A stretch of DNA of 64,000 bases from positions 192 to 64,191 of the forward strand of contig JAGBEY010000016.1 in the NCBI GenBank assembly GCA_017936745.1. Reading direction: 5' to 3'. A model generated the notes under the pieces. The model made no database searches, was not told where the DNA came from, and was given only the letters and a program-made list of their open reading frames with translations. The position numbers and the translations under genes are program-made. The DNA comes from Clostridia bacterium (GTDB lineage: Bacteria; Bacillota; Clostridia; UMGS1840). Of the stretch, positions 1 to 64,000 are shown one piece after another. The first letter of the stretch is position 1. The number at the start of each line of letters is the position of its first letter.

Positions 1-100
1 TTTTAAGTGGATCAAGCTCTCGTTCTATACATTCGACAGAAGCATAAAACGATTTCAAGTCAATACAAAGATAAGTTCGGTTTTTTCTTTGATTATCCAT
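1..100 (-). CDS. Y-family DNA polymerase (DinB/UmuC-like), first 33 codons only; the gene runs off the left edge
   Basis: Reverse complement of 1-100 reads MDNQRKNRTYLCIDLKSFYASVECIERELDPLK. IDLKSFYASVE is the N-terminal catalytic motif of Y-family polymerases. An AGGAG (108-112) lies 7 nt upstream of the ATG. Confidence 0.75.
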   Translation of the reverse strand, partial: MDNQRKNRTYLCIDLKSFYASVECIERELDPLK

Positions 101-165
101 TTTTATGCTCCTTTCGATAGATTTAAGTACAGATATACCGTGATACAGATTCGGAGATTTCGGCA

Positions 166-2439
166 TTGTATGTCACAGAGGCGATAATCAACAGGAGGAA
201 GGTTCCATACACTTTATATGTTAATCCGGTTTGTAAGCTTACTGTCGACGGAGGAACTTATGGACTTAGAACGCGTATTGTTCAAGTGGGTATGGGTACC
301 GACGACAAGAGTTGCAATTATCGCGGTACTGTGATAGCTGACCGTGTGGGTACCATTGAAATCAACGGAGGTTCCTTCTGTGCCTATGACCTTGGCTTTG
401 ATTATGGAATGCCGGGAGATGAATGGGGAACTTACGGTGTCAGTGACAGAGAGCTTACAGCTTTCGGCACTTGCTGTTACAATGGTAGCGCCACGGTTGG
501 TGTAAGTCCTATGAATCTTACCATCAACGGCGGTCTGTTTAATTCTTCAGGATATTCTATTCATCATTTTTTCAGCGCTTTGAGTGAGGCTTACGCCGGC
601 GAAGATGTGATTGAAAAGCTGACCTTCCCCACCATCAACGGCGGTGTGTTTGAAGGTGCAATCGGATATATCGGCAGAAGCGGGGTGGAATGTGCATTCG
701 GTAACCCGATTGCCGAGCTGAAAGAAAGAACACTTGACACAATGATCAGCGAAGACTCTTTTGTTCATATTACCATTGATGACGGCTACCATAACTATAT
801 TCTTAAGCCGGATAATGTAACTTTTGATGAAGCAAACTGCCATGACTTCTGGATGATGGTAATTGGAGAAAACTTAATTAACCTTGAAACAACACCGGCT
901 ACCGACGGACAAACAACATATCTTACCCGCAATACCAGTCAGATTGATCACTTCACAGTAACCTACACCATTCCCGACTATCTCGGCACCAGGATTTATA
1001 TTAATCCTTTTATTTACGTTTTTGAGGATAGGTATTCCGGATACGGGCAGGACTACGTGGAGGTCTACTATGGTAACTATCCCGACCTGACTGTTTCGGT
1101 CCAAGCGGGGATTGAGGTAATCAGCATTGATGACACCCGTTCGGGTATGACTTTCTATAACACCTATGAAATCACAGTCGAAGCGCCTAATCCACCGTCA
1201 ATTGTCACGCAGCCTGCCATGTGCAGAGTAGAACCGGGAGAATGGGCAGAAATGACGGTGAAGGCCAATCACGCCGAATCCTATCAGTGGTATATGATAG
1301 ATGATACCTTTGGGAAAATCCCCTTCGGAGATAATGTATTCACGTCCATGATTGACGGAATTGAAGGGTATCAGTCCGAAACCTTAAGAATTATGATGAA
1401 GGAGCCCTGCAAGATCAGTCTTTACTGTGTCATTACAGGCATAGACGGTACTGAAAAAAAGACATCGACAAGAAATATGTATTTCGGCGCTGCTCCGAGC
1501 GTTCGCGTCTTTAGCGGCGGAGAATATGAAGAGGGCGGCGATGCCACCTTTATCATCTGGGCAGACTACGCGGATCGACTCACCTGGATGGTAGTAGACA
1601 GAGGAAGCGGCAGTGCAAGCTTTTATAACCTCGAAGACTTTGCCGAAGAATCGGGATTCACCTACACAGAGACTCATCAGAAGATGCCTTCGGGAATTTA
1701 TAAAGCAACCGTTACCTTCCATAATGTCACCCAAGCAAGCGTAAATAAAATTTTTGTGGGCTATGAAATGAGCAACGCCATAGACACAACGGAATTCAAT
1801 CCGGAAAATGTGCTTCCGTTTACCCGAAAGGAAATCAGGCCCCAAATCACCAAGGAGCTGGAACCCGCAAGCTGCCTGGATGGCGACAGTCTGACATATA
1901 CCATTCAGGCAATGAATATGACAGATGCGGAATGGAGGTTCGAAAAGCCTGACGAGGACGGAATTGCGATAGCTTATGGCATAGATGAACTGCGTGAAGC
2001 ATTTCCGGAATCCTCGTTCATCCCGTCCTTTGAAACAGACAGCGAAACCGGCGAAAGCACGGCAACCCTTGTCATCGAAAAGGCAAGATATGAGATGTTT
2101 GATTACACCCTTTATGCCTATGCAAGTTCTTCCAGCGGAATCTATCTGGCAGGTTATGCACAGTTGGAAGTAATTCCTGTCAAGGATTTTGAAATTACCG
2201 ACTGTCAGAACTCCAGCAGCTATATCACCGTGTGCTGTCCCGAAGCGGGAGATTACACGCTGTATATTGCAGGCTACGATTCGTTTGGAAAATTGGAAGC
2301 TGTAGAGATTGCACCCTTGCATTTTACCAGAGGAAAAGCAAGCTACAACACACAAAAGCCATTGGCAGATTATCCAGATATCAGGGTAATGCTTTGGGAC
2401 AATCTTATCAGCCCGCTATGTTCTTTATATCAAAAATAA
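166..2439 (+). CDS. Large surface-protein-like ORF with no signal peptide and a TTG start in the track; possibly N-terminally truncated
   Basis: 757-aa ORF. The N-terminal part has recurring xINGGxF / VDGGTY motifs (beta-helix-like repeats), followed by Ig-like segments. There is no signal peptide and no convincing RBS. It begins 66 bp from the divergent polymerase gene. Confidence 0.5.
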   Translation: MYVTEAIINRRKVPYTLYVNPVCKLTVDGGTYGLRTRIVQVGMGTDDKSCNYRGTVIADRVGTIEINGGSFCAYDLGFDYGMPGDEWGTYGVSDRELTAFGTCCYNGSATVGVSPMNLTINGGLFNSSGYSIHHFFSALSEAYAGEDVIEKLTFPTINGGVFEGAIGYIGRSGVECAFGNPIAELKERTLDTMISEDSFVHITIDDGYHNYILKPDNVTFDEANCHDFWMMVIGENLINLETTPATDGQTTYLTRNTSQIDHFTVTYTIPDYLGTRIYINPFIYVFEDRYSGYGQDYVEVYYGNYPDLTVSVQAGIEVISIDDTRSGMTFYNTYEITVEAPNPPSIVTQPAMCRVEPGEWAEMTVKANHAESYQWYMIDDTFGKIPFGDNVFTSMIDGIEGYQSETLRIMMKEPCKISLYCVITGIDGTEKKTSTRNMYFGAAPSVRVFSGGEYEEGGDATFIIWADYADRLTWMVVDRGSGSASFYNLEDFAEESGFTYTETHQKMPSGIYKATVTFHNVTQASVNKIFVGYEMSNAIDTTEFNPENVLPFTRKEIRPQITKELEPASCLDGDSLTYTIQAMNMTDAEWRFEKPDEDGIAIAYGIDELREAFPESSFIPSFETDSETGESTATLVIEKARYEMFDYTLYAYASSSSGIYLAGYAQLEVIPVKDFEITDCQNSSSYITVCCPEAGDYTLYIAGYDSFGKLEAVEIAPLHFTRGKASYNTQKPLADYPDIRVMLWDNLISPLCSLYQK

Positions 2440-2443
2440 TCAG

Positions 2444-3952
2444 GTGATAATGATGAAAATGAAAAAAATTGTAACTGTTTTATTAAGCGTAGTCATGATA
2501 GCATCAATGATTCCTACAGCTGTTTTTGCGACAGATTATATCCAGTCTGTAGTTGTGCTTGGTATTGATGATCCTGTAGACGGTGCACCGTATGACCGTT
2601 TTGCAAGTCTGCCATCAAATGCTACATATACAATTTTCAGCCAGCCGGAATGGTATGACGAAACCGACGAAAGATTCCTGGAAGCAGGCGATTCTTTTGA
2701 AAGTGGACACAGTTACACAGTAAGTGTGTGGCTGGAACCGAATAACGGATATGAGTTTGCCTCTACTACTACAACAACAGATGTAAAGGCATCCATAAAT
2801 GGAAAAACTGCAGAAGCAGGAAAAGCTTATGAATATCAACGATGGGCAATGGTTGTTGTGTCTTATACATTCCCAGCGGTTGAGAAGGCAAAACCGGTTG
2901 GCAGAGTTGAAATAGAAATATCCAAACCAAAGGCAGGTGAAACTGTATCCTACGATGCAAAACTTACAGGTGAGGGCGTTAGACTCATGACTCGTATTCC
3001 TGACCTTAAAGATGTATATAAAAATGCTATTAACGGTATAGAATGGGATGACGAAACCGCAAATCATAATATGAAAAAGGGAGAAACCTTTACGGTCGGT
3101 CACGAATATGGACTCAGCGTATTTATTGAGCCTGAAGCCGGGTACAAGCTTGATAATACAAACAAGGATTATTCTGTCACCATAAACGGTTCAAATGCAT
3201 TACCTATTGACGGATTTGGAGAGGATCGTCGGGGATATTATATCAGTTATGATTGTATAGGTGAGATTGGTGCTGTAAATTTCAACATTGTCGAACCGGA
3301 AGTTGGCTCTACTCCGTTTTTTAAAGGCTATGCGGAAAATGGCAATGTGGATTGGGAGGTAACAGAACTTTCCTATTTTGATAAGAGTACGAGAGAACAT
3401 CTTGAAGCATACGATACATTTGAAGAAGGACACTATTACGAAATTTATTTCCGTATGCAGGCAAAAGACGGATATGATTTTACCAAAGATGAAAATGGTA
3501 ATTTTGACCAAAGCAAAATTACCATAAACGGACACACGCCAAGCGACTCAGGCTATTTCTCCAATGTGTGGAGAACAGGTTTTGTTAAAAGCTGTTATGG
3601 TCCGCTTAAAAAGAATAGCGAGAATCTTCCGCTCACCCTGCGCGATGATGAACTCGTTAATGATATAGTGCAATCTATCTATCTCTATGATCTTGAAAAA
3701 CCCAAAGTGGGAGCCACTCCGGATTATATTACGGTATGGTTTAGTGAATACTATTATCCTGTGATGTCATCTACAGAAGTTGAAAAATGGGGAGTTTGTT
3801 GGAAAAACGTAACTGCCGGAAAAGACCTTGCGGTTGAAGACTCTGTCTTTGAGGAAGGTAATGAGTATGAAGCTCATATCAGAGTTACAACCAACTATAA
3901 AATGAAATCAAACGGAATCAAGGCATGTTTAATTCTAAAAAGAAGGTGCTAA
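2444..3952 (+). CDS. Secreted repeat protein with four to five roughly 100-aa modules
   Basis: Signal peptide MKMKKIVTVLLSVVMIASMIPTAVFA. Recurring module pattern: P(V/K)xGATP ... W.DE ... FE.GH.Y ... GY.F. The likely true start is the ATG at 2450-2459, after AGGTGA. Confidence 0.6.
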   Translation: MIMMKMKKIVTVLLSVVMIASMIPTAVFATDYIQSVVVLGIDDPVDGAPYDRFASLPSNATYTIFSQPEWYDETDERFLEAGDSFESGHSYTVSVWLEPNNGYEFASTTTTTDVKASINGKTAEAGKAYEYQRWAMVVVSYTFPAVEKAKPVGRVEIEISKPKAGETVSYDAKLTGEGVRLMTRIPDLKDVYKNAINGIEWDDETANHNMKKGETFTVGHEYGLSVFIEPEAGYKLDNTNKDYSVTINGSNALPIDGFGEDRRGYYISYDCIGEIGAVNFNIVEPEVGSTPFFKGYAENGNVDWEVTELSYFDKSTREHLEAYDTFEEGHYYEIYFRMQAKDGYDFTKDENGNFDQSKITINGHTPSDSGYFSNVWRTGFVKSCYGPLKKNSENLPLTLRDDELVNDIVQSIYLYDLEKPKVGATPDYITVWFSEYYYPVMSSTEVEKWGVCWKNVTAGKDLAVEDSVFEEGNEYEAHIRVTTNYKMKSNGIKACLILKRRC

Positions 3953-4100
3953 AATGCAGAAAAATGAAATGAGAGCTGCCTTGCCCGGTATTTCTGTGCA
4001 GCGTAAAGGCGGAACAAGCACTACCACCTTTAGCCCCGATGCAAATTGCACCAGAGCACAGGTAGTAACATTCCTGTATAGATTTATCAACGCCGGGTGA
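3939..4100 (+). pseudogene. Out-of-frame SLH-like C-terminal fragment (remnant wall anchor)
   Basis: The open frame 3939-4100 reads ...GGTSTTTFSPDANCTRAQVVTFLYRFINAG*. TFSPD..TRAQ..TFLYR is the second half of an SLH-type motif. It is in a different frame from 2444-3952, and the two frames overlap at an A5 run (3937-3941). Confidence 0.35.
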
Positions 4101-4211
4101 ATGCGAACCAAAAAATTCTATATGAACGACTGCGGCTGTAAGAAGTGATAACGAAGCAATAGCTCAAATGAAAATCATCGAAACTGTTGTTGTTTTTTAG
4201 TGATACAACAA

Positions 4212-4244
4212 AACAGGCTGAATCCTACTCGGATTCAGCCTGTT
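4212..4244. terminator. Bidirectional stem-loop between convergent genes
   Basis: caggctgaatcc / ggattcagcctg is a 12-bp stem with loop tactc. It is flanked by an A-run and a T-run. Confidence 0.6.
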
Positions 4245-4252
4245 TTCATATA

Positions 4253-5224
4253 TTATTTCTTTTTCCGGTATCTGATACAACCCACAACTCCCAATACCGC
4301 AATCACGCCTACGGCAACTGACAGTGCGGGAATCCACAAGGAAGTGATTGGCGAAGTTTCTCCCGTATTTTTTGCATACAGTTCTTTTTGTACTCCATAC
4401 GGAAGAAACTCATACAAGGTTGCTAAATCCTCCCATTTCATGGTAAAATCGCAACCGGGGAGTCTTCCCATCATCTGATGGTAGTGATCCACCTCGCAAA
4501 ACCGAGATACCGAGGCGAAAGCTGTTTTGGAAAAGCCGTCATACAAGGTGTCCTGCCTGTGTGTTACTGTAATGTAAAGCATATCGTCTTCCCAATCCTC
4601 AGCTCCCATTCTTTTTAAAATGGTATTTTTCACGTCGGTAATCAACACATTGTCGGAAAACTTAAAAAAACGGTCTACATTGATATCATACTCCACACCG
4701 TTTAAGGAAATCGTGACTTTTTCAGCAATCTCACGACTGGTTTCCATATATTCACTTAAAGTGATTTTTCTTCCCACATTCACACGGGCAATTTCTGACA
4801 TTTCATATAAGCCTTCCTCTAAGTACGCTTGAATCCGTTCGGAAAATTCATCGGTAATCTGTAAGACGATTTCCCCATCTGTACGGCTTTTGACCTCATA
4901 GGCATAAACCACATCCCCGGGAAGAAAGCCAAAGAAATATTCTGCTCCCTTTTTAGGAGTATTTTTTGAAAAATAGCAGACCGGATAGGATTGCTCCACC
5001 TGAACCTCCACTTCCCCTTTAATTTTTAAAACAGGAAGCACAGTCACCTCTTTCACATCGGAACGATTTTCTTCTTTGGAGTCTGCAAAATCCACAAGCG
5101 TTCCGATAAAGACTTTCGCATCGTCTTCATAGCTAAAAGCTTCCGGAATATCTCCCGCCAATGCAGGCACACACAATGAAACAAGCATACAAATGATACC
5201 AAGTATTGAAATAATTTTTTTCAT
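4253..5224 (-). CDS. Hypothetical exported protein with a C-terminal membrane anchor
   Basis: N-terminal signal peptide MKKIISILGIICMLVSLCVPALAG. C-terminal TM helix WIPALSVAVGVIAVLGVVGCI followed by RYRKKK. Confidence 0.6.
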   Translation of the reverse strand: MKKIISILGIICMLVSLCVPALAGDIPEAFSYEDDAKVFIGTLVDFADSKEENRSDVKEVTVLPVLKIKGEVEVQVEQSYPVCYFSKNTPKKGAEYFFGFLPGDVVYAYEVKSRTDGEIVLQITDEFSERIQAYLEEGLYEMSEIARVNVGRKITLSEYMETSREIAEKVTISLNGVEYDINVDRFFKFSDNVLITDVKNTILKRMGAEDWEDDMLYITVTHRQDTLYDGFSKTAFASVSRFCEVDHYHQMMGRLPGCDFTMKWEDLATLYEFLPYGVQKELYAKNTGETSPITSLWIPALSVAVGVIAVLGVVGCIRYRKKK

Positions 5225-5244
5225 AGCATTGCCTCCTGATTCTG

Positions 5245-5934
5245 TTATAAAAGAGATTCCAGTTCCCGCAAATCGGAAATTTCGTAAGTAACGGGGATAC
5301 CAAGGGTATTTTCTTCTCCGGTCGGATTATACCAAACAGTATCAATCCCCATATTCAAACCGCCTTGTATATCCGAGGTGAGAGAATCGCCGATGATGAC
5401 TGCCTCTTCTTTGTTAAAGTCCGAAATTTTGGAAAATACAATCTCAAAATAGGCTTTTTCCGGCTTTTGAAATCCGATTTCTTCGGAAATGAAAATGCCG
5501 TCTGCCAATGATTCAAGTCCTGATTTTCTGAGCCTTGGCCACTGCACCTCACGGGTACCGTTGGTGACATAATAAATTTGAAAGCCTTTTTGTTTCAAAC
5601 GAATCAACAGCTTGTCCGCCCCGTCAATTAACTCTGCGATTTTAGAAAGCTCATTACGATAGTAACGGTCAAATGCCACACTGTCTCCCGAAAAACCAAA
5701 TTCCCGGAATAAATCGTCAAATCGTGCCGATAAAAATTTGGACTTCTCGATTTTCCCTTTCTCAAATTCTTCCCAATAGTATTGATTGATGGCTTCATAT
5801 CGGGCACGAATCTGTTCACTGTAGGAAAAGGAAAAATCCTCCAGTGATTTTTTCAGGGCAATTTGTTCAGATTTTTTGAAATCAAGCAGTGTACGGTCTA
5901 CATCAAACAATAAAAAATGTTTATTCAACAGCAA
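5245..5934 (-). CDS. HAD-superfamily hydrolase (subfamily IA, YjjG-like nucleotidase type)
   Basis: The DxDxT motif is present as FDVDRTLLDF. A late GDSLTSDIQGG motif is also present. Confidence 0.8.
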   Translation of the reverse strand: MLLNKHFLLFDVDRTLLDFKKSEQIALKKSLEDFSFSYSEQIRARYEAINQYYWEEFEKGKIEKSKFLSARFDDLFREFGFSGDSVAFDRYYRNELSKIAELIDGADKLLIRLKQKGFQIYYVTNGTREVQWPRLRKSGLESLADGIFISEEIGFQKPEKAYFEIVFSKISDFNKEEAVIIGDSLTSDIQGGLNMGIDTVWYNPTGEENTLGIPVTYEISDLRELESLL

Positions 5935-5969
5935 CCCCTCCGTATCCTATTAAAAACCTTTAATATCTG

Positions 5970-6845
5970 TTATAAAAACAACAATGTACCAGCAAAGCAG
6001 ATGATAATACCTAACACCTGTCTCCCGGAAAGTCTTTCCTGAAACACTAGTGTTCCGGCAAGAGAAGTTAATATCACGGAACCTCCTGTTACCATCGGAA
6101 AGAGCACTGAGGCAGGAACTGTTGATGCACCAGCCAATTGCAATACATAAGAGAGTCCATCTGAAACTGCCGCAAACAGAATGACCCAAATTGCTGTTTT
6201 CATCGGCAGCTTTACAATTTTTTCACCGGGACATCTTTTTCCGATTACAAGCAAGGATATTGAGCACAGAACCACTTTCCAAACCACTACAAGAAAGGCA
6301 TAATCAGAGGATGTAATCAGCTCGCTTGCAGGGCTAATTTGATGCAATTTACTAACGATACTACACAATCCATTTAAAACAAAAACCGCAATACATAATA
6401 AAAGTGGCTTTCTGCCGAGCTTTTTCTCTCCGGTGTTAGAAATAGCAATTGCCGCAACAATCGCTACGAGACCAATGGTGCGCAAGAGAGTTAATTCTTC
6501 GTTTAAGAATAAAACCCCAAAAATGTATGGAAGTACCATACCGCCCGACATAAGGAAAAATGTGTAATGAGCCACATTCCCCATTTCCAGAATTTTAAAT
6601 CCGATAAAAACATATAACATCCCCGTAATGGTAGAAAATGCCGACATCATCACGGAATATGCAGTAAGATTGATACGAAAATTATTCATCACGAAAAACA
6701 TAACGGCGCAAAATATTCCCATCCAGGTGTTATAGGTTAACCCCGCTTTGAGTGTTGTGCCTGCTGTCTTTTGATACTTTTTTTGAAAAACAAAACTGGT
6801 TGCAAGAAAAAAATCTGCAACAACAATCATCAAATATGAATTCAT
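5970..6845 (-). CDS. DMT/EamA-type polytopic transporter
   Basis: 291 aa, about 10 hydrophobic helices, with a two-halves organisation. Confidence 0.6.
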   Translation of the reverse strand: MNSYLMIVVADFFLATSFVFQKKYQKTAGTTLKAGLTYNTWMGIFCAVMFFVMNNFRINLTAYSVMMSAFSTITGMLYVFIGFKILEMGNVAHYTFFLMSGGMVLPYIFGVLFLNEELTLLRTIGLVAIVAAIAISNTGEKKLGRKPLLLCIAVFVLNGLCSIVSKLHQISPASELITSSDYAFLVVVWKVVLCSISLLVIGKRCPGEKIVKLPMKTAIWVILFAAVSDGLSYVLQLAGASTVPASVLFPMVTGGSVILTSLAGTLVFQERLSGRQVLGIIICFAGTLLFL

Positions 6846-6873
6846 TGTATGATATTCCTCCTAGCAATGGTTA

Positions 6874-7323
6874 TTACAAAACTTCTCTGCTATCCAACAC
6901 AATGGTAAACGGGCCGTCGTTGATAAGAGATACTTTCATATCGGCACCAAATTCACCGCATTCCACTTGCCCGAACAGCTCTTTGCACTTGTCCAGCATA
7001 TAATGATAGAGTTCCTTCGCCATATCGGGTGCACCTGCACCGATAAAGCTGGGACGGTTGCCTTTTTTACAGTCGGCATACAAGGTGAACTGAGAAACTG
7101 CCAGAACCTCACCACCCACATCCGAAATACTTAGATTGGTTTTTCCGTTTTCGTCTTCAAAAATGCGGAGCTTCGCAATTTTGGTGAGAAGCTTGTCTGC
7201 AATTTCCCGGGTATCCTCATTGGATATGCCAATCAAAAGAAGATACCCTTTCCCAATGGCTCCTTTGATGTTACCATCAATAGAAACACTTGCCTCTGAC
7301 ACTCTTTGTATTACAATTTTCAT
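6874..7323 (-). CDS. dtd: D-aminoacyl-tRNA deacylase
   Basis: MKIVIQRV start, and SQFTLYAD and GEFGADM motifs. 149 aa. Confidence 0.92.
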
Positions 7324-7339
7324 AGCATATTCCTCTTTT

Positions 7340-7864
7340 TTAAAGTTTCTTTTCCAATAACACCATATTGATGCCCGTCATGGAATGAAAGGTGCAAGGC
7401 ACAATTCCAATTTCACGGTAGCCCAGTTTTCGATACAGATTTCTGGCACGGACATTTCGTTCATTAGTATCCATCCGAAGATAAGGACACTCGTTTTCCA
7501 GGGCATACTGCTCATAAAAATCGACAAATTTCCTGCCATAGCCCTTTCCTGAAGCTCTGGTGGAAATCACAAGAGTGTGCAGTACCATAACCCTATCCGG
7601 CGGAGCATCATACTGCCAGTTTCCCAATGGGTATACGTCCATTTGCTCGTGATTGATAACAGCAGTACCCACCACCCCTGTTTCGTCCTCCGATACAAAT
7701 AAATCGTTTCGCAAATATGCCTCTTCGGCTGTTTTACGGGTGGGATAAATATTCCGGTTCCAACCGATGACTGCTTTCCCTTCTTCTTCCAAGATATGAT
7801 TTTCTAAATAAATTTCCCAGATTCTTTCAATATCTGTTTCTTGTGCTTTTCTGAATGTAAGCAT
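7340..7864 (-). CDS. GNAT family N-acetyltransferase
   Basis: Acetyl-CoA pocket-like [11 protein letters not shown]. 174 aa. Confidence 0.75.
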
Positions 7865-7867
7865 AGA

Positions 7868-8401
7868 TTACTCCGTGATTGGTTTATTTTTTTCGCATTG
7901 TGAAATTACATTTTGCATTTCTAATATTGCCAGAGTATCAATATCATTTTTTCCGATATCTGTTACACGGTCTGTAAACTGACGCGGAAAAACAGCTCGG
8001 ATTTCCTCTGTATCCCGGGGATAACTTCCCCGTGCCGTCATCACGCCTTGTTCATCGGCAGATACCACCACAACTGCAGGCATTGCATCAATGCCTGCAA
8101 GCTTCGTAAGCTCCCCGTCCTTGTCAGCATATACCCCATAGGATGCCAGCAAATAGAAATAAACATCCCCTGCTTTTTCTTCGTTGCCTAAAATGATATG
8201 CCCGGAAGCAGTATACTCCGATGGTGGAAACTTCCCGTTATAATCACGGAGAATAGTGTCTGCCAGAACAGTATGTACTTCGCGAGGATAATCCTTTAAT
8301 TCTGCTATAGCTGGCGGCTGTTCAACAGAACAAGCTGTGCATAAGAAAAAAATTGCAAACGCCAACATTCCTGACAAAAATGATTTCATTAAATTATCCA
8401 T
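7868..8401 (-). CDS. Hypothetical lipoprotein or exported protein
   Basis: Hydrophobic N-terminus ending FFLCTAC|S, a lipobox-like Cys. Confidence 0.5.
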   Translation of the reverse strand: MDNLMKSFLSGMLAFAIFFLCTACSVEQPPAIAELKDYPREVHTVLADTILRDYNGKFPPSEYTASGHIILGNEEKAGDVYFYLLASYGVYADKDGELTKLAGIDAMPAVVVVSADEQGVMTARGSYPRDTEEIRAVFPRQFTDRVTDIGKNDIDTLAILEMQNVISQCEKNKPITE

Positions 8402-8957
8402 TCTGATGAACCTTACACAGAATGTCGCTTAGTTTTTCATCGTCAATACTGTCCACCACGTCGAACAGCTTCAGAATTTTTTCTCCTGCTGCACCTTGTC
8501 TGATTAAATCGTGCAGCAAAGCAATCAGGCTATCATAGAAACCATCCAGATTCAGAACCACAATGGGAGTATCCATCTGCTGTAAATATTTCAGAGTAAG
8601 AATCTGGAAAAATTCGTCCATTGTTCCGATTCCGCCGGGAGCGATAAGGTATACATCCGCATGCTTTTCCATCAGTGTTTTCCGTTCTGCCATAGTATCC
8701 ACCAAAAGGGTGTTGTCACAATTAAAAATGGTTTCAAATTCACCCATAAAACGCGGAGTGACCCCCATAATATAGCCATCATTTTTTCGGAAGCCTCTGG
8801 CAATTGCCCCCATACAGCCGGTTGCACCTGCTCCATACACTAAGGAAAAGCCTTTTTCTGCTAAGGTTGCTCCTAAGGTTTCGATTGCATTCTTATGAGC
8901 CTCCGAAATTGTTTCTGACGCTCCTCCATATAAACAAACAAAATATTGATGTGACAT
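8394..8957 (-). CDS. LOG family (TIGR00730) nucleotide phosphoribohydrolase
   Basis: Motifs GAGATGCMG and PGGIGTMDEF. Confidence 0.85.
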   Translation of the reverse strand: MSHQYFVCLYGGASETISEAHKNAIETLGATLAEKGFSLVYGAGATGCMGAIARGFRKNDGYIMGVTPRFMGEFETIFNCDNTLLVDTMAERKTLMEKHADVYLIAPGGIGTMDEFFQILTLKYLQQMDTPIVVLNLDGFYDSLIALLHDLIRQGAAGEKILKLFDVVDSIDDEKLSDILCKVHQNG

Positions 8958-8967
8958 TTCTATTCTC

Positions 8968-9495
8968 CTATTCTTTTACATAATCTAACAATTCTTTGAT
9001 TGCCTTACGGTCGGTAAAATCACCGTCACAATCACACAATGTAACCAAGAGACGTTCCATCTCAGAAGGGTTTTCTTTTTCGCTCATCAGCTTTTTCAAT
9101 GCCTTTAAAGCAGTGCGATGAACCAGCGACAGCTCACTCATCAACATTTTCCCCATAAAGTTAAACACCTTAACTTTGGTTTGTGTATCGCCCTTGAAAT
9201 TTTTTTCCATCACCATTTTATCATAATAATCACGACAATCAAGCGGTGTGATACCTGTGGTAAAGACCACAAGCTTCTTCCCCTCTAATTTGGATATGTT
9301 TTTGGTAATGAGAGTCACTCCTGCGATGACCTCTGCATACAGCCCACCACCGTAAATAATGGTGTCATAATCGCTTAAATCCTCAGCCTTCAAGCCCTTG
9401 TTTTCTATGGCTTCGCAAGATAATTCCTCAGCAATCCATTGTGCATAGGCTTTGGTGGAACCGTATTTTGATTTATAAATCACGATTGGTTTCAT
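8968..9495 (-). CDS. Flavodoxin-domain protein
   Basis: MKPIVIYKSKYGSTKAYAQWIAEEL is a flavodoxin-like phosphate loop. 175 aa. Confidence 0.7.
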   Translation of the reverse strand: MKPIVIYKSKYGSTKAYAQWIAEELSCEAIENKGLKAEDLSDYDTIIYGGGLYAEVIAGVTLITKNISKLEGKKLVVFTTGITPLDCRDYYDKMVMEKNFKGDTQTKVKVFNFMGKMLMSELSLVHRTALKALKKLMSEKENPSEMERLLVTLCDCDGDFTDRKAIKELLDYVKE

Positions 9496-9610
9496 TCTGT
9501 ACTCTCTCCCTATATTTTATGTTACCATAATACTATATGATTTGTGTGTCAGACTTGTGAATGATAACAAGTTTATGGTATCATAAACGAAAGAAAAAGT
9601 CAACGATTTC

Positions 9611-9644
9611 AAAAATAAAAAAATAGACTTTGCAATCTGCAAAG
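9611..9644 (-). terminator. Rho-independent terminator-like hairpin (minus strand)
   Basis: ctttgca-atc-tgcaaag (9628-9644). On the minus strand a T-rich run follows it (the complement of 9611-9623). Confidence 0.45.
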
Positions 9645-9732
9645 CCACCCTGACTGATGCCTGATTCTCCACCGGTCACCTTTTTAAAAACTGACAAGTC
9701 TATTATGAAAATAATAAAAAAAGGATTGATTT

Positions 9733-9764
9733 CAAAAAAAAAAGCACTTGCAATTTGCAAGTGC
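9733..9764 (-). terminator. Strong rho-independent terminator (minus strand)
   Basis: Near-perfect palindrome agcacttgcaa-t-ttgcaagtgct (9742-9764). On the minus strand a T9-10 run follows it. Confidence 0.7.
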
Positions 9765-9807
9765 TCTTCTTTGGGACAGCAGAATGATTAAGCTATTTGA
9801 CATTGAA

Positions 9808-9972
9808 TGAAATATCAACTTCGTTGATATGAAATAATCCTGACGGATTATGAAATATTTTTCTTTCAGAAAAATGTGAAATAAAATTTGCCTTTTCATA
9901 TTGCGTAGCAATATTTCATACACGGAGTGTATTTCATAGCGAAGCTATTTCACTTGCCAAAGGCAAATTTCA
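9808..9972. repeat. Mirror iteron-hairpin array A (TGAAATA x4, then TATTTCA x4-5)
   Basis: TGAAATA occurs at 9808, 9830, 9851 and 9877. Its reverse complement TATTTCA occurs at 9912, 9930 and 9946, with degenerate copies at 9892 and 9966. Spacers are individual hairpins: 9812-9830 (loop TTC), 9834-9851 (TGAC), 9857-9875 (TTTCA), 9898-9914 (GTA), 9918-9932 (GGA), 9936-9948 (GAA) and 9954-9966 (AAA). Confidence 0.8.
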
Positions 9973-9975
9973 TTG

Positions 9976-10007
9976 AAAAAGCGACTTGTCGAAACAAGTC
10001 GCTTTTT
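9976..10007 (-). terminator. Terminator of tRNA-Thr (bidirectional hairpin)
   Basis: gcgacttgt-cgaa-acaagtcgc is flanked by A5 and T5. It sits directly 3' of the tRNA on the minus strand. Confidence 0.75.
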
Positions 10008-10008
10008 C

Positions 10009-10084
<76 letters not shown>

Positions 10085-10095
10085 CAACAAATGAT

Positions 10096-10124
10096 ATTAT
10101 AATATATAACTTTCGATTTGTCAA
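10096..10124 (-). promoter_or_regulatory. Sigma-A-type promoter of tRNA-Thr
   Basis: The minus strand reads TTGACA (10124-10119), a 17-nt spacer, then TATAAT (10101-10096), 11 nt before the mature 5' end. Confidence 0.7.
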
Positions 10125-10211
10125 TACTTTTTTCTAATTTTTTTTATTTTTTTTGAACGGAAAGGTTTCAGGCTGAATGAACGAATCCAATCCAGCCTGA
10201 AACTGCTGAAA

Positions 10212-10913
10212 TTACACTAAAAAATCGGGTAATCGTTCGGGAGTATCATCAATCTGCCAGTCGATGGGAGTCTGCCCTGTCATACGCAAAAATTTATTGG
10301 TCTGAGAAAAATGCTTACAATCCCAAAATCCGTTATAGGCAGACAGCGGACTTGGGTGAGCAGCCTTCAGCACCAAATGATGCGGTGCGGTTATCAGGCT
10401 TTCTTTGGCTTTCGCATTTGCTCCCCAAAGTATAAATACAATCGGTTTTTCTCTGTTGTTCAGCAGAGAAATCACACGGTCGGTAAAAATTTCCCAACCG
10501 CAGCCCTTATGAGAATTTGGCTGATTTGCCCGAACCGTCAATACATTGTTCAGAAGAAGCACGCCCTGCTTTGCCCATTTTTCCAAAAAACCGTGGCTGG
10601 GGATGGTGCAACCTAAATCATTATGTAATTCTTTATAAATATTCATCAGTGACGGCGGAATGGCAACTCCACGCTTTACCGAAAAAGACAACCCGTGTGC
10701 CTGCCCTTCTCCGTGATAAGGGTCCTGCCCGAGAATCACTGCTTTTACATCGGTGTAGGAGGTCAGCTTTAAACTGTTAAAAATATCATACATATTGGGA
10801 TAGACAGTGTGATGTGAATATTCCTCCACCAAAAAGCTGCGGAGTGTCTGATAATAGGGCTTGTCAAACTCTCCCTTTAATACGATATCCCATTCATTGT
10901 TAAATGTTATCAT
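10212..10913 (-). CDS. ung: Uracil-DNA glycosylase
   Basis: Motifs GQDPYHG and HPSPLSA. Confidence 0.93.
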   Translation of the reverse strand: MITFNNEWDIVLKGEFDKPYYQTLRSFLVEEYSHHTVYPNMYDIFNSLKLTSYTDVKAVILGQDPYHGEGQAHGLSFSVKRGVAIPPSLMNIYKELHNDLGCTIPSHGFLEKWAKQGVLLLNNVLTVRANQPNSHKGCGWEIFTDRVISLLNNREKPIVFILWGANAKAKESLITAPHHLVLKAAHPSPLSAYNGFWDCKHFSQTNKFLRMTGQTPIDWQIDDTPERLPDFLV

Positions 10914-10934
10914 ACCAGCAATACCTCCCCCGTT

Positions 10935-11369
10935 TTAATCTCTGTTAAGCAGATGGATTCCCATTGCCACAAGAGTTCCTACAACGGAACCCACCGGTAG
11001 TATGGTAATGAAAAAATAAAGGGAATCCCACCCGACAAAGGGACACCAGCCGGGACTGATGGTAAACCAGATTGCCAAAGCAGAACCACACAACCAAAAC
11101 AATGTAAACAGGCTAATCGGAATATAAGCAAAAAGAAATTTTATTTTTTCATAACGAAGGGTGCAAACAGGAACGAGAGAAATTAAAATCAGCCCTGCAA
11201 CAGCTGCTATTTCCCAACTAAACAGGGTCGGTGTTTCACTCAATAAAATTCCGTTCCAATTTGTTCCCAATCCAATCAGAACCAAAAACCAGAGAATATA
11301 TATTCCAAAGGAAATTGCCCCTGATATTATTCCCATTTTCAGTGATTGTTTCCAAGAATTCTGTAACAT
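10935..11369 (-). CDS. Hypothetical four-TM membrane protein
   Basis: 144 aa, highly hydrophobic. No motif recognised. Confidence 0.5.
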   Translation of the reverse strand: MLQNSWKQSLKMGIISGAISFGIYILWFLVLIGLGTNWNGILLSETPTLFSWEIAAVAGLILISLVPVCTLRYEKIKFLFAYIPISLFTLFWLCGSALAIWFTISPGWCPFVGWDSLYFFITILPVGSVVGTLVAMGIHLLNRD

Positions 11370-11531
11370 ATCTTTCCTCCGAATGTATCTTTATTTTCTA
11401 TACGGACATTGACATACGATTCCTTATTTTACAATTAAGTATAGCACATATTGCAAACAATGTCAAATAAAATAAGAAAAACCGCAATCAGAACATCGTT
11501 CTGACTGCGGTTTTATCAGACAAGAAACAAA

Positions 11532-13328
11532 TTATTTGGTGATAACGATGGTCTGTGCTTCGAATACACCGTTAGACAATACACCGATACAAGTAATGTT
11601 GTCTCCAACTTTGATATCTCTCAGGGTTTTGGAAACAGCACTGGTAGAATTGTTGTCGATGATTTTGGTTTTTGTATTGCTTACATAGATTACAACAGAA
11701 TTTCCGTCAGTATTCAGAACGGTAATCAGGTTTGCAGTGGTGTTTACAGACTGAACAACACCGGTAGCATTCGCATTCTGAGACTGGGTGGAAACTTCGA
11801 TTTTAGAAACGGTTGCACCGTCTAAAGTAACTTTTGCATACTGTGCCAGTCTTAAATCGTAAATAGTGGCAACATCGCCAAATACATAAAATTTGGTATC
11901 TTTTCCGATTGCAAAGGTGCTGGGCACGTTACCATCCATCAAAGTTACGGAAGACTCGGAAGAAATACGGATTTCGGAAATAGTGCCGGAGGTGGATTTA
12001 ATCTGAGAAAATGCTTCGATTTCTGTAATTCTGTTATACTTCAAAATAACGCTGGACAGCTTGTCTCCAACTCCCAGAGAAGAAAACTCAACCTTTGTAC
12101 CATTTTTCTTAATGCTGAGGCTATTGGAATTGATGGAATAAGATTCTACATTGCCTAAGCTGTCTTTCAGTTCCAAAGTAACATAGGTATCGTCAATGAT
12201 AATATCAGAAATGGTTACATCAGACAGTTTTTCATTTGCTTCGGACACAGTCAGGGAAACAATTTTATTATACTTATTGAGTCCAAGCACTGCATAATCT
12301 CCGGTTCTGACATTTGCTAAAGAGCTATCTACACCGTTGATAATCACAACTGCATTTTCAGCCATTTCATAAGTGCTTACCAAAGTGGTATCAGGATTTC
12401 TCAGCTGAACGGTCTGATTTGCAGTCTGCACGCTTCTCACTTCGCCGTCAACGGTGGAAACCACTTCCGGTTTTTCAAAAAAGGTATCTATGGAAACAAT
12501 TTTATTATCTACCATAGAAACCACTGCATTTGCACCTTTGAACAACTCTCTGGGTGCAATTTCTTCTCCGCGGTTTCTGATTCTTACATCAGAGTCGATA
12601 TCATAGGTTTTGGTTACCACAAAGATTTTTGCAGTATTTTCTGATACATTGACACTGTCGATAGTCCCTTTGGTGATGGTAATGTCAATATTCTGCATCA
12701 TACGATACAGCAAGGTTGCCATCTGTGCACGGGTTACGGTTGCTTTGGGAGAGAATTTATTATCACCGGTGCCGTTCATCAGCTCCTTATCTCTTACATA
12801 GTATACTGCTTTTCTGAAAGATTCACTGATATCAGAATCATCTGCGTAAGAATTCAATACAACAGAAATATTTTTCATATCTTCCACGCCGTCTGCCGCT
12901 TTGGTGATATACAATGCAGCTTCTTCACGGGACAAAGTTGCTTCCAGCTTTGTATCAAGAATTTCGTCCACGGTGAAAACATCTCTGAAAATTAAGTATG
13001 CAAGCTCTTTCTTATAAATGGTGGTTAAAGAAGACAAATCTTCTTCGTAAACAGAATAAATGCTGTTAATATTGTCAGTAACAGAAGTGGTATTATAGCC
13101 CAAAATTCTTGCAATGAGAAGCATTGCCTGCACTTTGGTAACATTCACATCCGGTGCAAACTCAGTGGCGGAAATACCATTGATGATGCCTTTATCTGCC
13201 ATATCGTAGATTGCATCGTATGCCCAGCTGTGGCTTTCTTTGGTAACATCCTGAAAAGATGCACCAAATGCAACGGTGCTCATAATCATCATGACGCAAA
13301 GAACAAATGATAAAACTTTTTTTGCCAT
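11532..13328 (-). CDS. SLH-domain cell-wall or S-layer protein (N-terminal SLH repeats)
   Basis: A signal peptide is followed by FQDVTKESHSWAYDAIYDMADKGIINGISATEFAPD...; a later SLH reads NGTGDNKFSPKATVTRAQMATLLYRMM. The C-terminal region is beta-rich and repetitive. Confidence 0.8.
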   Translation of the reverse strand: MAKKVLSFVLCVMMIMSTVAFGASFQDVTKESHSWAYDAIYDMADKGIINGISATEFAPDVNVTKVQAMLLIARILGYNTTSVTDNINSIYSVYEEDLSSLTTIYKKELAYLIFRDVFTVDEILDTKLEATLSREEAALYITKAADGVEDMKNISVVLNSYADDSDISESFRKAVYYVRDKELMNGTGDNKFSPKATVTRAQMATLLYRMMQNIDITITKGTIDSVNVSENTAKIFVVTKTYDIDSDVRIRNRGEEIAPRELFKGANAVVSMVDNKIVSIDTFFEKPEVVSTVDGEVRSVQTANQTVQLRNPDTTLVSTYEMAENAVVIINGVDSSLANVRTGDYAVLGLNKYNKIVSLTVSEANEKLSDVTISDIIIDDTYVTLELKDSLGNVESYSINSNSLSIKKNGTKVEFSSLGVGDKLSSVILKYNRITEIEAFSQIKSTSGTISEIRISSESSVTLMDGNVPSTFAIGKDTKFYVFGDVATIYDLRLAQYAKVTLDGATVSKIEVSTQSQNANATGVVQSVNTTANLITVLNTDGNSVVIYVSNTKTKIIDNNSTSAVSKTLRDIKVGDNITCIGVLSNGVFEAQTIVITK

Positions 13329-13380
13329 AGCGAAAATCCTCCGAAATTTATATTTAAAATTTTATTAACAATGCTGTGAT

Positions 13381-14394
13381 TTACTCCTCGTAACCGTTGG
13401 GATTTTGTTTTTGCCAGTTCCACGCATCGCGGCACATATCCACGATATCTCTTTCTGCTACCCAGCCAAGCTCTTCTTTTGCCTTGGACGGGTCTGCATA
13501 ACATTCTGCGATATCTCCGGGACGACGGTCAACCAACCGATAGGGTACTTTGATGCCGTTGGCTTCTTCAAAGGCTTTTACCAAATCCAACACGCTGTAG
13601 CCTGTGCCGGTACCTAAGTTATGCACAAACACACCGGTTTTATCCTGAATATATTCGATGGCTTTCAGATGCCCCATAGACAAGTCCATAACATGAATAT
13701 AGTCTCTGACACCGGTTCCGTCGTGGGTGTTATAATCACTGCCAAAGACACTGAGCTGCTGAAGCTTTCCGGATGCTACCTGGGTGATGTAAGGCATCAG
13801 GTTGTTGGGAATGCCCTTCGGATTTTCCCCGATTCTGCCGCTCTTATGTGCACCGATGGGATTAAAGTAACGAAGCAAGGAAATGGAAAACTCGTGGTCG
13901 GATACATACACATCGGATAAAATCTGTTCTAAAAACAGCTTGGTTCTGCCGTAAGGATTGGTAGCAGAATTGGGCATATCTTCTGTAATGGGAACTTTAT
14001 ACGGGTCTCCGTATACGGTTGCTGAGGAAGAAAACACCATTTTCTTCACGTTGTGTTTTTTCATAACCTCCAGTAAGGTGAAAGTTCCGGTCAGGTTGTT
14101 TTCATAATATTTAAGCGGAATAGAAACTGATTCCCCAACTGCTTTCAAGCCTGCAAAATGAATCACAGAGTTGATATCGTGCTGAGAAAAAATCTGATCC
14201 AGCTGATTGTAATCGTTAATATCACATTCGTAAAAATCAACAGTTTTTCCGGTAATTTCCATCACGCGCTTCAACGATTCAAAACTGCTGTTGCAAAGGT
14301 TGTCTACCACCACCACATCATAGCCGTTTTCCAACAGCAATAACACGGTGTGGCTTCCGATATATCCGGCACCGCCGGTAACTAAAATTTTCAT
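13381..14394 (-). CDS. galE: UDP-glucose 4-epimerase
   Basis: [15 protein letters not shown] Rossmann motif and the YGRTK catalytic YxxxK. The start is set at the internal ATG (14394) of the longer ORF. Confidence 0.9.
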
Positions 14395-14618
14395 AAGTAC
14401 CTCCGTTAAATGTCTGTATATTTTTATACGATTACATTGTAGCACAAACTTCGTAAAAAGTAAATATAAATCAAAAAAAAAACTTTACTTTTTAATCAAA
14501 TTGTTATATAATTGAAACATAACTCCATTCCATTGCCGATTTTTTGCCCTTTCCCTGGCAACTCGTTAAAATTTCGGCATATATTTTATAATGTAATCCA
14601 TCAGGAAAGGATGTTTTT

Positions 14619-15215
14619 ATGAAAAAAATTATCGCTATTAACGGCAGCCCCAATGCAAGCGGAAATACATATGAGTTACTTTCCCGTCTGGGAGCTGAAA
14701 TTGAAAAAAACGGAGTCAGCTTTGAATTGATAACCATTCAGGAAGCATTATCGGATTTGAAAATCCCCTATTGTGTCTGCTGCTCCTCTCCTTGTAACCA
14801 ATCCTGTTATCAAGGCACGAAAATGGAAGCGGTTTTGCAAAAATGTATGGAGGCAGACGGCATCGTTTTCGGAAGTCCTGTTTATTTCGGAAGTATGTCG
14901 GCACAGCTCAAATGCTTCTTTGACAAAACCAGAGATGCCCGTGGGAAAAAAGCATTTTTAGGCAAACCTGCCTGTGCAGTCAGTGTAGGTGCAACTAAAT
15001 ACGGCGGTCAGCAGTCAACGCTTCGTTCCATACAGGATTGCTGTATGGTGCTGGGCTTCAGCATTGTCACCGATGCCGAGGAAGAATTCGGCTGCGGTCA
15101 TTTCGGATTAAGTGCTCAAAAGCCTGCCTGTGAAGATGCTTATGCACTGGCACGCATTCCCGTATTGGCAAAAAGAATGTGTCGCGAAGTTTTAAAATCA
15201 TCTTCCGGAAAATAA
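14619..15215 (+). CDS. Flavodoxin-like NAD(P)H-dependent FMN reductase or iron-sulfur flavoprotein
   Basis: MKKIIAINGSPNASGNT, a Cys cluster CVCCSSPCNQSC, and GSPVYFGS. Confidence 0.7.
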   Translation: MKKIIAINGSPNASGNTYELLSRLGAEIEKNGVSFELITIQEALSDLKIPYCVCCSSPCNQSCYQGTKMEAVLQKCMEADGIVFGSPVYFGSMSAQLKCFFDKTRDARGKKAFLGKPACAVSVGATKYGGQQSTLRSIQDCCMVLGFSIVTDAEEEFGCGHFGLSAQKPACEDAYALARIPVLAKRMCREVLKSSSGK

Positions 15216-15226
15216 GAGGGTTTGAT

Positions 15227-16351
15227 ATGAAGTTATTGATTTTATCCATTACCGCCGGTCAGGGACACCACCAGACCGGGCTGGCTGTGGCAAATTATTT
15301 TGAAGAAAACGCTCATCAGGTTACCCAGCTCGATTGCTACGAATACTTAAGTCCCGCTATGAAGGACATGGTGTCTCACGGGTATCTGGTGTCCACCAAG
15401 TATTCTCCCAAGCTTTACGGGAAGATGTACCGTCTGGCAGAAAAAGCAGACAAAACAGATCATTACGCCACCTTATTTCAATTAACCAACACATTATTTC
15501 ATCACAAAATGGCAAGATATCTGGAGGAAGCTGCTCCTGATGCGGTGGTTTGCACGCACGTGTTCGCTGCGATTCTGATGAGCTACCTTGCCGAAAAAGG
15601 TTACTACTACCCCACCGTCGGTATTATCACCGATTTTAAAGCGCATCCCTATTGGGAATCTACCCGTTTGGATTATTATGTCACCCCGAACGAATTTATG
15701 ATTCCCTCCCTGATAAAAAAAGGAATCCGAAAGGAACAGATTCTTCCCATCGGGATTCCCATTTTTCAAAAATTCAGTCAAAAGACAAGCAAGGAAGCTG
15801 CAAGAGAAGCCTTACAGATTGATAACATCCCCACCATTTTAGTTATGAGCGGAAGTATGGGCTTCGGCAATGTATATAAAATTTTACAAAGCATTGACGC
15901 TGTTATGGAAGATTTTCAGCTGATTACCGTTTGCGGCAATAACGAAAAGCTTTATAAAAAAATCCAAAAAAAGCGCTGGAAGCATACTGTTCACAATTTT
16001 GGCTATATCAATTTTGTGGACAAGCTGATGGATGCAGCAGATTATCTTGTTACAAAACCGGGCGGACTAACAGTGTCGGAAGCTTTGGCAAAAGAGCTGC
16101 CTATGCTGATTTCCAAACCCATTCCGGGACAAGAAGAAAGAAATCTGGAATTTCTTTTAAATTTTGGATGCTGTATGCGAATCTCCAAAACAAGTCCTGC
16201 AGACGAAATCATCGCACAGCTTATGATGAATCCGAAGAAAACAGAACTGATGCTGGAAAATGTGAAAATACTAAAAAAACCGGATTCCACCAAACAATTA
16301 TACGAACATATTATGAACATGATATCCAAACAGAAGGAGATAAAACAATGA
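15227..16351 (+). CDS. MGDG-synthase-family (GT28) diacylglycerol glycosyltransferase, UgtP-like
   Basis: MKLLILSITAGQGHHQTG motif and the C-terminal TKPGGLTVSEALA. ATG at 15227 after GAGGG. Confidence 0.8.
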   Translation: MKLLILSITAGQGHHQTGLAVANYFEENAHQVTQLDCYEYLSPAMKDMVSHGYLVSTKYSPKLYGKMYRLAEKADKTDHYATLFQLTNTLFHHKMARYLEEAAPDAVVCTHVFAAILMSYLAEKGYYYPTVGIITDFKAHPYWESTRLDYYVTPNEFMIPSLIKKGIRKEQILPIGIPIFQKFSQKTSKEAAREALQIDNIPTILVMSGSMGFGNVYKILQSIDAVMEDFQLITVCGNNEKLYKKIQKKRWKHTVHNFGYINFVDKLMDAADYLVTKPGGLTVSEALAKELPMLISKPIPGQEERNLEFLLNFGCCMRISKTSPADEIIAQLMMNPKKTELMLENVKILKKPDSTKQLYEHIMNMISKQKEIKQ

Positions 16352-16800
16352 TAGCAATTGGTAACGACCACGTAGGATTTGAATTAAAGGAAGCTGTAAT
16401 CGAGGTGTTAAAAGCGCACAATCTGGAATATAAAGATTTTGGTGCTTATTCACCCGACCGCGCCAATTATCCCGTTTACGGACAAAAGGTAGCAATGGCA
16501 GTTGCCAGTGGAGAATGTGACAGAGGAATTCTCCTCTGTGGCACAGGTGTAGGCATTTCCATTGCTGCAAACAAGGTAAAAGGAGTTCGTTGTGTTGTGT
16601 GCTCCGAGCCGTATTCCGCAAAGCTCGCAAAGGAGCATAACAATGCCAATATATTATCCATGGGGGCAAGAGTCGTTGGTCCTGAGCTGGCAAAAATGAT
16701 TGTGGAAAGCTGGTTGACCGCAGAATTTCAGGGTGGCAGACACGCAGAACGGGTTGCTATGCTTGATGAAATCGAAAACGGCGTAATCCTTTCGGAGTAA
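16348..16800 (+). CDS. rpiB: Ribose-5-phosphate isomerase B
   Basis: MIAIGNDHVGFELK, CGTGVGISIAANK and GARVVG motifs. ATGA overlap with the upstream stop. Confidence 0.9.
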   Translation: MIAIGNDHVGFELKEAVIEVLKAHNLEYKDFGAYSPDRANYPVYGQKVAMAVASGECDRGILLCGTGVGISIAANKVKGVRCVVCSEPYSAKLAKEHNNANILSMGARVVGPELAKMIVESWLTAEFQGGRHAERVAMLDEIENGVILSE

Positions 16801-16824
16801 TTTTTTCATATCATAGGAGTTGCA

Positions 16825-17712
16825 ATGCGGTATTTTATTGTTTTCATATGTATGCCGGTGATTCAGAAAATTGTTTCCAGGCTGCTTGGATGGGTTACCC
16901 CCTACCTGATACCCTTGTTCTCAATCACCGGAGCTGCTTCGTTCTGGCTTTCTATCTTCGGTGTTTTTCTTAAGCAATTGATAGCCAATTGTCTGTTCGT
17001 TATGGTATTATACCGTAAAGAACGGTATTTACCAAAAAAAGAACTGCAAACCAACAAGCCAGGCGGGATTCTTTACTTTGCAGCAGTTGGATTTCTGCTT
17101 CAGTTTATCGGCATTGTGTGTAATGCAGTGATGGCTGTTTTCTTAAAAAAGCTGGGGCTGACAGTCCCCTCGTCTCCCCTGATGATTCCGCAAACCGTAT
17201 GGCAATACACAGCACAGATTGCAGTTGCCTGCTTAGCGCCTGCCGTGTTTGAAGAAGTGTTGTTCCGGCGGTTTGTATTTGACCATATCAGGGGCTATTC
17301 CAGGGCTTCTGCCGTGATATTTTCCGCCCTCTTTTTTGCAACGGCACACTACGACTTCTTCAATTTTCCCGCAACCTTTCTTGTGGGGCTTGTGTTAGGG
17401 GTATTCCGTGCCGGCGGTGCACCGCTATTGTATTGTATCACAACACACTTCGCCACCAACTGCTGTGCAACCATTCTGAATGTGGCACTGGAAAATGCGG
17501 TCATCGCCTCGTTTTTTAACAGATATCTGATTTTGATATTTGTTCTCGCACTGGTATTTATATTACTTCTGTTACCCAAGCATAAAAATTTTTGTATCTC
17601 ATCAGAAGAGTTTTGTTCAGAAAAGCAATCTTATATAAAGGTGTTGCTGGTCAATCCGTTGTTTTATGTATACATATTTTGTTTTCTTGTTTTAGGAGTG
17701 AAAAGCCTATGA
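16825..17712 (+). CDS. CPBP (CAAX-type) intramembrane glutamic endopeptidase
   Basis: EEVLFRR and FFATAHY motifs in a polytopic protein. Confidence 0.75.
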   Translation: MRYFIVFICMPVIQKIVSRLLGWVTPYLIPLFSITGAASFWLSIFGVFLKQLIANCLFVMVLYRKERYLPKKELQTNKPGGILYFAAVGFLLQFIGIVCNAVMAVFLKKLGLTVPSSPLMIPQTVWQYTAQIAVACLAPAVFEEVLFRRFVFDHIRGYSRASAVIFSALFFATAHYDFFNFPATFLVGLVLGVFRAGGAPLLYCITTHFATNCCATILNVALENAVIASFFNRYLILIFVLALVFILLLLPKHKNFCISSEEFCSEKQSYIKVLLVNPLFYVYIFCFLVLGVKSL

Positions 17713-18692
17713 AACGAATTTATCCTATCTTTTATACCATACTTCTTATCATAATCGGAATTTTCTGTTACGATGTATTCGGTTGGGGTAACTCTGCCGA
17801 AACCATTCAGATTTCCATTTCCGAAAACGATAATTTGTCTGTTTTATCAGACAAGCTGAAGGAAGAAAAGGTCATTTTCAGCAAGCACCTTTTCAAGCTG
17901 TTTTATCAGTTTAATACCCATTCCACTACTATCCATCCTGGAACGGTTACCCTCCATAAAAACGATTCTTACCAGCAGATTTCAAAGGCAATTTCCGATT
18001 CTAAAAAGGGAACGGTAACCATTACTATTCCAGAGGGATTTGAGGTTCGCGAAATTGCTGAAAGGCTTTTGAAAAACGAACTGATTTCTTCGGAAAATGA
18101 CTTTTATACGGCATTGGAGAATTATTCGTTTCAAACCAATCAGGGAAACATCATCACAGGAGAGGCACTGAACGGATTTTTATTCCCGGACACCTATGCC
18201 ATCCCCCAAAGCACAACCCCAAAAGCCATTATCACGATGATGACCAATCACTTTAATACAAAATGGACAGACGAATTCCAGAAAAAGGCAGATGCTCTCA
18301 ATATGGATGTTACAGAAGTCATCACCCTTGCCTCCATTGTGGAGCGTGAAGCAAGAAAAGAAACAGATTTTCCGCTGGTTGCCTCCGTGTTTCACAATCG
18401 GCTGCAGCAAGGAAAAAAGCTGGAATCCTGCGCCACAGTGCAATATATTTTAAAAGAGCGAAAAGCAGTGCTTTCCGTTGCAGATACCCAAATCGACTCC
18501 CCCTATAACACCTACCGGTATGAGGGATTGCCACCAGCACCCATTGCCGTTCCCGGAATGCTGGCAATCGAAGCGGTGTTATCCCCTGCTAACACAGATT
18601 ATCTGTATTTCTTCACCGATAAAAACGGTAACAACCATTATGCAAAAACCTACGCAGAGCACAATGCACTCATCAATCAATACGGGTTATAA
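17709..18692 (+). CDS. mltG: Endolytic murein transglycosylase (YceG family)
   Basis: N-terminal TM helix. Motifs ASIVEREA and SPYNTYRYEGLPPAPIAVPG. Confidence 0.88.
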   Translation: MKRIYPIFYTILLIIIGIFCYDVFGWGNSAETIQISISENDNLSVLSDKLKEEKVIFSKHLFKLFYQFNTHSTTIHPGTVTLHKNDSYQQISKAISDSKKGTVTITIPEGFEVREIAERLLKNELISSENDFYTALENYSFQTNQGNIITGEALNGFLFPDTYAIPQSTTPKAIITMMTNHFNTKWTDEFQKKADALNMDVTEVITLASIVEREARKETDFPLVASVFHNRLQQGKKLESCATVQYILKERKAVLSVADTQIDSPYNTYRYEGLPPAPIAVPGMLAIEAVLSPANTDYLYFFTDKNGNNHYAKTYAEHNALINQYGL

Positions 18693-18695
18693 TAA

Positions 18696-18734
18696 CAAAA
18701 AAGCTTGTAACAAAAAATGTTACAAGCTTTTTTA
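18696..18734. terminator. Bidirectional terminator between convergent mltG and prfA
   Basis: aagcttgtaac / gttacaagctt is an 11-bp stem flanked by an A-run and a T-run. Confidence 0.7.
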
Positions 18735-18798
18735 TTGTTTCAAAAACTTTAATCCGCTCTTTCCTGATTCTATACTGCCATTGCAGGTTTCAGGAAAA

Positions 18799-19869
18799 TC
18801 AGCTTTCGCTCATCAGAAGTTTTGCACTGCGGTCTGCCGTAATCAAAGCTTCCACAAAGGCATCGATATTTCCATTCATAATATTGGGAAGCTGTTGAAT
18901 AGTCAACCCGATTCTATGGTCGGTCACACGCCCCTGAGGATAGTTGTAGGTACGGATTCGTTCACTTCGGTCGCCGGTACCAACCTGAGATTTTCTTTCT
19001 GCTGCAATTTTGCTGTTCTGCTCCATAATTTTAATATCATAAAGCTTGGAACGCAGCATTTTCATCGCCATATCACGGTTTTTATGCTGGCTTCGTTCGT
19101 TCTGACATGCCACTACAATGCCGGTAGGCTTATGCGTAATACGAATTGCAGACTCCGTTTTATTGACATGCTGACCACCGGCTCCTGATGCACGGTAGGT
19201 ATCAATTTCCAAATCATCGGGGTTGATTTCCACCTCAACATCTTCTACCTCAGGCAACACCGCAACCGTAACGGTGGAGGTGTGGATTCTGCCACCGGAT
19301 TCCGTTTCGGGGATTCTCTGCACACGGTGAACACCGCTTTCAAATTTCAGCTTGGAATATACCCCTTTCCCCTCAATAGAGAAAGAAATTTCCTTATATC
19401 CGCCAATGCCGATTTCTGTTTCAGAAATGACTTCTGTTTTGAAGCGCTGATTCATGGCATACATAGAGTACATACGGTACAAATCGCCGGCAAACAGCGC
19501 AGCCTCGTCACCCCCTGCACCTGCGCGGATTTCCACGATAACGTTTTTCTCGTCATTTTCATCTTTGGGGAGAAGAAGAATTTTAATTTCTTCCATAATC
19601 TGTTCGCTCTGGTCCCGCTTATCATAATATTCTGCTTCCGCCATTTCCCGAAGGTCGTGGTCAGACTCGGTATCCATCATTTCTTTGGCATCTGCCATTT
19701 CCTGCTGTGCCTGCTTATATTCCCGATATTTTTCCACAATAGGCTCCAACTCGGAAATTTCCTTCATCACACTGCGGAACTGGTCCTGATCGCTGATAAT
19801 GGAGGGGTCTGCCGCTTTTTGGTTGAGTTCAATATATTTCTGCTCTAAAAAACCTAATTTTTCAAACAT
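18799..19869 (-). CDS. prfA: Peptide chain release factor 1
   Basis: PET tripeptide context [18 protein letters not shown] motif [12 protein letters not shown]-terminal [15 protein letters not shown]. The stop codon is TGA. Confidence 0.93.
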
Positions 19870-19871
19870 TA

Positions 19872-21024
19872 TTATTTATTTCCTTTCGCTTGCTCTTTCA
19901 GATAAGCATTGATGAACTGATCCAGCTCTCCATCCATCACAGCAGTAACATTTCCTGTTTCGGTTAAGGTTCTGTGATCTTTCACCATACTGTAAGGATG
20001 AAACACATAAGAACGAATCTGACTGCCCCAGCCGATATCCAACTGTTCCCCTTTTAAATCGTCAATTTTATCCTTATGTGCCTGCTGCTGCAGCTCCAGA
20101 AGCTTGGCATACAACATTTTCATCGCGGTATCACGGTTTTTGTGCTGACTCCGTTCGTTCTGACAAGACACAACAATTCCCGTGGGAATATGTGTGATAC
20201 GGATGGCGGATTCGGTTTTATTGATATGCTGACCGCCTGCTCCGGATGCACGATAGGTATCCACCTTTAAATCCTCCGGATTGATATCAATTTGAATATC
20301 ATCAGGAAGCTCGGGCATTACTTCTAAGGAGGCAAAAGAGGTATGACGTCTGCCTGAGGAATCGAAAGGCGAAATCCGCACCAGACGGTGCACTCCCTTC
20401 TCGGCTTTTAAGTAGCCATAGGCATTCACACCGCTGACAAGCAGTGTGACACTCTTAATGCCAGCCTCGTCTCCATCTAAATAATCAAGCACTTCCGTTT
20501 TATAGCCTTTCTTTTCTGCCCAACGAAGATACATTCTGTAAAGCATCTGCACCCAGTCCTGTGCCTCAGTTCCGCCTGCACCGGAATGGAGGGAAATAAT
20601 CGCATTATTTCCGTCATATTCTCCCGAAAGGAGAGTTTCCAAAAGCATTTCCTCCAGCTTGGAATTGAGTTCCTTTTCCATAAAAAGAGCTTCCTCCAGC
20701 ATAGATTCCGCTTCCTGTTCATCCTCAGCCAACTCAATCATCGCCAGAATATCTTCATAACTGCTCTCTAAAGCTTGAAAGCTCTGCAATTTATCTTTTA
20801 AATGCTTGAGCTTTTGCAATACCTTTTGAGAATTTTCCAAATCCTCCCAAAAGGTAGGCTCTGAAGATTGACGGTCCAACTTCGAAATTTCGCTTTCTAA
20901 TTTTGCGACATTAAAGTGAATCCCTCAATTCGTTAATTTGTTCTTTGGAATTTGTTAAACGAAGCTTTAATTCTTCAAATTCTAACAAATCTATCACATC
21001 CTTTTTCTGTTGAATTTCATTCAT
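19872..21024 (-). CDS. prfB: Peptide chain release factor 2, requiring a programmed +1 frameshift at 20911-20916
   Basis: The frame-0 leader ...[19 protein letters not shown] ends at TAA (20913-20911). The +1 frame continues [24 protein letters not shown]... with the SPF motif ([14 protein letters not shown]) and GGQ. The start is uncertain: an ATG at 21024, or an in-frame TTG about 12 codons downstream with a better SD. Confidence 0.88.
20910..20926 (-). promoter_or_regulatory. prfB recoding site: SD-like AGGGA, 4 nt, then CTT TAA T
   Basis: The minus strand reads TTG AGG GAT TCA CTT TAA TGT. It is collinear with the E. coli AGGGGG-TAT-CTT-TGA-C site, but the stop is TAA and the next base is T. 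Confidence 0.8.
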
Positions 21025-21028
21025 TCTG

Positions 21029-23767
21029 TTACGGTCTGCAGCATTTTTTATATTTTTTTCCGCTTCCGCAGGGACATGGGTCATTCGGACCAACTTTTTC
21101 GCCGGAACGAACCGGTGTTTTTTTCACACTTCCATCTCCGTGCGTTGCCATCTGAGGCATTGCCACCTGACGGCGTTCTACCTGCTTCTGGACTGATACA
21201 TTAAGCACTGTTTTTGCGGTTTCGTCAGAAATGCTCTGAATCATCGCTTCAAACATATCATAGCCCTCGAATTTATATTCCATAACCGGGTCATGCTGAC
21301 CGTAAGCACGCAGATTGATGCCGTTTTTCAACTGGTCCATATCATCAATATGGTCCATCCAATGGCTGTCAACCACACGGAGCAGAACTACCCGTTCCAC
21401 TTCACGAATCGCATCTCCCAGCTCTTCCTCTTTGGCTTCATATTTTTCCAGTGCCATATCGGTAATAATATTCAACAGGCGGTCTTTTGTAACCTCCTCC
21501 AAATCCAGTTCCTCAGCGGAAAACGGATTTTCAGGAGTGGTATAGTACGCATTCACGGCATCGGCTAATCCTTTTAAGTTCCAATCATCGGGATACTCAC
21601 TGCCGCCACAATACTGTTCTACAGTTGAAGAAACGCTGTCGCGAATCATTTTTAAAATGGTATCACGAATGCTTTCTCCGTTTAACACCTGCTGACGCTG
21701 AGAATAAATAATTTCTCTTTGCTGATTCATAACATCGTCAAACTGAAGCACATGTTTACGGATGCCGAAGTTTCTGCCCTCAACCCGCTTTTGTGCACTT
21801 TCAATGGCCTTGGTGAGCATATTATGCTCAATCGGTTCATCCTCCGAAAGCCCTAAGGTATCCACCACGGCACGAACCCGTTCAGAACCGAACAGCTTCA
21901 TCAGCTCATCCTCTAAAGAAAGGAAAAACTTGGTGTAGCCCGGGTCACCCTGACGGCCTGCACGACCACGGAGCTGATTGTCAATTCGTCTGGATTCGTG
22001 ACGCTCTGTACCGATGATACACAAACCGCCTGCATTAACAACTGCTTCTTTTTCTTCCTTTAATTCTTCCGAATATTTTTTGAGAGCCGCGGTATATTCT
22101 TCTCTTGCTTTTAAAATTTCCTCATTATCAGTATGGGCAAAGCCGGTTGCCTCGGAAATAATGCGTTCCTCATAGCCTGCTTTTACCAAATCGGTTCTTG
22201 CTAAATATTCCGCATTTCCGCCCAGCATAATGTCAGTACCACGCCCTGCCATATTGGTGGCGATGGTAACTGCATTCTTTTTCCCTGCCTGAGCGATAAT
22301 CAGCGCTTCTTTATCGTGATTCTTTGCATTCAACACCTCGTGTTTTACGCCACGGCGTTTTAACAAAGAGGATAACGCTTCGGATTTTTCAATAGAAACC
22401 GTACCCACCAAAATAGGCTGACCGGTGGCATGGCGTTTTACAATTTCTTCAATGACTGCTTTGTACTTTCCTGCCTCGGTTTTATATACGGAGTCTGCCG
22501 CATCTTCTCTTAAGAGCGGTTTATTGGTGGGAATTTCAATACAGTCTAATTTATAAATTTCCTGAAATTCTTCTTCCTCGGTTTTAGCAGTACCGGTCAT
22601 ACCGGAAAGCTTTTCATAAAGACGGAAATAATTTTGGAAGGTGATGGTTGCCAGTGTTTTAGATTCCCGTTCCACTGTTACCCCTTCTTTTGCTTCAATC
22701 GCCTGATGAAGTCCTTCGGAATATCTTCTTCCGAACATCAAACGGCCGGTAAACTCGTCAACAATAATTATTTCGCCGTCTTTTACCACATAATCGCGGT
22801 CTACTCTCATTAAACCGTTCGCACGAAGCGCCTGATTGATGTGATGAACCAGAGTTAAGTTATCCGGGTCGGATAAATTTTCTACATTGAAATGCTGTTC
22901 CGCTTTCCAGACACCCTGTGCGGTAAGGTTGGCAGTTTTTGCTTTTTCATCAACGATATAATCGGCATCGCCCTCGTCTATATGAACTTTGGTGTCCTCA
23001 TCAATAATCGTTTTTCGTTTCAATCCTTTAACGAAACGGTCAGCATACTGATAAATATCGGTGGATTTATCTCCCGCACCGGAAATAATCAGCGGCGTTC
23101 TCGCCTCGTCAATCAGGATACTGTCCACCTCGTCCACAATGGCAAAATAGTGACCTCTTTGCACCATCTGCTCCTTGTAGATTACCATATTGTCTCGAAG
23201 ATAGTCAAAACCAAATTCGTTATTGGTACCATAGGTAATGTCACAAGCATAGGATTTGTGACGGTCTTTTGGGTCAACGGCGTGAATGACAAGCCCAACA
23301 GTTAATCCTAAAAACTGGTATACCTTTCCCATCCATTCACTGTCACGTTTTGCCAGATAATCGTTTACGGTAACAATATGAACGCCCCGTTTCGTCAATG
23401 CATTCAAATATGCAGGCAAGGTGGCAACCAGGGTTTTTCCTTCCCCGGTTTTCATTTCTGCAATTCTGCCCTGATGAAGCACAATACCACCGATAATCTG
23501 CACAGGATAATGCTTTAATCCAATCACACGCCAGGATGCTTCACGAACGGTTGCAAAAGCTTCGGGCAGAATATCATCCAAGGTTTCTCCCGCTTGCAGT
23601 CTGGAAATAAATTCAGGCGTTTTTGCTTTCAACTGGTCATCGGTCAATTTGCTGTACTGTTCATCGTAAGAAAGCACCTTCTCCACCAGGGGACGAATGC
23701 GTTTAATCTCCCGCTCGGAGTAAGAGCCGATGATTTTTTCTATCAAAGCTGTAAACATAAAAATCAC
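21029..23767 (-). CDS. secA: Preprotein translocase ATPase
   Basis: [20 protein letters not shown] Walker A. DEAD-like [20 protein letters not shown]-terminal zinc finger [13 protein letters not shown]. Confidence 0.95.
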
Positions 23768-23876
23768 ATCTTTCTGTTATATTTTTTCTTTTGAGCAAGG
23801 CTCAAAATCGGAATCCGCACAATATCTTAACAAGTATACCATATTTTTTCCAATTCTGCAATAGAATTTATCAAAA

Positions 23877-25142
23877 TTATATGTAATTTTTGTGTATTTT
23901 CAAGGAATTTTCTTTAGAGTCTTTTTTCTCCTCTGTTCCAATTTCACAAAGAAGCTCTAAAAACCTTTCCTCCGTAATCCGATTCACATTGTAAATCACC
24001 GTAATTCCCATATCCGATGCCCTATCCAGAAAGCTTTTACGTTTGGTGGGAGAATTGCTTAGCTCTGCAGTAATCAGCACTTTTTTTGCATATTCCCCGC
24101 CATAATGCTCCGCTACGGTATGAAGCTCATACAAGGCCTCTTTCAGCACCTCACCGTGTTTACAGGAAATAAATATCGGAATGGCATTTTTCGTTACCAT
24201 CAAATCAATTTCATTTCTCGTTCCGCTGTAGCAGCGAGGAATCATTTTGCCATCCCAATCTGCAAGCACTCCCATCCGCATATCTCCAAATAAGCCGGGA
24301 TGTGCCTTAGACAGCTCGTTTAACAGCATATAGCTGTAGATTTCCAATATATTCCCTGCTTTGGACATACACTGATGCACCTGCTCGTTTTTATATTGGA
24401 AAAACAGCTTCCCGTTTTCTTCCTTGTACCCCAGAATCAACCCGGCATCGGAAAGCTGGTCAAAATAATTATAGTCAGTCAGTTTTTTATATTGTGTTTC
24501 TGAAATTCCCGAAAGATCTGCATACACTTTTAATTCCGGTGTCACCCGTGCGCAGTTTAAAAGCCCCTCCAAGGCAATGGCAAACTGATTCCAAAGCTTT
24601 GGCTTCTGTTTACTGATTGCAAACAGACTACGGATTTCCTTACAGAACGAGGGAGTCAGTTGTTGAGGTGAGAGATAATTTTGGGGAGAAATCACTTCCC
24701 CTCCGTTTAACACCACACTCTGACGGACCGTGATGATTGCCGGCGTGGGAATGGGGATATGCTGTGCATTTTTTATACGAAGCATCTTCCCGGTAGACAC
24801 ATCAAACCGAATCAGGGGAAGATTATGACAATACGCCGCTTCTCCCAATACCGTAAGCACCATTTCTCTGCCTCCGGTAATATCAATGCAGACATCCTGA
24901 TTCATAGATAAAACCCGTTCCATCTTTGTTAAGATGTCACTGTAGGAGTCAATTTTTACGGAAATGTATTCCAATTTTACTGTTTGCTTTCTCATACGAA
25001 AAAAACGGTCCAGTGCATCCCTCCGGTCCTGATTCATCACTTCCGCGTCTCCCAGAAATATAATTTTTTCCGGCAGACAGCTGATTCCTGCAATCACATT
25101 GGTCAGCTGACAGGTATCAAATAATTCCACTAATGTTTTCAT
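23877..25142 (-). CDS. Card1/Can2-like protein: N-terminal CARF-like domain plus C-terminal PD-(D/E)xK nuclease (DUF1887 type)
   Basis: The N-terminal Rossmann-like part has the IDITGG motif. The C-terminal part reads KAGNILEIYSYMLL ... NEIDLMVTKNAIPIFISCKHG, an E/D...xK restriction-endonuclease-fold pattern. Start set at ATG 25142 after GGAGAAG. Confidence 0.6.
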   Translation of the reverse strand: MKTLVELFDTCQLTNVIAGISCLPEKIIFLGDAEVMNQDRRDALDRFFRMRKQTVKLEYISVKIDSYSDILTKMERVLSMNQDVCIDITGGREMVLTVLGEAAYCHNLPLIRFDVSTGKMLRIKNAQHIPIPTPAIITVRQSVVLNGGEVISPQNYLSPQQLTPSFCKEIRSLFAISKQKPKLWNQFAIALEGLLNCARVTPELKVYADLSGISETQYKKLTDYNYFDQLSDAGLILGYKEENGKLFFQYKNEQVHQCMSKAGNILEIYSYMLLNELSKAHPGLFGDMRMGVLADWDGKMIPRCYSGTRNEIDLMVTKNAIPIFISCKHGEVLKEALYELHTVAEHYGGEYAKKVLITAELSNSPTKRKSFLDRASDMGITVIYNVNRITEERFLELLCEIGTEEKKDSKENSLKIHKNYI

Positions 25143-25193
25143 ATTCTTCTCCAAAATTGATTTCCTTTTCAATCACATATTTTATTTCCAAAA

Positions 25194-25234
25194 TACGACA
25201 TTTTTATTATATAATAAATCAGAAAAAAGTGCAA
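25194..25234 (-). promoter_or_regulatory. Candidate promoter of the Card1-like gene, with a 6/7 0A-like box at the start site
   Basis: The minus strand reads TTGCAC (25234-25229), 17 nt, TATAAT (25211-25206), then AAAAA and TGTCGTA (25200-25194; TGTCGAA is the Spo0A box consensus). Confidence 0.4.
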
Positions 25235-25367
25235 TAGTTGTAATGCAAATGTCAAATGAAAAAGACAAAAAGACTGCACACTTTGATTGTGATACAGCCT
25301 TTTTGCCTTGGGAAAAGAATTATATAGAATGGATACAGGCATTGCTATGGGGATGTTCCCCGCTTTG

Positions 25368-26168
25368 TTATGCAGATAACCGAAGCAGAATATTATCGGC
25401 TATCATAGCTAAAAATTCCGAATTGGTGGGCTTTCCTCTGGAGGAAAGAACGGTGCATCCAAACACCTTGGCAATATTATCAGCATCGCCTCTGGTCCAC
25501 GCCACTTCAATGGCATGACGGATGGCACGTTCCACCCGGCTGGGCTTGGAATCAAATTCCTTGGCAGTCATCGGATATAGCTCTTTGGTTACACTGTGAA
25601 GCAGTTTTCTGTTTTCCAGCACCCGTAAAATTGCATAGCGGAGATATTCATAGCCTTTGATATGTGCCGGCATACCCAGCTCGTGAAAAATATTGGTAAC
25701 CATCTGCTCCAGCATAGGATTTTCCTTGGAGGTTGCAATATTGGCAATTTTACCATTCGTATTCAGCTCGTTGTTGAGCTTATTTTCTTGCTTTCCGCTT
25801 TCCGAAACTGCTTTAATCTGCAAAATGGTAGACGGGATATCAAAGGGCTTCATCACAAAATAATCGGCTCCCATTTCCACCACTAATTTTTCGATGGCGG
25901 GAATTTTAATATCCATCATAAACACGATGGTCATATCCTCCCGAAGCAGTGCTTCCTTTTGCATACTGTCTAACAGCCAGATGCCGTCACCGTTTGGCAT
26001 TGCAATATCGGTAAGCACAATGTCCGGCTGATGGGAACGGATTAACTCCAGTGCTTCCTTGCCCTCTTTCGCCTGATACACTTCGCCAAAGTAGCTGTCT
26101 GCAGCCAGGCAGGTTTCCAGTTCTTCCAATAAGGTTTCGTTATCTTCTATCACTATAATCTTTTTCAT
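25368..26168 (-). CDS. spo0A: Sporulation master response regulator Spo0A
   Basis: A receiver domain (DIVLTDIAMPNGDG) plus the diagnostic Spo0A C-terminal domain: PAHIKGYEYLRYAI, SRVERAIRHAIEVAWTRG and GKPTNSEFLAMIAD. Confidence 0.93.
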   Translation of the reverse strand: MKKIIVIEDNETLLEELETCLAADSYFGEVYQAKEGKEALELIRSHQPDIVLTDIAMPNGDGIWLLDSMQKEALLREDMTIVFMMDIKIPAIEKLVVEMGADYFVMKPFDIPSTILQIKAVSESGKQENKLNNELNTNGKIANIATSKENPMLEQMVTNIFHELGMPAHIKGYEYLRYAILRVLENRKLLHSVTKELYPMTAKEFDSKPSRVERAIRHAIEVAWTRGDADNIAKVFGCTVLSSRGKPTNSEFLAMIADNILLRLSA

Positions 26169-26355
26169 AAGGTTCTCCCTGCTCTTTTCTCTTTAATGTT
26201 TTTTTGGAAAAGAATGAGCTTGCGCCGGCTCCTTCTTTTTTAAGATTTTTTGTGATATGCATATTCAAAAAAAGATTCTTTTCATCTTCTGGGCATAATA
26301 TATCACATAATTTTCAAAAAATCAAGCTATTTTTGGAAAAATTTTCCAATTTTTA

Positions 26356-26379
26356 CACGACATTCTTCGACATCCGACA
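26356..26379 (-). promoter_or_regulatory. Cluster of three 0A-type boxes upstream of spo0A
   Basis: The plus strand reads cACGACAttcTTCGACAtcCGACA. There is one perfect TGTCGAA on the gene strand (26372-26366), flanked by TGTCGTG and TGTCGGA, about 190-210 bp upstream of the start codon. Confidence 0.55.
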
Positions 26380-26461
26380 AACACCAATAAAAACCACCAA
26401 AAAGCAACACAGAACGCTGTCAAAAAAAGGGAGAAAACGGGCGATTTTGTCCCGATTCGCA

Positions 26462-26494
26462 AAAACAAAAAAACGCAGAATTTTTTCTGCGTTT
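26462..26494 (-). terminator. gdhA terminator
   Basis: aaacgcagaa / ttctgcgttt stem. On the minus strand a T-run follows it. Confidence 0.75.
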
Positions 26495-26523
26495 CTTGTA
26501 TTTTTTATGTAGAAGAAATGATA

Positions 26524-27885
<1,362 letters not shown>

Positions 27886-27920
27886 TCACATTTATCACAT
27901 AATTTTTTAACTGAATTTAG

Positions 27921-27958
27921 CTGTAAATCATGAGGTGCGACCACACCTCGACTTACAG
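27921..27958 (-). other. 5'-proximal stem-loop in the gdhA leader
   Basis: The minus strand reads CTGTAA-gtc-GAGGTG-tggtcg-CACCTC-atgat-TTACAG. It starts about 7 nt after the -10 element. Confidence 0.5.
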
Positions 27959-27964
27959 AAAATC

Positions 27965-27993
27965 ATTATACACCATCTTTCTCTTTTTTGCAA
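27965..27993 (-). promoter_or_regulatory. gdhA sigma-A-type promoter
   Basis: The minus strand reads TTGCAA (27993-27988), 17 nt, then TATAAT (27970-27965). Confidence 0.7.
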
Positions 27994-28101
27994 GTTTTTT
28001 CAAGAAAAATTTCATATTTTTTCAAATTTCTTACAATTTATTAAAAAAACAGGGAAAATTTGGGTGAGGATTGTGAAAATGTTTCATATTTTAATAAAAC
28101 G

Positions 28102-29796
28102 CTATCGTTTCAGCTGCAAGGTTTTCCGAAGCAGATGTGCCATTTCGCCACGGGATAAATACTGTTCGGGACGAAAGGTATTGTCGGGATAGCCGGTTAA
28201 GAGTCCGCTTCCGATGAGTGCGGTGATTTCATTGTAAGACCAGCGGTCCTGTGAAACATCAGGAAAAGAAACCGCTTTCTCTCCCGTATATTCATATTGC
28301 AGAATCCGTTGTAATATCACTGCAATTTCTTCCCGGGTAACGGCACGGTTTGGCTGAAAGGTTCCATCCGGATATCCTTTTAAAACGCCAAAATCTGCCG
28401 CAAGACGGATTTCTTTTTCTGCCCAGTGTCCGAAAATATCGGAAAATTCCGCCTTTGGTGATGGCTCGTTCAAGTCAAGATATCGGCATAAAATAGCTGC
28501 CGCCTGCCCTCGTGTCAAGCCGTCAGACGGACTGAAGGTATGTTGAGAGGTTCCCTCCATCCATCCTTTCTGATTTGTAACTATAATATCATCCTTTGCA
28601 AAATGAGAAAAGGTATCGGAAAAATATTTTCCGTTGAGCCACAAGCTGTAATAGTCCCACACGTCACGGGTTTCCTGACCCACACTCCAGCTGCCCGCCC
28701 CTTTTAAGCCGTATTTATCCACCAAGCTCAGTTTATATTTCAGGGTATCGCTGTTATCATACCACACAGTATATTTCCCCGGCTTCAGCTTTTGTCCGTT
28801 GACGGTAACGGAATGATTATTCCCTACCGTAAGCCGTGCTGTCACACTTTTGGAAGTCCCGTCAATTTTAGAAATTCCACCCGTTTTTTGCAAAGCGGAT
28901 TTAATTTGCTTATTGGTAATACCAACACCACGGATACTGCCGTCATCACTCCAGATACGACCAAAAAACGGAACACCAAGCACAATTTTTTCTTTGGGGA
29001 CATACCTTAAAGCATATTGAATGGACTTTTCCACAAAGGAAACGCTGGCTACCGGTCCGACTTCCCCACCGTTATAATGCTCGTCATACGCCATAATAAA
29101 AATATGGTCTGCAACCTTGCCCAACGCCTCGTAGTCATAAGAACCGTGCCAGCCTAAATTCCATCCATTCGGATTGGCAGCAACAGCTACAGAGACCTCC
29201 TTATGCTTCGGAATTTTTTCACGCAGGAGCCGTACCAGCTTCGTATATGCATCCCGGTATTCGTGAGTGACATTTTCGATATCCACATTGACCCCGTCCA
29301 GATTATATGTGTCGATAGCAACAGCAATATCCTGTGCCAGTGTTTCTACATTCTGCATTGCTTTATTTCCTACGGCTCTATCCCAGTGATTGCTTAAAAA
29401 TGGTACAATTTTCACGTTTTTTCGATGCATCGCATCCACATACCCCGGACTGATTTCCTCCAGCTGCAAATTGCCCTCTCTTGTCAGGTTGAAATAGCTT
29501 GGCGATAGCACCGAGAACCCTCCATTGGACATTGCCACATATTCCAATTGCTTATCAAAGCTCCCGTAAGACAGATAGGTCATAGAATAACGGGAATTTG
29601 CATCTGTCAGCTTTGAAAAAGGAATACTCACGGAAAGTATTCCTGTCAGAAGCAGTGTTACCATTCGGATATTCACGGGCTTTCCGAACAATTCCAACGA
29701 AAATTCCACATCAGACGATTCAACACCGTACCGGGGCAAAATCAAAACATCATAAGTATCCCGGGAAATGGGTTCCAGTTTGAATTGATAATACAT
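28102..29796 (-). CDS. GH18 (chitinase-like, YaaH/SleL-like) glycoside hydrolase with three C-terminal SLH domains
   Basis: GH18 catalytic motif DGVNVDIENV. Three C-terminal SLH repeats (e.g. FSDIFGHWAEKEIRLAADFGVLKGYPDGTFQPNRAVTREEIAVIL). An internal TM helix lies near residue 45. ATG 29796 follows AAAGGAG. Confidence 0.85.
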   Translation of the reverse strand: MYYQFKLEPISRDTYDVLILPRYGVESSDVEFSLELFGKPVNIRMVTLLLTGILSVSIPFSKLTDANSRYSMTYLSYGSFDKQLEYVAMSNGGFSVLSPSYFNLTREGNLQLEEISPGYVDAMHRKNVKIVPFLSNHWDRAVGNKAMQNVETLAQDIAVAIDTYNLDGVNVDIENVTHEYRDAYTKLVRLLREKIPKHKEVSVAVAANPNGWNLGWHGSYDYEALGKVADHIFIMAYDEHYNGGEVGPVASVSFVEKSIQYALRYVPKEKIVLGVPFFGRIWSDDGSIRGVGITNKQIKSALQKTGGISKIDGTSKSVTARLTVGNNHSVTVNGQKLKPGKYTVWYDNSDTLKYKLSLVDKYGLKGAGSWSVGQETRDVWDYYSLWLNGKYFSDTFSHFAKDDIIVTNQKGWMEGTSQHTFSPSDGLTRGQAAAILCRYLDLNEPSPKAEFSDIFGHWAEKEIRLAADFGVLKGYPDGTFQPNRAVTREEIAVILQRILQYEYTGEKAVSFPDVSQDRWSYNEITALIGSGLLTGYPDNTFRPEQYLSRGEMAHLLRKTLQLKR

Positions 29797-29921
29797 ATTG
29801 TTTCTCCTTTTCATACATTTATATATAATATTCCCAAAATGTATTGCTATTTTGCACATAATATGTTAAAATGAAATTTAATGGCTTTGTAAGCTATCCA
29901 TCAAACAGAAAGGAAGAACCA

Positions 29922-30899
29922 ATGAAGTATTTCAACAGTGTTTCTATCCCTTGTTACAAGGGAATCAGACAACTGAACATTGATAAATTTTCTTCCGTAA
30001 ATATAATCACCGGCCCTAACGGAAGTGGAAAAACCACATTGTTGCACAGCCTGGATATTCTTTCCAATCCTGCGGATTTTTCTCATTATACTTCCGTTTC
30101 AGGGCAAGACCTTATCTCGTTTTCCAATTCTTTTGACAAACGGGAACCCAATCCCCGTACTAAAATTTCCGGCACAATACTGAATCAAACATATACGGTG
30201 GAAATTTCCTCTCCACTGCCGCTAACAAAGGATGCATTTCTCGGCACGCACAGTTTCACATATCCGAAAAACGGTGAGCAAAAGCAAGTAACCACTTCCA
30301 CACGATACTGTTACGATGAGTCTCCCGCTCCCGTGAAAAATCCGTTGCTTCGCTTCCGCTCAGTTTCCGCCAACAGCAGGCCGCCTTGTCTGAAAAAGAT
30401 TAAAGAGGATGAAGCAATCAGCCGGAAGGTAATTTCCTTTCTGTCCCTGTATGATGAAGAAATTGTGGGATTTCACACGGATGATTTTCAAGAATTTTAT
30501 ATCTGCCATCAAACATACGGAGCTCTTCCGGCAACCTTTTTCAGTGATGGCATCCAATTCTTTTTGAAAATTGCAGAGGCATTTTCAAACTTTTCGGACG
30601 GTGTGTTAGCCATCGACGGGTTTGAATCCCAATTTGCGAAAAACACGATACCGGAGGTTGTAAATTTTGTTTACCAGCTTGCAAAAGAACGGCAAATCCA
30701 GTTATTTCTCACGACGCAAAGTGCAGAGCTAATAGACGAATGGCTGGATTTACTTCACTTTTACAACGAACTTGACAAGCTATGCATAATCCGTCTGCGT
30801 TCCGACAAAAACTCCACAACCTGTCAATTGACAGAGGGAAAACGGGCTTATGAGCTGCGAATGGAGAGGCAGACCGATTTTCGTGATGAAAATAAATAA
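29922..30899 (+). CDS. Stand-alone ABC/SMC-like AAA ATPase (AAA_21-type) with atypical catalytic positions
   Basis: Walker A ITGPNGSGKTTLL. Signature-like FSDGIQFF. Walker B region VLAIDGFES (DG instead of DE). TTQS where THS is usual. ATG 29922 follows AAAGGAAG. Confidence 0.65.
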   Translation: MKYFNSVSIPCYKGIRQLNIDKFSSVNIITGPNGSGKTTLLHSLDILSNPADFSHYTSVSGQDLISFSNSFDKREPNPRTKISGTILNQTYTVEISSPLPLTKDAFLGTHSFTYPKNGEQKQVTTSTRYCYDESPAPVKNPLLRFRSVSANSRPPCLKKIKEDEAISRKVISFLSLYDEEIVGFHTDDFQEFYICHQTYGALPATFFSDGIQFFLKIAEAFSNFSDGVLAIDGFESQFAKNTIPEVVNFVYQLAKERQIQLFLTTQSAELIDEWLDLLHFYNELDKLCIIRLRSDKNSTTCQLTEGKRAYELRMERQTDFRDENK

Positions 30900-30908
30900 G
30901 GAGGACCC

Positions 30909-31454
30909 ATGAAAGAGTATTTTGATTTATTTTTGACCTTTGCCAGAATCGGCGGATTCACCTTTGGCGGTGGCTACGCCATGCTTCCCATGATGCAACG
31001 GGAGCTGGTGGAAAAGAAACAATGGACCACAAACGAAGAACTGTTAAACTATTATGCAGTCGGGCAGTGTACTCCCGGCATTATTGCGGTAAATACCGCT
31101 ACGTTTGTAGGTTCAAAGCGAAAAGGGATTTTGGGAGCAGCATTTGCCACATTGGGAATGGTTACCCCGTCGGTTATCATCATTATGCTGATTGCATCCT
31201 TTCTGAAAAATTTTGCCGATTACCCGGTGGTACAAAATGCCTTTTCAGGAATCCGGATTGCGGTTTGTGCAACCATTTTGGTATCTATCTGGAATTTATG
31301 GAAAAAATCGGTGAAAAAACCGTTGGATTACATTTTCTGCATTGTGGCATTTCTCCTCAGTGCATTTACCCCCATCTCTCCGGTCTGGATTGTGTTATTA
31401 GCGGCGGCAGGGGGCATTTTCACCAATCTCAAAAAGGAGGATAACAAAGAATGA
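30909..31454 (+). CDS. Chromate transporter family protein (half-size, N-type)
   Basis: GGFTFGGGYAMLPMMQRELVEKKQWTT is typical of ChrA halves. Confidence 0.8.
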   Translation: MKEYFDLFLTFARIGGFTFGGGYAMLPMMQRELVEKKQWTTNEELLNYYAVGQCTPGIIAVNTATFVGSKRKGILGAAFATLGMVTPSVIIIMLIASFLKNFADYPVVQNAFSGIRIAVCATILVSIWNLWKKSVKKPLDYIFCIVAFLLSAFTPISPVWIVLLAAAGGIFTNLKKEDNKE

Positions 31455-32008
31455 ATTTGTGGTTACTCTTTTTTGAATTTTTCAAAATCGGATTATTTTC
31501 CGTGGGCGGTGGATTAGCCACCCTGCCTTTCTTAAACAAGCTGGTAGAAAAATACGATTGGTTTACCTCGGGAGACTTAGCAAACATCATTGCGGTTTCT
31601 GAGTCCACTCCCGGCCCGTTGGGAATCAATATGGCAAGCTATACCGGCTTTACAGGTGCCGGAATCATGGGCGGTATCATTGCCACTGTAGGGATTGTAC
31701 TCCCCTCGTATCTTGTGATTTTAATCATTGCAAGCATGCTTCAGAAATTTAACGAAAACCGTTATGTTCAGACTGCATTTGCCGGTCTTCGTTCCTCTGT
31801 GGTGGGGCTGATATCCGCAGCGGTGCTTGGCATTATGGAGCTGAGCTTTATCCAATCGGGCGGTTCAGGCTTGTTGGAATTATTCAACTGGAAAGCCATT
31901 GCTGCATTTCTGGTTTTGGTTTTGCTGCGTTTCCGGTTTCAAAAGGCACATCCCATTATTCTGATTGTCATTGGTGCAGTGGTAGGTATGGCAGTTGGCG
32001 GATTTTAG
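31451..32008 (+). CDS. Chromate transporter family protein (half-size, C-type)
   Basis: SVGGGLATLPFLNKLVEKYDWFT. It overlaps the previous gene by 4 nt. Confidence 0.8.
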   Translation: MNLWLLFFEFFKIGLFSVGGGLATLPFLNKLVEKYDWFTSGDLANIIAVSESTPGPLGINMASYTGFTGAGIMGGIIATVGIVLPSYLVILIIASMLQKFNENRYVQTAFAGLRSSVVGLISAAVLGIMELSFIQSGGSGLLELFNWKAIAAFLVLVLLRFRFQKAHPIILIVIGAVVGMAVGGF

Positions 32009-32020
32009 AAAGGAACAAAT

Positions 32021-33619
32021 ATGATTACAGTTACAAACCTAAGCTTAAATTTTAACGGAACCAGTCTGTTTAAAAATGCAGACCTAAAATTCACTCCCGG
32101 AAACTGTTATGGTGTGATTGGTGCAAATGGTGCAGGAAAATCCACATTTTTAAAAATCCTTTCGGGAGAACTGGAACCCTCCACGGGAGAAGTGGTGATT
32201 CCAAACCATCTGCGGATGTCCGTATTAAAGCAGGACCATTTTGCTTACGATGAATTCACCGTTTCCGATACCGTTATTCAAGGAAACCAGCGTCTTTACG
32301 ACATTATGAAAGAAAAAGAGGTTCTCTATGCCAAGCCTGATTTCAACGATGACGACGGAGTTCGTTTAGCAGAATTAGAGGGTGAATTTTTAGAATTAAA
32401 CGGATGGGAAGCGGAAAGCGATGCCTCCAAGCTGTTGCAGGGGCTGGGACTTCCCGAAAGTATTTTATATGACCAAATGAGCACCTTAGACGGGAAACAA
32501 AAGGTGAAGGTACTCCTTGCACAGGCATTATTCGGAAACCCCGACATTATTCTGTTAGACGAACCGACCAACCATCTGGATGTAGATTCCATCAACTGGC
32601 TGGAAGATTTTCTTCTGGATTATGAGGGCTTGGTTATTGTGGTTTCTCACGACCGTCACTTTTTAAATACAGTCTGCACCAACATTGTGGATATTGATTT
32701 CTCACAAATCAAGATGTTTGTCGGGAACTATGAATTCTGGTATGAGTCCAGCCAGTTAATTCAAAAAATGATTCGTGACCAGAACAAAAAGAATGAAGAA
32801 AAGGCAAAAGAACTGATGAGCTTCATTCAGCGATTCTCTGCAAATAAATCAAAATCCCGTCAGGCAACTTCTCGTAAGAAGTTACTGGAAAAGCTGACCA
32901 TTGAAGAACTCCCGGTCTCCTCCAGACGATATCCCTTTGTAGGCTTTCAGATGGACAGAGAAGCCGGAAAAGACATCCTGTTTGTTGATGGCATTTCCAA
33001 AACGATTGACGGTGTAAAGGTGCTGAACAATGTTACATTTACACTGAACAAAGGTGACAAGGTTGCTTTCTTAGGAGAAAATGAAACAGCTGTTACCACA
33101 ATGTTTCAGATTTTAGCCGGAGAAATAGAGCCGGATGAGGGAAGCTATAAATGGGGTGTTTCCACCACACAATCCTACTTTCCCAAGGATAACTCCGCTT
33201 TCTTCAACAACTGTGACTTAAATTTGCTTCGCTGGCTGGAGCAATATTCCAAAGATACCACCGAAACCTTTCTCCGGGGATTTTTAGGCAGAATGCTTTT
33301 CTCCGGGGATGATGTGTTAAAGCCGGTAAAGGTGCTTTCCGGTGGAGAAAAGGTGCGTTGTATGCTGTCGCGAATGATGTTATTCGGCTCTAACGTACTG
33401 ATGCTGGACCAGCCTACCAACCATCTGGATTTGGAATCCATCACCTCCGTGAACAACGGCTTAAAAGAATTTAAAGGAAACATTCTGTTTGCCTCTCACG
33501 ACCATGAGTTTATTTCTACGGTTGCAAACAGAATCATTGAATTTACCGAAAACGGTATTATAGACAGGAATGATAATTATGACGAATATCTCCAATGGAA
33601 AAAAGAAAACAAAGCGTAA
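32021..33619 (+). CDS. ABC-F family ATPase (two NBDs, no TMD)
   Basis: NBD1 has GANGAGKST, LDGKQKVKV (atypical signature) and LLDEPTNHLD. NBD2 has LSGGEKVR and MLDQPTNHLD, but its Walker A is degenerate (LGENETAVTT). Confidence 0.88.
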   Translation: MITVTNLSLNFNGTSLFKNADLKFTPGNCYGVIGANGAGKSTFLKILSGELEPSTGEVVIPNHLRMSVLKQDHFAYDEFTVSDTVIQGNQRLYDIMKEKEVLYAKPDFNDDDGVRLAELEGEFLELNGWEAESDASKLLQGLGLPESILYDQMSTLDGKQKVKVLLAQALFGNPDIILLDEPTNHLDVDSINWLEDFLLDYEGLVIVVSHDRHFLNTVCTNIVDIDFSQIKMFVGNYEFWYESSQLIQKMIRDQNKKNEEKAKELMSFIQRFSANKSKSRQATSRKKLLEKLTIEELPVSSRRYPFVGFQMDREAGKDILFVDGISKTIDGVKVLNNVTFTLNKGDKVAFLGENETAVTTMFQILAGEIEPDEGSYKWGVSTTQSYFPKDNSAFFNNCDLNLLRWLEQYSKDTTETFLRGFLGRMLFSGDDVLKPVKVLSGGEKVRCMLSRMMLFGSNVLMLDQPTNHLDLESITSVNNGLKEFKGNILFASHDHEFISTVANRIIEFTENGIIDRNDNYDEYLQWKKENKA

Positions 33620-34229
33620 ACCGTTTCCAAAAAATCAAATAAATAAAACTGTCCCCCTTTCCTATTCCAAAAAACAGCACTGGAAAGGCGGCACACTGTT
33701 AGCTCCTATCCCCCCTGCCCTGGTAACAGTGGGAACGATGGAACACCCCAATGTTCTGACGGTTGCCTGGACCGGAATTTTAAACACCATTCCACCGAAA
33801 ACCTACATTTCGGTACGAAAAGAACGGTATTCCTACCCGATGCTGGTAGAACAAAAAGAATTTGTAATCAATCTGCCCAGTGCCAATCTGGTACGAGCAG
33901 TTGATTTTTGCGGTGTGCGAAGCGGAAAAGATATAGATAAATTTAAGGAAATGAACCTCACGTCCGTTCCTGCAGAAAAAGTATCTGCACCGTTGATTTC
34001 GGAATGTCCACTTCAGTTGGAGTGTAAGGTGACCGACACGGTAGATTTAGGCACGCACACCATGTTCGTTGCGGATATTGTAGGAATGGATGTAGCAGAA
34101 GAATGCATTAACCAATCAGGCAAGCTGGAAATTGAAAAATGCAATCTTTTGGCATTCGCTCACGGAGAATATTTTACTCTTGGAAAAAAAGTAGGCACCT
34201 TTGGCTATTCTGTCCGAAAGAGAAAATAA
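33570..34229 (+). CDS. Flavin reductase-like (FMN-binding split-barrel) protein
   Basis: LLAPIPPALVTVGT...NVLTVAWTG pattern. The start is uncertain, because the ORF overlaps the ABC-F 3' end. Confidence 0.7.
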   Translation: MIIMTNISNGKKKTKRKPFPKNQINKTVPLSYSKKQHWKGGTLLAPIPPALVTVGTMEHPNVLTVAWTGILNTIPPKTYISVRKERYSYPMLVEQKEFVINLPSANLVRAVDFCGVRSGKDIDKFKEMNLTSVPAEKVSAPLISECPLQLECKVTDTVDLGTHTMFVADIVGMDVAEECINQSGKLEIEKCNLLAFAHGEYFTLGKKVGTFGYSVRKRK

Positions 34230-34241
34230 TTTCAAAAAAAA

Positions 34242-34271
34242 AATGCAGAAGCATATTGCTGCTTCTGCATT
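34242..34271. terminator. Bidirectional hairpin terminator
   Basis: aatgcagaagc / gcttctgcatt is an 11-bp stem. An A-run lies before it and a T-run after it. Confidence 0.7.
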
Positions 34272-34280
34272 GTAGATTTT

Positions 34281-34433
34281 TTATAAATCGTCTGCGTCCT
34301 GCACCGGCTGAACATTCTGTTCCACAGGCTGACCGGTGTAACTGCCCTGGGGATCTGTTTTTTGACCTACCTCATGAAAAGCACGGATAACCGCTTCCGT
34401 TTTCGGCAGTTTTTTCTTTTTTCTTTGTTTCAT
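34281..34433 (-). CDS. Small basic/acidic 50-aa protein, below the 60-aa cutoff of the ORF track
   Basis: The minus strand has GAGGTG, 7 nt, then ATG, reading MKQRKKKKLPKTEAVIRAFHEVGQKTDPQGSYTGQPVEQNVQPVQDADDL*. A terminator lies immediately downstream. Confidence 0.5.
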   Translation of the reverse strand: MKQRKKKKLPKTEAVIRAFHEVGQKTDPQGSYTGQPVEQNVQPVQDADDL

Positions 34434-34478
34434 TTACAATCACCTCATAAAAGAGTATGCACAAAAAGGAGCGTTTTT

Positions 34479-35276
34479 ATGTTACGGTGTCCCGTTTGTC
34501 GTGAACCCATTCAAAAAACAAACGATAAAACCTATGTATGCCCCAACCGACATAGTTTTGACATTTCCAAAAAAGGATATGTCAATTTTTTGCTGTGTCA
34601 GAATATGCGTTCCAAGCTGCCGGGTGATAACAAAGATATGGTAGAAGCCAGGGAACAGTTTTTATCGAAAGGATATTATTTTTCTTTTCTTCGCGAATTA
34701 AAAAACATAATAGACCAATATCAGCCAACCGATATTCTGGATGCAGGCTGCGGCGAGGGTTACTACACAAGTGGCGTATATTCTACCGACAGAAACATCA
34801 TTGGAATTGATATTTCAAAAAGTGCTCTGCAAAAGGCTGCTCCGAAAAACCGAGACATCACGTATATTGCGGCAAGTCTGTTTGATTTACCCATGAAAGA
34901 CAATTCTGTGGAGCTGCTATTCAGTTTATTTGCCCCCTATGCAGGGGAAGAATTTTACCGTGTGCTAAAAAAAGACGGCATTATGATTTTGGGCATTCCC
35001 GGTGCCGACCATTTATTTGAGCTGAAATCCGTAATTTACGAGACTCCTTATAAAAATCAGGTAAAAGAATATGAATTGGAACACTTCACCTTTTTGGAAG
35101 CCAGAAAAATACATAAAAAAATTAAACTGCAAAATAAAAACGACATTTTAAATTTGTTTCAAATGACTCCCTATTATTATCGCACAAGAAAGGAAGATTT
35201 AGAAAAAATCCATTCACTGGAACAATTTGAAGTGACCATTTCTTTTGAGCTTCTGGTTTATCAAAAGCAATCATAA
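34479..35276 (+). CDS. rlmA: 23S rRNA (guanine-N1)-methyltransferase, RlmA type
   Basis: N-terminal zinc ribbon CPVC...CPNRHSFDISKKGYVNFL and SAM motif ILDAGCGEGYY. ATG 34479 follows AAGGAG. Confidence 0.85.
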   Translation: MLRCPVCREPIQKTNDKTYVCPNRHSFDISKKGYVNFLLCQNMRSKLPGDNKDMVEAREQFLSKGYYFSFLRELKNIIDQYQPTDILDAGCGEGYYTSGVYSTDRNIIGIDISKSALQKAAPKNRDITYIAASLFDLPMKDNSVELLFSLFAPYAGEEFYRVLKKDGIMILGIPGADHLFELKSVIYETPYKNQVKEYELEHFTFLEARKIHKKIKLQNKNDILNLFQMTPYYYRTRKEDLEKIHSLEQFEVTISFELLVYQKQS

Positions 35277-35301
35277 TTTTGACATTTCCTTTGACAAATA
35301 T

Positions 35302-35336
35302 AAAAAAACGCACCCTCCGAGGAGGGTGCGTTTTTA
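35302..35336. terminator. Bidirectional terminator
   Basis: acgcaccctcc-ga-ggagggtgcgt is flanked by A7 and T5. Confidence 0.8.
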
Positions 35337-35357
35337 ATTTAACTTTGAGTAAGAAAC

Positions 35358-37646
35358 TCAGGATGCATTAAATCTTTCCTGATAGAAAATATCAGTCCAG
35401 CTTTCCTGGTTGTTTTCCACTTTGTGGTCATGCCAGTTACTTGCTTCTAAGATTTCGTAGTATGCCCAGTGAGATTCATCAATATCCGGGTAATCCAGAA
35501 CTTTTTCGTAGTTTGCTTCGATGTAAGCTTTATCTGCAGCACGGTTCAGCATTCTGTTAACAATGGTAACCGCTTCGCTACGTTTGATTGCCTGGTCGGG
35601 TTTAAAGGTGCCGTCTTCATAACCTTTCAGCCAGCCTTTAATAACCGCGGAATCAATATATTCTTTTGCCCAATGGCTGTCAGTTACATCAACAAAGGTG
35701 TTTTCTGCACCTTTTTCCAGTTCAAAGAATCTGGAAGCGATGGTTGCAAATTCTGCACGGGTAATCGGTGCATCGGGTTTGAAGGTACCATCTTCATAAC
35801 CGTTGATGATTTTCACGTTAGACAGATATTTGATATAGGGAGTATGCCAAGCACCTTCCACAACATCGGTAAACTGGCTTACGCTATCATCTTTGAATAC
35901 CATTTTCTTCACCAGTAATCTGGAGAACATTGCAGACACTTCGCCTCTGGTAACATTGTCATCCGCATCGAAGTTACCGGTATCTCTACCGTGAACGTAA
36001 GCGATATGTTCACCAGTTAAGGTGGGAGTCAAGCCTCCCTGCAGGTCAATTTTATCGGTGGTAACATAACTGTCGATATATCCGTTCTTCACTGCGAATG
36101 CTTTGATGGTTGTGCCGTCTTCCACCTGGAAAGGACCTTCGTATTTCTGAGATTTTTTAGTGGGAGCAGTACCGTCGGTGGTGTAGTAAATGGTTGCGCC
36201 ATTGGTAGCAGTTTCTAAAGTAACGGTAATGTTTTTGTCACCGTCAACTTCAAAAGTGATGGTAGGTGCTTCTACACGGGAAATTGCTCCACCACCGGTG
36301 GAGGGAGGTGTAGTCTGAACAGTCAGGTTTAATTCCATAAACAGTTCTTTATCATTGTGACGGGTAGGATCATTAAATAAGAATGCGCTATTGGTGTCTC
36401 TGTATAATTTTAAGATACCGCTACCTGCAGCAGAACCGGTTACTTTCAGTAAGCCGGACTGTCTGTCAACAGTTGCATAAGTCAAAAGATTGTCATCGGC
36501 ATCAACCAGCGCAGCATCCAGACTTGCAGATAAGCTGGGATTGAAAGTTGCCAATCCGCCGAGAGATTCTTCGCCGCTTCCATGTTCAAACAGTTTTGCA
36601 AACTCATTGGAAACAACTTTTAAGTACACGGTGCTGCCAACATTCAAGGTAGCCACCAGATTGTTAGGCTCTACGGTTGCGATTTTCTGAGTAGCTGCTG
36701 CATCTGCATATACTTCAACTACTGCATCCATTACGCCGGACATAACAGTGTTCATTACAACTGCTGCTACATCGGCATCAAAATTTTTCAATTCATTAAT
36801 TGCATGAACTAACAGTTTGATAAAGTGAGAGTTTTCCTTATCGACATTAGATAAATCTAAAACCAGCATTCCGTTTGCAGGATTGAGCATTGCAGTTTTC
36901 GCTGCGAAAAGCTGGTCTCCCACTGTTGCAGAATCGTCAAATGCCTTCGCTGCTGCATTTTTTACATAAGGAATAATTGCATCCACATAAGCAGCTGCCC
37001 CGCCCGTTACATAAGCAGTTAAGAAGCTTCCAATGTTGGCTGCAGCCTCTGCTCTTAAGTTTTTCTGGAAATCAATGACAAATGCGCCTAATGCATTTTT
37101 GGTCATATTGTAGCCGGTGGCTTTGTTCAGAACATCAGCGGGGTTTGCTGTGGTTGAACCAACAGTCACATCGGTGTAAAATGCAGCAACCGCTCTGTCG
37201 ATATCATCGTTGATAGTTGTTGCATCGTTAGACACATAGTAATTGCTGTCAAATGCAATTTCATTCACGCTGGTTTTAACTTTTCCGTTTTCAACCTGAC
37301 CGGATTTTGCATCAGGGAAAGTCATCAGTTTGATGAAACCATATGCCAGAATTACTTCTTCATCATCGGTCATTGCAGGAACGGCAGAAGGCATAGGAGA
37401 CACATCACCAGCATCAAACCCTGTTGTTCCGTTATAGAACGATCTTAATGCATCCAACTGGTCCTGAGAAATATTTCTGTAGGCTCTGATTAAGCCTGCT
37501 CCGTAGTGGTTTACACTCGAAGTGGTTTGTTCCCCTAACAGGACTTCTTGAAATTCTTGTTCTGTCATAGTTGTGGCAGCCTGAGATACCACAGTGAAAA
37601 TGGGTAACATCATGATTGCCAAAAGCAAAGCAATGATTTTTTTCAT
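35358..37646 (-). CDS. Large SLH-domain surface protein (three C-terminal SLH repeats)
   Basis: Signal peptide MKKIIALLLAIMMLPIFTVVSQA. C-terminal repeats FTDVVEGAWHTPYIKYL..., FVDVTDSHWAKEYIDSA... and YPDIDESHWAYYEILEA... Confidence 0.8.
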   Translation of the reverse strand: MKKIIALLLAIMMLPIFTVVSQAATTMTEQEFQEVLLGEQTTSSVNHYGAGLIRAYRNISQDQLDALRSFYNGTTGFDAGDVSPMPSAVPAMTDDEEVILAYGFIKLMTFPDAKSGQVENGKVKTSVNEIAFDSNYYVSNDATTINDDIDRAVAAFYTDVTVGSTTANPADVLNKATGYNMTKNALGAFVIDFQKNLRAEAAANIGSFLTAYVTGGAAAYVDAIIPYVKNAAAKAFDDSATVGDQLFAAKTAMLNPANGMLVLDLSNVDKENSHFIKLLVHAINELKNFDADVAAVVMNTVMSGVMDAVVEVYADAAATQKIATVEPNNLVATLNVGSTVYLKVVSNEFAKLFEHGSGEESLGGLATFNPSLSASLDAALVDADDNLLTYATVDRQSGLLKVTGSAAGSGILKLYRDTNSAFLFNDPTRHNDKELFMELNLTVQTTPPSTGGGAISRVEAPTITFEVDGDKNITVTLETATNGATIYYTTDGTAPTKKSQKYEGPFQVEDGTTIKAFAVKNGYIDSYVTTDKIDLQGGLTPTLTGEHIAYVHGRDTGNFDADDNVTRGEVSAMFSRLLVKKMVFKDDSVSQFTDVVEGAWHTPYIKYLSNVKIINGYEDGTFKPDAPITRAEFATIASRFFELEKGAENTFVDVTDSHWAKEYIDSAVIKGWLKGYEDGTFKPDQAIKRSEAVTIVNRMLNRAADKAYIEANYEKVLDYPDIDESHWAYYEILEASNWHDHKVENNQESWTDIFYQERFNAS

Positions 37647-37672
37647 AGTTTTTTGCTCCTTTTTATTTAAAA

Positions 37673-38707
37673 TTATTTATTAACATATTGATAACAATTG
37701 TATAGCATTTGTGCAGCCTCTGCCCTGGTAGCGGTCATTGTGGGGTTGAAACAATTCAACTCGTTTCCGTTAATGATGCCCAGCTCTTTTAAGGTGACTA
37801 CCGCAGTTTTTGCATAGGATGCAATGTAACGGTCATCCTCAAAGCCGGAGGTTCTTAAGCTGCTTTGGTCCATTACCCCCAGCATCTCGCCAATCCGGAA
37901 CATCAGAACCGCCATATCCTGACGGGTAATATTCCGACCGGAGCCGAACATTCCGTCTCCGATTCCCAAAATCAGCTTTCTGCTTGCCATTGTGGTAACA
38001 TAAGGATAGAACCAATCAGTTTCTCTCACGTCGGAAAAAACAGGCTTTTCAGCCGAAGCTTCAATATTGAATGCAACACACATCATTTTTGCAAATTGTT
38101 CCCGGGTTACATTGGCAGCCGGCATAAAGGAAAAGTCGCTGACTCCGTTTAAAATATCTTTATCAAACAAATAGGCAATCGCTTTTTCTGCCCAGAGGTG
38201 ATGTTCCAAATCGTCAAACACATGAGTGGGTTCCCTATCTTTTCCAAAGCCTAAAATGATATATGCTTCACTGGCAATGGCATTGTAAAGGGGTTCAAAC
38301 TCCAGAGGAATGTTACCATCCAAAAGCGATGCAACCGTTTCTTCGGAAAAGGCATCGGTACAAAGTGCGATATAAACCGCCTCCATGGAAGCCGCCGTGT
38401 TAATGGTAATTGTTTTCAACCTGCTTTTTAAATTAGACTCGATTAACGAGCCATTTGCTTTTTCTGCTTCCGCAATGGTCAGCACGGTGTGAATGGTTTC
38501 TTTAAACTTTGCATTCACCGATGCATTGGTAACACCGAGTTCTTCATACAAAGGAACTGCACTGTAAAGCTGAGGTAAAAAGGCAGGGTCCTCACATACT
38601 TTTTTGAACACCCGAACAGTATCCGCATTGGAAATAGCAGCTGCAGTGGCAGTGAATAATGAAAGCACCAGCAAAAGCACCGGGATACATTTTTTCAACA
38701 ACCTCAT
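37673..38707 (-). CDS. SLH-domain surface protein
   Basis: A signal peptide. C-terminal SLH repeats (FDDLEHHLWAEKAIAYLFDKDILNG..., FSDVRETDWFYPYVTTM..., FEDDRYIASYAKTAVVTL...). Confidence 0.8.
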   Translation of the reverse strand: MRLLKKCIPVLLLVLSLFTATAAAISNADTVRVFKKVCEDPAFLPQLYSAVPLYEELGVTNASVNAKFKETIHTVLTIAEAEKANGSLIESNLKSRLKTITINTAASMEAVYIALCTDAFSEETVASLLDGNIPLEFEPLYNAIASEAYIILGFGKDREPTHVFDDLEHHLWAEKAIAYLFDKDILNGVSDFSFMPAANVTREQFAKMMCVAFNIEASAEKPVFSDVRETDWFYPYVTTMASRKLILGIGDGMFGSGRNITRQDMAVLMFRIGEMLGVMDQSSLRTSGFEDDRYIASYAKTAVVTLKELGIINGNELNCFNPTMTATRAEAAQMLYNCYQYVNK

Positions 38708-38870
38708 TTTGTACTCCTAACTTTGGATTGATATCTGTAACAAAAACACTAATCCACTCTTTAGTATGATAACATATCAGAAAAAAAATGTCAAGTTATT
38801 TTTCAGGGAAACCGCTGTTTTTTCAAGGAATTTTTTCATCCCCCAGGCTTTCTCGTGAAACTTCACAAAT

Positions 38871-39128
38871 TTATTTTATTTTTTTGTGAATTTCTTCCAT
38901 TTCCACTAAAATGATATCGTCTCCGATTTTTTTAATTTGGTCAAAAGAAATCACCAGTTCCTCATATTTCCAGAACAGACGAAAAAACCGGTTTTGCCCC
39001 GGAACAATGACAGAAATCACTTTTCCCTGCTCCAAATCAACCTCCACGTCATACACAAAGCCGAGCCGTCTGCCGTTGACTAAATTGATCACTTCTTTTT
39101 TCTGTAATTCTCCCACACGTTCTGTCAT
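38871..39128 (-). CDS. YlmC/YmxH family sporulation protein (PRC barrel)
   Basis: 85 aa, with LQKKEVINLVNGRRLGFVYDVEVDLEQGKVISVIVPG. Confidence 0.88.
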   Translation of the reverse strand: MTERVGELQKKEVINLVNGRRLGFVYDVEVDLEQGKVISVIVPGQNRFFRLFWKYEELVISFDQIKKIGDDIILVEMEEIHKKIK

Positions 39129-39229
39129 AAAAAAAACCTCCTGAAACTGTATTTTCTACATCCTATGCAGGAGGGCTTACACACTATGGCAAAAAAAGAC
39201 GGGATTTTTCAGAAAATCCCGTCTTTCTC

Positions 39230-40609
39230 TTACGATAAAGGTCTTATTTTTTTGTTCCAGATATACTGCATAAAGATAACCGACAACAACAGAGAAATCA
39301 CTTCTGCCAGAGGAAATGACCACCATACGGCATCCAATCCGAAAAAGTAGGACAACAAAAATGCTGACGGCACTAACACAACCAGCTGTCTGCCCAGGGA
39401 GACCAGCAAGCTGTATACACTGCTCCCAACTGCCTGGAAGAAGGAAAGGAAAATAATACAAACACCGGCAAACAAATAGTGCAGGCTGATAATACGAAGT
39501 GCAGAAAGCCCCATAACATACATATCCGCAGAGGCATTAAACATTCTGAGAAGTCCCCCCGGAAACAGATGAAATATCGCAAGCCCCAAAAACATAATAC
39601 CACAGGCAATATAGCAGCTCAAACGAACCGTTGCCTTGATTCGTTCCTTATTCTTTGCACCGTAATTGTATGCAATAATCGGTACCATACCGTTATTCAA
39701 CCCGGAAACGGGCATAATCAGAAAGCTTTGCAGTTTAAAGTACACACCAAATACAGCAACCGCTGCCGCAGAATACTGAATGAGAATTTTATTCATACAT
39801 AAATTCATGACAGAACCAATAGACATCAGTAAAATAGACGGTACTGCAATAGCATAAATTGCTCCAACGGTTTTTCTGTCGGGTCGGTATTTCATAATTG
39901 AGATGGTTAATTCCTTATTATAACGGATATTCATGAAAATACCAATCCCCATAGACACAAACTGTCCCATAACAGTTGCCAGTGCTGCTCCGGCAACCCC
40001 CATTTTCGGGAAGCCGAAATATCCGAAAATAAGAATAGGGTCGAAAATCAGATTGACAATTGCTCCGGATAGCTGCACCAGCATAGAAAGAAAGGATTTA
40101 CCTGTTGACTGAAGCAATCTCTCCATAGTAATCTGCATAAAAATTCCAAGAGAACCAATGCAAATAACCTTCATATATTCCACACAATACTTCACAATTT
40201 CTGTATCTTTTGTTTGGAAATTGGCATAAGCATCCACTCCAAATATTCCAAACAAGAAGAATGCCAAAAAGCTGAAAAACCCAAGATAAATTCCGGTATT
40301 TCCAATTTGATTTGCTTTCTCGAAATTCTTTTCGCCCAGACTTTTGGAAAGCAGTGCATTGATACCGACTCCGGTCCCCGCTCCCACTGCAATCATCAGA
40401 TTTTGCACAGGAAAGGCAAGGCTGACTGCCGTGAAGGCTTTGTTATATTCATCCACCTGCGATACGAAAATGCTGTCAACAATGTTATAAAGTGCTTGCA
40501 CTAACATTGAAATAATGATAGGAAGCGACATCGTAATTAGTAATTTAGGTATGGGCATTACGCCCATTTTATTTTCTGCACGATTGTGCTCGGTCAGAGT
40601 TTCTGCCAT
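39230..40609 (-). CDS. MATE family efflux transporter
   Basis: 459 aa and 12 TM helices. The N-terminal MGVMPIPKLLITMSLPIIISMLVQALYNIVDSIFV is typical of MATE proteins. Confidence 0.85.
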   Translation of the reverse strand: MAETLTEHNRAENKMGVMPIPKLLITMSLPIIISMLVQALYNIVDSIFVSQVDEYNKAFTAVSLAFPVQNLMIAVGAGTGVGINALLSKSLGEKNFEKANQIGNTGIYLGFFSFLAFFLFGIFGVDAYANFQTKDTEIVKYCVEYMKVICIGSLGIFMQITMERLLQSTGKSFLSMLVQLSGAIVNLIFDPILIFGYFGFPKMGVAGAALATVMGQFVSMGIGIFMNIRYNKELTISIMKYRPDRKTVGAIYAIAVPSILLMSIGSVMNLCMNKILIQYSAAAVAVFGVYFKLQSFLIMPVSGLNNGMVPIIAYNYGAKNKERIKATVRLSCYIACGIMFLGLAIFHLFPGGLLRMFNASADMYVMGLSALRIISLHYLFAGVCIIFLSFFQAVGSSVYSLLVSLGRQLVVLVPSAFLLSYFFGLDAVWWSFPLAEVISLLLSVIFMQYIWNKKIRPLS

Positions 40610-40704
40610 AGTGTATCCCTCCGTTTTTTGTTTCGCAACAAAAAGAGATTATAACACACTATCGAAGAAAAGTCAATTTTTTACAACATTTTTCTTAGAA
40701 AAAA

Positions 40705-41397
40705 TCAAGAAACCCCTTGCACTCCTGCAACAATTGCTCCAACCAATGCATCCTGATAGGATTCATCCATCAATTTTTTTGCATCCTCCTCGTTAGACAA
40801 AAAGCCACATTCTACCAGCACTCCCGGTACTTCCAATTTCCGGAAAGTCAAATTTGGATTGGGCAAGGGCTTTTGCACCCGATGATTCTCCGTATCCAAT
40901 TTTCTTAGCTCCGACATAATGCTTTTTGCATATTGCTCTCCTATCTTATCTGAGGACTTATAAAACACTTGCCCTCCCTTTACTTCGGGACTTTCAAATT
41001 TATTCATATGAATACTGAGAAACAGCCCTGCATTTTGATGATTGGCAACAGCAGCACGATTTTTCAGGTCGGAATTTTTTTGTTCCCGTACTGTTTGTTT
41101 ATCCTCGTCGTGTAAAGAAACATCCTCTGTTCTGGTCATAACCACCTGATATCCCTTTGCAACCAATGCCTGCTCCAGCTTTTTGGCAACTGCTAAATTC
41201 AAATCTTTTTCCAATGTCTGCAGCACTCCCACGCCTCCGCCGTCCATTCCTCCGTGACCTGCATCCACAACAATCAGCTTTGCATTTAATTCCACGGGTT
41301 GAGAAGCAAAATTGAGAAACGCACTCATAAGCGTCACACTCATTGCAACTCCGGAAAGCAGCATGATAAGAACCTTGCGGCGAAACACCATAAACAT
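40705..41397 (-). CDS. cwlD: N-acetylmuramoyl-L-alanine amidase, CwlD type (germination-specific)
   Basis: N-terminal TM helix. Motifs VVDAGHGGMDGGGVG, EKDLNLAVAKKL, MTRTED and SIHMNKF. ATG 41397 follows AAGGTGG. Confidence 0.85.
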   Translation of the reverse strand: MFMVFRRKVLIMLLSGVAMSVTLMSAFLNFASQPVELNAKLIVVDAGHGGMDGGGVGVLQTLEKDLNLAVAKKLEQALVAKGYQVVMTRTEDVSLHDEDKQTVREQKNSDLKNRAAVANHQNAGLFLSIHMNKFESPEVKGGQVFYKSSDKIGEQYAKSIMSELRKLDTENHRVQKPLPNPNLTFRKLEVPGVLVECGFLSNEEDAKKLMDESYQDALVGAIVAGVQGVS

Positions 41398-41462
41398 AAA
41401 AATCCCACCTTTTTTCTTGATAATACAATATATCAAGCAGGTGGGATTTCTATTCCATTTTC

Positions 41463-42092
41463 TCAAAGCTTACGGCAAACCTGAATTTCTTTGTTCACCA
41501 ATGGCTCAAATTCGTCTGCATCCTCCGGTTTCCCCACTAAGGTTCCGTAGTGAGTGGGAATCACTGCTTTGGGCTTCAGTCCGTTGACAAGCTCTGCTGC
41601 CTCAGAAGCATTCATAGTATAGGTTCCGCCGATGGGAAGCAGTGCAATATCACATAGGACTGCTCTTGCTTCCTCTGTAACATCTGTATCGCCTGCCACA
41701 TAAACGGTTGTGCCGTTCACGTTCACCACATAACCCAGCCATCCGTTTTCTTTGGGATGCATAGGCTTATTGGTATTGTATGACGGGACTGCCTGCACCG
41801 GATATCCAAAAACAGATGTGATATCATTTGGACTAAGCCACAGTACACGGCTTTTAGACTTAAGAAGCTTTTCTTCCTCCCCTTTCATACTTTGGGGCAT
41901 TACAAAAAGCGTGGTTTCTTTTTGCAATTTCACAATATCCTCCGGGGAAAAGTGGTCGTAGTGTGCATGTGTGATAAAAATAATATCCGCATCGTGCGTT
42001 TCGTTTGTAATGCGGTAGGGGTCAAAATAAATGATATGATTTCCGTCAATGCGAATGCTGCTATGTTCGTTTATGGTAATATTTGAAAGCAT
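41463..42092 (-). CDS. MBL-fold metallo-hydrolase
   Basis: ITHAHYDHF (HxHxDH) motif. 209 aa. It starts 3 nt after the stop of the upstream GTPase-NYN gene. Confidence 0.8.
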   Translation of the reverse strand: MLSNITINEHSSIRIDGNHIIYFDPYRITNETHDADIIFITHAHYDHFSPEDIVKLQKETTLFVMPQSMKGEEEKLLKSKSRVLWLSPNDITSVFGYPVQAVPSYNTNKPMHPKENGWLGYVVNVNGTTVYVAGDTDVTEEARAVLCDIALLPIGGTYTMNASEAAELVNGLKPKAVIPTHYGTLVGKPEDADEFEPLVNKEIQVCRKL

Positions 42093-42094
42093 CG

Positions 42095-44665
42095 CTATTC
42101 TCCTTTCGGGATGTTTTCCAGTAAATCACGGATGCTTTGTTCTGCTTCTTCCACTTCCTTCAAAAAATGTTCTGCAGATATCCTCAGTGCCCCGTGCCCT
42201 AATATAATAAGCTGTTCTAAATTGTCCGAAGTTGCTACCCGTACCCGGTGATGCTTGCCAAGCTGCTTGGTCACTTTTTCAATATACATATCAGCCGTTT
42301 CTGCCTCTTTGGTATACACCACGCTGATATTATGAACTTTTTCCACCTCACCGGGATTATTTTTCACCTTATAGGCATCAAACACCAGTATCAATTCACA
42401 TTGAGAAAAGCCCTGATAATTGCACAACCGGTCAATGAGATGCTCTCTGGCAATGGCAGGACTTTCTGCCACCAGCTTTTTCAAATCCTCCCAGGCAAAA
42501 ATGATGTTGTAACCGTCTACCAAAAGATATTCAGGGCCTTCGGGAATGGGCTTCGCCGGTTTTGGTTTATACTCTTTTTCCACCTTTTTTGCACGGGGAC
42601 GAAATGCATCATACTCCCGACGGCGGATAGGCCCGTAGGTTCTCTCAAATACTGCCAGCAATTCTTCATCGTCATACACACGTTCCAGGTATCGTCTGGC
42701 TTGTTGGACAGGTTTTTTTGGTATTTCTTCTTTGGAAAAAGCACTCTCCAAGTGCATATATTTGGGAACATCGTTCCACTTAACCGTAAAGCCTGCTCCG
42801 TGAGAACAAAAAACAGAATCAGGCGTATTATCCAAATCCTGCTCAGGCTGATAGCCCATCTCAGCAATGACACTTTCCGCTTCCTCACAGGGAGAATATC
42901 CCGCTACCCGACAGCTTAACCGCCCCAGCCCGTGGGTATATCGAACAACCTCCATCTGATAGTCCCGCATTTTGGATACGGGAGCAGTTCCCGTAAGCAC
43001 CGTATTTTCTCCCTGCATTCCTTTTTGTTCAAAGGTGCCTCCCATCTGCCCGATGTCGGTCATCGCTCTGCCCACGGCATCTGAGGGAAGCTCCAACTCA
43101 AACTCATACCAAGGCTCTAACAGCTGACTTTTTGCACACATCAACCCCTGACGAACGGCACGATAGGTTGCCTGGCGGAAGTCACCGCCCTCTGTATGCT
43201 TTATGTGTGCTTTCCCTGCAATCAGAGAAATTTTTATATCAGTGATAGGTGAACCGGTCAACACACCAAGATGATTTTTTTCCGCTAAATGGGTTAAAAT
43301 CAGCCGTTGCCAGTTTTTATCCAGCTTGTCCTCAGGAAGGTTGGTGGTATACACCATCCCGCTTCCTTGGGGCAGAGGCTCTAACAACAAATGTACCTCG
43401 GCATAATGGCGCAAGGGTTCATAATGCCCTACCCCTTCTACCGCCTCCAAAATGGTTTCCTTGTAGGAGATACTGCCGTGACTGAAAGAAATTTCCATCC
43501 CAAAGCGCTCTTTGGCAATTCGTTTTAAAACCTCCAGCTGCACTTCCCCCATCAGCTGAACATGAATCTCTTTTAGTTGTTCATTCCAATATAAATGCAG
43601 ACACGGATCTTCCGCTTCCAGCTGACGAAGCTTTCCCAAAGCAACCGAAACGTCGGTGCTGTCACAAAGCTCCACCTTATAATTCAAAACCGGCTCAGTA
43701 TACAATTCTGTGCCGTCTGGCTCTACACCGAAGCCGTCCCCCACCCGGGAATTGGAAAGACCGGTAACGGCACAGACGGTTCCGGCATACACTTCCTCTG
43801 CTGTTTCGTAGCCTGCACCGGAATAAATCCGAATCTGATTGATTTTTTCACTCCATACTTCCGTCTCGTTCCTGATTTTTCGAAGCAAGGATTTCACTTT
43901 CAGGCTACCACCCGTAATTTTCAGGTAGGTCAGGCGGTTGCCCTGCTCATCCTCCGCAATTTTAAATGCTTTTGCACCAAATTTCTGCAAACGCTCCGGT
44001 TCTTTTGCATAGGTTAAGATTCCATTCACCAATGTATCAATTCCCACAGTTTTTAATGCAGAACCAAAAAAGCAAGGATATAGCTTTCTTTTTTTGATTG
44101 CCCGGGAAATACTTGGTTCGCAAACCGAACCATTTTCCAAATATTCCTCCATCAAGCTTTCGTCACAAAGTGCAATTTCTTCCATATCGGGAGACGCGGA
44201 AAAATCCACACAGGAAGTATCCAGTTTTTCTTTCAGCTGTTGCAATACTGTTTCTTTATCCGCACCCTCCAAATCCATTTTATTCACAAACAAAAAGGTG
44301 GGAATGTTGTACTGATGAAGTAGTTTCCACAAGGTGATTGTATGGCTTTGCACTCCGTCTGTCCCGCTGATGACCAAAATTGCGTAATCCAGCACACTGA
44401 GTGTTCGCTCCATTTCAGTGGAAAAATCAACATGACCGGGCGTGTCCAGCAAGGTGATAATCGTGTCGTCATATTTTAAGATGGCTTGCTTGGAAAAAAT
44501 GGTAATACCACGATCTTTTTCGATAGAATGGGTATCCAAAAAAGCGTCTTTATGGTCAACACGCCCCAATTTCCGGATTTGCCCCGCATGATATAACAGC
44601 CCCTCGGATAAGGTGGTTTTTCCCGAATCCACATGAGCTAAAATGCCAAATACCAATCTTTGCAT
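42095..44665 (-). CDS. TetM/EF-G-family translational GTPase fused to a C-terminal YacP/Rae1-like NYN nuclease domain
   Basis: G motifs AHVDSGKT, DTPGH and NKMD, with collinearity to TetM/TetO over about 640 aa. A K/R/E-rich linker follows. The last 145 aa (42098-42532) read EYLLVDGYNIIF...LVFDAYKV...VVYTKEAETADMYIE...VATSDNLEQLIILGHGA, which are the YacP NYN hallmarks. Confidence 0.8.
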   Translation of the reverse strand: MQRLVFGILAHVDSGKTTLSEGLLYHAGQIRKLGRVDHKDAFLDTHSIEKDRGITIFSKQAILKYDDTIITLLDTPGHVDFSTEMERTLSVLDYAILVISGTDGVQSHTITLWKLLHQYNIPTFLFVNKMDLEGADKETVLQQLKEKLDTSCVDFSASPDMEEIALCDESLMEEYLENGSVCEPSISRAIKKRKLYPCFFGSALKTVGIDTLVNGILTYAKEPERLQKFGAKAFKIAEDEQGNRLTYLKITGGSLKVKSLLRKIRNETEVWSEKINQIRIYSGAGYETAEEVYAGTVCAVTGLSNSRVGDGFGVEPDGTELYTEPVLNYKVELCDSTDVSVALGKLRQLEAEDPCLHLYWNEQLKEIHVQLMGEVQLEVLKRIAKERFGMEISFSHGSISYKETILEAVEGVGHYEPLRHYAEVHLLLEPLPQGSGMVYTTNLPEDKLDKNWQRLILTHLAEKNHLGVLTGSPITDIKISLIAGKAHIKHTEGGDFRQATYRAVRQGLMCAKSQLLEPWYEFELELPSDAVGRAMTDIGQMGGTFEQKGMQGENTVLTGTAPVSKMRDYQMEVVRYTHGLGRLSCRVAGYSPCEEAESVIAEMGYQPEQDLDNTPDSVFCSHGAGFTVKWNDVPKYMHLESAFSKEEIPKKPVQQARRYLERVYDDEELLAVFERTYGPIRRREYDAFRPRAKKVEKEYKPKPAKPIPEGPEYLLVDGYNIIFAWEDLKKLVAESPAIAREHLIDRLCNYQGFSQCELILVFDAYKVKNNPGEVEKVHNISVVYTKEAETADMYIEKVTKQLGKHHRVRVATSDNLEQLIILGHGALRISAEHFLKEVEEAEQSIRDLLENIPKGE

Positions 44666-44726
44666 TTTTCAATCTCCATCTTATTTCTTGTTTGTTATTA
44701 TACTAAAAAACAGTGGTTCTGTCAAT

Positions 44727-44769
44727 AAAAAAAGAATGGAAACCGATATTCGGCTTTCCATTCTTTTTG
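44727..44769 (-). terminator. Terminator after the 44777-45343 gene
   Basis: agaatggaaa / tttccattct outer stem with an inner ccga-tat-tcgg. On the minus strand a T7 run follows it. Confidence 0.75.
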
Positions 44770-44776
44770 TTTTCGC

Positions 44777-45343
44777 TCAGGATACTTTTACACAATAAAC
44801 AACTGTTCCCTGTGGGTATTCCACCGTAATTTCCAAAATATGCTCCTTTCCGTTGCTCTCAGGAACACAAACCGAAGAATCCGTATAGGGAATGTGAGTT
44901 TTCATCATATCGTAAGGATCTAAACGAAACCATCTTGTCCTTACGATTTTTCCATATGTATTATCTATAAAATACTCCTGATAAACCGCTTCAGTCTCTC
45001 CGGTTTTCAAAACATTTTCCTCTGCATACTCTCTGTTATTATGAGAAGGGTAATCTGACATCATAGTCTGATTACCATAGCTCCAGTCATTGGTACTGGT
45101 AAGGCAGGTAGCCTGTACGATTCCCTCTTTGTCTTTCAGACCAAGAACCGGTGGTTCCGTCAAGCTTTGCGATACCCCTTCCGGTTCTTCGGAAATAACC
45201 GGCGGAGCATACGGATATCCCCAGGTAGAAAAGATAACCGGTTTATTTTCATGCATCCGATATCTGTCAATGCCAAACATTCCACCCGTTACCACCAGAC
45301 AAAGCATCACAATGACTCCCAAAACAAATATTCTTTTTTTCAT
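44777..45343 (-). CDS. Hypothetical membrane-anchored extracytoplasmic protein
   Basis: N-terminal TM helix or signal anchor MKKRIFVLGVIVMLCLVVTGGMF. No motif recognised. Confidence 0.5.
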   Translation of the reverse strand: MKKRIFVLGVIVMLCLVVTGGMFGIDRYRMHENKPVIFSTWGYPYAPPVISEEPEGVSQSLTEPPVLGLKDKEGIVQATCLTSTNDWSYGNQTMMSDYPSHNNREYAEENVLKTGETEAVYQEYFIDNTYGKIVRTRWFRLDPYDMMKTHIPYTDSSVCVPESNGKEHILEITVEYPQGTVVYCVKVS

Positions 45344-45441
45344 TTGGTTTCCACCGCCTTTCTTGTGATTAGACAGTTTTTGGTAATAAAATGTTCCTCA
45401 CGAAAAAGAGAAGCCTTCGAAGAAAGGCTTCTCTTTTCTCT

Positions 45442-46866
45442 CTATAAATTATAATACTTTTCAAATTCTGCCGGATGAGGAATTTTAGATAATTCCCGAA
45501 CTTCTTCCCGTTTGGATTTGATGAAGTTTGCCAAAAGCTCTTCCGGGAACACTCCGCCTGCGGTTAAATAGTCGTGGTCTTGCTCCAACGCATCCAGCGC
45601 TTCCTCTAAAGAGGTTGGCAAATGCTTCAGCTTCGCTTTTTCTTCCTCAGGCAGATGGAACAAATTCATATCGTAAGGACCCCAGCCGTTTTCGTGAGGG
45701 TCAATCTGATTTTTAATACCGTCAATCCCAGCCATTAAGATTGCCGCATAACAGAAATACGGATTACAGGTTGCATCCGGGTTGCGAAGCTCAAAACGGC
45801 GCAGTTTTGGCTCTTTTGCATAAGCAGGAATCCGGATAACTGCACTGCGGTTTGAGGTGGCATAGCCAACGGTAACAGGAGCTTCAAAGCCCGGCACTAA
45901 CCGCTTAAAGGAGTTGGTGCTGGGGTTGGTGATAGCACATAACGATGCGATATGTTTTAAGAGACCGCCCATAAACCAATGCGCCTCTTTACTCAGATTA
46001 GAATAACCGTTATCATCAGAAAATACGGGTTCGCAGTCTTTTAACAAAAGCATATGCACGTGCATCCCGTTCCCTGCTTCTCCCATAATGGGCTTGGGCA
46101 TAAAGGTAGCAGACAAGCCATATTTTTTTGCGGTGTTATGAATAATGTACTTAATCATCATGGTAGCATCAGCCATTTCGGACATTTTGCCAAGCTCGGG
46201 TTCGATTTCAAACTGACCGCCTGCTCCCACCTCGGGATGATGATAATTCAACTTGATACCTGCATCCTCCATGAGCAGGCACATTTCACTTCTTGCTTCG
46301 TAAGAGGTATCAAAAGGTTTTGCAATATGATAATTCTTCTGTTTGGGAACTACATTTCCAAGCCCCTCGCTGTAGCTGTTCCAGTGTGCCTGCTGGGCAT
46401 CTACAGAAAATCCGACAGAATTTGCAGAAACTTCCCAGCCCGCCTGATTAAACAGATAAAATTCAAATTCAGGCAGAATCAACATGGTATCTGCAATGCA
46501 ACTGTCTTTTAAGTACTGCTCTGCCGCTTTCACAATATTTCTGGGATACTGTGCCAGAGGTCTGTTTTGCGGAGAGTCGATAATCATAGCATTCCCCGTC
46601 ATAGAGAGTGTGGGAATTTCACAAAACGGGTCAATGAGTGCAGTATCCGGGTCAGGAATAAACACCATATCACTTTTTTCCACCACAGCATAGCCGTAGT
46701 TAGAGGCGTCAAAACCAATCCCGTTTTTCATAGTTTTTTCCGAAAAATTCTTAGCAGGAATGGTTACATGGCGGAACTGTCCGTTCACATCCACCATTTT
46801 AAAGTCCACCATCTTGATGTCATTTTCTTTGATGAGTTGCAAAATGTCTTGCACTGTTTTTTTCAT
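45442..46866 (-). CDS. glnA: Glutamine synthetase, type I
   Basis: FMPKPIMGEAGNGMHVHM, NPSTNSFKRLVPGFEAP and RIPAYAKEPKLRRFELRNPD motifs. Confidence 0.93.
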   Translation of the reverse strand: MKKTVQDILQLIKENDIKMVDFKMVDVNGQFRHVTIPAKNFSEKTMKNGIGFDASNYGYAVVEKSDMVFIPDPDTALIDPFCEIPTLSMTGNAMIIDSPQNRPLAQYPRNIVKAAEQYLKDSCIADTMLILPEFEFYLFNQAGWEVSANSVGFSVDAQQAHWNSYSEGLGNVVPKQKNYHIAKPFDTSYEARSEMCLLMEDAGIKLNYHHPEVGAGGQFEIEPELGKMSEMADATMMIKYIIHNTAKKYGLSATFMPKPIMGEAGNGMHVHMLLLKDCEPVFSDDNGYSNLSKEAHWFMGGLLKHIASLCAITNPSTNSFKRLVPGFEAPVTVGYATSNRSAVIRIPAYAKEPKLRRFELRNPDATCNPYFCYAAILMAGIDGIKNQIDPHENGWGPYDMNLFHLPEEEKAKLKHLPTSLEEALDALEQDHDYLTAGGVFPEELLANFIKSKREEVRELSKIPHPAEFEKYYNL

Positions 46867-46899
46867 AAAAACAATCTCCTTTTATCTAAAATAATTATG

Positions 46900-47421
46900 C
46901 TACATTTTGTTCTGATGTTTCTGAATCAGTAGCATCAATGTGGGAATGAGTAACAGCTGAATCACGATGCCGGGAACAGCATCCAGAAATCCACCCGCCA
47001 AAAATGCACCAAAGGAAAAGGGTTTCCCTCCAAGCCCCAAAAGTAATGTTTTGGAAAGTCCCCACACAATTCTGCCCGAAATCATTGCAGTTACAAGTGA
47101 AATATATATGCTTCCCAACGTTTTTTGGGATTTTCGGTACAAGATTCCTATCACAAAGCCATAGGTGGCAAGCTCCAAAGCCATCCACACTGCATTGGGA
47201 TAAATGGGAGGCATCGAAAACAAAATGCTTCTGAAAAAGGGCAACATCAGCCCCACACCCAAACCGTACCACGGACCGCACACCAAACCGCAAAGAAGAA
47301 TCGGAAAATGCATAGGAAGAAGTGTATCCCCAATTTCTTTTATTTGTGCAGTAAACAACGGAAGTACCATTCCGATTGCCAGAAACATTGCAGAATAAAC
47401 CATTTTTTTACTGTTTTGCAT
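46900..47421 (-). CDS. ECF-transporter S component-like membrane protein
   Basis: About 173 aa and 5-6 TM helices, with the LLPMHFPILLCGLVCGPWYG pattern. ATG 47421 follows AAAGGAG. Confidence 0.65.
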   Translation of the reverse strand: MQNSKKMVYSAMFLAIGMVLPLFTAQIKEIGDTLLPMHFPILLCGLVCGPWYGLGVGLMLPFFRSILFSMPPIYPNAVWMALELATYGFVIGILYRKSQKTLGSIYISLVTAMISGRIVWGLSKTLLLGLGGKPFSFGAFLAGGFLDAVPGIVIQLLLIPTLMLLIQKHQNKM

Positions 47422-48178
47422 ATTGATCTCCTTTCTCAACCTGTTTTCTCAGCTTTCTGCAATACTGAGTACACAGCTTGTCGGTACATTCCGAGCACCG
47501 AAGTGCCATATTGCTGTTTTCCCAAAACCGTTCAGGGTACAAAAACACACAAAGCTCCCACACGAGCCAAATGGAGACAGAAAGACCCACCAGAGACCAG
47601 GAAAAGAAGCTGTTCACCGAAACAATGGGCAAAAACATCATCAGGTGGTCCCAATTAAAGATTCTGCAGGTGGTACAGCATTTGTTTTTCATAATCAGCC
47701 GGAACGGGCACCAGATTAAGACACAAATCAAATCGCAAACATAAAAGAATGTAGCAACGAGAACCATCCCCGCTGTAGTGACTATGCCCAGAATATGTAG
47801 CAGGCTGAGAACGAACGTTACCATTACCCACAAAATCATCACACGATATGCACTTGCAGTAGTTGCCTTGATATATGCTCTCAGATTTTGGTAATTCACC
47901 TTTTCTTTGATAGGGCGAAACACAGACTCAAATACTTTTTGCGAACCAATGGAAATATGTGCCTTAACAGGAATCAACTGTAAAATCATATCTACCATCC
48001 AGATTCCCCACAACAAATGAAGGGGGGAAAATGTGCGAAAAAATTTCCATCCTTCTGCAATGAAAAAGGCATCTTTCTCAAGGAAATACAAAAAAATTAC
48101 AATGATAAATACAGCAATTCTGCCAATCAGCCTTAAAAAATAAATTCCTCTTGTTTTGGAAATGGGTTCCCTCTGCAT
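47408..48178 (-). CDS. Hypothetical polytopic membrane protein with Cys-rich segments
   Basis: 256 aa. KNKCCTTCRIFNWDH lies between helices, and the C-terminal tail reads LRCSECTDKLCTQYCRKL. Confidence 0.5.
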   Translation of the reverse strand: MQREPISKTRGIYFLRLIGRIAVFIIVIFLYFLEKDAFFIAEGWKFFRTFSPLHLLWGIWMVDMILQLIPVKAHISIGSQKVFESVFRPIKEKVNYQNLRAYIKATTASAYRVMILWVMVTFVLSLLHILGIVTTAGMVLVATFFYVCDLICVLIWCPFRLIMKNKCCTTCRIFNWDHLMMFLPIVSVNSFFSWSLVGLSVSIWLVWELCVFLYPERFWENSNMALRCSECTDKLCTQYCRKLRKQVEKGDQYAKQ

Positions 48179-48358
48179 ATTCTTCTCCTTAGCGATGCTA
48201 ATTTCGGGTTTGCTTTTCCCGACACATTTTATGGTGATAAAAAATCGAATGAACGGTATATTCTTTTATTTATAATTTCTCCGGCTCTTCGAGCTACCTT
48301 CCTTTACAGAAGGGTGGCTTTTTAGTTTTTCAAAATTCGACCTTGCGACACATAAGGT

Positions 48359-48868
48359 TTAAATGCAACTTGCTTTGTCAATATAATCTTCCAAATTTTG
48401 ACTATACGGAAAGCATCGCATAAAAGAACTTACTAATTCTTTATCTTCGCTTAAAATCAAAGTCAATGAACTGTCCCAAGGCACAATTTCTATCTTTGAT
48501 AAAGGATGTTGAAGTGTTAGCGGTTTGTTCCAGAATCCTGTATATCCATTTGCATAAGGCAAATCATATTTTAAAATATCAGCTAATTCAACACTTTTAT
48601 CAAATCCTGACAACACAGCCCATATCCATTGAAAATCTTCCTGATTGACCATTTCAGTTAATTCTTCACCTGATAACCAACAATATTCTTTGTCTAATAA
48701 TTCTTTTATTTTTTGATTATTGGGATAACATTCACAATCTGTTATTAACCAGTTGTATTCTTTTTGCTTATTACCAATCGCATCAAATATTTTTTTCAAA
48801 TATGTATAATACTTTTCGCCTTTTTCGTTAATTGCTCCATAAACCACATAATCACTTCCTTTCGACAT
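48359..48868 (-). CDS. Orphan small cytoplasmic protein (cassette 1)
   Basis: The ORF reads MSKGSDYVVYGAINEKGEKYY...NWLITDCECYP...FQWIWAVLSGF... By analogy with cassette 2, the true start may be the GTG at 48847, 7 nt after AAAGGAAG. Confidence 0.55.
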   Translation of the reverse strand: MSKGSDYVVYGAINEKGEKYYTYLKKIFDAIGNKQKEYNWLITDCECYPNNQKIKELLDKEYCWLSGEELTEMVNQEDFQWIWAVLSGFDKSVELADILKYDLPYANGYTGFWNKPLTLQHPLSKIEIVPWDSSLTLILSEDKELVSSFMRCFPYSQNLEDYIDKASCI

Positions 48869-48899
48869 TTTTCGACATATCCATATAACTCGTGTCAAG
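48857..48899 (-). promoter_or_regulatory. Conserved 43-nt leader with two tandem perfect Spo0A boxes (cassette 1)
   Basis: The minus strand reads CTTGACACGAGTTATATGGATATGTCGAAAAATGTCGAAAGGA. TGTCGAA lies at 48877-48871 and 48867-48861 with a 10-bp register. The second box abuts the SD. Confidence 0.6.
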
Positions 48900-48946
48900 T
48901 CAGGAGAACGGCAAAGAATGGCACCTGCTATTCTTTCCTTTTATTC

Positions 48947-48984
48947 GGGATGTCGAGGACGCCATCCCCTACATTTCCCCTACA
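48947..48984. repeat. GC-rich hairpin plus CCCCTACA direct duplication (REP-like element)
   Basis: gggatg-tcgaggacgc-catccc (48947-48968), followed by cccctaca at 48966-48973 and 48977-48984. It is a GC-rich patch in an AT-rich spacer. Confidence 0.4.
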
Positions 48985-49105
48985 GCATTTTTCCTTAGAA
49001 CCCGCAAGAATACTGGATTTTCTCGCTCCAATAGTATATGTAAATGTAATAAATCGGCAAACTAATCTTTTAAATTATATAGACTTGACACAAGTAAAAT
49101 TTTAA

Positions 49106-49687
49106 TTACTTATATGAGTTTTCTATCTGTTTTGAATACTCCCATTTTATTATACGAATATTATATCTTTCCAAGGCTTCATCAGCAGTAAATGCACTAT
49201 AACCCTTTTTCCCTTCTGGAGTAATGTATAAATAGTCAATCATATTGTCTTCTTCCGGTAAACGATTAAAATAACTATCAGGATCATTCATATAATACTC
49301 AGCATGTCCTGGATAAGAGCACAATTCTAAAACCTGATTACCCCAATCCGTGAAATCATTTTCATTGCTTAAATCTTTTAGACTAATCATCTCTTTTCCT
49401 GTACTTTTTATATACAATTTCCATTTTCGTTCTTTGCTACCACTATTAGTCCATTCAATACCATCATATTCGCATATAACTACATCTTCAATGGTTTTTA
49501 TTTCACCATCAAGCTCATATGTTAAAACAAACGGAAATTCGCCGTATGTAATTTCTGGTTCTGGCGGATTAGGTGCAAAATATGTAAGCATCAAAAATGC
49601 ACCTGAAATAACAAATAGATAAAACAAAGCGATTAACACACAGGCTACCGCTCCAATAATACCCGTTATAACCAATGTTTTTTTCAT
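49106..49687 (-). CDS. Orphan small membrane-anchored protein (cassette 2)
   Basis: MKKTLVITGIIGAVACVLIALFYLFVISGAFLMLTYF (one or two TM helices), then a soluble domain. ATG follows AAAGGAG. Confidence 0.6.
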   Translation of the reverse strand: MKKTLVITGIIGAVACVLIALFYLFVISGAFLMLTYFAPNPPEPEITYGEFPFVLTYELDGEIKTIEDVVICEYDGIEWTNSGSKERKWKLYIKSTGKEMISLKDLSNENDFTDWGNQVLELCSYPGHAEYYMNDPDSYFNRLPEEDNMIDYLYITPEGKKGYSAFTADEALERYNIRIIKWEYSKQIENSYK

Positions 49688-49694
49688 ATTTTAC

Positions 49695-49737
49695 TCCTTT
49701 CGACATTATTCGACATATCCATATTACTCGTGTCAAG
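49695..49737 (-). promoter_or_regulatory. Conserved 43-nt leader with two tandem perfect Spo0A boxes (cassette 2)
   Basis: The minus strand reads CTTGACACGAGTAATATGGATATGTCGAATAATGTCGAAAGGA, 41/43 identical to 48857-48899. TGTCGAA lies at 49715-49709 and 49705-49699. Confidence 0.6.
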
Positions 49738-49755
49738 ACTGGATAAAAATTCAAT

Positions 49756-49793
49756 ATGATATAATGATTTCAACTCTTATGAAATCATTATAT
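49756..49793. promoter_or_regulatory. 14-bp-stem hairpin built from two copies of the ATATAATGATTTCA module; contains an extended -10 on each strand
   Basis: atataatgatttca (49759-49772), actctta, then tgaaatcattatat (49780-49793). The plus strand reads TGaTATAAT at 49757-49765. The minus strand reads TATATAAT at 49793-49786. Confidence 0.5.
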
Positions 49794-49824
49794 AATTAGG
49801 TGACAGAAAAGATGCACCTTGTTG

Positions 49825-49996
49825 TCGATATGCAAACTTCGTTTGCTCGATATTTTTGCTACCGCAAAATCGATATGTTTTCGCTATGCTCAAACTCGAT
49901 ATGATATGAATTCTTGTCGCGTTAGCGACATATCGAGTGCGACAGCACATATCGAGTCCGCAAGACATATCGAGAATTCGTCAGAATTCATATCGA
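49825..49996. repeat. Mirror iteron-hairpin array B (TCGATAT x4, then ATATCGA x4)
   Basis: TCGATAT occurs at 49825, 49847, 49870 and 49896. ATATCGA occurs at 49930, 49949, 49967 and 49990. Spacer hairpins: 49832-49846 (loop TTC), 49854-49869 (TACC), 49915-49930 (GTTA), 49937-49948 (GACA), 49956-49966 (weak) and 49974-49989 (GTCA). A further hairpin, aagc-ttc-gctt, lies at 50004-50014. Confidence 0.8.
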
Positions 49997-50020
49997 CGAT
50001 TTCAAGCTTCGCTTAAAATC

Positions 50021-50049
50021 ATTATATCATACCAAAATCAAAATAGCAA
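50021..50049 (-). promoter_or_regulatory. Strong sigma-A-type promoter firing leftward into array B
   Basis: The minus strand reads TTGCTA (50049-50044), a 17-nt spacer that ends in TGa, then TATAAT (50026-50021). TATAATGATTTT is identical to the -10 and discriminator of the gdhA promoter in this window. Confidence 0.65.
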
Positions 50050-50074
50050 TGTTTTTCCCGAAAATAACCATATA

Positions 50075-50108
50075 CAAAAAAACAGAGAGACGTGCTCTCT
50101 GTTTTTTT
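50075..50108. terminator. Terminator of the 50111-52345 SLH gene (bidirectional)
   Basis: aacagagag-acgtg-ctctctgtt is flanked by A7 and T7. Confidence 0.8.
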
Positions 50109-50110
50109 CG

Positions 50111-52345
50111 TTAATTCGGTTTTTTTACCGCAACCAGCACACGGATTCTTCCGCCTGCAGATTGCGATTTATCGTAATAAGCATGTATGGTGTAGCTGTC
50201 CTGCTGCTCCATCAAATCATCTTTTGCCATTTTTAAATACTGATAATCGGCATTTTTCTGATACACCACAACTCTGTCACTCATCAGATATTCGGTATCG
50301 TTGCACACAACACTAAAGTCGTTAATCTGGCTGACCGGGCTACTGATTTTAAACAGTGATGTAATACTGTCAATGGTGTTTCCCGAAAATACAAACCGCG
50401 CAGGAGCTCCGGTGGACACCGAGGTGAAAATAGAGCCGTTCATGGTGGTGGTATTGCCGTCAATATCGTAGGTGTAGGTTCTCATATTGGAGCGCTCGTT
50501 ATATTCGGAGGCATAGGTGACAATGCCGTATTTATGGGCGTCTCCCGTTACATTATGCAAAAAGAGAGTATCAATTTCTCCGGCTTGGTTTTTTTCCGAA
50601 TATAGCACCGAGGAGGCAGACAGGTTCATTCCATCAAGACGCTGGGGATAGATTTTTACATAACTGCCGGTTTCCAGTTTGTCAATTGTGGAGACATCCA
50701 AAATGGAAACCTCCTCTGCCAGCCGGTGGTTTCCGATGGTTTTTGTGTCATAATCAACTGTTCCGCTGACAGAAGAAGCTGTATTCAAGGTGTTCAGCTT
50801 TACTTTCTGATTTTGAAAAGAAAGTTTTACAATTTTATTCTTGCTTGCAGAATAATCAGAAGATGTGGGATATTCCAACACTTCTCCGGATGCAGTAACA
50901 AGGGAAATATAATTGGAGGAATATTCACTGCCGTCTCCGTTTTGGAAGGTTTTCTTTCCCGTTGCCTGAAGATATCCCACAACAGAATCAGGAGTGCCGC
51001 TGAGGACATCCGCAATTTTTCCGTCTCTGCCTAAAAGCACAGTCACCGAATCACCCAGCTTCACAGTTCCTTTAGAGGAAAGCTTATAAAAGGCTTCTGC
51101 CCCCTCCAATGCATAGGTCGTGCCGGAAATCACTACCGAAGTGGGATTATCCCGATTGGGGGATGCACTTTCGTACACACCGGATACCTTTTTGGAATAT
51201 GCCCAAACGGTATTGAGCTTTTCGGAATAGTATAAAATATCATTGAGTTCATATCCGGTTGCCTGAGAACCGTTTCGGATAAAGGTGGTGTTTTCGTCTG
51301 TCTGTACCACTGTTTTTGAGGTAGCGGTAACCGGACCTTTTAACAAGTCGGTGGAAAGCACACCGTAATCGGTAACCATATCCATGGTTTTATAAATTTT
51401 CAAGGTATCGCCGATAGAAATACTTGCCAGAGAGTTTTTCAGACTGGTGGTTTGAGATTTGTTATATACCGTCAGATTTTTGTCAACAGAAAGGGATTTC
51501 AGCGTTCCGTTTTGCGAAACAACAATATCATCATCCAAAACCTGATAAACCAGATATTCTTCAACATATTGATTGGAGGGAATAAAGCCTACTGCCTCAT
51601 TGGCATTTTTTAAAATCAAATCTCCTTTTTTTCCAACAGCATCTTCCAGTGTAAGTGAAGTTCTGTAATTGCCGGAGGTGGTGTTGACTCTGCCGCTTCC
51701 CACCGAGGTATCCGTAAGCGGTGTACCGAGAATAATCACATCCTCCAGAATTTTATAGTTCAGAGTTTCAATATAATGAGCAGTGCTGTTTTTTGGTTCC
51801 GTATTCAAAAGGTTATAGGTAAGATACGCCACATCACGACGGGTCATCAACTCACCGATGGATTTCTCCAATCCTTCCGTTAAGCCGCAATTGATTGCCA
51901 GTCCAACCTGACCGTAGGGCCAGGAGCTTCCGAAATCGGTATCATCATACCCTAAAAGCTTTAAGAATACATTCAGTGCTTCCTCATAGAGCACAGTGTT
52001 GTCCGGCTGAAAGGAGCTGTCCGGATATCCTGTTACCAGCTTATGGTCACTGGCTAACTTGATATAAGGTGACGCCCAATGCTGATGGGTCACATCCTTA
52101 AATGGTGATATTTTCAAATTCAGTGCCACTGTATTTTTATGTTTGGAGGCAGTAATGGCAATTTTTGCAAACTCTGCACGGGAAACATAATCGTCCAGAC
52201 GAAGATTGCCGTCGGTGTCTCCCTGCATAATTTTCATTTCTCCCAGAAGCGGAAGAATGTTGGTTTGTAATTCCTCTGCAGATACGGGCAAGGTAACCAG
52301 TAGGGCACAGAGTAATAATAGAATTATTTTTTTCATTGGTTTCAA
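50111..52345 (-). CDS. Large SLH-domain surface protein (N-terminal SLH repeats)
   Basis: Signal peptide MKKIILLLLCALLVTLPVSA. SLH repeats read DDYVSRAEFAKIAI... and FKDVTHQHWASPYIKLASDHKLVTGYPDSSFQPDN. A long beta-rich C-terminal region follows. Confidence 0.8.
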   Translation of the reverse strand: MKPMKKIILLLLCALLVTLPVSAEELQTNILPLLGEMKIMQGDTDGNLRLDDYVSRAEFAKIAITASKHKNTVALNLKISPFKDVTHQHWASPYIKLASDHKLVTGYPDSSFQPDNTVLYEEALNVFLKLLGYDDTDFGSSWPYGQVGLAINCGLTEGLEKSIGELMTRRDVAYLTYNLLNTEPKNSTAHYIETLNYKILEDVIILGTPLTDTSVGSGRVNTTSGNYRTSLTLEDAVGKKGDLILKNANEAVGFIPSNQYVEEYLVYQVLDDDIVVSQNGTLKSLSVDKNLTVYNKSQTTSLKNSLASISIGDTLKIYKTMDMVTDYGVLSTDLLKGPVTATSKTVVQTDENTTFIRNGSQATGYELNDILYYSEKLNTVWAYSKKVSGVYESASPNRDNPTSVVISGTTYALEGAEAFYKLSSKGTVKLGDSVTVLLGRDGKIADVLSGTPDSVVGYLQATGKKTFQNGDGSEYSSNYISLVTASGEVLEYPTSSDYSASKNKIVKLSFQNQKVKLNTLNTASSVSGTVDYDTKTIGNHRLAEEVSILDVSTIDKLETGSYVKIYPQRLDGMNLSASSVLYSEKNQAGEIDTLFLHNVTGDAHKYGIVTYASEYNERSNMRTYTYDIDGNTTTMNGSIFTSVSTGAPARFVFSGNTIDSITSLFKISSPVSQINDFSVVCNDTEYLMSDRVVVYQKNADYQYLKMAKDDLMEQQDSYTIHAYYDKSQSAGGRIRVLVAVKKPN

Positions 52346-52354
52346 CCTCCCTTT

Positions 52355-53536
52355 TTAATCATACCGCAAAGCATCAATGGGACTCATACGAGACGCTTTT
52401 TTCGCGGGGAAATAGCCGAAAATCATACCGATTCCCACAGAAACAGAAAATGCAACTGCAACCGCTCCGAGGGAGGGCTTCGCAGGTAAATCCATCAGTT
52501 TTCCGGCAAAAAGTGCGGCGGCGATTCCCAGGGCAATCCCCAAAAAGCCGCCAAAGGAGCTGGTGGTAGCCGCCTCCACCACAAACTGACTCATAATATC
52601 CCAGGGCGTTGCTCCCAGAGATTTTCGGATGCCGATTTCCCGGGTTCTCTCCGTTACCGAAACCAGCATAATATTCATAATTCCAATACCGCCCACCAAC
52701 AACGAAATCGCAGCAATTCCAACCAGAACCATAGTGATTGTTCCGGTGATATCATTGACCATTTCCAAAATTTCCGACTGATTTATGATTCGATATGCAT
52801 TGGTATCGTTAAAGACAGAATACAAATAATTGGTGATACGTTTTTCTGCATCGTCTACCAATTCCTTTTCTGCAGCACTGAATGCGTAGCTGGAAATTCT
52901 GCCGTTCCAGGAAAGTCCGGTTGCTAAGGTATAGGGCAGATAAACGATATCATCCGCTCCCCCCTCATCGCCATCCTGAACCTCCTCCAGCACACCGACG
53001 ATGGTATAGGAAATGCCATTCACTTTCAACTGATTTCCTACTGCATTCTGTGCACTTCCATAAAGTTCTTTTGCAATATATGTACCCACAACACAGCTTT
53101 TTTGGCGGCGTTCCACATCCACATATTCCAAAAATCTGCCGTGTTCTACTTCCAGACCTCTGATTTCGGGATAAAACTCATTGGTTCCCGTAGCCGTGGT
53201 ATCAATACTGTCGGCACCGTTTTTTACAGTCAGGTTCGATACATTCACCACCGGCGACATATAGGCTAACACATCGGCATTTTCTACGGAAAAATCCATC
53301 ATATCCTCCGGCGTGACATTGCGGTTTCCTCCTCTTCCGGGAATAGAAACTGAAATCAGATTTGTTCCCATAGATTCAAACTGACCCACAATCTGAGCTT
53401 TTAATCCATCTACCAGGGAAACCAAAACAATCACAGCAGCTACCCCGACAATAATTCCAAGCATAGTCAAAAATGACCTCATTTTGCTGGCAGAAAGGCT
53501 CTTAACTGCTAAAATAAATGCTTGCTTCATACTCAT
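52355..53536 (-). CDS. ABC transporter permease, FtsX/MacB type
   Basis: N-terminal TM helix, a large extracytoplasmic domain, and a C-terminal FtsX-like three-TM bundle (REIGIRKSLGAT). Confidence 0.85.
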   Translation of the reverse strand: MSMKQAFILAVKSLSASKMRSFLTMLGIIVGVAAVIVLVSLVDGLKAQIVGQFESMGTNLISVSIPGRGGNRNVTPEDMMDFSVENADVLAYMSPVVNVSNLTVKNGADSIDTTATGTNEFYPEIRGLEVEHGRFLEYVDVERRQKSCVVGTYIAKELYGSAQNAVGNQLKVNGISYTIVGVLEEVQDGDEGGADDIVYLPYTLATGLSWNGRISSYAFSAAEKELVDDAEKRITNYLYSVFNDTNAYRIINQSEILEMVNDITGTITMVLVGIAAISLLVGGIGIMNIMLVSVTERTREIGIRKSLGATPWDIMSQFVVEAATTSSFGGFLGIALGIAAALFAGKLMDLPAKPSLGAVAVAFSVSVGIGMIFGYFPAKKASRMSPIDALRYD

Positions 53537-54216
53537 TTTGCCACCACCTCATCCGAAATGATTTTCCCGTCCTGAAGCTTTACCACACGGTCTGCCTGAT
53601 AAGCGATGCTGTTGTCGTGGGTAATGAGAACGATGGTGGTGCCGTCCTCACGGTTTAACTGCTTAATAAATTCCAACACCTCAATGCCGGTTTTGCTGTC
53701 CAATGCACCGGTGGGTTCGTCGGCTAAAATCAGCTTAGGGTCTCCTGCTAAGGCACGGGCAATGGACACTCTTTGCTGCTGACCGCCGGATAACTGTTTG
53801 GGATATTTTTTCATACGGTCCAAAAGGCCAACCTTTTCCAGAGCATGCTCTACCCGTTCCCGTCGTTCTTTTGGTTCTATTCGCTTATAAATCAGAGGTA
53901 ATTCCACATTTTCAAACACCGAGAGCTTGGGAATCAAATTATATTGCTGAAAAATAAATCCCAAGGTTCTGCTTCGGATACTTGAAAGCTCATATTCCCC
54001 CATTTTACTTACGTCTTCTCCGTTTAACAGATACGTCCCCGAAGTGGGAATATCCAAACATCCGATAATATTCATTGCTGTGGATTTTCCCGAGCCGGAT
54101 TGACCGATAATCGAAACAAATTCCTTTTCCTTCACATGGAGATTCACCCCGTCAAGCGCACGGATTTCACTGTCTCCGTCGGAATATATCTTATAAATGT
54201 CTTTTAACTCTATCAT
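53533..54216 (-). CDS. ABC transporter ATP-binding protein (MacB/LolD type)
   Basis: Motifs GQSGSGKST, LSGGQQQRVSIARAL and LADEPTGALD. Confidence 0.9.
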   Translation of the reverse strand: MIELKDIYKIYSDGDSEIRALDGVNLHVKEKEFVSIIGQSGSGKSTAMNIIGCLDIPTSGTYLLNGEDVSKMGEYELSSIRSRTLGFIFQQYNLIPKLSVFENVELPLIYKRIEPKERRERVEHALEKVGLLDRMKKYPKQLSGGQQQRVSIARALAGDPKLILADEPTGALDSKTGIEVLEFIKQLNREDGTTIVLITHDNSIAYQADRVVKLQDGKIISDEVVAK

Positions 54217-54227
54217 TTGCTCACCGC

Positions 54228-55937
54228 CTATCTTCCACCGGGCATACCACTGCCCGGCATACCTCCGCTTGGCATACCTCCGCTTGGCATGCCCTGGGGC
54301 ATTGCGCCCATATTCTGGAAAATACTTGCAGAAGGAGCATCCTCAGCCGTTACCTTGACTACGTCTCCCTCGGAAATTCCTTCCATAATTTCCACATAAT
54401 CTTCATTGGAAAGCCCCACCTTTACTTTTACCAGTTTGAATCCGTCGGGAGCGGTGTTCATCATCATTTTACTGTTTTTAGGCATTTCTCCCCCATCAGC
54501 AGGCACTTTTTCAGGTGCTTTTTCGCCGTCTTTTAACTGCACGGCAACCTGATTACCACGCATCAGGGCAGATGCCGGAATCCGAACCACATTTTCTTTT
54601 TTCTCCACGATAATATCTGCACTTACATTCATACCGGGAATCAAGCCTTCAGGTTCGTTGACTACCACCGTAACCGGATAAGTGGTAACTCCGTTGGAGC
54701 TTGTGCCAATCACGCTGACTGTTTCCACATAACCGCTGAACACCTTGTCTTCCAGTGCATCCGCTGTAATCACAGCAGTCTGCCCCACTTTGATTTTTGA
54801 AATATCCAGTTCATCTACCGACATTTCAAATAAAATTTTTGACATATCTGCAATGGTTGCCATTACTTTTGTATTATTGGTATTATCCAGAATATCTCCC
54901 TGCTTGGAATTTTTCTGAATGACCGTTCCGTTAATGGGAGAAGTGATGTTATAATTTTCCAGCTGTTCGTATTGGTTTTCCAGGGATAACTGTGCTTCTC
55001 TTAAGGACAGTGAACTGCTTTTTCCGTTTTGCTCTAAGGAGGTGCTGGAAAGCTTCACCAGAACACTGCCGGCTGAAACATAGTCCCCCTCCATTACATA
55101 AACCTCTTCTACCTCACCGGAAACCTCTGCAGTAACAGTATCCGAACCGGGATAAGAAAAGCTGCCCAAATCGTTACAGGAAACCTCTCCGACAATAGCA
55201 GTTGCAGTATCTCCTTCTAAAATATTTCCCGGATTTTCCACTTCAATTTCCACATTTTTTACAATGATGCCGGCTTCGGATACCAATTCCCCGGAAGAAA
55301 TACGGCTGACTGTACCATACAGAGTGCCACCTCCCGACTGCAAGGTGATTTCCGCAGTTTCTCCCGTTGATATCTGCTCCGCATGTTCAGAAATAAAGGG
55401 AATTTTCAAAATCAGCTGATGGGAATTTACCACATCTGCAATTTTACTTCCGGCAGAAACCTTATCTCCTTTTTTTACATGCAGAGCGGTGATATTTCCG
55501 CTTTCTTTACTGCGAACACTTAATTTGGAAATGTCATCCATATTCTGATTGTATGTATCCTGCGACCGTTCCAACGAAAGCTTGGACCGTTCAATGGAAT
55601 TTTCCACATCTGCTGTGTCAATCCGGTAAAGAAGGTCTCCTTTTTCCACCACAGTTCCTTCTTCAAAAGGAGCTTCTATAATTTCCCCTTTCACTAATGC
55701 GGTTACCTCGTAGGAAGCATTAGGCTCTATCATACCTGTCCCGCTGATAATAACCTCTACATCCCCCGTATCTGCTACAGCCGTGAGAATCTGTTCTTCC
55801 TGCTGATGATTTCTGCCAAACAGTGTCACAAGGACTATCGCAATTACAATTGCCAGAGCAATTCCTGTAATCACAAGCCATTTTTTCGGCATTTTTTTCG
55901 GATGTAATACTTTGATTTTTTCCAATAGATTTTTCAA
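54228..55937 (-). CDS. Efflux adaptor (HlyD/MacA-type membrane fusion protein) with a GMPxG-repeat tail
   Basis: N-terminal TM helix, then coiled-coil and beta-barrel regions. The C-terminal tail is GAMPQGMPSGGMPSGGMPGSGMPGGR. Confidence 0.8.
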   Translation of the reverse strand: MKNLLEKIKVLHPKKMPKKWLVITGIALAIVIAIVLVTLFGRNHQQEEQILTAVADTGDVEVIISGTGMIEPNASYEVTALVKGEIIEAPFEEGTVVEKGDLLYRIDTADVENSIERSKLSLERSQDTYNQNMDDISKLSVRSKESGNITALHVKKGDKVSAGSKIADVVNSHQLILKIPFISEHAEQISTGETAEITLQSGGGTLYGTVSRISSGELVSEAGIIVKNVEIEVENPGNILEGDTATAIVGEVSCNDLGSFSYPGSDTVTAEVSGEVEEVYVMEGDYVSAGSVLVKLSSTSLEQNGKSSSLSLREAQLSLENQYEQLENYNITSPINGTVIQKNSKQGDILDNTNNTKVMATIADMSKILFEMSVDELDISKIKVGQTAVITADALEDKVFSGYVETVSVIGTSSNGVTTYPVTVVVNEPEGLIPGMNVSADIIVEKKENVVRIPASALMRGNQVAVQLKDGEKAPEKVPADGGEMPKNSKMMMNTAPDGFKLVKVKVGLSNEDYVEIMEGISEGDVVKVTAEDAPSASIFQNMGAMPQGMPSGGMPSGGMPGSGMPGGR

Positions 55938-56083
55938 GAGACAATTCCGCCTTTCTGATGAAATGATGTATTCTTGTCTTGTATTATATGCTACTGTTGT
56001 GTTTCGTTTGTGAAAAAAATAATTTTTTTTATTTTTGAATGCTTTTTTTAAAATCAGAAATACTATAAAAAAAAGAAAGGATT

Positions 56084-57385
56084 ATGTTTATGATAAAAAA
56101 ATTATCGCCTGTTTTTATGATGTTCTGTCTCCTTTGCGGTATGGTATCAGCACAGGAACTAACCCTCGGAAACATCCACCTGACACAGAATCAAAACACT
56201 GTTTATCAACTGAAAAAGGAGGACATCGTCTCCGCCTTGGCAGACAGCTTCCCGCCTGACAGCATCACCATTACAAAGCTACCTCCTATAACCTCTGCCA
56301 CACTTACAAAAAACGGACAAGCTATTTCCGAAAACACGATTGTTTCTATCGCAGAGGTTACACAGCTTTCCCTTATCCCTACCACTGATTTTCTTGGGAA
56401 AGCTACCTTTTCTTTTTCTGTTACTTCCGGTACAAGAGTTTCCAACGAAGCCGACTTCACTGTAGAATATATCGCAGTACAGAAAGCACCGGTTCTTTCT
56501 GATTTATATTACGGAACGGAAAAAAACATTGCCCGGGAACTGCCCTTGTATCCTGCCACCTACAACGGACACCTCCGACTGACCATCCCCACACCGCCAG
56601 CACACGGCACACTCACTGCCAAGGATGAAAACTACCACACCGTGATTTATACTCCCGACCGTGATTTTGTGGGACAGGACAGTTTTACCTATCAGGAAAT
56701 GGGAAATGCCGATAATGTTGCCACTGTTACAGTAACAGTAACGGAATCCGTCACACCGCTGCCTGCTTTTGCTCACGAAGATTTAAAAAATCACTGGGTC
56801 AATTATTCTGCCGGAAATTTAGCGGACAGAGGTATTTTGCACGGGGAAATGGTTGGTGGAAAATATTATTTTCACCCCGACCAAAAAATGACCCGTTGGG
56901 AATATCTTAATTATCTCTTAGCCTCGGGAGGCTTTAATCTGGATACAGCAGAGACGGGCTATGCAGACCGCTATGAGGATGCACAATATCTTCCCGAATA
57001 TATCCGAAAAATTGCGGCTCTCGCCACGCAAATGGAAATCTTAGACGGTGTCAGAGAGGGAGAACACCTCTATATTCACCCCTATCAGGAATTAACCCGT
57101 GCCCAGGCAGCTACCATGCTGGGAAAAATGATAACAAGTGAGATAGAATCTGAGGACAAGCTTTATTTTTCCGACAGAGATGAAATCCCCTCCTGGGCAA
57201 GAAAGCATATCATCAATCTGGTGAACTTCGGTATTATGCAAGGCTTTCCGGATAACACCATCCGCCCCTATTCTCCGCTTAATAAAGCACAAACGGCTGA
57301 AATGCTGTATCAAGCCATCAAGCTCACCGAAAAAGAGCCTGAAATTTTACGAGATTTAAAACACGCACATCAGTATTACAAATAA
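56084..57385 (+). CDS. SLH-domain surface protein with N-terminal Ig/cadherin-like repeats
   Basis: Signal peptide MIKKLSPVFMMFCLLCGMVSAQE. Ig-like modules (GTLTAKDENYHTVIYTPDRDFVGQDSFTY). C-terminal SLH repeats (FAHEDLKNHWVNYSAGNLADRGILHG..., FSDRDEIPSWARKHIINLVNFGIMQGFPDNTIRP...). Confidence 0.75.
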   Translation: MFMIKKLSPVFMMFCLLCGMVSAQELTLGNIHLTQNQNTVYQLKKEDIVSALADSFPPDSITITKLPPITSATLTKNGQAISENTIVSIAEVTQLSLIPTTDFLGKATFSFSVTSGTRVSNEADFTVEYIAVQKAPVLSDLYYGTEKNIARELPLYPATYNGHLRLTIPTPPAHGTLTAKDENYHTVIYTPDRDFVGQDSFTYQEMGNADNVATVTVTVTESVTPLPAFAHEDLKNHWVNYSAGNLADRGILHGEMVGGKYYFHPDQKMTRWEYLNYLLASGGFNLDTAETGYADRYEDAQYLPEYIRKIAALATQMEILDGVREGEHLYIHPYQELTRAQAATMLGKMITSEIESEDKLYFSDRDEIPSWARKHIINLVNFGIMQGFPDNTIRPYSPLNKAQTAEMLYQAIKLTEKEPEILRDLKHAHQYYK

Positions 57386-57409
57386 AAAAGAAGAAAGTTG
57401 AATTACGGT

Positions 57410-58084
57410 TCAACTTTCTTCTTTTTTTCTAAAATGGCTGACACACACTTTCATACAAATTCCGCAAACTGAGCCTCTCCCAATATGCATAAAATGCTTT
57501 TTCATATAATCAGAGCAAGCTTTTCTATCTAAAAGAGAATCCTCCGGATTCTCCCGGGAAAACTCCTTGCCGTACAAAGCCTGGGCAGGACAATGCTTCA
57601 CACAGAGATTACAACCGTCACATAAATTTTCACCCAGCGGTTCTCCCGTTTCCAGCGGAAGATTGGTAAACACTGTCCCTAATCGGACAGCAGGGCCGAA
57701 ATCACGATGTAAAAACAATGCATTTTTTCCAATGGTACCAAGCCCCGCATACACTGCCGCTTTCTTATGAGAAAATTCTCCGGCGTATGTGTTATGACCA
57801 TTGACCGTCTGAGAGGCAGGAATGGGCATATAAAGTCCACCCTTTTTCTCTATCATTTGCCCGCACAAAAGCCCCAATCGGTCAATCAGCGCGTTTGCGG
57901 TTTTATAATGGTTAAAATAAGTATAAGTAGGTGCAGTATCAATCTGAGAAACCACAAAATCCGACAATTTTACCACAATGGACACGGCATAGTCCAACCT
58001 GTCATACGACACACGGGAAAAGCCTACATCACTTGCACCGTTTGCCAGCAAATATTCCCGAAGTGTGTTGGTAAATTCTTTCAT
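57410..58084 (-). CDS. 4Fe-4S cluster protein, QueG/reductive-dehalogenase-like
   Basis: Ferredoxin-type motif CDGCNLCVKHCP and a second Cys cluster CGICMKVC. The start is set at ATG 58084, so the gene does not overlap yraN. Confidence 0.6.
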   Translation of the reverse strand: MKEFTNTLREYLLANGASDVGFSRVSYDRLDYAVSIVVKLSDFVVSQIDTAPTYTYFNHYKTANALIDRLGLLCGQMIEKKGGLYMPIPASQTVNGHNTYAGEFSHKKAAVYAGLGTIGKNALFLHRDFGPAVRLGTVFTNLPLETGEPLGENLCDGCNLCVKHCPAQALYGKEFSRENPEDSLLDRKACSDYMKKHFMHIGRGSVCGICMKVCVSHFRKKEES

Positions 58085-58092
58085 ATTCTTCC

Positions 58093-58461
58093 TCACTGCA
58101 TTACATTTTTTAAATGATTGACGGTTGCGTGCCAAAACAGACCTTGTTTTTTCAAAACAACTTCAATCACATCAAAACGACATTCCAATTCCCTATCAAA
58201 CTGCAAAAGATAATATCGGGCACTTTTGAGCATATGCCTTTGCTTATACACTGAAACCGCTTCCGCCGGCGTGCCGTATTCCTCATTGGTTCTGGTTTTC
58301 ACTTCCACAAACACAATACAATCCTGCTGTTTTGCGATGATATCCAGTTCACCACCTTTGGTGCGGTAGTTACATTCTAAAATCTGATACCCACGGCGTT
58401 TTAAATAAGCTTGCGCTTTTCGCTCTCCCAGGATTCCGATTTTCTGACGGTTTGTTTTCAT
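58093..58461 (-). CDS. YraN family (UPF0102) endonuclease-like protein
   Basis: GERKAQAYLKRRGYQILECNYRTKGGELDIIAKQQDCIVFVEVKTR is the classic YraN PD-(D/E)xK pattern. Confidence 0.85.
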   Translation of the reverse strand: MKTNRQKIGILGERKAQAYLKRRGYQILECNYRTKGGELDIIAKQQDCIVFVEVKTRTNEEYGTPAEAVSVYKQRHMLKSARYYLLQFDRELECRFDVIEVVLKKQGLFWHATVNHLKNVMQ

Positions 58462-58462
58462 T

Positions 58463-59071
58463 TTATTGCTCCAACAGCTTTTTTAAGAAAGATTTTCTGT
58501 GAATGGGAGTGATTCCATAAGCCGCAATAGCCTCGTAATGAGCTTTTGTCCCATATCCCTTATGCTTGGAAAAGCCATATCCGGGATATTCTTTCTCATA
58601 TTCGTCCAGCAAGCGGTCTCTCGTTACTTTGGCAAGAATGGAAGCGCAGGCAATGCTGTAAGACTTGGCATCCCCCTTTACCACTGTTTTATTGGGGGTG
58701 GTGATACCGCGGTTTTGATTGCCGTCAATCAGTGCAAATTCTGCTTTCACCGATAAGCCGTTAATTGCCTCTTCCATTGCTTTTAAGGTGGCGTTTAAAA
58801 TATTGATTTTATCAATTTCATCATTATCAATGAGACAAACCGAATATGCAACTGCTTCCTTTATAATTTGCTCATATAAGGCTTCTCTCTTTTTTTCGGA
58901 TAGCTTTTTAGAGTCGTTGACACCCTCAATGAACGAATGTTTCGGCATAATTACTGCCGCCGCAGCAACCGGACCGCAAAGAGGCCCTCTGCCGGCTTCA
59001 TCAACACCGCAGATATAAGTGTAGCTTTTGCCGTCTCCAATCAGCTCCAAATCGTCAATAAACCGGTTCAT
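58463..59071 (-). CDS. rnhB: Ribonuclease HII
   Basis: GVDEAGRGPLCGPV and ASILAKVTRD motifs. Confidence 0.92.
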   Translation of the reverse strand: MNRFIDDLELIGDGKSYTYICGVDEAGRGPLCGPVAAAAVIMPKHSFIEGVNDSKKLSEKKREALYEQIIKEAVAYSVCLIDNDEIDKINILNATLKAMEEAINGLSVKAEFALIDGNQNRGITTPNKTVVKGDAKSYSIACASILAKVTRDRLLDEYEKEYPGYGFSKHKGYGTKAHYEAIAAYGITPIHRKSFLKKLLEQ

Positions 59072-59919
59072 AATTCCTCCGGAGATTCCAAGGAAATTTT
59101 GCCGAAACGGGCATTTTTGAAATCATCCAACACGGCGTTGGCACACCGCTCGTAATCGGGGTCATTTTTCTTGAAAATATACCCCCGTTTGATAGCAATT
59201 TTATCGTATAAGGTGAGCTTATCGTCAAACTCCTCAATCTCAATTTTATAGCGTTCTTCCAGTTTTTCTTTGTGATGAGAAAGCAGATAATCAATGAGAT
59301 GAACACCAAGCTCCTCCACATCCAAAATCTGACTTTTGATTGCACCGGTAAAAGCAAGATGCAGTGCTACTTTCTCATCCCCGAGCTTCGGCCACAAAAT
59401 ACCGGGAGTGTCCATAAGTTCAATTTCATTGGAGATTTTCACCCACTGCTTATGCACTGTCACACCGGGACGGTCCTCGGTTTTTAACCGCTGCTTATTT
59501 GCCATACGGTTAATAAAGGAGGATTTTCCTGAATTGGGGATGCCCACCACCATAATACGGATGGGCTTGAAAATTCCTTTTTCCCGGTTTCTGTTCAGCT
59601 TTTCTTTCAAAAGCTCTTTCAAATCGGAAGAAATCCGTTTCAGTCCCTCTCCGGAGGAGCAGTTCACCTTAAGAGCCGGAATATTCTGTTTTTTATAGTA
59701 GGAAATCCACTGCTCGGTTACACTGTCATCTGCCATATCGGCTTTATTGAGCAACACAATTTTCGGTTTATTCTGACACAAAGCATCAATATCGGGATTT
59801 TTGGAGGAAATGGGGATTCTGGCATCCAGCACTTCCACCACTGCATCCACCAGCTTCAAATCCTCCGCAATCAGACGCTTTGTTTTCGCCATATGCCCCG
59901 GATACCAGTTGATATTCAT
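59068..59919 (-). CDS. ylqF: Ribosome biogenesis GTPase YlqF/RbgA
   Basis: MNINWYPGHMAKTKR. The GTPase is circularly permuted, with LNKADM (G4) before GIPNSGKSS (G1). Confidence 0.92.
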   Translation of the reverse strand: MNINWYPGHMAKTKRLIAEDLKLVDAVVEVLDARIPISSKNPDIDALCQNKPKIVLLNKADMADDSVTEQWISYYKKQNIPALKVNCSSGEGLKRISSDLKELLKEKLNRNREKGIFKPIRIMVVGIPNSGKSSFINRMANKQRLKTEDRPGVTVHKQWVKISNEIELMDTPGILWPKLGDEKVALHLAFTGAIKSQILDVEELGVHLIDYLLSHHKEKLEERYKIEIEEFDDKLTLYDKIAIKRGYIFKKNDPDYERCANAVLDDFKNARFGKISLESPEEL

Positions 59920-59936
59920 AAATCGTTCTCCAAATA

Positions 59937-60635
59937 TTATTTCAGGTTATAATTGTTATACAAGCCGCCAATTTCGTTAAAGGGGAAAACTCGAAACAGA
60001 GCTTTTCCCACGATGGATTTTTCTTCCACCATTCCAACTCCTGCTTCGTCGCGGCTGTCTCTGCTGGCATTTCGGTTATCGCCCAGCACAAACACACAGT
60101 CCTCCGGAACGATTTTGGGGTACTGACCCGGATAGTCGGACATAATTTTTGCAGCGATATAGCTTTCGTTGAGCTTTTTACCGTCTACATATACATCGCC
60201 GTTTTCAATATTTACGGTCTGACCCTCGGTTGCAATCACTCGTTTTACATAATACTGCTTGGGAGCACCCTTGGGTTCAAACACGATGATATCCCCATTT
60301 TCCGGCTCATAGCCCAAACGGTACACAAACAAACGGTTTCTGTCGTGGAGGGTAGGCTCCATCGAGCTTCCGCTTACCACAACAAAACGGAACACAAAAT
60401 TCGTGAGCAGCAGCACCACAATAATTGCAATTCCCAACGATTCAATCCATTCCAACAGTTCTCGTTTCCATCCTTTTTTCGATTTTTCCACCGGCTCAGC
60501 TTCTGCCTCGGCAGGCTCCGCAGCCGCTTCCTCCACAGGAGTTTCCCGGATAATTTCTTTGGAGACGGGCTCTTTTTGTTCTGCCACCTGCTCTACATTC
60601 TGTTCTTCCTGATTCATTTCAGGTTCAAAATTCAT
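59937..60635 (-). CDS. lepB: Signal peptidase I
   Basis: SGSSMEPTL (catalytic Ser), YVKRVIA (Lys) and GDNRNASRDSR motifs. ATG 60635 follows GAAGG. Confidence 0.88.
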   Translation of the reverse strand: MNFEPEMNQEEQNVEQVAEQKEPVSKEIIRETPVEEAAAEPAEAEAEPVEKSKKGWKRELLEWIESLGIAIIVVLLLTNFVFRFVVVSGSSMEPTLHDRNRLFVYRLGYEPENGDIIVFEPKGAPKQYYVKRVIATEGQTVNIENGDVYVDGKKLNESYIAAKIMSDYPGQYPKIVPEDCVFVLGDNRNASRDSRDEAGVGMVEEKSIVGKALFRVFPFNEIGGLYNNYNLK

Positions 60636-60762
60636 ATTGTATGCCTTCTTTCTATCATCCGAATCAATATCACACGGATTTTTTATTATTGTAATTTTAA
60701 CAAAATCCACACGGAATGTCAACTGATTTCAAATATTTTTCGGATTTTATTTCATATTTTTG

Positions 60763-60791
60763 TTGACTAATCTTCCATTTTATTGTAAAAT
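60763..60791 (+). promoter_or_regulatory. Candidate promoter of the citrate synthase gene
   Basis: TTGACT (60763-60768), 17 nt, then TAAAAT (60786-60791). Confidence 0.5.
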
Positions 60792-60877
60792 GTACTGTAA
60801 GGTATTTTTAAATAAGAAACTACTTTGATTTCTTTTTTGATTCGCACCTAAATTATCACCAAAGGAGAAATAATGCA

Positions 60878-62230
60878 ATGGAAAAAAGAGAACTTACACA
60901 AGAATATATTGACCATTTATCTCATAAAGTAGACGAATTTTCGCAGGTAGACCCCTCTTTGTATGGTAAATACGACGTAAAAAGAGGTCTTCGTAACGCA
61001 AACGGAACCGGTGTTCTCGTAGGGCTGACAACGGTTGGCAATGTCAGCAGTTATATTATTGAAAATGATGAAAAAGTGGCAATCCCCGGTAAACTTTCCT
61101 ACCGCGGCATTGAAATCCGTGATATTATTGCGGGGCTGAAAGGCAGAAGAATGGGCTTTGAAGAAGTCATTTTCCTGCTGCTTTTTTCCAAGCTTCCCAA
61201 CAAGGAAGAATTTGAAACCTTCTGCGACACCATTGCTTCCTACCGCGAACTGCCTTACGGCTTTACCGAAGATATGATTTTAAAAGCTCCCAGTAAGGAT
61301 ATTATGAACAAGCTTGCCAGAGGGGTTTTATCTCTGTATTCTTATGACAACAATCCCGATGATACCAGTATTCCCAATGTCATCCGCCAGATTATTCAGC
61401 TGATTGCCCGCCTAAGCACCATTGCAGCGTACGGATATCAGGCGAAAAAGCACTACTTTGACGGAAAAAGTCTGGTGCTGCACCGTTGCAAGGATGAATA
61501 TTCCATTGCAGAAAATTTCCTGCACTTAATCCGCACCAACAGAAAATTTACACCCTTAGAAGCAGAAATTCTCGATTTGATGCTGATTCTTCACGCAGAG
61601 CATGGCGGCGGTAACAACTCCACCTTTACCACTCATGTTGTAACTTCTTCGGGTACTGATGTGTATTCTGCCATCGCAGCAGCAATCGGTTCGTTAAAAG
61701 GACCCCGTCACGGTGGTGCCAACATCAAAGTGGTGGAAATGATGGAAGATTTATGCGAAAATGTGGCAGATTGGGAAAGTGATGAAGAAATCATGAACCA
61801 CCTGGCAAAAATTCTGGATAAAAAGGCTTATGACCACAGTGGTTTAATCTATGGTATGGGTCACGCCGTTTACACTATTTCCGACCCCCGTGCAGAGTTG
61901 CTTCGGGAAAAAGCAAGAGAGCTTGCAGAAGAAAAAGGTGCAATGAAGCAATTCCGCGTTTATGAAGCGGTAGAACGACTGGCGCCGGTTGTTATCAACA
62001 GAAAAACCAATAAAATCATTTGTGCCAATGTGGATTTGTATTCCGGCTTTGTGTATCAGATGTTGAATATTCCGAAAGAGCTGTTTACTCCGCTGTTTGC
62101 CATTTCCCGAATTGCAGGCTGGAGTGCACACATTCTGGAAGAAATTTCTATGAACAAAAAAATTATGAGACCGGCTTATAAATGTGTTTCTAAAGATACC
62201 ACTTACACCCCCTTAGAAGAAAGAGAATAA
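60878..62230 (+). CDS. Citrate synthase (citrate/2-methylcitrate synthase family)
   Basis: Motifs HAEHGGGNNSTF, GPRHGGAN and GMGHAVY. Confidence 0.9.
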   Translation: MEKRELTQEYIDHLSHKVDEFSQVDPSLYGKYDVKRGLRNANGTGVLVGLTTVGNVSSYIIENDEKVAIPGKLSYRGIEIRDIIAGLKGRRMGFEEVIFLLLFSKLPNKEEFETFCDTIASYRELPYGFTEDMILKAPSKDIMNKLARGVLSLYSYDNNPDDTSIPNVIRQIIQLIARLSTIAAYGYQAKKHYFDGKSLVLHRCKDEYSIAENFLHLIRTNRKFTPLEAEILDLMLILHAEHGGGNNSTFTTHVVTSSGTDVYSAIAAAIGSLKGPRHGGANIKVVEMMEDLCENVADWESDEEIMNHLAKILDKKAYDHSGLIYGMGHAVYTISDPRAELLREKARELAEEKGAMKQFRVYEAVERLAPVVINRKTNKIICANVDLYSGFVYQMLNIPKELFTPLFAISRIAGWSAHILEEISMNKKIMRPAYKCVSKDTTYTPLEERE

Positions 62231-62289
62231 TTTACAAATACGTGAAATTGAATTTTGGAAAGGAACTGTGATTTTCACAGACGGCTGCT

Positions 62290-63774
62290 ATGAATTTAAG
62301 CATTTCCTACATTTTGATGGTAGTGGGGATTCTTCTGGCAAAGGCCATGGGCTTTGTGCGGGAGCTGTTTTTGGGAAACAACTTCGGCACCGGGCTCACC
62401 ATGGATATTTATGCTCAGGTTTTCTCTGTTGCCAGTGTAATTTTCACTGCATTCGGTGTGGCACTCTCCACATTTGTCATCAAAAGCATCAACAATAAAA
62501 TGATTCAAAACGAAACCGAAGAACGGGAATTTGTGGGATTCTTTTTTAAGTATGCAATGATATTCTCGCTCCTTTTTACGGTGGTTTTATATGCTCTTTC
62601 TTACCCTATCACAAAATTGCTGTTACCCGGGCTGTCGGAGGCTGATTTTTCGGTAGCACTGAAGCTGTTCTGGATTATGCTCCCCTCCCTCACCTTTATT
62701 GTTCTGACCTACACAGCTATGGGACTGCTTCAGAATAAAAACAAGTTTTTTATCACCTCCGTGGTCAGCTTTCCCTTTAATGCAATCCTGATTCTCAGTA
62801 TGATTTTAGAAGTTCGGGACATTTACACCTTAGGAGCGGTAACCACCATAGGCTGGGCGGCACATTTTCTGTTTTTACTGCCCTCTCTCTTAAAACAAAA
62901 CTACAAGCTCTGGAGCAATACCAATCAGAAAGACAAGCTGAGCTTGGGAAATCCTGCGGAAATACTGTTCATTCTCATTTCCAATATGGTGTTTCAGCTT
63001 CTCTTTATCATCGACAAAGCCTTTGCCAGTGTCAGCGAGGGATTCCCCTCCGCCATCCATTACGGCAGCACATTGTTTACGACTGTATCCAGCATCTTTT
63101 TGGTGGCAATGTCGGCAGTGTTTTTCCCCTCTGTCACCAAAGCGATGAAGGTGAATGATACCAACACCATCAACCGTTTAATCCGCTATGCGCTGACCTT
63201 TATGTTTGCGATATTTGTGCCGTTTTTAATGATTGTTGGAATTTACCACAGAGACATTATTACCCTCTTGTATCTTCGCGGTGAATTTACGATGGAATCG
63301 GTAAATCTGGTGGCACCGGCATTTTTACTCTATGCATTCTGTGTGTTTGGATACATTACTCAAGAGCTATTATTCAAAATTTTCTACGCAAAAGGAAAAT
63401 ATAAGCTGACGGTGATTTCCGCCATTTCCATTTTACTTCTGAATCTTATTGCAAACTGCATATTCCGAAATTCGTTCTTCGGAATTGTAGGTTCTACAAC
63501 TGTGATATGCATTATTTTCGCCATTGTAATGTTTTGGTGGCTGGCAAAGGAATGTAACGGTTTTATTAACAAAGACTTCTTCAAAAATGTGGGAATCATT
63601 GTCCTTTCTTCTCTCGTTTTCGTTGTTGTTCATCTAATATTCAAGCACACATGCGGATATCATAACAAGCTGATGTTTATTCTGCCTGTTGTAACCGGTG
63701 CTTTGATTTATCTGGCAGTGTTATATCGCACAAACATTCTCAAGCTTATTTTAACAGCAAAAGAAGAAAAATAA
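62290..63774 (+). CDS. murJ: MurJ/MviN-type (MOP superfamily) lipid II flippase
   Basis: 494 aa and about 14 TM helices. The N-terminal [20 protein letters not shown]...DIY pattern is present. Confidence 0.8.
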
Positions 63775-63799
63775 AAATTTAATATACAAAAGGAAAAGA

Positions 63800-64000
63800 A
63801 TGATTATGAAAAAAGCAGTAGAAAAAGCAGGCACTTTTTTGGGCGAATTCAAAAAATTTGCATTAAAAGGTAACGTGTTGGATATGGCTGTCGGTGTTGT
63901 AATCGGCGGTGCATTCGGAAAAATTGTTACCTCTTTGGTTGCAGATATCATTACTCCCGTAATCGGCTTACTCTTAGGCGGCGTTGATTTCAAAAATCTT
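63800..64000 (+). CDS. mscL: Large-conductance mechanosensitive channel, 5' part (runs off the right edge)
   Basis: [64 protein letters not shown]. The [17 protein letters not shown] motif is present. The frame is open to position 64000. Confidence 0.88.

What the first reader, a model, noticed from the sequence alone, without database searches (positions are those of the whole stretch)
48857..49737. Two orphan small genes share a 43-nt leader carrying tandem perfect Spo0A boxes over the ribosome-binding site
The sequences upstream of 48359-48868 and 49106-49687 are 41/43 identical: CTTGACACGAGTwATATGGATATGTCGAAwAATGTCGAAAGGA. The two proteins are unrelated; one is cytoplasmic and one is membrane-anchored. 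Each leader contains TGTCGAA twice in direct orientation with a 10-bp register. This is the arrangement of the tandem 0A boxes that let Spo0A~P repress abrB in B. subtilis, to my recollection TGTCGAATAATGACGAA there and TGTCGAATAATGTCGAA here. The downstream box abuts the SD (TGTCGAAAGGA). A portable Spo0A-controlled leader attached to different small ORFs suggests a cassette family switched at sporulation entry. The cassettes sit immediately beside array B.
Basis: partly seen in the sequence, partly recalled or inferred. Interest (0 to 1): 0.66.

Follow-up and report, generated by a model that had tools for sequence, protein, structure and literature searches.

The report
Portable Spo0A-box leader on immunity cassettes
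Two unrelated small genes in an uncultured gut Clostridia genome share a short upstream sequence that proves to be a widespread, swappable module placed in front of stand-alone toxin-immunity-type genes, and it carries a textbook double binding site for the sporulation master regulator Spo0A, whose gene lies 23 kb away in the same window.

Summary
The 43-mer occurs twice (48857-48899 and 49695-49737, minus strand; 41/43 identical, none expected by chance). Each copy carries TGTCGAA twice in a 10-bp register, and the second box abuts the ribosome-binding site.

The 43-mer is a composite: a 14-bp inverted-repeat terminus (GACTTGACACGAGT) of a conserved ~200-nt inter-cassette element, a variable 10-nt spacer, the two boxes, and the Shine-Dalgarno sequence. 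The module recurs in many Oscillospiraceae/Clostridia MAGs, in arrays of small co-oriented genes (DMP19, DKNYY, Phd-Doc, DUF2691, many orphans).

Homologs of gene 2 follow Rhs toxins with a phospholipase-like C-terminus, so gene 2 is an orphan immunity gene. The gene-1 cassette is 92% identical in another MAG, in a different context, with homology boundaries at the modules.

For Spo0A: the window encodes Spo0A with an unchanged recognition helix. Its own promoter carries a similar, weaker tandem. Box-2 variants TGGCGAA and TGACGAA fit TGNCGAA. The boxes also follow other upstream modules.

Against: binding is untested. In an unbiased sample box 2 is mostly degenerate and a third of copies lack boxes. 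The promoter is unresolved.

Verdict: a new variant of known kinds, namely orphan-immunity islands and Spo0A operators.

The parts
49695..49746 (-). Leader 2. It consists of TTATCCAGT + the IR core CTTGACACGAGT (49737-49726), the spacer AATATGGATA (49725-49716), box 1 TGTCGAA (49715-49709), TAA, box 2 TGTCGAA (49705-49699) and the SD AGGAG (49698-49694). The ATG is at 49687.
49106..49687 (-). Gene 2, 193 aa, with an N-terminal membrane anchor. It is an orphan member of a family whose other members directly follow Rhs/PF26363 phospholipase-like toxins, so it is a putative immunity protein.
49082..49095 (+). Left inverted repeat GACTTGACACAAGT, read on the + strand. It lies just after the gene 2 stop codon and is the left terminus of the inter-cassette element.
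   Evidence: (I2, I5)
48902..49081 (-). Body of the conserved inter-cassette element. It holds a promoter-like TTGCCG (49060-49055) N16 TATACT (49038-49033), the hairpin GCGAGAA..TTCTTGC (49026-49004), a TGTAGGGG + GGGATG..CATCCC hairpin (48984-48947), and the hairpin AAAGAATAGCA..TGCCATTCTTT (48936-48913).
   Evidence: (alignment A1, five copies from four genomes)
48857..48908 (-). Leader 1. It consists of TTCTCCT + the right IR GACTTGACACGAGT (48901-48888), the spacer TATATGGATA (48887-48878), box 1 (48877-48871), AAA, box 2 (48867-48861) and the SD AGGAAG (48860-48855). The GTG start is at 48847.
48359..48847 (-). Gene 1, 162 aa, DUF2691 family, cytoplasmic. The whole cassette 48905-48343 is 91.7% identical at nucleotide level to L014 2936-3498 in another MAG.
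48326..48368 (-). 3' boundary module 'ii-a', TTGCATTTAAACCTTATGTGTCGCAA (48368-48343). It overlaps the gene 1 stop codon and is followed by a decayed box pair, GGTCGAA-ttt-TGAAAAA. This is the distal end of the two-cassette array.
49755..50049 (-). Head of the array. It has the sigma-70-like promoter TTGCTA-N17-TATAAT (50049-50021), 19-nt inverted repeats (50031-50013 and 49773-49755), and 'array B' (TCGATAT x4, then ATATCGA x4). The layout promoter > word array > leader > first cassette recurs in L012 (there without the 0A boxes), L014, L015 and L045, with a different word.
25368..26168 (-). spo0A, 266 aa. It encodes the protein predicted to bind the boxes.
   Evidence: TIGR02875, E=1.1e-75, 254 bits against a cut-off of 200; 1LQ1, E=7e-38; SRVERAIRHAIEVAW identical; NCBI MBP3448581.1
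26356..26386 (-). 0A boxes upstream of spo0A itself: TGTCGGA|TGTCGAA-gaa-TGTCGTG. They lie about 45-70 nt upstream of a TTGATT-N17-TATATT promoter and share the 10-bp register of the leaders.

Best explanation
The 43-mer is the junction of two modules of a cassette system found in gut Oscillospiraceae-type Clostridia.

Its 5' third is the right terminal inverted repeat (GACTTGACACGAGT) that closes the preceding unit. For leader 1 that unit is a ~200-nt promoter-bearing inter-cassette element. For leader 2 it is the non-coding word array B.

The remainder is the cassette head: a variable 10-nt stretch (in many family members a -10-like hexamer; only a weak TAATAT/TATATG here), two direct 0A boxes 10 bp apart, and a Shine-Dalgarno sequence fused to box 2. 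This head sits in front of unrelated, mostly orphan small genes. At least some of these are stand-alone immunity genes against contact-dependent toxins: gene 2 belongs to a family that otherwise follows Rhs phospholipase-like toxins.

Most likely mechanism (inferred, not shown): a head-to-tail dimer of Spo0A~P occupies the two boxes. The boxes lie at or just downstream of the transcription start and directly upstream of the RBS. The bound dimer blocks initiation or elongation, as it does at abrB and at the phi29/Nf A2c promoter. The cassettes would therefore be expressed in growing cells and shut off as Spo0A~P rises.

The conserved short modules also serve as homology handles through which cassettes are exchanged between genomes and leaders are homogenised within a genome.
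For: Shown by tools:
(1) The family is real. Twelve loci in different MAGs were found with a pattern that forced the boxes. nhmmer found further copies in arrays. An IR-only pattern that left the boxes free found 24 copies. In 284 kb of fetched loci there are 56 tandem sites with at most 2 mismatches in 14 positions. My own estimate of the chance expectation is about 1-3. Nearly all 56 sit upstream of small ORFs, and one is at spo0A.
(2) The boxes are an independent module. They follow GACTTGACACGAGT, TTGCATCTAAACCTTATGTGTCGCAATA or GGCATCTAGATTATACAGTCTTTATA.
(3) Box-2 variants TGGCGAA (x4) and TGACGAA (x2) vary at the position that TGNCGAA leaves free.
(4) Between the orthologous gene-1 cassettes of the window and L014 there are 7 differences in the 13 spacer positions and none in the 14 box positions (read).
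(5) Spo0A is encoded in the window. Its DNA-binding domain aligns with 1LQ1, and the helix SRVERAIRHAIEVAW is identical. Its own promoter has TGTCGAA-gaa-TGTCGTG.
(6) Position. A -10-like hexamer peaks 9 nt before box 1 (13 of 52 sites at 5/6 or better). Type ii-b reads TTGGCA-N18-TATAGT and then the boxes. Box-free copies put a canonical -10 17-18 nt after the IR's TTGACA (L015 1375, L017).
(7) Cargo. Gene-2 homologs abut RHS+PF26363 toxins and have no leader there. An orphan homolog at 56% identity has TGTCGAA-ttt-TGGCGAA-AGGAG. Other cargo is DMP19, DKNYY, Fic/Doc+Phd and PDC-S14.
(8) Mobility. Window 48905-48343 equals L014 2936-3498 at 91.7% in a different context. The Phd-Doc cassette is shared by L013 and L045 at 84% behind different upstream modules.

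From the literature: the 0A core is TGTCGAA with contacts at G2, C4 and G5, and a consensus box predicts binding by a clostridial Spo0A (PMC3485338). Two boxes separated by 3 bp are footprinted and mediate repression at the Nf/phi29 A2c promoter (PMC2731898). At abrB the boxes lie downstream of the promoter and act as a roadblock (PMC12090719).
Against: No binding or expression data exist for this system.

The first genome scan forced both boxes, so its perfect tandems are selected. In the unbiased metagenome sample, 9 of 22 copies have an exact box 1, 6 have one mismatch and 7 have none. None has two exact boxes.

In copies chosen only for box 1, box 2 keeps T1, G2, A6 and A7. Position C4, a Spo0A contact, carries almost no information (0.07 bits). 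This fits neutral decay of a repeated sequence as well as it fits graded operator strength.

The promoter is unresolved in the two window copies. TTGACA-N17-TCGAAT lacks the key A at -11, and the -10-like TAATAT/TATATG has no -35 at the proper distance.

Whether the other leader-bearing MAGs encode Spo0A was not checked. The direction of regulation is inferred from position only.
Confidence: 0.55

Rival explanations
1. The element is a repeat family without regulatory meaning. The TGTCGAA pair would simply be part of an intergenic repeat (a MITE-like or recombination scar) that spreads and decays. Its match to the 0A box would be coincidental or no longer used.
For: Box 2 is mostly degenerate and 7 of 22 unbiased copies lack boxes. 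The two window leaders are each other's near-closest relatives, with the same spacer, which suggests recent intragenomic conversion. Modules stack without cargo in L045 4790-4925.
Against: Box 1 is at or near the consensus in 15 of 22 unbiased copies. The boxes are retained behind three unrelated upstream modules and always in the same orientation and position relative to the SD. Substitutions between orthologous cassettes avoid the boxes (0 of 14 against 7 of 13). Variation at position 3 mirrors TGNCGAA. The host has Spo0A and uses the same register at its own promoter.
Confidence: 0.22
2. The element is an invertible promoter (inverton). The two 14-bp inverted repeats flanking the ~190-bp promoter-bearing element would be sites for an invertase that switches gene 1 on and off. 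The 43-mer would be conserved as a recombination site.
For: IRs of 14-20 bp flank a segment with a promoter-like TTGCCG-N16-TATACT pointing at the gene. Each IR has internal dyad symmetry, and L008 4676 is a perfect 21-nt palindrome. The size and layout resemble known invertons (my own knowledge).
Against: All full elements seen are in the same 'on' orientation. A metagenome scan for the inverted junction found nothing, whereas the normal junction is found. This control is weak because few normal copies match an equally strict pattern. Many leaders, including leader 2, have only one IR. No invertase was seen in the parts of the window and arrays that were annotated.
Confidence: 0.07
3. A different DNA-binding protein, such as another response regulator that recognises direct repeats or a cassette-encoded regulator, binds the 10-bp-spaced repeats instead of Spo0A.
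For: Direct repeats with about one helical turn of spacing are typical of response regulators in general (my own knowledge). Box 2 tolerates changes at the Spo0A contact C4.
Against: The core equals the 0A consensus at 7 of 7 positions, and the 3-bp spacing equals footprinted Spo0A sites (PMC2731898). No candidate regulator gene recurs in the arrays.
Confidence: 0.08
4. The leader acts at the RNA level. It would fold, for example by pairing UUCUCCU upstream with the AGGAG SD or by forming the IR hairpin, or it would be bound by an RNA-binding protein that controls translation.
For: TTCTCCT upstream of the IR is complementary to the SD. GACUUGACACGAGUC can form a 6-bp hairpin (read from the sequence).
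Against: The leader-1 RNA folds no better than shuffles (z=-1.27). There is no Rfam match. No covariation was seen between the anti-SD-like stretch and the SD across copies. The common GAAC variant of the IR breaks the hairpin without compensation. A strict 10-nt register points to one face of duplex DNA.
Confidence: 0.04
5. The similarity is a purely local duplication of a gene's 5' end, with no other copies.
For: The two window copies are 41/43 identical.
Against: Dozens of copies occur in other genomes upstream of unrelated genes.
Confidence: 0.01

Closest known systems
Tandem 0A boxes at the B. subtilis abrB promoter and at the phi29/Nf early promoter A2c
   Same: The core is TGTCGAA, present as two direct boxes separated by 3 bp. 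They lie at or downstream of the core promoter, where Spo0A~P represses (PMC2731898; PMC12090719). In phi29/Nf the sites sit on a mobile element that senses the host's entry into sporulation.
   Different: Here the pair is fused to a Shine-Dalgarno sequence and travels as a portable head in front of many unrelated small genes in arrays. The host is an uncultured Oscillospiraceae-type Clostridia. Binding is untested.
rAID-1 (recombinase-associated acquired interbacterial defence) clusters of Bacteroidales
   Same: Both are arrays of co-oriented orphan immunity genes with repetitive intergenic sequences and signs of horizontal acquisition (bioRxiv 10.1101/471110).
   Different: rAID-1 is defined by a 5' XerD-like recombinase and a Bacteroidales host. 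No recombinase was seen next to these arrays. The repeats differ and here include a promoter/operator/RBS head.
Integron gene cassettes (attC)
   Same: Both have small, mostly orphan, co-oriented cassettes separated by elements with imperfect inverted repeats. In both, the same cassette is found in different arrays.
   Different: There is no IntI and no GTTRRRY core. Cassettes are not promoterless. Junction positions vary: after the SD in the window pair, before box 1 in the Phd-Doc pair. This suggests homology-driven exchange rather than one fixed crossover.
Orphan immunity/toxin modules downstream of Rhs, WapA and LXG loci in Firmicutes, and their growth-phase control
   Same: Both involve stand-alone immunity genes related to cognate toxin-linked ones. 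Global response regulators set when toxin-immunity operons are expressed, as DegS-DegU does in B. subtilis (PMC8321402).
   Different: These cassettes are not next to a toxin locus, and each carries its own conserved leader.
Invertible promoters (C. difficile RecV switches, B. fragilis Mpi-controlled promoters)
   Same: Short IRs flank a ~200-bp promoter segment upstream of a surface or competition gene.
   Different: Only one orientation was observed, and many copies have a single IR.

Membership tests
Spo0A operator (0A boxes) | 7-bp core TGNCGAA / TGTCGAA | tested here: met
   There are four exact cores in the two leaders. Family variants TGGCGAA and TGACGAA occur in box 2. The core definition is from PMC3485338 and PMC2731898.
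Spo0A operator (0A boxes) | Two boxes in direct orientation separated by 3 bp, as at footprinted dimer sites | tested here: met
   The 7+3+7 layout is present in both leaders and in 56 sites across the loci. The same spacing is reported for Nf/phi29 0A-1 (PMC2731898).
Spo0A operator (0A boxes) | Host encodes Spo0A with the conserved DNA-recognition helix | tested here: met
   Window 25368-26168 matches TIGR02875 above its cut-off. It aligns with 1LQ1, and SRVERAIRHAIEVAW is identical.
Spo0A operator (0A boxes) | Spo0A(~P) binds the site | not testable with these tools
   This needs EMSA or footprinting.
Spo0A operator (0A boxes) | Expression changes in a spo0A mutant or at sporulation onset | not testable with these tools
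   This needs reporters or transcriptomes.
Spo0A operator (0A boxes) | Defined position relative to a mapped promoter | tested here: inconclusive
   A -10-like hexamer lies 9 nt before box 1 in about a quarter of sites. The promoter of the two window copies is not identifiable.
Integron cassette array | Adjacent IntI-type tyrosine recombinase and attI | tested here: not met
   No recombinase was found in the arrays L009, L013 and L022 or in the annotated parts of the window. This check is not exhaustive.
Integron cassette array | attC with R''/L''-L'/R' and a GTTRRRY core | tested here: not met
   The inverted repeats are GACTTGACACGAGT with no GTTRRRY.
rAID-1 | 5' XerD-like recombinase more than 44% identical to BF9343_RS08045; Bacteroidales host | tested here: not met
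   No recombinase is adjacent, and the hosts are Oscillospiraceae/Clostridia.
rAID-1 | Two or more co-oriented orphan immunity-type genes with repetitive intergenic sequence | tested here: met
Inverton | Inverted repeats flanking a promoter | tested here: met
Inverton | Both orientations present in populations or assemblies | tested here: not met
   No inverted junctions were found locally or in metagenome contigs. The power of this test is low.
MITE | Terminal inverted repeats plus a target-site duplication, with copies dispersed through the genome | tested here: inconclusive
   TIRs are present. No duplication is visible at the ends. Copies were seen only inside arrays, but whole genomes were not scanned.
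Immunity protein of Rhs phospholipase-like toxins (gene 2) | Homologs encoded immediately downstream of the toxin domain | tested here: met
   In L041 an RHS+PF26363 protein at 1268-4000 is followed by the homolog at 4001-4549. In L040 a PF26363 protein at 2293-3057 is followed by the homolog at 3068-3634.
Immunity protein of Rhs phospholipase-like toxins (gene 2) | Neutralises the toxin | not testable with these tools
   This needs a co-expression assay.

The most novel reading that the evidence does not exclude
Gut Oscillospiraceae may possess their own integron-like or rAID-like platform for collecting orphan immunity and defence genes. It would comprise a head (a strong promoter plus an iteron-like 'word array' whose word differs between genomes while the palindromic layout is kept), cassette-boundary modules (the GACTTGACACGAGT inverted repeat and the ii-a/ii-b hairpin modules), and a built-in Spo0A operator plus RBS on every cassette. 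The whole acquired defence repertoire would then be wired to the decision to sporulate. The many high-affinity sites might even titrate Spo0A~P.
Probability: 0.2. Interest if true: 0.8.

Novelty: new variant of a known kind. Interest (0 to 1): 0.6.

Why it matters
Orphan-immunity islands are known to shape strain competition in gut Bacteroidales. Nothing comparable, with its own conserved expression module, has been described to my knowledge for the abundant spore-forming Clostridia of the gut.

If the boxes work as predicted, a horizontally exchanged defence repertoire is coupled to the sporulation master regulator through a plug-in operator. This is the strategy phage phi29 uses to sense host sporulation.

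The finding also supplies a compact sequence signature, IR + TGTCGAA-N3-TGNCGAA + SD. With it, such cassettes and many uncharacterised immunity candidates can be mined from metagenomes.

Finally, it gives a directly testable set of predicted Spo0A targets in organisms where the regulon is unknown.

Tried and rejected
- Rfam, at gathering thresholds on the whole window and at permissive thresholds on 48200-50150: nothing on the leader, the element or array B.
- RNA folding of leader 1 from the putative start: not better than shuffles (z=-1.27).
- Viral contigs, phage records and plasmid records: no copy of the leader or the element.
- Inverted-junction search, local and in metagenomes: none found.
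- Reading the leader by eye as a sigma-H, ECF, SigI-like or sporulation-sigma promoter: no consistent -35/-10 pair. I dropped this idea.
- Anti-SD pairing (TTCTCCT with AGGAG): no covariation across copies. I dropped this idea too.
- Synteny comparison through glnA relatives, to look for cassette gain or loss at the same site: the loci retrieved were not syntenic.
- Literature search for Firmicute orphan-immunity islands: my query was poorly chosen and returned nothing useful. The single DUF2691 paper was not informative.
Full report
OBSERVATION.
The degenerate 43-mer matches exactly twice in the window, at 48857-48899 and 49695-49737 on the minus strand. No match occurred in 100 shuffles. The two copies differ at two positions. 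The similarity runs on to 52 nt at 90% (48857-48908 vs 49695-49746).

Each copy holds TGTCGAA twice, with starts 10 bp apart (48877/48867 and 49715/49705). The second box is followed directly by AGGA(G/A).

TGTCGAA as a single word is not enriched in the window (8 found, 8.1 expected). What is non-random is the tandem and its setting.

The two proteins are unrelated. One detail changes: gene 1 most likely starts at GTG 48847, giving 162 aa. Homologs begin MVYGA... and most gene calls on the same contig agree. The ATG at 48868 lies inside box 2.

THE 43-MER IS A COMPOSITE.
A scan of one genome per species, with a pattern that forced the IR core and both boxes, found 12 loci. All are in Oscillospiraceae, 'Clostridia bacterium' or Congzhengia MAGs, and each lies upstream of a different small ORF. 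A profile built from these copies found many more in the same loci, often several per locus in one orientation.

Alignment of five full inter-cassette regions from four genomes (A1) shows a conserved element of about 220 nt, bounded by inverted repeats. ACTCGTGTCAAGTC lies just after the stop codon of the preceding gene. In the window this is 49082-49095, read on the plus strand as GACTTGACACAAGT. GACTTGACACGAGT lies at the other end.

Inside the element are:
- a promoter-like TTGCCG-N16-TATACT (49060-49033);
- a hairpin GCGAGAA..TTCTTGC;
- an A-rich variable stretch;
- a second hairpin (48936-48913).

After the repeat come a variable 10 nt, the two boxes and the SD.

The boxes also follow two quite different upstream modules. 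One is TTGCATCTAAACCTTATGTGTCGCAATA ('ii-a'). The other is GGCATCTAGATTATACAGTCTTTATA ('ii-b'). Conversely, the inverted repeat occurs without boxes. So the boxes plus SD form a module of their own.

WHAT THE CASSETTES CARRY.
Arrays in L009, L013, L022 and L045 hold small co-oriented genes:
- a DMP19-like protein;
- a DKNYY protein;
- a Phd/Doc pair;
- DUF2691 proteins;
- a PDC-S14 candidate defence protein;
- many orphans with signal peptides or membrane anchors.

Gene 2 has 51 homolog clusters and no Pfam family. In two independent places a homolog directly follows a toxin gene. In L041 it follows a 910-aa RHS-repeat protein ending in a PF26363 phospholipase-like domain (1268-4000, homolog at 4001-4549). 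In L040 it follows a 254-aa PF26363/Mbeg1-like fragment in an RHS context. Neither place has a leader. In contrast, an orphan homolog at 56% identity in L039 has a leader variant with TGTCGAA-ttt-TGGCGAA-AGGAG.

By position and topology, gene 2 is therefore an orphan copy of an immunity gene against a secreted phospholipase-type toxin. This is guilt by association and is not proven.

Gene 1 is a DUF2691 protein from a very large family (more than 960 clusters). Its contexts are mixed and a confident model has no fold match. Its role stays open.

MOBILITY.
Window 48905-48343 is 91.7% identical to L014 2936-3498. The homology begins at CCTGAC|TTGACAC and ends in the ii-a module that overlaps the gene 1 stop codon (48368-48343). 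The flanks are unrelated: a word array and an RNase J-like gene in L014.

The same cargo occurs in L009 and L045 at 88-89% identity. The Phd-Doc cassette is shared by L013 and L045 (84% over 751 nt) behind different upstream modules. There the homology begins just before the -10-like hexamer and box 1.

In the window, the two leaders stay alike up to AAAGGA and diverge right after it. Because the junction positions differ in this way, I infer homology-driven exchange and gene conversion at the short conserved modules rather than one fixed site-specific crossover.

No recombinase gene was seen in the arrays or in the annotated parts of the window. That check is not exhaustive.

THE CASE FOR SPO0A.
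The window itself encodes Spo0A at 25368-26168 on the minus strand. The evidence is TIGR02875 at E=1.1e-75 and 254 bits against a cut-off of 200, and NCBI's own name for the identical protein, MBP3448581.1. Its C-terminal domain aligns with the B. subtilis domain solved on DNA (1LQ1, E=7e-38), and the recognition helix SRVERAIRHAIEVAW is unchanged.

About 45-70 nt upstream of a TTGATT-N17-TATATT promoter, spo0A carries TGTCGGA|TGTCGAA-gaa-TGTCGTG. This is the same 10-bp register as in the leaders.

The literature supports three points:
- The core is TGTCGAA with contacts at G2, C4 and G5. A clostridial Spo0A has the same specificity, and a consensus box predicts binding (PMC3485338).
- At the phage Nf/phi29 A2c promoter, two boxes separated by 3 bp are footprinted as a 25-30 bp site and mediate repression (PMC2731898).
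- At abrB the boxes lie downstream of the promoter and act as a roadblock (PMC12090719).

Within the family, box-2 variants TGGCGAA (x4) and TGACGAA (x2) change exactly the position that TGNCGAA leaves free. Between the orthologous gene-1 cassettes of the window and L014, 7 of the 13 spacer positions differ and none of the 14 box positions does.

Across 284 kb of fetched loci there are 56 tandem sites with at most two mismatches. My own estimate of the chance expectation is one to three. Nearly all are in the same orientation just upstream of a small ORF, in most cases with a recognisable SD close by, and the spo0A site is among them.

THE CASE AGAINST, AND ITS LIMITS.
The first scan forced both boxes, so its perfect tandems are selected. 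A metagenome scan anchored only on the sequence upstream of the boxes (TTCACTGTTCNCCNGNCTTGACAC) gave 24 copies, of which 22 are readable. Nine have an exact box 1, six have one mismatch and seven have no box. None has two exact boxes.

In copies chosen only for box 1, box 2 keeps T1, G2, A6 and A7 but is almost random at C4 (0.07 bits). This is compatible with graded or decaying operators, and also with neutral decay of a repeat.

The two window leaders share nearly the same spacer. They are therefore probably recent products of conversion within this genome.

POSITION AND MECHANISM.
In a quarter or more of the sites, a -10-like hexamer (TATAAA, TATAAG or TATAGT) starts 9-11 nt before box 1. 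Type ii-b reads TTGGCA-N18-TATAGT, which puts the boxes over the predicted start site.

Where boxes are absent, a canonical -10 often sits 17-18 nt after the TTGACA of the inverted repeat (L015 1375: TTGACA-N17-TATAAT; L017). In the box-bearing copies, that -10 position is taken by box 1.

In every reading the boxes lie at or just downstream of the core promoter and directly before the RBS. That is the position of a repressor site, not of an activator site.

In the window itself the promoter cannot be named. The candidates are:
- the internal TTGCCG-TATACT, for gene 1;
- the strong TTGCTA-N17-TATAAT at the array head (50049-50021), for gene 2;
- a weak TTGACA-N17-TCGAAT.

My best model is therefore repression by a Spo0A~P dimer through occlusion or roadblock. 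I put about 0.85 on binding in vitro to the two perfect window sites, about 0.55 on physiological regulation, and less on the sign of the effect.

RIVALS.
An invertible promoter fits the anatomy of the element. However, every copy seen has the same orientation, no inverted junction exists in the loci or in metagenome contigs, and many leaders have a single repeat.

An RNA-level device is not supported. The fold is no better than shuffles, there is no Rfam hit, there is no covariation, and a common IR variant breaks the hairpin.

A purely local duplication is refuted by the family.

COMPARISON WITH WHAT IS KNOWN.
As an operator, it works like the abrB and phi29/Nf tandem 0A sites. All sequence-level criteria are met and the functional ones are untested.

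As a system, it resembles the rAID-1 orphan-immunity clusters of Bacteroidales, which have repetitive intergenic sequences reminiscent of integrons. It fails their defining recombinase and host criteria. It also fails the integron criteria: no IntI, no GTTRRRY core, and cassettes that are not promoterless.

I therefore rate it a new variant of known kinds, not a member of any of them.

THE ARRAY HEAD.
The layout 'strong promoter, then a ~200-nt array of an 8-mer word repeated four or five times in one orientation and then in the other, then leader, then first cassette' recurs. In the window the word is CTCGATATG/CATATCGAG. In L012, L014, L015 and L045 it is AGCTAAAT/ATTTAGCT. L012 lacks the 0A boxes between the word array and its first gene. 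This belongs to the same system and deserves its own study.

Noticed in passing
window 49755-50049: Array B consists of TCGATAT at 49825, 49847, 49870 and 49896, then ATATCGA at 49930, 49949, 49967 and 49990, with 18-26 nt spacing and small hairpins between the words. It is flanked by 19-nt inverted repeats (49755-49773 and 50013-50031) and preceded by TTGCTA-N17-TATAAT (50049-50021, minus strand). As RNA it folds far better than shuffles (z=-6.45). The same palindromic layout with a different word (AGCTAAAT/ATTTAGCT) heads arrays in L012, L014, L015 and L045. In L045 it is bounded by two direct ii-a modules, as if it were a non-coding cassette. It may be iteron- or centromere-like protein sites or a structured RNA. 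It is not in Rfam.
   Followed up: partly
window 25368-26168 and 26356-26386: The spo0A gene lies in the same window. Three 0A-like boxes (TGTCGGA, TGTCGAA, TGTCGTG) lie upstream of its TTGATT-N17-TATATT promoter.
   Followed up: yes
window 48326-48368: Module ii-a (TTGCATTTAAACCTTATGTGTCGCAA) overlaps the gene 1 stop codon. It is followed by a decayed box pair, GGTCGAA-ttt-TGAAAAA. This looks like a third, eroded cassette junction at the distal end of the array.
   Followed up: partly
window 48947-48984; L005 ~800, L007 ~2300: A TGTAGGGG motif followed by a G+C-rich hairpin (GGGATG..CATCCC in the window) sits inside some copies of the inter-cassette element and is absent from others. It appears to be an insertion within the element.
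   Followed up: no
L009 4990-5110; L016 60-115; L018 ~5520; L045 1378-1440: A ~60-125-nt insert beginning GCCTCCCCTGTGTAAGGGGAGGTGGG lies between the boxes and the cargo. In L016 and L018 it runs into an ORF starting MDRKHN...AKELRK, which I take from memory, untested, to be DUF559-like. In L009 it looks like a remnant lying in front of the DUF2691 gene.
   Followed up: no
L045 4790-4925: Modules i, ii-a and ii-b are stacked one after another with no cargo between them, ahead of a single box pair. This resembles empty cassette junctions left by deletions.
   Followed up: no
window 9908-9975 and 10012-10084: A Gut-1 RNA (Rfam RF01706, 56.4 bits against a gathering score of 50) lies next to a tRNA gene, both on the minus strand. 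A lone TGTCGAA lies between them at 9987-9993.
   Followed up: no
L022 4686-5588: One cassette encodes a GIY-YIG/DUF4357 protein that matches the PADLOC candidate defence family PDC-S14 (E=1e-106). The arrays therefore carry anti-phage-type as well as immunity-type cargo.
   Followed up: no
L008 4676-4697: A solo copy of the repeat is a perfect 21-nt palindrome, CCTGACTTGACACAAGTCAGG. This suggests that the ancestral site has dyad symmetry, as a protein-binding or recombination site would.
   Followed up: no

Follow-up and report, generated by a model that had tools for sequence, protein, structure and literature searches.

An interspersed, structure-conserved intergenic repeat family of gut Clostridia and some of their phages

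REP, BIME and REPIN elements are multi-copy extragenic palindromes in inverted arrangement, with a short motif beside the hairpin, that usually follow a gene or separate two genes reading in the same direction or towards each other, and that are co-transcribed, persistent and vertically inherited (PMC3116915, PMC2817692, PMC6006769). Here, we describe an array in a 64,000-nucleotide stretch of a Clostridia bacterium contig (JAGBEY010000016.1; hereafter the window) that, like these elements of Enterobacteria and Pseudomonas, is extragenic, multi-copy and made of palindromic units in inverted orientation. Unlike REP, it is built on the motif TCGATAT and not on a GTAG/GTGG tetranucleotide 5' of a shared hairpin, it has eight units rather than one or two, its hairpins vary within and between copies with pairing alone conserved, and a long-range helix is present in addition. 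An examination of about 3.5 kb on each side of the copies revealed no RAYT gene. In Proteobacteria, interspersed structured repeats such as REP, BIME and Correia elements have been studied in depth; they are barely known in the anaerobic gut Clostridia, a group that dominates animal microbiomes.

Several other systems share part of this architecture. Correia elements (CREE) of Neisseria are short interspersed inverted repeats that occur in transcripts, can be accompanied by promoters at their ends and form a long RNA hairpin. Their ends are defined by terminal inverted repeats of 26 bp, and a TA duplication and an IHF site are further hallmarks. The Clostridia family has no family-wide terminal inverted repeat and no clean duplication, and a promoter, where present, belongs to the host and not to the element. 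Integron attC sites combine conserved structure with variable sequence and have short inverted cores; they follow stop codons in one orientation, as folded single strands. We rejected attC as an identity for the array: its consensus contains neither RYYYAAC nor GTTRRRY, and the genes that recur nearby do not include an integrase; moreover, the element has eight motifs and eight hairpins where attC has one imperfect hairpin, and it does not occur in gene-attC arrays. Like CsrB and RsmY/Z, the element repeats a motif among hairpins, has several paralogues per genome and shows own promoters in some copies, but it holds the motif and its reverse complement in arms that can pair, and most copies are embedded in operons. 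Clusters of a short motif in two sets around a centre, with an adjoining promoter, also recall the box A motifs of P1 parS and the iterons of R1 parC. However, these plasmid sites are single-copy, their repeats are phased and they show no covarying hairpins, while the Clostridia element is chromosomal, multi-copy and irregularly spaced.

Array anatomy and conserved pairing

The window array belongs to a family of interspersed intergenic repeats of about 200 bases whose structure is conserved (Table 1). The earlier note on this DNA was right to treat it as a self-contained module and not as random spacer. Eight exact TCGATAT sites fall within 172 nt, four on the plus strand (49825, 49847, 49870 and 49896) and four on the minus strand (49930, 49949, 49967 and 49990). 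The whole window holds 15 such sites against 7.4 expected, and no further array was found in it. Read along the minus strand, the unit opens with a terminal hairpin, followed by four TCGATAT heptamers that each precede a short hairpin, then by the central hairpin and segment X; the 3' arm after X carries four ATATCGA heptamers with three more hairpins between them. Every spacer between heptamers is a small hairpin, each different in sequence. Heptamer spacing in the window is irregular (18-26 bp), spacers across the family measure 7-32 nt, and the core is 172-177 nt long in most copies. Folding z-scores of the window copy range from -5.8 to -8.4. On the left flank, the classes seen in other copies have an AGATGC-loop hairpin and TTTTG in common, with TTTTG present in most copies and TTGTTG in its place in the window.

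Table 1 Features of the array and its surroundings, with positions in the window
Feature	Positions	Strand	Description
Upstream motif of the downstream 193-aa gene	49694-49737	minus	CTTGACACGAG...TGTCGAA-N3-TGTCGAA-AGGAG; outside the element
AT-rich palindrome	49756-49796		17-bp stem, 7-nt loop; left and third module copies (repeat finder)
Flank module	49798-49824		Hairpin AGGTGACAGAAAAGATGCACC, AGATGC loop, plus TTGTTG; next to the array, at the end distal to the promoter
Array core	49825-49996	minus	Minus-strand reading: TCGATAT x4 (5' arm), central hairpin, ATATCGA x4 (3' arm)
Segment X	49903-49914		GATATGAATTCT; 12 nt, 100% complementary to 49983-49994 (repeat finder)
Central hairpin	49916-49929		GTCGC-GTTA-GCGAC; helix 6 of the alignment, 82% of cells paired, 4/5 pairs changed on both sides
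Partner of segment X	49983-49994		AGAATTCATATC; comprises the outermost heptamer and half of the hairpin beside it
Terminal hairpin hpR4	49998-50020	minus	GATTTTAAGC-GAA-GCTTGAAATC; abuts the -10 box
Sigma-A-type host promoter	50021-50049	minus	-35 TTGCTA 50049-50044, 17-nt spacer, TG 50029-50028, -10 TATAAT 50026-50021
Intrinsic terminator of the upstream SLH-domain gene	50076-50108	minus	14-bp stem, A and T runs on both sides; outside the element

Across the family, the heptamers are invariant, and the hairpin stems are free in sequence and constant in pairing. Each spacer holds a stem in 48 distinct copies, with 15-38 different stem sequences per position; the hairpin after the last motif, present in most copies, reaches 38 distinct stem sequences among the 48. 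In alignment A2, 85% of the cells are paired, and in 43 of 46 pairs both partners vary (413 cells); none of 500 shuffles came up to the observed value, and slid controls are 30-45% paired. The long-range helix between segment X and its partner is 99.4% paired over the 48 copies and contains six covarying pairs (0/500 shuffles match). This pairing competes with the local hairpin of which one half lies in 49983-49994, and the two states are mutually exclusive. ViennaRNA and RNAalifold also predict a "ladder" in which the two arms pair motif to motif; the motifs themselves never vary. Covariation of the positions flanking the motifs was considered as evidence for the ladder and set aside, as the closing pairs of the local hairpins explain it equally well. 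Genome-specific heptamers as a mark of a co-evolving reader were likewise rejected: two loci (L223 and L230) share ATATCGC, yet a copy from the same MAG (L290) is canonical.

Strand preference was examined through base pairing and gene orientation. Among about 2,100 hairpin pairs, 41 are G:U when folded as the minus strand and 12 when folded as the plus strand, and the summed hairpin energies are -1896 kcal/mol for the minus strand against -1738 kcal/mol for the plus strand. Of the genes on the hpR4 side, 79 read toward the element and 24 in the other direction, with the stop codon 25 nt or less from the element in many copies; the adjacent gene is opposite in orientation for 23% of copies. 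Together with the direction of the promoter described below, this orientation bias and the G:U asymmetry speak for the minus strand as the folded, transcribed strand. Even on this favoured strand, G:U accounts for only 1.9% of pairs. Loops on the ATATCGA strand are of GNA/GNNA type in both arms (GAA, GTCA, GCAA, GTAA and GACA), and GCGAAGC occurs in one 3'-arm hairpin of most copies in alignment A2. Loops of the d(GNA) and d(GNNA) types, including GCGAAGC, are unusually stable in DNA. The rarity of G:U pairs and these DNA-stable loops thus also accommodate a single-stranded DNA form.

Module copies and the minus-strand promoter

The earlier note had drawn attention to three copies of a TATAAT-containing module around the array and read them as extended -10 promoters. 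A pattern search located TGATATAATGATTT exactly at 49757-49770 (plus) and 50016-50029 (minus), and a third copy with one mismatch at 49782-49795 (minus); with up to two mismatches, the window contains six matches against 1.35 expected, and none of 100 shuffles reached six. The left and right modules are therefore reverse complements of each other, as had been claimed, and belong to an outer inverted repeat of 19 nt (49755-49773 and 50013-50031, 95% complementary; repeat finder). The proposed hairpin between the first and third copies was also recovered, with a stem of 17 nt (49756-49772 and 49780-49796, 94%) and a 7-nt loop. TATAAT is present in all three copies and TG in two. The repeat finder additionally returned a direct repeat of 15 nt (49782-49796 and 50016-50030, 93%) that the earlier note does not contain.

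On sequence criteria, the right-hand copy is a genuine host promoter on the minus strand, in agreement with the note. In the promoter scan, TTGCTA-17-TGaTATAAT scores 10/12 matches plus TG. The same arrangement, TTGCTA-N17-TGATATAAT, follows the SLH-gene terminator in two array-less loci (L310 and L311), and in a third (L312) the -10 reads TTATACT; the promoter is thus kept in three of the four orthologous SLH loci without the array. An equivalent of the terminator, which in the window ends the upstream transcription unit, is present in the same three loci. In the window's subfamily, each of the 16 aligned members shows a TTGnnn -35 about 17 nt from a TATAAT-like -10 directly before the element; most of these promoters are TG-extended, and their spacers are unrelated to one another. 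Family-wide, a strong inward promoter was found on the hpR4 side of 17/92 copies and on the opposite side of 3/91, with outward-reading controls at 1/92 and 2/91. A metagenome scan for the promoter-bearing subfamily returned only two contigs. The likeness to the gdhA promoter that had been pointed out was confirmed as well: TATAATGATTTT lies at 27970-27959 (minus), upstream of a Glu/Leu/Phe/Val dehydrogenase ORF (26524-27879, minus).

Transcription from this promoter would start near 50014, within the 5' stem of hpR4, and with such a start the full hpR4 could not form in the RNA of the promoter-bearing subfamily. The predicted product is a minus-strand RNA of about 270 nt, with its start, end and stability inferred, that may act as the leader of the 193-aa gene or as a separate small RNA. 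At another locus (L392), a promoter-driven half-element constitutes the 5' leader of a gene. The upstream motif of the 193-aa gene has a second copy at 48856-48899 and a related motif in L310. We advise against reading the array as a regulator dedicated to the cassette gene at this locus.

The left and third copies did not behave as promoters in our comparisons. The hexamers at -35 distance read GACTGG for the left copy and GCATCT for the third, the latter copy has no TG, and the scan found no site at either copy with TATAAT as its -10, only a weak 9/12 match (TTCATA-16-TATCAT) on the minus strand. An alignment by eye of 50027-49998 with 49793-49767 indicates that the left and third copies together represent a second, diverged version of the junction next to the promoter (-10 plus first hairpin), about 33 nt in length and folding as a palindrome; the same arrangement occurs in L196. 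The right TGATATAATGATTT copy combines the promoter -10 with the first stem of the terminal hairpin, and the other two are the palindromic junction duplicate. The minus-strand hairpin at 49756-49796 was not called as a terminator by the scan; its stem is A/T-rich with two C-G pairs, and its tail is AUUGAAUUUUUAU.

These observations bear directly on the model of the earlier note, in which all three copies are extended -10 promoters, the outer two giving convergent, fully complementary sense and antisense RNAs and the third driving the cassette gene. Extended -10 promoters are able to work without a -35 box, and the shared TATAAT, the TG of two copies and the real promoter on the right all speak for it. 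Nevertheless, neither the left nor the third copy has a -35 at 16-18 nt, inward promoters on the left flank are about as frequent as the outward controls, the left pair is accounted for as a junction duplicate, and the cassette gene has its own conserved upstream motif. We therefore regard this model as the least probable of all the readings weighed here.

Distribution, gain and neighbours

The family occurs in gut Clostridia (Oscillospiraceae, Acutalibacteraceae and relatives) and in some of their phages. The centre pattern was found at at least 120 loci in genome contigs; among the matches listed, nearly all are gut Clostridia MAGs, and at least about 95 species-level assemblies carry the element, 17 of them at 2-3 loci (counted from the accession prefixes of the matches listed). 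Three phage contig types in IMG/VR carry it (L026/L126, L047/L124 and L040), and in blastn the element matched no INPHARED phage and no PLSDB plasmid. Most triple-TCGATAT matches in viral contigs proved to be unrelated tandem or coding repeats, and a GGGACA-rich phage array (L135/L147/L155) was rejected as a family member. At gathering thresholds, Rfam 15 returned only tRNA and Gut-1 for the window, both elsewhere, and with E up to 10 only chance microRNA-type matches of 17 bits or less for 49650-50150. Literature searches that covered clostridial REP/RAYT and structured RNAs of Oscillospiraceae turned up no description of the element, and a full-text motif search gave primer noise only.

Empty sites in relatives show gain by insertion. 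The array is missing from four orthologous SLH loci, and among 77 relatives of the L040 phage portal, the insert between terL and portal is present in L040 only, with no duplication visible there. Judging from the array-less loci, the window copy was evidently inserted, or replaced other sequence, immediately behind the -10 of a host promoter that was already there, after the SLH-gene terminator. The ends of the element are less uniform than its core. In the window, L241, L231, L253 and L292, both ends carry TATAAT as a direct repeat; the repeat is longer, about 31-33 nt, in the window and L196, and a different 29-nt module is repeated in L305 and L259. There are no family-wide terminal inverted repeats, other subfamilies ending in a variable hairpin and TTTTG; the 19-nt inverted repeat of the window, composed of the host -10/hpR4 junction and its duplicate, is therefore not a terminal repeat of the family. 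No clean target-site duplication was found. The L040 copy is circularly permuted, the flank modules of L199, L305, L259 and the window are in variable phase, and a rolling-circle Rep gene (REP_ORF2-G2P) lies directly beside the element in L026.

The flanking genes are diverse and mostly housekeeping, and most copies lie between genes without their own promoter or terminator. Within 3.5 kb of about 110 copies, no enzyme gene recurs and no transposase, recombinase or reverse transcriptase could be linked to the element, and no autonomous version with arms split by a gene was seen among the fetched loci. The only recurrent neighbours are a rumA-like methyltransferase gene at one orthologous locus and a PF05635 gene (Avd-like, 23S-rRNA-IVS-type four-helix bundle) that starts 15-18 nt after about 8% of copies. 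Orthologous copies at the rumA-like and PF05635 loci (L218, L219, L227, L237 and L274) differ by compensated changes, which implies selection in place. The note had named a MITE with terminal repeats and target-site duplications as one outcome that would overturn its promoter reading. The array is indeed an interspersed repeat absent from orthologous sites, but it is not a recognisable MITE, as family-wide terminal inverted repeats and, in the fetched loci, a transposase-bearing relative are missing.

Possible roles and rival explanations

We give a somewhat better than even chance to a REP/BIME-like mobile intergenic structure that happens to be host-promoter-proximal here and whose minus-strand RNA would shield mRNA ends or serve as a binding or processing site. 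By analogy with REP/BIME or Correia elements, the element would be a mobile block of stable hairpins carried in transcripts, placed just after genes, between operon genes or behind a promoter. Such a block might protect the flanking mRNA ends from exonucleases or provide a processing or protein-binding site, and the invariant heptamers might be the sites read by a putative factor, either a copying enzyme or an RNA- or DNA-binding protein. A simple exonuclease barrier does not account for a two-fold symmetry that is nearly perfect or for heptamers that do not vary. It is conceivable, though on balance unlikely, that the family represents a new class of mobile structure with a circular or rolling DNA or RNA intermediate, an enzyme that recognises the heptamer plus any hairpin, and the PF05635 protein as a partner. 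The element would then insert just past promoter -10 boxes or stop codons, and the heptamers and the three-way covarying switch could be working parts of the copying process or of a novel RNA-protein machine.

A single-stranded-DNA mobile element, similar to REPINs or IS200/IS605 derivatives, with hairpins forming on the lagging-strand template, transcription being incidental and the heptamer by each hairpin recognised or cleaved by an HUH/Y1-type enzyme encoded elsewhere in the genome, strikes us as unlikely to a slightly greater degree. The nearly exclusive Watson-Crick pairing of the stems (12-41 G:U among about 2,100 pairs), the DNA-stable loops in both arms with GCGAAGC in most copies, and the insertion polymorphism in a phage and in the window's lineage all fit such an element. 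The permuted L040 copy and the variable phase of the flanks suggest a circular or rolling intermediate, a rolling-circle Rep gene adjoins the L026 copy, and replication direction could produce the orientation bias equally well. However, no Y1/HUH gene recurs within 3.5 kb of about 110 copies, the eight hairpins of one element all differ, which is unlike known REP/RAYT pairs, and the compensated changes between orthologous copies imply selection in place. The frequent positions close to a stop codon or after a complete promoter point to transcripts and not to replication forks.

Two further explanations would make the heptamers binding sites. If it were a small RNA acting in trans, or an RNA released from a 3' UTR, and titrated a protein in the manner of a CsrB/RsmZ sponge, the element would offer UCGAUAU, AUAUCGA or both as eight sites, and its invariant motifs among variable hairpins, the promoter of 17/92 copies, the several copies per genome and the phage late-region copies, which could hijack a host factor, are compatible with this. 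We nonetheless consider it improbable, as an RNA-binding protein is expected to read one sequence and not a motif together with its reverse complement, the arms can pair and hide the motifs, most copies are embedded between genes without a promoter or terminator of their own, and no candidate binding protein emerged. An array bound as double-stranded DNA, of operator, centromere (P1 parS, R1 parC) or nucleoid-protein type, seems very improbable, even though inverted sets of an invariant 7-bp motif would suit a symmetric DNA-binding oligomer and a promoter adjoins the array in the window and in 17 copies. The motifs lack helical phasing, covariation of the hairpin in every spacer would serve no purpose in duplex binding, G:U pairs are asymmetric between the strands, and most copies follow stop codons instead of lying at promoters.

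Whichever way it acts, the element places genes behind or before a very stable RNA or DNA structure, and it can be mistaken for regulatory sites or for spurious small ORFs. Its regular and rich construction makes it a clean, testable object with regard to the reader of the heptamer, to mobility and to effects on neighbouring genes. The element also disrupts short-read assemblies, and two Logan contigs terminate inside it.

The repeat family and its conserved pairing

Array B, the hairpin-rich element with its core at 49825-49996, belongs to a large family. A pattern of the array centre matched at least 120 stretches in a one-genome-per-species collection; among the matches listed, nearly all came from gut Clostridia MAGs (Oscillospiraceae, Acutalibacteraceae, Faecousia, Fimenecus and unclassified Eubacteriales), representing about 95 assemblies, 17 of them with two or three loci as counted by accession prefix. 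A Gut-1 RNA adjoining a tRNA gene fits a gut Clostridia origin of the window. The array architecture is shared by three types of IMG/VR phage contig, with the copy lying between a Rep gene and terS (L026/L126), between terL and portal (L040) or, in L047/L124, between a capsid-like gene and a gene of no assigned family that closely follows the portal gene. The element had no match in Rfam, even at E = 10, nor by blastn against curated phage and plasmid collections, and a literature search found no paper describing it. Three phage arrays in which TCGATAT/ATATCGA interleave with GGGACA/TGTCCC repeats (L135 3510-3700, L147 135-300 and L155 43-205) are of a different kind and were rejected as members. 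Two short-read Logan contigs of the same strain (L002 and L003) both terminate inside the array, at columns 212 and 253 of alignment A1, suggesting that the element breaks assemblies.

In most copies the core, from first to last heptamer, spans 172-177 nt, with TTTTG before it and one further variable hairpin after it (plus-strand orientation of the window). Array B contains eight exact TCGATAT copies. The spacers that separate them are all small palindromes, each with its own sequence: GTCGC-GTTA-GCGAC at the centre, and GCAAAC-TTC-GTTTGC, TTTTGC-TACC-GCAAAA, GTGC-GACA-GCAC, GTC-CGCAA-GAC and GAATTC-GTCA-GAATTC elsewhere. Both strands of the array region fold much better than shuffled sequence (z = -7.2 and -8.4).

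Features of the array, its flanks and the surrounding window
Feature	Position	Strand	Detail	Source
TCGATAT heptamers	49825, 49847, 49870, 49896	plus	exact	
TCGATAT heptamers	49930, 49949, 49967, 49990	minus	exact	
Long-range helix	49983-94 with 49903-14			
TGATATAATGATTT	49757-49770	plus	exact	pattern search
TGATATAATGATTT	50016-50029	minus	exact	pattern search
TGATATAATGATTT	49782-49795	minus	one mismatch	pattern search
Outer inverted repeat	49755-73 / 50013-31		19 nt, 95%	repeat finder
Hairpin	49756-72 / 49780-96		17 bp	repeat finder
Direct repeat	49782-96 / 50016-30			repeat finder
Promoter, right module	50049-21	minus	TTGCTA, 17 nt, TATAAT + TG	promoter scan
gdhA site	27970-27959	minus		
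SLH-domain protein gene	50111-52345	minus	upstream of spacer	
Terminator of SLH-domain gene	50076-50108			
193-aa gene	49106-49687	minus	no family assigned; downstream of spacer	
44-nt TGTCGAA motif	48856-48899 and 49694-49737	minus	two tandem boxes	
AGATGC-loop module ACATAAGGTTTAAATGCAAC	48338-48375	plus	no array attached	
Gut-1 RNA (RF01706) and tRNA gene	9908-9975 and 10012-10084	minus	Gut-1 56.4 bits vs gathering score 50	Rfam

Among 48 non-identical canonical copies, chosen for exact motifs, the heptamers are invariant, and every spacer position holds 15-38 different stem sequences, each of them a hairpin. In alignment A2, 85% of the cells of the eight local hairpins are paired, with both-side changes in 43 of 46 pairs (413 cells); none of 500 shuffles reached the observed value, and sliding the partner column left 30-45% paired. 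A long-range helix is backed equally well (99.4% paired, six covarying pairs); in it, GATAT from the outermost heptamer, together with one half of the hairpin next to it, pairs with a copy of the other half beside the centre. Because this helix and the local hairpin use a common strand, the family retains a three-way complementarity, the hallmark of two alternative folds. Folding programs also ladder-pair the heptamers of the two arms, a pairing for which invariant heptamers give no covariation signal. At two loci of the MAG SVJM (L223 and L230), one arm has changes in each of its four heptamers, of which six read ATATCGC (GCGATAT in the complementary strand) and two ATATC only; the opposite arm is still ATATCGA, except for one ATATCAC in one L223 copy. 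The change is concerted within one arm, and L290, from the same MAG, has canonical heptamers.

The flanking modules and the favoured strand

Modules and array lie in a 423-nt spacer between two minus-strand genes. The earlier note had described three copies of one module here, and pattern search and repeat finder confirmed that description, the latter adding a direct repeat absent from the note. Allowing up to two mismatches, TGATATAATGATTT has six matches in the window vs 1.35 expected, a number reached in 0 of 100 shuffles. The reported identity between the right copy's -10 plus discriminator and the sequence upstream of gdhA is genuine.

The proposal that the right copy is a minus-strand promoter was upheld by comparison with related loci. 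Four relatives of the window locus, fetched via their SLH proteins (81%, 77%, 72% and 61% identity), all lack the array. TTGCTA-N17-TGATATAAT is nevertheless kept directly after the SLH terminator in L310 and L311, and L312 carries the version TTGCTA-N17-TTATACT; the sequence and genes that follow differ in each of the three. Since the promoter is kept in array-less orthologous loci, the right module is a genuine host promoter, with the element starting immediately after its -10 box. In the window's subfamily, the terminal hairpin (GATTTCA...TGAAATC) adjoins TATAAT directly, and in minus orientation all 16 aligned members carry a TATAAT-like -10, extended by TG in most of them, with TTGnnn at a distance of about 17 nt and unrelated spacers. 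At L310 5290-5470, the position equivalent to that of the array, about 200 nt separate the conserved promoter from a cassette gene; this stretch is unannotated, looks structured, ends in a terminator-like hairpin and gave no match in Rfam.

Three independent lines favour the minus strand of the window as the one that matters. The gene on the terminal-hairpin side points at the element in 79 cases and the opposite way in 24, and in many copies no more than 25 nt separate its stop codon from the terminal hairpin. Folded as minus strand, the hairpins contain 41 G:U pairs and total -1896 kcal/mol, vs 12 G:U pairs and -1738 kcal/mol as plus strand. Finally, of 92 distinct copies, 17 have a strong inward sigma-70-type promoter on the terminal-hairpin side; the spacer is 17 nt long in every case, and in 14 the -10 ends 22-24 nt upstream of the first heptamer. 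The outward-reading controls gave 1/92 and 2/91.

The left and third modules (49756-96) were not borne out as promoters: neither has a -35 box, the third also lacks TG, and strong inward promoters occur on that flank in 3 of 91 copies. They are a diverged second copy, roughly 33 nt, of the junction between promoter and terminal hairpin, reading ATATAATGATTT and then a GATTTCA-type hairpin. As ATTATATAAT is itself palindromic, this copy extends into a 17-bp palindrome, an arrangement also found in L196. Of the original reading, a real promoter and a real module stand, without convergent promoters, and transcription of the array from both sides is the least supported of the models considered.

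Insertion, ends and neighbouring genes

Comparison with the array-less relatives of the window locus, and with phages in which both flanks are conserved, shows that the element was acquired by insertion. Among 77 relatives of the L040 portal protein, the array is present in L040 only and absent from 76 related phage loci; in three of the phages nearest to it (L315, L317 and L318, 55-59% identity), the terL stop leads directly to the portal ribosome-binding site. The L040 copy (1400-1600, on a contig shared with L314) is circularly permuted, with four ATATCGA first, then three TCGATAT and one GAGATAT. No clean ends were definable in the copies: TATAAT stands at both ends in several, within repeats of 6 to about 33 nt, no end repeat is visible in L040, and partial second copies of the flank modules occur in differing phases in several chromosomal copies (L199, L305, L259, L213 and the window).

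No recurrent transposase-like gene was found near the element among the fetched loci. The sole recurrent neighbour encodes PF05635 (23S rRNA intervening-sequence protein, a four-helix bundle), starting 15-18 nt past the array at about nine loci (L218, L219, L227, L232, L235, L236, L237, L274 and L279); in five species the array has a rumA-like methyltransferase gene on its other side. A homologue is present in the fetched sequence of 12 of about 120 loci, and the window contains none.

Upstream, an ABC-transporter/HlyD/SLH block is conserved between the window and its relatives in L309-L313. Downstream of the SLH-domain gene, content varies per relative (DUF6198, GtrA and others; a 128-aa cassette and an amylase gene; NfeD; GFO_IDH), and gene turnover has a local hot spot here. 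Two small unrelated genes of a low-GC region at 48-50 kb (33-34% GC), the DUF2691 gene and the one for 193 aa, are each preceded by a 44-nt motif, CTTGACACGAG..ATATGGATATGTCGAA-N3-TGTCGAAAGGA; the 193-aa gene has in it a conserved upstream motif of its own. A related motif precedes the 128-aa gene in L310 (about 5465-5510), and fragments flank arrays in L228, L213, L281 and L287; it looks like a shared promoter or leader of variable cassette genes. The solo AGATGC-loop module overlaps the 3' end of the DUF2691 ORF and has two mismatches to the form adjoining arrays in L228 and L259.

Possible modes of action

The element is a mobile, multi-copy structure block whose pairing is kept under selection, and it sits where it would be transcribed in one orientation: past stop codons, between operon genes (including phage late genes) or directly behind a promoter. 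Among interspersed structured intergenic repeats it is apparently a variant not described before, and its anatomy is unusually elaborate and lends itself to testing. From the analogy with REP/BIME and Correia elements, we infer that it acts inside transcripts, either blocking exonucleases or serving as a site of processing or protein binding, and that some factor may read the invariant heptamers. This explanation, which we consider the best, does not account for the strict symmetry, the heptamer invariance, the rarity of G:U pairs or the GNA/GNNA loops, including GCGAAGC. The same four features keep a mechanism acting on single-stranded DNA alive as the main rival. An RNA serving as a protein sponge, or an array bound by protein as duplex, is less likely.

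In the window, the right-hand promoter should yield a minus-strand RNA starting near 50014 (folding z = -5.8), which would either stop around the AT-rich palindrome or run on into the 193-aa gene. A half-element in L392 (about 8250-8470, minus strand), consisting of promoter, terminal hairpin, four TCGATAT units and central hairpin, leads straight to a ribosome-binding site as the promoter-driven 5' leader of a small gene (protein start MDQFNETMKINNF...), an arrangement showing that the 5' arm alone can persist as a gene leader.

Follow-up and report, generated by a model that had tools for sequence, protein, structure and literature searches.

The Gut-1 RNA (RF01706) was described by Weinberg et al. 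in 2010 as a probable non-coding RNA of 77 nt with three hairpins, found in human-gut sequences only and rated "probably not" cis-regulatory (PMC2864571). Since 2010, it has been a well-supported RNA motif without an organism, a partner, or a function. Proteins of the PF05635/TIGR02436 family are very common in bacterial genomes and, to our knowledge, are understood only as Avd in DGRs. In the DGR of a Bordetella phage, an 11-bp stem-loop of the spacer RNA, capped by a tetraloop, is gripped by the Avd pentamer, and such stem-loops are present in 207 of 278 DGRs (bioRxiv 10.1101/2023.10.23.563531). PF05635 ORFs also occur in the selfish 23S rRNA intervening sequence (IVS) of Coxiella, which is excised by RNase III; in the 23S IVSs of Coxiella and Leptospira, a PF05635 gene accompanies a highly structured RNA in or beside stable-RNA operons (PMC4990558).

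Architecture of array B

Array B (49825-49996) lies in the window, the whole 64-kb stretch of DNA analyzed here. It carries four copies of TCGATAT, starting at 49825, 49847, 49870, and 49896 (steps of 22, 23, and 26 bp), and then four copies of ATATCGA, starting at 49930, 49949, 49967, and 49990 (steps of 19, 18, and 23 bp), exactly where a preliminary description had placed them. These account for 4 of the 10 TCGATAT and 4 of the 5 ATATCGA copies in the window. A triple-copy pattern with gaps of 8 to 24 nt matches four times in the window and not once in 100 dinucleotide-preserving shuffles; the pattern is real and not a product of chance. The spacer hairpins named in the same description are present as well (gcaaac/gtttgc, ttttgc/gcaaaa, gtcgc/gcgac, gtgc/gcac, and gaattc/gaattc), and the two weaker spacers are hairpins too, gtc-cgcaa-gac and gttt..gc-tat-gc..aaac, the latter having, on the minus strand, an internal loop of tandem G.A. 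Of the proposed mirror array, the 4+4 repeats stand but the true symmetry does not: array B is polar, and its sense strand is the minus strand. In the sense direction, the order is promoter, H0, four X linkers with hairpins H1-H4, the 12-nt segment M, and four X' linkers with H5-H7, and the element extends beyond the repeats on both sides (Table 1).

Table 1. Coordinates of array B, its flanking parts, and the sister array in the window
Feature	Position	Strand	Remarks
P1, promoter-like site	50049..50021	-	TTGCTA, 17 nt, TATAAT; TG before -10 (extended -10); directed into array
H0, 5' hairpin	49998..50020	-	gattttaagc-GAA-gcttgaaatc; ends 1 nt before X1; read from sequence, folded
5' half	49930..49996	-	X = UCGAUAU; corresponds to Rfam Gut-1 unit
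X1	49990..49996	-
H1	49974..49989	-
X2	49967..49973	-
H2	49956..49966	-
X3	49949..49955	-
H3	49937..49948	-
X4	49930..49936	-
H4, apical hairpin	49916..49929	-	gtcgc-UAAC-gcgac
Segment M	49903..49914	-	AGAAUUCAUAUC; copy of H1 3' arm + AUAUC
3' half	49825..49902	-	X' = AUAUCGA; CAA follows
X'1	49896..49902	-
H5	49877..49895	-	GUUU-GA-GC AUA GC-GA-AAAC, with tandem G.A
X'2	49870..49876	-
H6	49854..49869	-
X'3	49847..49853	-
H7	49832..49846	-
X'4	49825..49831	-
Conserved downstream block	49756..49824	-	small hairpin ggug..cacc + 17-bp AT-rich hairpin (49756-49796)
193-aa protein gene	49106..49687	-	N-terminal hydrophobic segment; no family match; not PF05635
Array A	9804..9975	-	linker UGAAAU(A); between tRNA-Thr terminator (9976-10008, as H0) and own terminator (9736-9772)

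The promoter-like site P1 scores 10/12 plus the TG in a promoter scan, and the spacing between its TATAAT and H0 recurs unchanged in L052 (TTGCAA-17-TATAAT), L075, L020, and L111. The predicted start lies approximately 7 nt downstream, within H0; a start inside the outer stem of this hairpin argues against reading the locus as an RNA gene. The inner part of H0 is the mini-hairpin GCGAAGC. A hairpin abuts X1 in almost all homologous loci, where it is the tRNA terminator if the locus is tRNA-linked, and the apical position of H4 is occupied by a hairpin in all parsed arrays. The neighbors of array B are an SLH-domain protein gene and an ORF without a family match. On both sides of the array, there are TGATATAAT motifs directed inward. 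An idea that the linker might be a Spo0A box, raised by the likeness of TCGATAT to TCGACAT at 49700 and 49710, was dropped as unsupported.

Array B as a variant of the Gut-1 family

On the minus strand, the 5' half of array B (49930-49996) has exactly the layout of Gut-1, four 7-nt linkers with three short, variable, covarying hairpins. The linker (C)UCGAUAU(G) does not match the Gut-1 consensus GUGAAAU; its GAUAU core is also that of the GUGAUAU and GCGAUAU seed members, from which it differs at the first two positions. Array B gives no match to RF01706 even at E ≤ 10, and a search of Rfam at permissive thresholds returned noise only (miRNA, CRISPR-DR at E 9.1, and similar models). Array A, in which TGAAAT ×4 is followed by ATTTCA ×4, reaches 56.4 bits at 9908-9975 on the minus strand, above the gathering score of 50 bits for RF01706, and 42.8 bits at 9801-9861 on the plus strand. 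The two arrays differ in the linker and in every stem, and array A has a tRNA-Thr gene 34 nt upstream on the same strand. No third array was found in the window by a 6-mer grammar scan (at least 3 copies and then at least 3 reverse complements), poly-A/T runs aside.

We built a covariance model, R1, from 26 TCGATAT and GCGATAT arrays with the window excluded. R1 matches array B at 49822-49998 on the minus strand with 158.7 bits (E 3e-37, model positions 1-182) and scores 88.2 bits on the plus strand. It also matches array A, with 68.9 bits on the minus strand and 33.5 on the plus, which bears out the earlier impression of the same blueprint at 9808-9972. Other loci that pass the Gut-1 threshold are matched as well (L200 with 93 bits, L194 with 91.6, and L187 with 68.1). 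The preliminary description could place these arrays in no known class, a view that no longer holds: array A is Gut-1, and, judged from its sequence, array B is a linker variant (UCGAUAU for GUGAAAU/GUGAUAU) of the Gut-1 family with the same architecture. Like published Gut-1, which comes from uncultured gut bacteria, these arrays set 7-nt linkers between short variable hairpins that often have CUUCG-type loops. Unlike it, they measure approximately 180 nt and add the X' half, the M-helix described below, H0, and a gene association. In the Gut-1 alignment of Weinberg et al., which includes GUGAUAU and GCGAUAU members, the 3' flanks already contain the X' half and M. The full Gut-1-family element is about twice the size of the Rfam model, whose 77 nt cover the 5' half only. 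What Rfam describes is one half of an element that is larger, has a polarity, and has two states. Because the linker sequence varies, the family also extends well beyond what the Rfam model detects.

The grammar recurs in related genomes, where the preliminary description had suggested that it be sought: dozens of Clostridia genomes (MAGs) from gut and rumen have the 4+4 architecture, and the arrays show positional homology. The genomic contexts of the arrays vary widely among close relatives. Several linker types coexist within one genome, and the copies within a genome are not near-identical but differ in linker and stems; the same-species strain copies L121-L124 are identical, without variation. 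In most loci, one side alone has a promoter, a tRNA gene, or the end of a gene, and the opposite side has a terminator or an RBS; in many, the terminator lies 5 to 40 nt after X'4. Two other conserved blocks beside arrays (L097 and L005) have no Rfam matches. An all-against-all BLAST of the ORFs of 62 TCGATAT loci gave no conserved protein neighbor common to more than five loci.

With short clusters of direct and inverted repeats at approximately 20-bp spacing in non-coding DNA, the arrays resemble iterons and partition arrays. Plasmid iterons are repeats of approximately 17 to 22 bp with regular helical phasing, beside a rep gene or an origin. In the arrays, by contrast, 7 to 8 nt are conserved per unit, the spacers are covarying hairpins, and there are no rep or par genes. 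Linker spacing ranges from approximately 14 to 45 bp across loci without helical phasing, and no rep gene is near array B, all of which speaks against the earlier option of double-stranded iterons. CRISPR arrays have direct repeats of 23 to 50 nt in one orientation with unique spacers of similar length. We rejected this class for array B, in which the repeats are of 7 to 8 nt, half of them inverted, and the "spacers" are hairpins of 11 to 19 nt.

Could the arrays be selfish or mobile elements, or their decaying remnants (MITE- or IVS-like), that travel alone or together with a PF05635 gene, insert beside stable-RNA genes and terminators, and serve no host function? The variable contexts would fit, as would the 9 of 80 arrays that follow a tRNA gene on the same strand at 32 to 40 nt (8 tRNA identities in all), the duplicated copies in L084, L099, and L090, the PF05635 ORFs of the selfish IVS in Coxiella (PMC4990558), and a few copies on contigs called viral. 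Among 119 viral-contig matches, mirror-type arrays are found only in L225, L236, and L242, and the rest resemble chance or coding repeats. Mobile repeats of the MITE/REP type have terminal inverted repeats, a target-site duplication, and numerous near-identical copies in each genome. A 19-nt inverted repeat flanks array B, but it is not common to the homologous loci, and no target-site duplication is evident. Neither a transposase nor an integrase is a conserved neighbor, the copies within a genome differ as noted, and the pervasive compensatory change reported below signifies long-term purifying selection on structure. We consider a selfish origin quite unlikely.

Two conserved sets of pairings

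An alignment fitted to the model (51 arrays) has 96.5% of its cells paired, compared with 78% in shuffles, and 38 of the 52 pairs show compensatory (double) changes; slid controls stand at 25 to 46%. Every pair of H1, H2, and H3 has double changes, and H5-H7 covary too; the tandem GA/GA form of H5 is present in 16 of the 51 arrays by a strict test, and its outer stems covary. The proposal of the preliminary description that the array functions in a single-stranded state is strengthened by these results, in that a grammar of conserved linkers and variable hairpins with compensatory change in this model-fitted alignment indicates a structure under selection. Its suggestion that X and X' pair is likewise upheld: a rod of stacked four-way junctions is both the RNAalifold consensus and the MFE fold, and linker position 1 co-changes in X and X' (UA 34-38, GC 10, and AU 0-1 per linker pair). 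Inspection of the window copy revealed no complementarity for kissing between the loops of H1/H7, H2/H6, or H3/H5.

A second set of pairings involves segment M (49903-49914), which is complementary at 12 of 12 positions to 49983-49994, that is, to the five 3' nucleotides of X1 and the 5' arm of H1. This 12-bp M-helix and H1 are mutually exclusive. Across the 51 arrays, the M-helix is 96.2% paired compared with 84.9% in shuffles (0/500), 9 of its 12 pairs are compensatory, and a permutation test gave 6.78 compared with 5.72 ± 0.11. In five arrays with X1 = TCGAGAT, the tail of M is changed to ATCTC and X'4 is left unchanged. The arrays have two conserved pairing sets that cannot form jointly, H1 with the X:X' rod on one side and the M-helix on the other. 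Since the M-helix excludes H1, these data suggest a conformational switch; against a two-state reading, the nested MFE is favored over the M state by an average of 7.3 kcal/mol.

In the 3' half, the ratio of G.U to A.C is 12 to 1, which favors folding of the minus strand, but in the 5' half it is 10 to 9, which argues against an RNA. The stems are nearly pure Watson-Crick, with G.U in approximately 22 of approximately 1240 hairpin cells. The loops mirror each other by type, UUC/UYNC in the 5' half and GAA/GNRA in the 3' half; both strands look alike because the types are reverse-complementary, a property not required of an RNA made from one strand.

These last features would fit arrays that work as DNA, as short sites between extrudable palindromes used on both strands, whether as an upstream control region, a recombination or insertion site, or a single-stranded structure in replication or transfer. 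Recognition of the 7-8-mers in both orientations would then fall to a protein that co-evolves with them, possibly the PF05635 product discussed below. The antisense score of 88 bits is consistent with such a role, as are near-identical array pairs around gene blocks in L084 and L099, the existence of circularly permuted arrays, and the fact that linker type tracks PF05635 phylogeny. In Gut-1 proper loci, moreover, the array follows a terminator, and its end coincides exactly with the -35 of the PF05635 promoter. In the mini-hairpin work of Hirao, triloops of the type C(GAA)G, GCGAAGC among them, are reported to be unusually stable in DNA. The linker spacing without helical phasing does not fit this reading, however, and stems of 4 to 7 bp are short for cruciform extrusion. 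The M-helix with its X1/M-tail compensation, the tandem G.A of H5, and the G.U excess of the 3' half would be meaningless in a duplex. The placement of terminators after X'4 and of promoters or tRNA genes before H0 on the same strand, the common orientation of array and gene in all gene-linked cases (see below), and the lack of a recombinase, rep, or transposase gene as a conserved neighbor also point away from DNA, and we regard a role as DNA, although it is the chief alternative, as unlikely.

Another way to account for the mirrored halves is a pair of convergent Gut-1-type sRNA genes (X-hairpin-X-hairpin-X-hairpin-X), one per strand, that meet in the middle of the array. Rfam Gut-1 matches the halves of array A on opposite strands and matches L200 on both strands, pyrimidine-rich C(UUC)G loops lie on the X-reading strand of both halves, half-arrays occur alone (e.g., L005, L040, L042, and L070), and the inward TGATATAAT motifs flank array B on both sides. 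The left-hand motif is one arm of a hairpin and lacks a -35, though, and there is no central terminator. Covariation in the M-helix ties the extreme 5' end to the center on one strand, the full-length model scores one strand 70 bits above the other, and promoters, tRNA genes, or gene ends are confined to a single side in most loci. Convergent genes are, in our judgment, highly improbable. The polarity of the element, the M-helix, the promoter and terminator context, and the PF05635 link had all been missed in the preliminary description.

Linkage to PF05635 genes and a possible role

The one small neighbor cluster among the 62 TCGATAT loci was PF05635, which prompted a test in the reverse direction. 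An R1 match lies just upstream of 31 of the 37 non-redundant genes in one PF05635/TIGR02436 clade, and all 31 of these arrays are on the strand of the gene. The array-adjacent protein matches PF05635 (E 2.5e-22), TIGR02436 (E 1.6e-25), and PDB 2RLD (five chains; E 4e-35), and bAvd is absent from its matches at E ≤ 0.01. Rfam Gut-1 matches, too, are located between tRNA, 5S, or 6S genes and PF05635 genes. In the other direction, a PF05635 gene is present in only 6 of 120 TCGATAT loci, within the roughly 8 kb examined. The linkage is one-directional: most genes of the clade have an array, and only a minority of arrays have a gene. A profile from five proteins of alignment A1 detected no PF05635-like ORF in the 64-kb window, and arrays A and B are orphans in this respect. 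Since few arrays have a PF05635 gene, and none in the window, protein binding can be read from the linkage one way only, and the several linker types in one genome are awkward for a single sequence-specific binder.

The position of the array relative to the gene depends on the linker. In GUGAAAU/GUGAUAU loci, the array follows a tRNA terminator without a promoter of its own, and a strong promoter stands between array and PF05635 gene, so that the array is not a proximal mRNA leader there. In TCGATAT/GCGATAT loci, X'4 lies 3 to 15 nt from the RBS of the next gene.

Of the described systems, DGRs resemble these loci in that a tetraloop-capped stem-loop RNA is encoded beside a gene for an Avd-fold four-helix bundle. 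The DGR RNA, however, has one stem-loop of 9 to 11 bp with flipped-out bases and works with a reverse transcriptase and TR/VR, whereas the arrays have eight hairpins of 4 to 7 bp with repeated linkers, and their conserved neighbor is essentially PF05635 only. In the flanks of 26 PF05635 loci (approximately 1.5 kb), nothing is conserved beyond the PF05635 gene and, in a small subgroup, rlmCD, with no reverse transcriptase or recombinase among the conserved neighbors. Assignment to the DGR class, which is defined by an RT and TR/VR beside the Avd gene, finds no support in these flanks, and the 62 genome loci likewise have no neighbor in common. The arrays are like the 23S IVSs in adjoining stable RNAs, in that they follow tRNA, 5S, and 6S genes. 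The IVS, in contrast, forms one long RNase III-cleaved stem inside helix 25 or 45, and the arrays are intergenic, consist of repeated linkers and mini-hairpins, and were seen in no 23S context. Type III toxin-antitoxin systems (ToxIN-like) offer the likeness of an RNA repeat array directly upstream of a small protein gene, with an RNA proposed to bind an oligomer. ToxI-type repeats are near-identical direct repeats of 34 to 45 nt, followed by a terminator and then an endoribonuclease toxin gene. The array repeats are of 7 to 8 nt and half inverted, and the linked protein is a four-helix bundle; PADLOC gave no matches for the neighboring proteins, the PF05635 protein included, and this class was rejected as well.

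In the reading we prefer, which we hold to be about as likely right as wrong, the arrays would encode a structured RNA on which Avd-like proteins find a platform of stem-loops or which acts as their leader; both the tie to these proteins and the mode of action are inferred. Array B would be the gene or leader of a minus-strand RNA of approximately 180 to 200 nt with eight short hairpins and eight copies of one 7-8-nt linker, four as X and four as X'. The M-helix would form first during transcription and be displaced when the X' half emerges, so that the RNA would pass through, or switch between, two states. An Avd-like oligomer may bind the hairpin array as a multivalent platform. Beside a PF05635 gene, the array could be an autoregulatory leader or an assembly site, and orphan copies such as A and B could be free-standing small RNAs that bind or titrate a protein of the same kind.

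A more far-reaching version, which we put forward only tentatively and think somewhat doubtful, is that arrays and stand-alone Avd-like PF05635 proteins constitute a new and widespread RNP system of gut Clostridia. The eight linkers would co-evolve as one set, and a switch between M-helix and rod would load or release pentameric four-helix-bundle barrels. The unit of gene and RNA would settle beside stable-RNA genes, like the PF05635 ORFs in 23S IVSs, and orphan arrays would act as trans-acting partners or sponges. If this is true, it would provide a first function for the Gut-1 RNA and for PF05635 proteins outside DGRs. In one PF05635 clade, nearly all genes have an array directly upstream, which offers the first testable partner for a Gut-1-type RNA. 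Two unexplained families thereby become one testable pair, and the results show how the Rfam family can be widened.

The arrays might instead be cis-acting 5' leaders (attenuators or sensors) of the downstream gene, in the window the 193-aa gene, with an H1/M-helix switch and no dedicated protein partner. The two mutually exclusive helices and the short distance from X'4 to the next RBS in TCGATAT/GCGATAT loci would suit such a leader, as would the lack of a canonical terminator before the 193-aa gene. On the other hand, many copies end in a terminator with no downstream gene, the downstream genes other than PF05635 are mutually unrelated, and sequestration of the RBS is evident neither in the H1/X:X' fold nor in the M-helix fold. 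Conservation resides in linkers and stem geometry, with no core resembling a ligand pocket. We judge a leader of this kind very unlikely. On the preferred reading of an RNA platform for Avd-like proteins, array B may also influence the 193-aa gene, and, judging from the arrangement of the locus, this gene may be co-transcribed with the array. A terminator/promoter scan found no canonical terminator at the conserved downstream block or between array B and the gene. The block sits just upstream of the gene's own promoter and RBS region, and its AT-rich hairpin has a TATAAT within the stem. L075 and L111 have kept the block, there ahead of another array.

Array B as a member of a Gut-1-type family

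Array B carries four copies of TCGATAT, starting at 49825, 49847, 49870, and 49896, followed by four of ATATCGA, starting at 49930, 49949, 49967, and 49990, exactly where the preliminary description had placed them. Sequence inspection and an inverted-repeat search find a possible hairpin in every spacer, where that description had proposed one for almost all. Across all 64 kb of the window there are only 10 copies of TCGATAT and five of ATATCGA, and a pattern of three copies at 8- to 24-nt spacing occurs four times, compared with none in 100 dinucleotide-preserving shuffles. Both strands of array B fold far better than shuffled sequence, with z-scores of −6.4 and −4.9. The second array reported at 9808-9972, with TGAAAT then ATTTCA (array A, ≈9804-9975), is real as well, and besides these two a six-mer scan of the window for the repeat grammar returned only poly-A/T runs.

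The earlier statement that no known repeat or noncoding RNA class matches such arrays was not borne out. At Rfam's curated thresholds, the right half of array A matches Gut-1 RNA (RF01706) on the minus strand, scoring 56.4 bits where 50 are required, and with the threshold relaxed its left half matches Gut-1 on the plus strand (42.8 bits); array B gave no Gut-1 match even at E ≤ 10. Weinberg et al. 2010 (PMC2864571) defined Gut-1 from human-gut metagenomes, the only place they found it; they regarded it as an RNA beyond doubt and as unlikely to be cis-regulatory, and proposed no function.

The search of related genomes that had been suggested recovers the same grammar. A scan for three spaced TCGATAT copies, with one genome per species, returned at least 120 loci; among the matches listed, approximately half come from MAGs of gut or rumen Clostridia (Oscillospiraceae, Acutalibacteraceae, Christensenellaceae, and 'Eubacteriales'), whose arrays have hairpin spacers and very often exactly four X (the 7-nt linker) then four X′ (its reverse complement). 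The family is homologous across loci: given hairpins return at given positions, with compensatory changes, so the element has a defined polarity. Of the original 'mirror' array the X/X′ mirroring stands and the symmetry does not.

R1, a covariance model from 26 arrays, all from loci outside the window, gives array B 158.7 bits (E = 3e-37) for the minus strand versus 88.2 for the plus strand, and array A 68.9 versus 33.5 bits, with no other match in the window. R1 also matches loci above the Rfam Gut-1 threshold (L200, L194, and L187, for example), tying array B to Gut-1 loci. GUGAUAU and GCGAUAU members are present in Weinberg's Stockholm file, and because its unannotated 3′ flanks hold an AUAUCAC ×4 half and the central segment, the 77-nt Rfam model represents no more than the 5′ half of the full element, which is ≈180 nt long. 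Further linkers in the retrieved loci are GTGAAGT, AGCTAAA, CAATTCA, ATGAATT, and TGATATG. Array B very probably belongs to a Gut-1-type family and is a linker variant that the Rfam model cannot detect. The finding holds up and its conservation is strong; it fits best as both a new variant and an extension of the known orphan Gut-1 RNA family, not as categorically new, and its value lies in the larger architecture, the two-state pairing, and the near-obligate tie of one PF05635 clade to arrays. Iteron and CRISPR-like arrays were rejected as its class.

Two conserved, competing sets of helices

On the minus (sense) strand, array B begins behind a promoter-like site and runs through hairpins H0 to H7 and a 12-nt central segment, M.

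Features of array B and of permuted or paired arrays at related loci
Feature	Locus	Position	Strand	Remark
Promoter-like site TTGCTA-17-TATAAT	window	50049..50021	minus	upstream TG; promoter scan
H0 hairpin	window	49998-50020	minus	
X1 H1 X2 H2 X3 H3 X4	window	49996..49930	minus	
H4	window	49916-49929	minus	
Segment M	window	49903-49914	minus	
X′1 H5 X′2 H6 X′3 H7 X′4, then CAA	window	49902..49825	minus	
Block after CAA	window	49756-49824		kept in L075 and L111
Circularly permuted array	L025/L051			
Circularly permuted array	L098	7791-7933		
Circularly permuted array	L118	7388-7563		
Circularly permuted array	L236	1428-1571		viral
Paired arrays	L084	4506-4682 and 6169-6345		enclose HD-domain gene
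Paired arrays	L099	570-747 and 4987-5162		enclose three genes and SAM riboswitch

The RNAalifold consensus of 27 arrays contains H1, H2, H3, H5, H6, and H7 together with X1:X′4, X2:X′3, X3:X′2, and X4:X′1, which is the rod of stacked junctions that had been imagined from X:X′ pairing, and 30 of its 52 pairs show compensatory changes. In the 51-sequence R1 alignment, 96.5% of cells are paired versus 78.0% in shuffles (none of 500 reaches the observed value) and 38 of 52 pairs show double changes, figures somewhat inflated because the alignment is model-fitted, with the MAFFT-based 27-array result agreeing in direction. Sliding the 3′ partners by 1 to 3 columns leaves pairing at only 25 to 46%. 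The first linker base co-changes in all X and X′ of an array (T-A in most, G-C in ≈10, A-T in one). H5 of array B, GUUU-GA-GC/GC-GA-AAAC, has tandem G·A mismatches in its stem, a motif common to 16 of 51 arrays, and the outer stems covary.

A second helix has support as strong as that of the first set. Segment M, the 12 nt before X′1, can base-pair with the five final bases of X1 together with the 5′ arm of H1. This M-helix is 96.2% paired versus 84.9% in shuffles (0 of 500), with compensatory changes in nine of 12 pairs, and scores 6.78 versus 5.72 ± 0.11 in a permutation test. Five arrays have X1 as TCGAGAT with an M tail of ATCTC and keep X′4 as ATATCGA, so X1 covaries with M and not with X′4. 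The M-helix crosses all X:X′ helices and, as it has its 5′ arm in common with H1, the two are mutually exclusive; by nearest-neighbor energies the M state is on average 7.3 kcal/mol less favorable than the nested optimum. Conservation thus extends to two competing helix sets, and we infer that their alternation is plausibly a folding pathway or a switch. Since M emerges from transcription ahead of X′1 to X′4, the M-helix has the chance to form early; once formed, it would have to be displaced before the rod closes.

The distance from TATAAT to H0 is the same in L052 (TTGCAA-17), L075, L020, and L111. Elsewhere the place of H0 is taken by the terminator hairpin of a tRNA gene in the same orientation. 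Nine of 80 arrays, array A included, lie 32 to 40 nt 3′ of tRNA genes of eight identities. Many array copies have an intrinsic terminator within 5 to 40 nt after them. The block after CAA contains a 17-bp AT-rich hairpin with TATAAT within the stem and is followed by another array in L075 and L111; in the window it resembles a promoter-plus-H0 module with the array absent behind. Together with site 50013-50031 it forms a 19-nt inverted repeat flanking array B.

One-directional linkage to PF05635 genes

Around 62 TCGATAT loci, an all-against-all ORF comparison found no widely shared neighbor gene; a small cluster of ≈116-aa ORFs lies directly downstream of arrays. These proteins match PF05635 (23S_rRNA_IVP; E = 2.5e-22), TIGR02436 ('four helix bundle protein'; E = 1.6e-25), and PDB 2RLD, a five-chain entry (E = 4e-35), and belong to a family similar to Avd, the DGR accessory protein (PMC10053308). 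In the reverse test, which proved decisive, a metagenome scan with a five-protein alignment gave 484 relatives, from which 80 loci were kept and 37 nonredundant upstream regions examined. A strict k-mer test finds the mirror array in 30 of the 37, and R1 matches 31 (E ≤ 1e-5), always on the gene's strand; most of the remainder hold visibly degenerate arrays, and L145 has no more than a partial array. The linker varies by locus (TCGATAT, GCGATAT, ACGATAT, GTGATAT, GTGAAAT, and others), with X′ matching X in every case. The reverse is not true: among the matches listed, only six of 120 TCGATAT loci have a PF05635 gene within their ≈8 kb of sequence. The 64-kb window has no PF05635 gene, which makes arrays A and B orphans. 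The linkage is one-directional only, and our literature search found no paper connecting Gut-1 to PF05635.

In the TCGATAT/GCGATAT layout, X′4 is followed within 3 to 15 nt by CAAAAGGAG and the start codon, and H0 frequently shares sequence with the end of the rlmCD gene that precedes it. In L129, L131, L135, L136, L064, L073, and L084, H0 overlaps the last codons of rlmCD (23S rRNA uracil methyltransferase), an extra hairpin lies between M and X′1, and the order rlmCD, array, PF05635 is kept. Loci with GUGAAAU/GUGAUAU (Gut-1 proper) are ordered as stable-RNA gene (tRNA, 5S, or 6S), terminator, array, strong promoter (e.g. TTGAAA-17-TATAAT with TG, 11/12), and PF05635 gene. In L188 (959-1140; tRNA, 6S RNA, tRNA, array) and L150 (240-435; 5S rRNA, tRNA, array), the array and PF05635 gene end a stable-RNA cluster, which suggests arrays co-transcribed with, or inserted beside, stable-RNA operons.

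The spacer RNA of the Bordetella phage DGR has an 11-bp stem-loop, capped by a tetraloop, whose flipped-out bases let all five Avd protomers hold it, and 207 of 278 DGRs are predicted to carry stem-loops of this kind (bioRxiv 10.1101/2023.10.23.563531); in Coxiella, PF05635 ORFs lie inside an RNase III-excised 23S rRNA intervening sequence (PMC4990558). By analogy, the array could be a multivalent stem-loop platform for a stand-alone Avd-like oligomer, serving as an autoregulatory leader or assembly site beside a PF05635 gene and, when orphaned, as a small RNA in its own right, binding or titrating that protein; exchange between H1/rod and M-helix would set the exposed surfaces. That the element functions as RNA is likely, and binding of the array RNA by PF05635 protein is a tentative proposal, somewhat less likely than not. 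The reading that combines family membership, RNA function, and PF05635 binding has, in our judgment, an even chance.

Misfits with the RNA reading and neighboring elements

The stems are almost without G·U pairs, with G·U to A·C at 10 to 9 in the 5′ half and 12 to 1 in the 3′ half. The loop types of the two halves, C(UUC)G and UYNC in the 5′ and C(GAA)G and GNRA in the 3′, are reverse complements, so the same grammar is on both strands; the antisense strand of array B still reaches 88 bits, a symmetry that an RNA transcribed from one strand does not need. Circularly permuted arrays, with X′ ×4 ahead of X ×4, have 5 to 25 nt between the sets and no obvious M segment, and the near-identical pairs flanking gene blocks in L084 and L099 suggest that arrays were duplicated or that genes entered between them in the manner of cassettes. 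The array of Gut-1 proper loci runs right up to the −35 element of the PF05635 gene's promoter. These misfits (G·U scarcity, strand symmetry, permuted and paired arrays, −35 abutment) keep the rival readings alive: a role at the DNA level, which we consider unlikely; a selfish element and a leader acting independently of protein, both very unlikely; and convergent small RNAs, highly improbable.

Two TTCGACA heptads 10 bp apart at 49700-49716 (TGTCGAA on the minus strand, Spo0A-box-like) have a TTGACA hexamer on one side and, on the other, the RBS of the gene downstream of array B that encodes the 193-aa protein, and resemble the array linker (TCGACAT versus TCGATAT). Downstream of array A, at 9626-9772, two successive minus-strand intrinsic terminators (9772..9736 and 9646..9626) enclose ≈90 nt without an ORF that may be an unannotated small RNA. 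A conserved hairpin motif, gagacaaggggacggttctRttgtctt, with no Rfam match at E ≤ 0.01, lies ≈40 nt upstream of half-arrays in L005 (≈3150-3215) and L042 (≈1690-1750). In L036, L091, L097 (≈4350-4520), and L037 (≈7690-7815), a conserved ≈100-nt block with a strong terminator behind it abuts the array 3′ end convergently; no Rfam family matches this block, which may be a further RNA gene missing from the annotation. Contiguous GGAATKC heptamer runs adjoin arrays in L021 (≈460-560) and L090 (≈480-520 and ≈880-920), and same-strand tandem arrays or half-arrays with different linkers occur in L019, L042, L075, L090, and L111.
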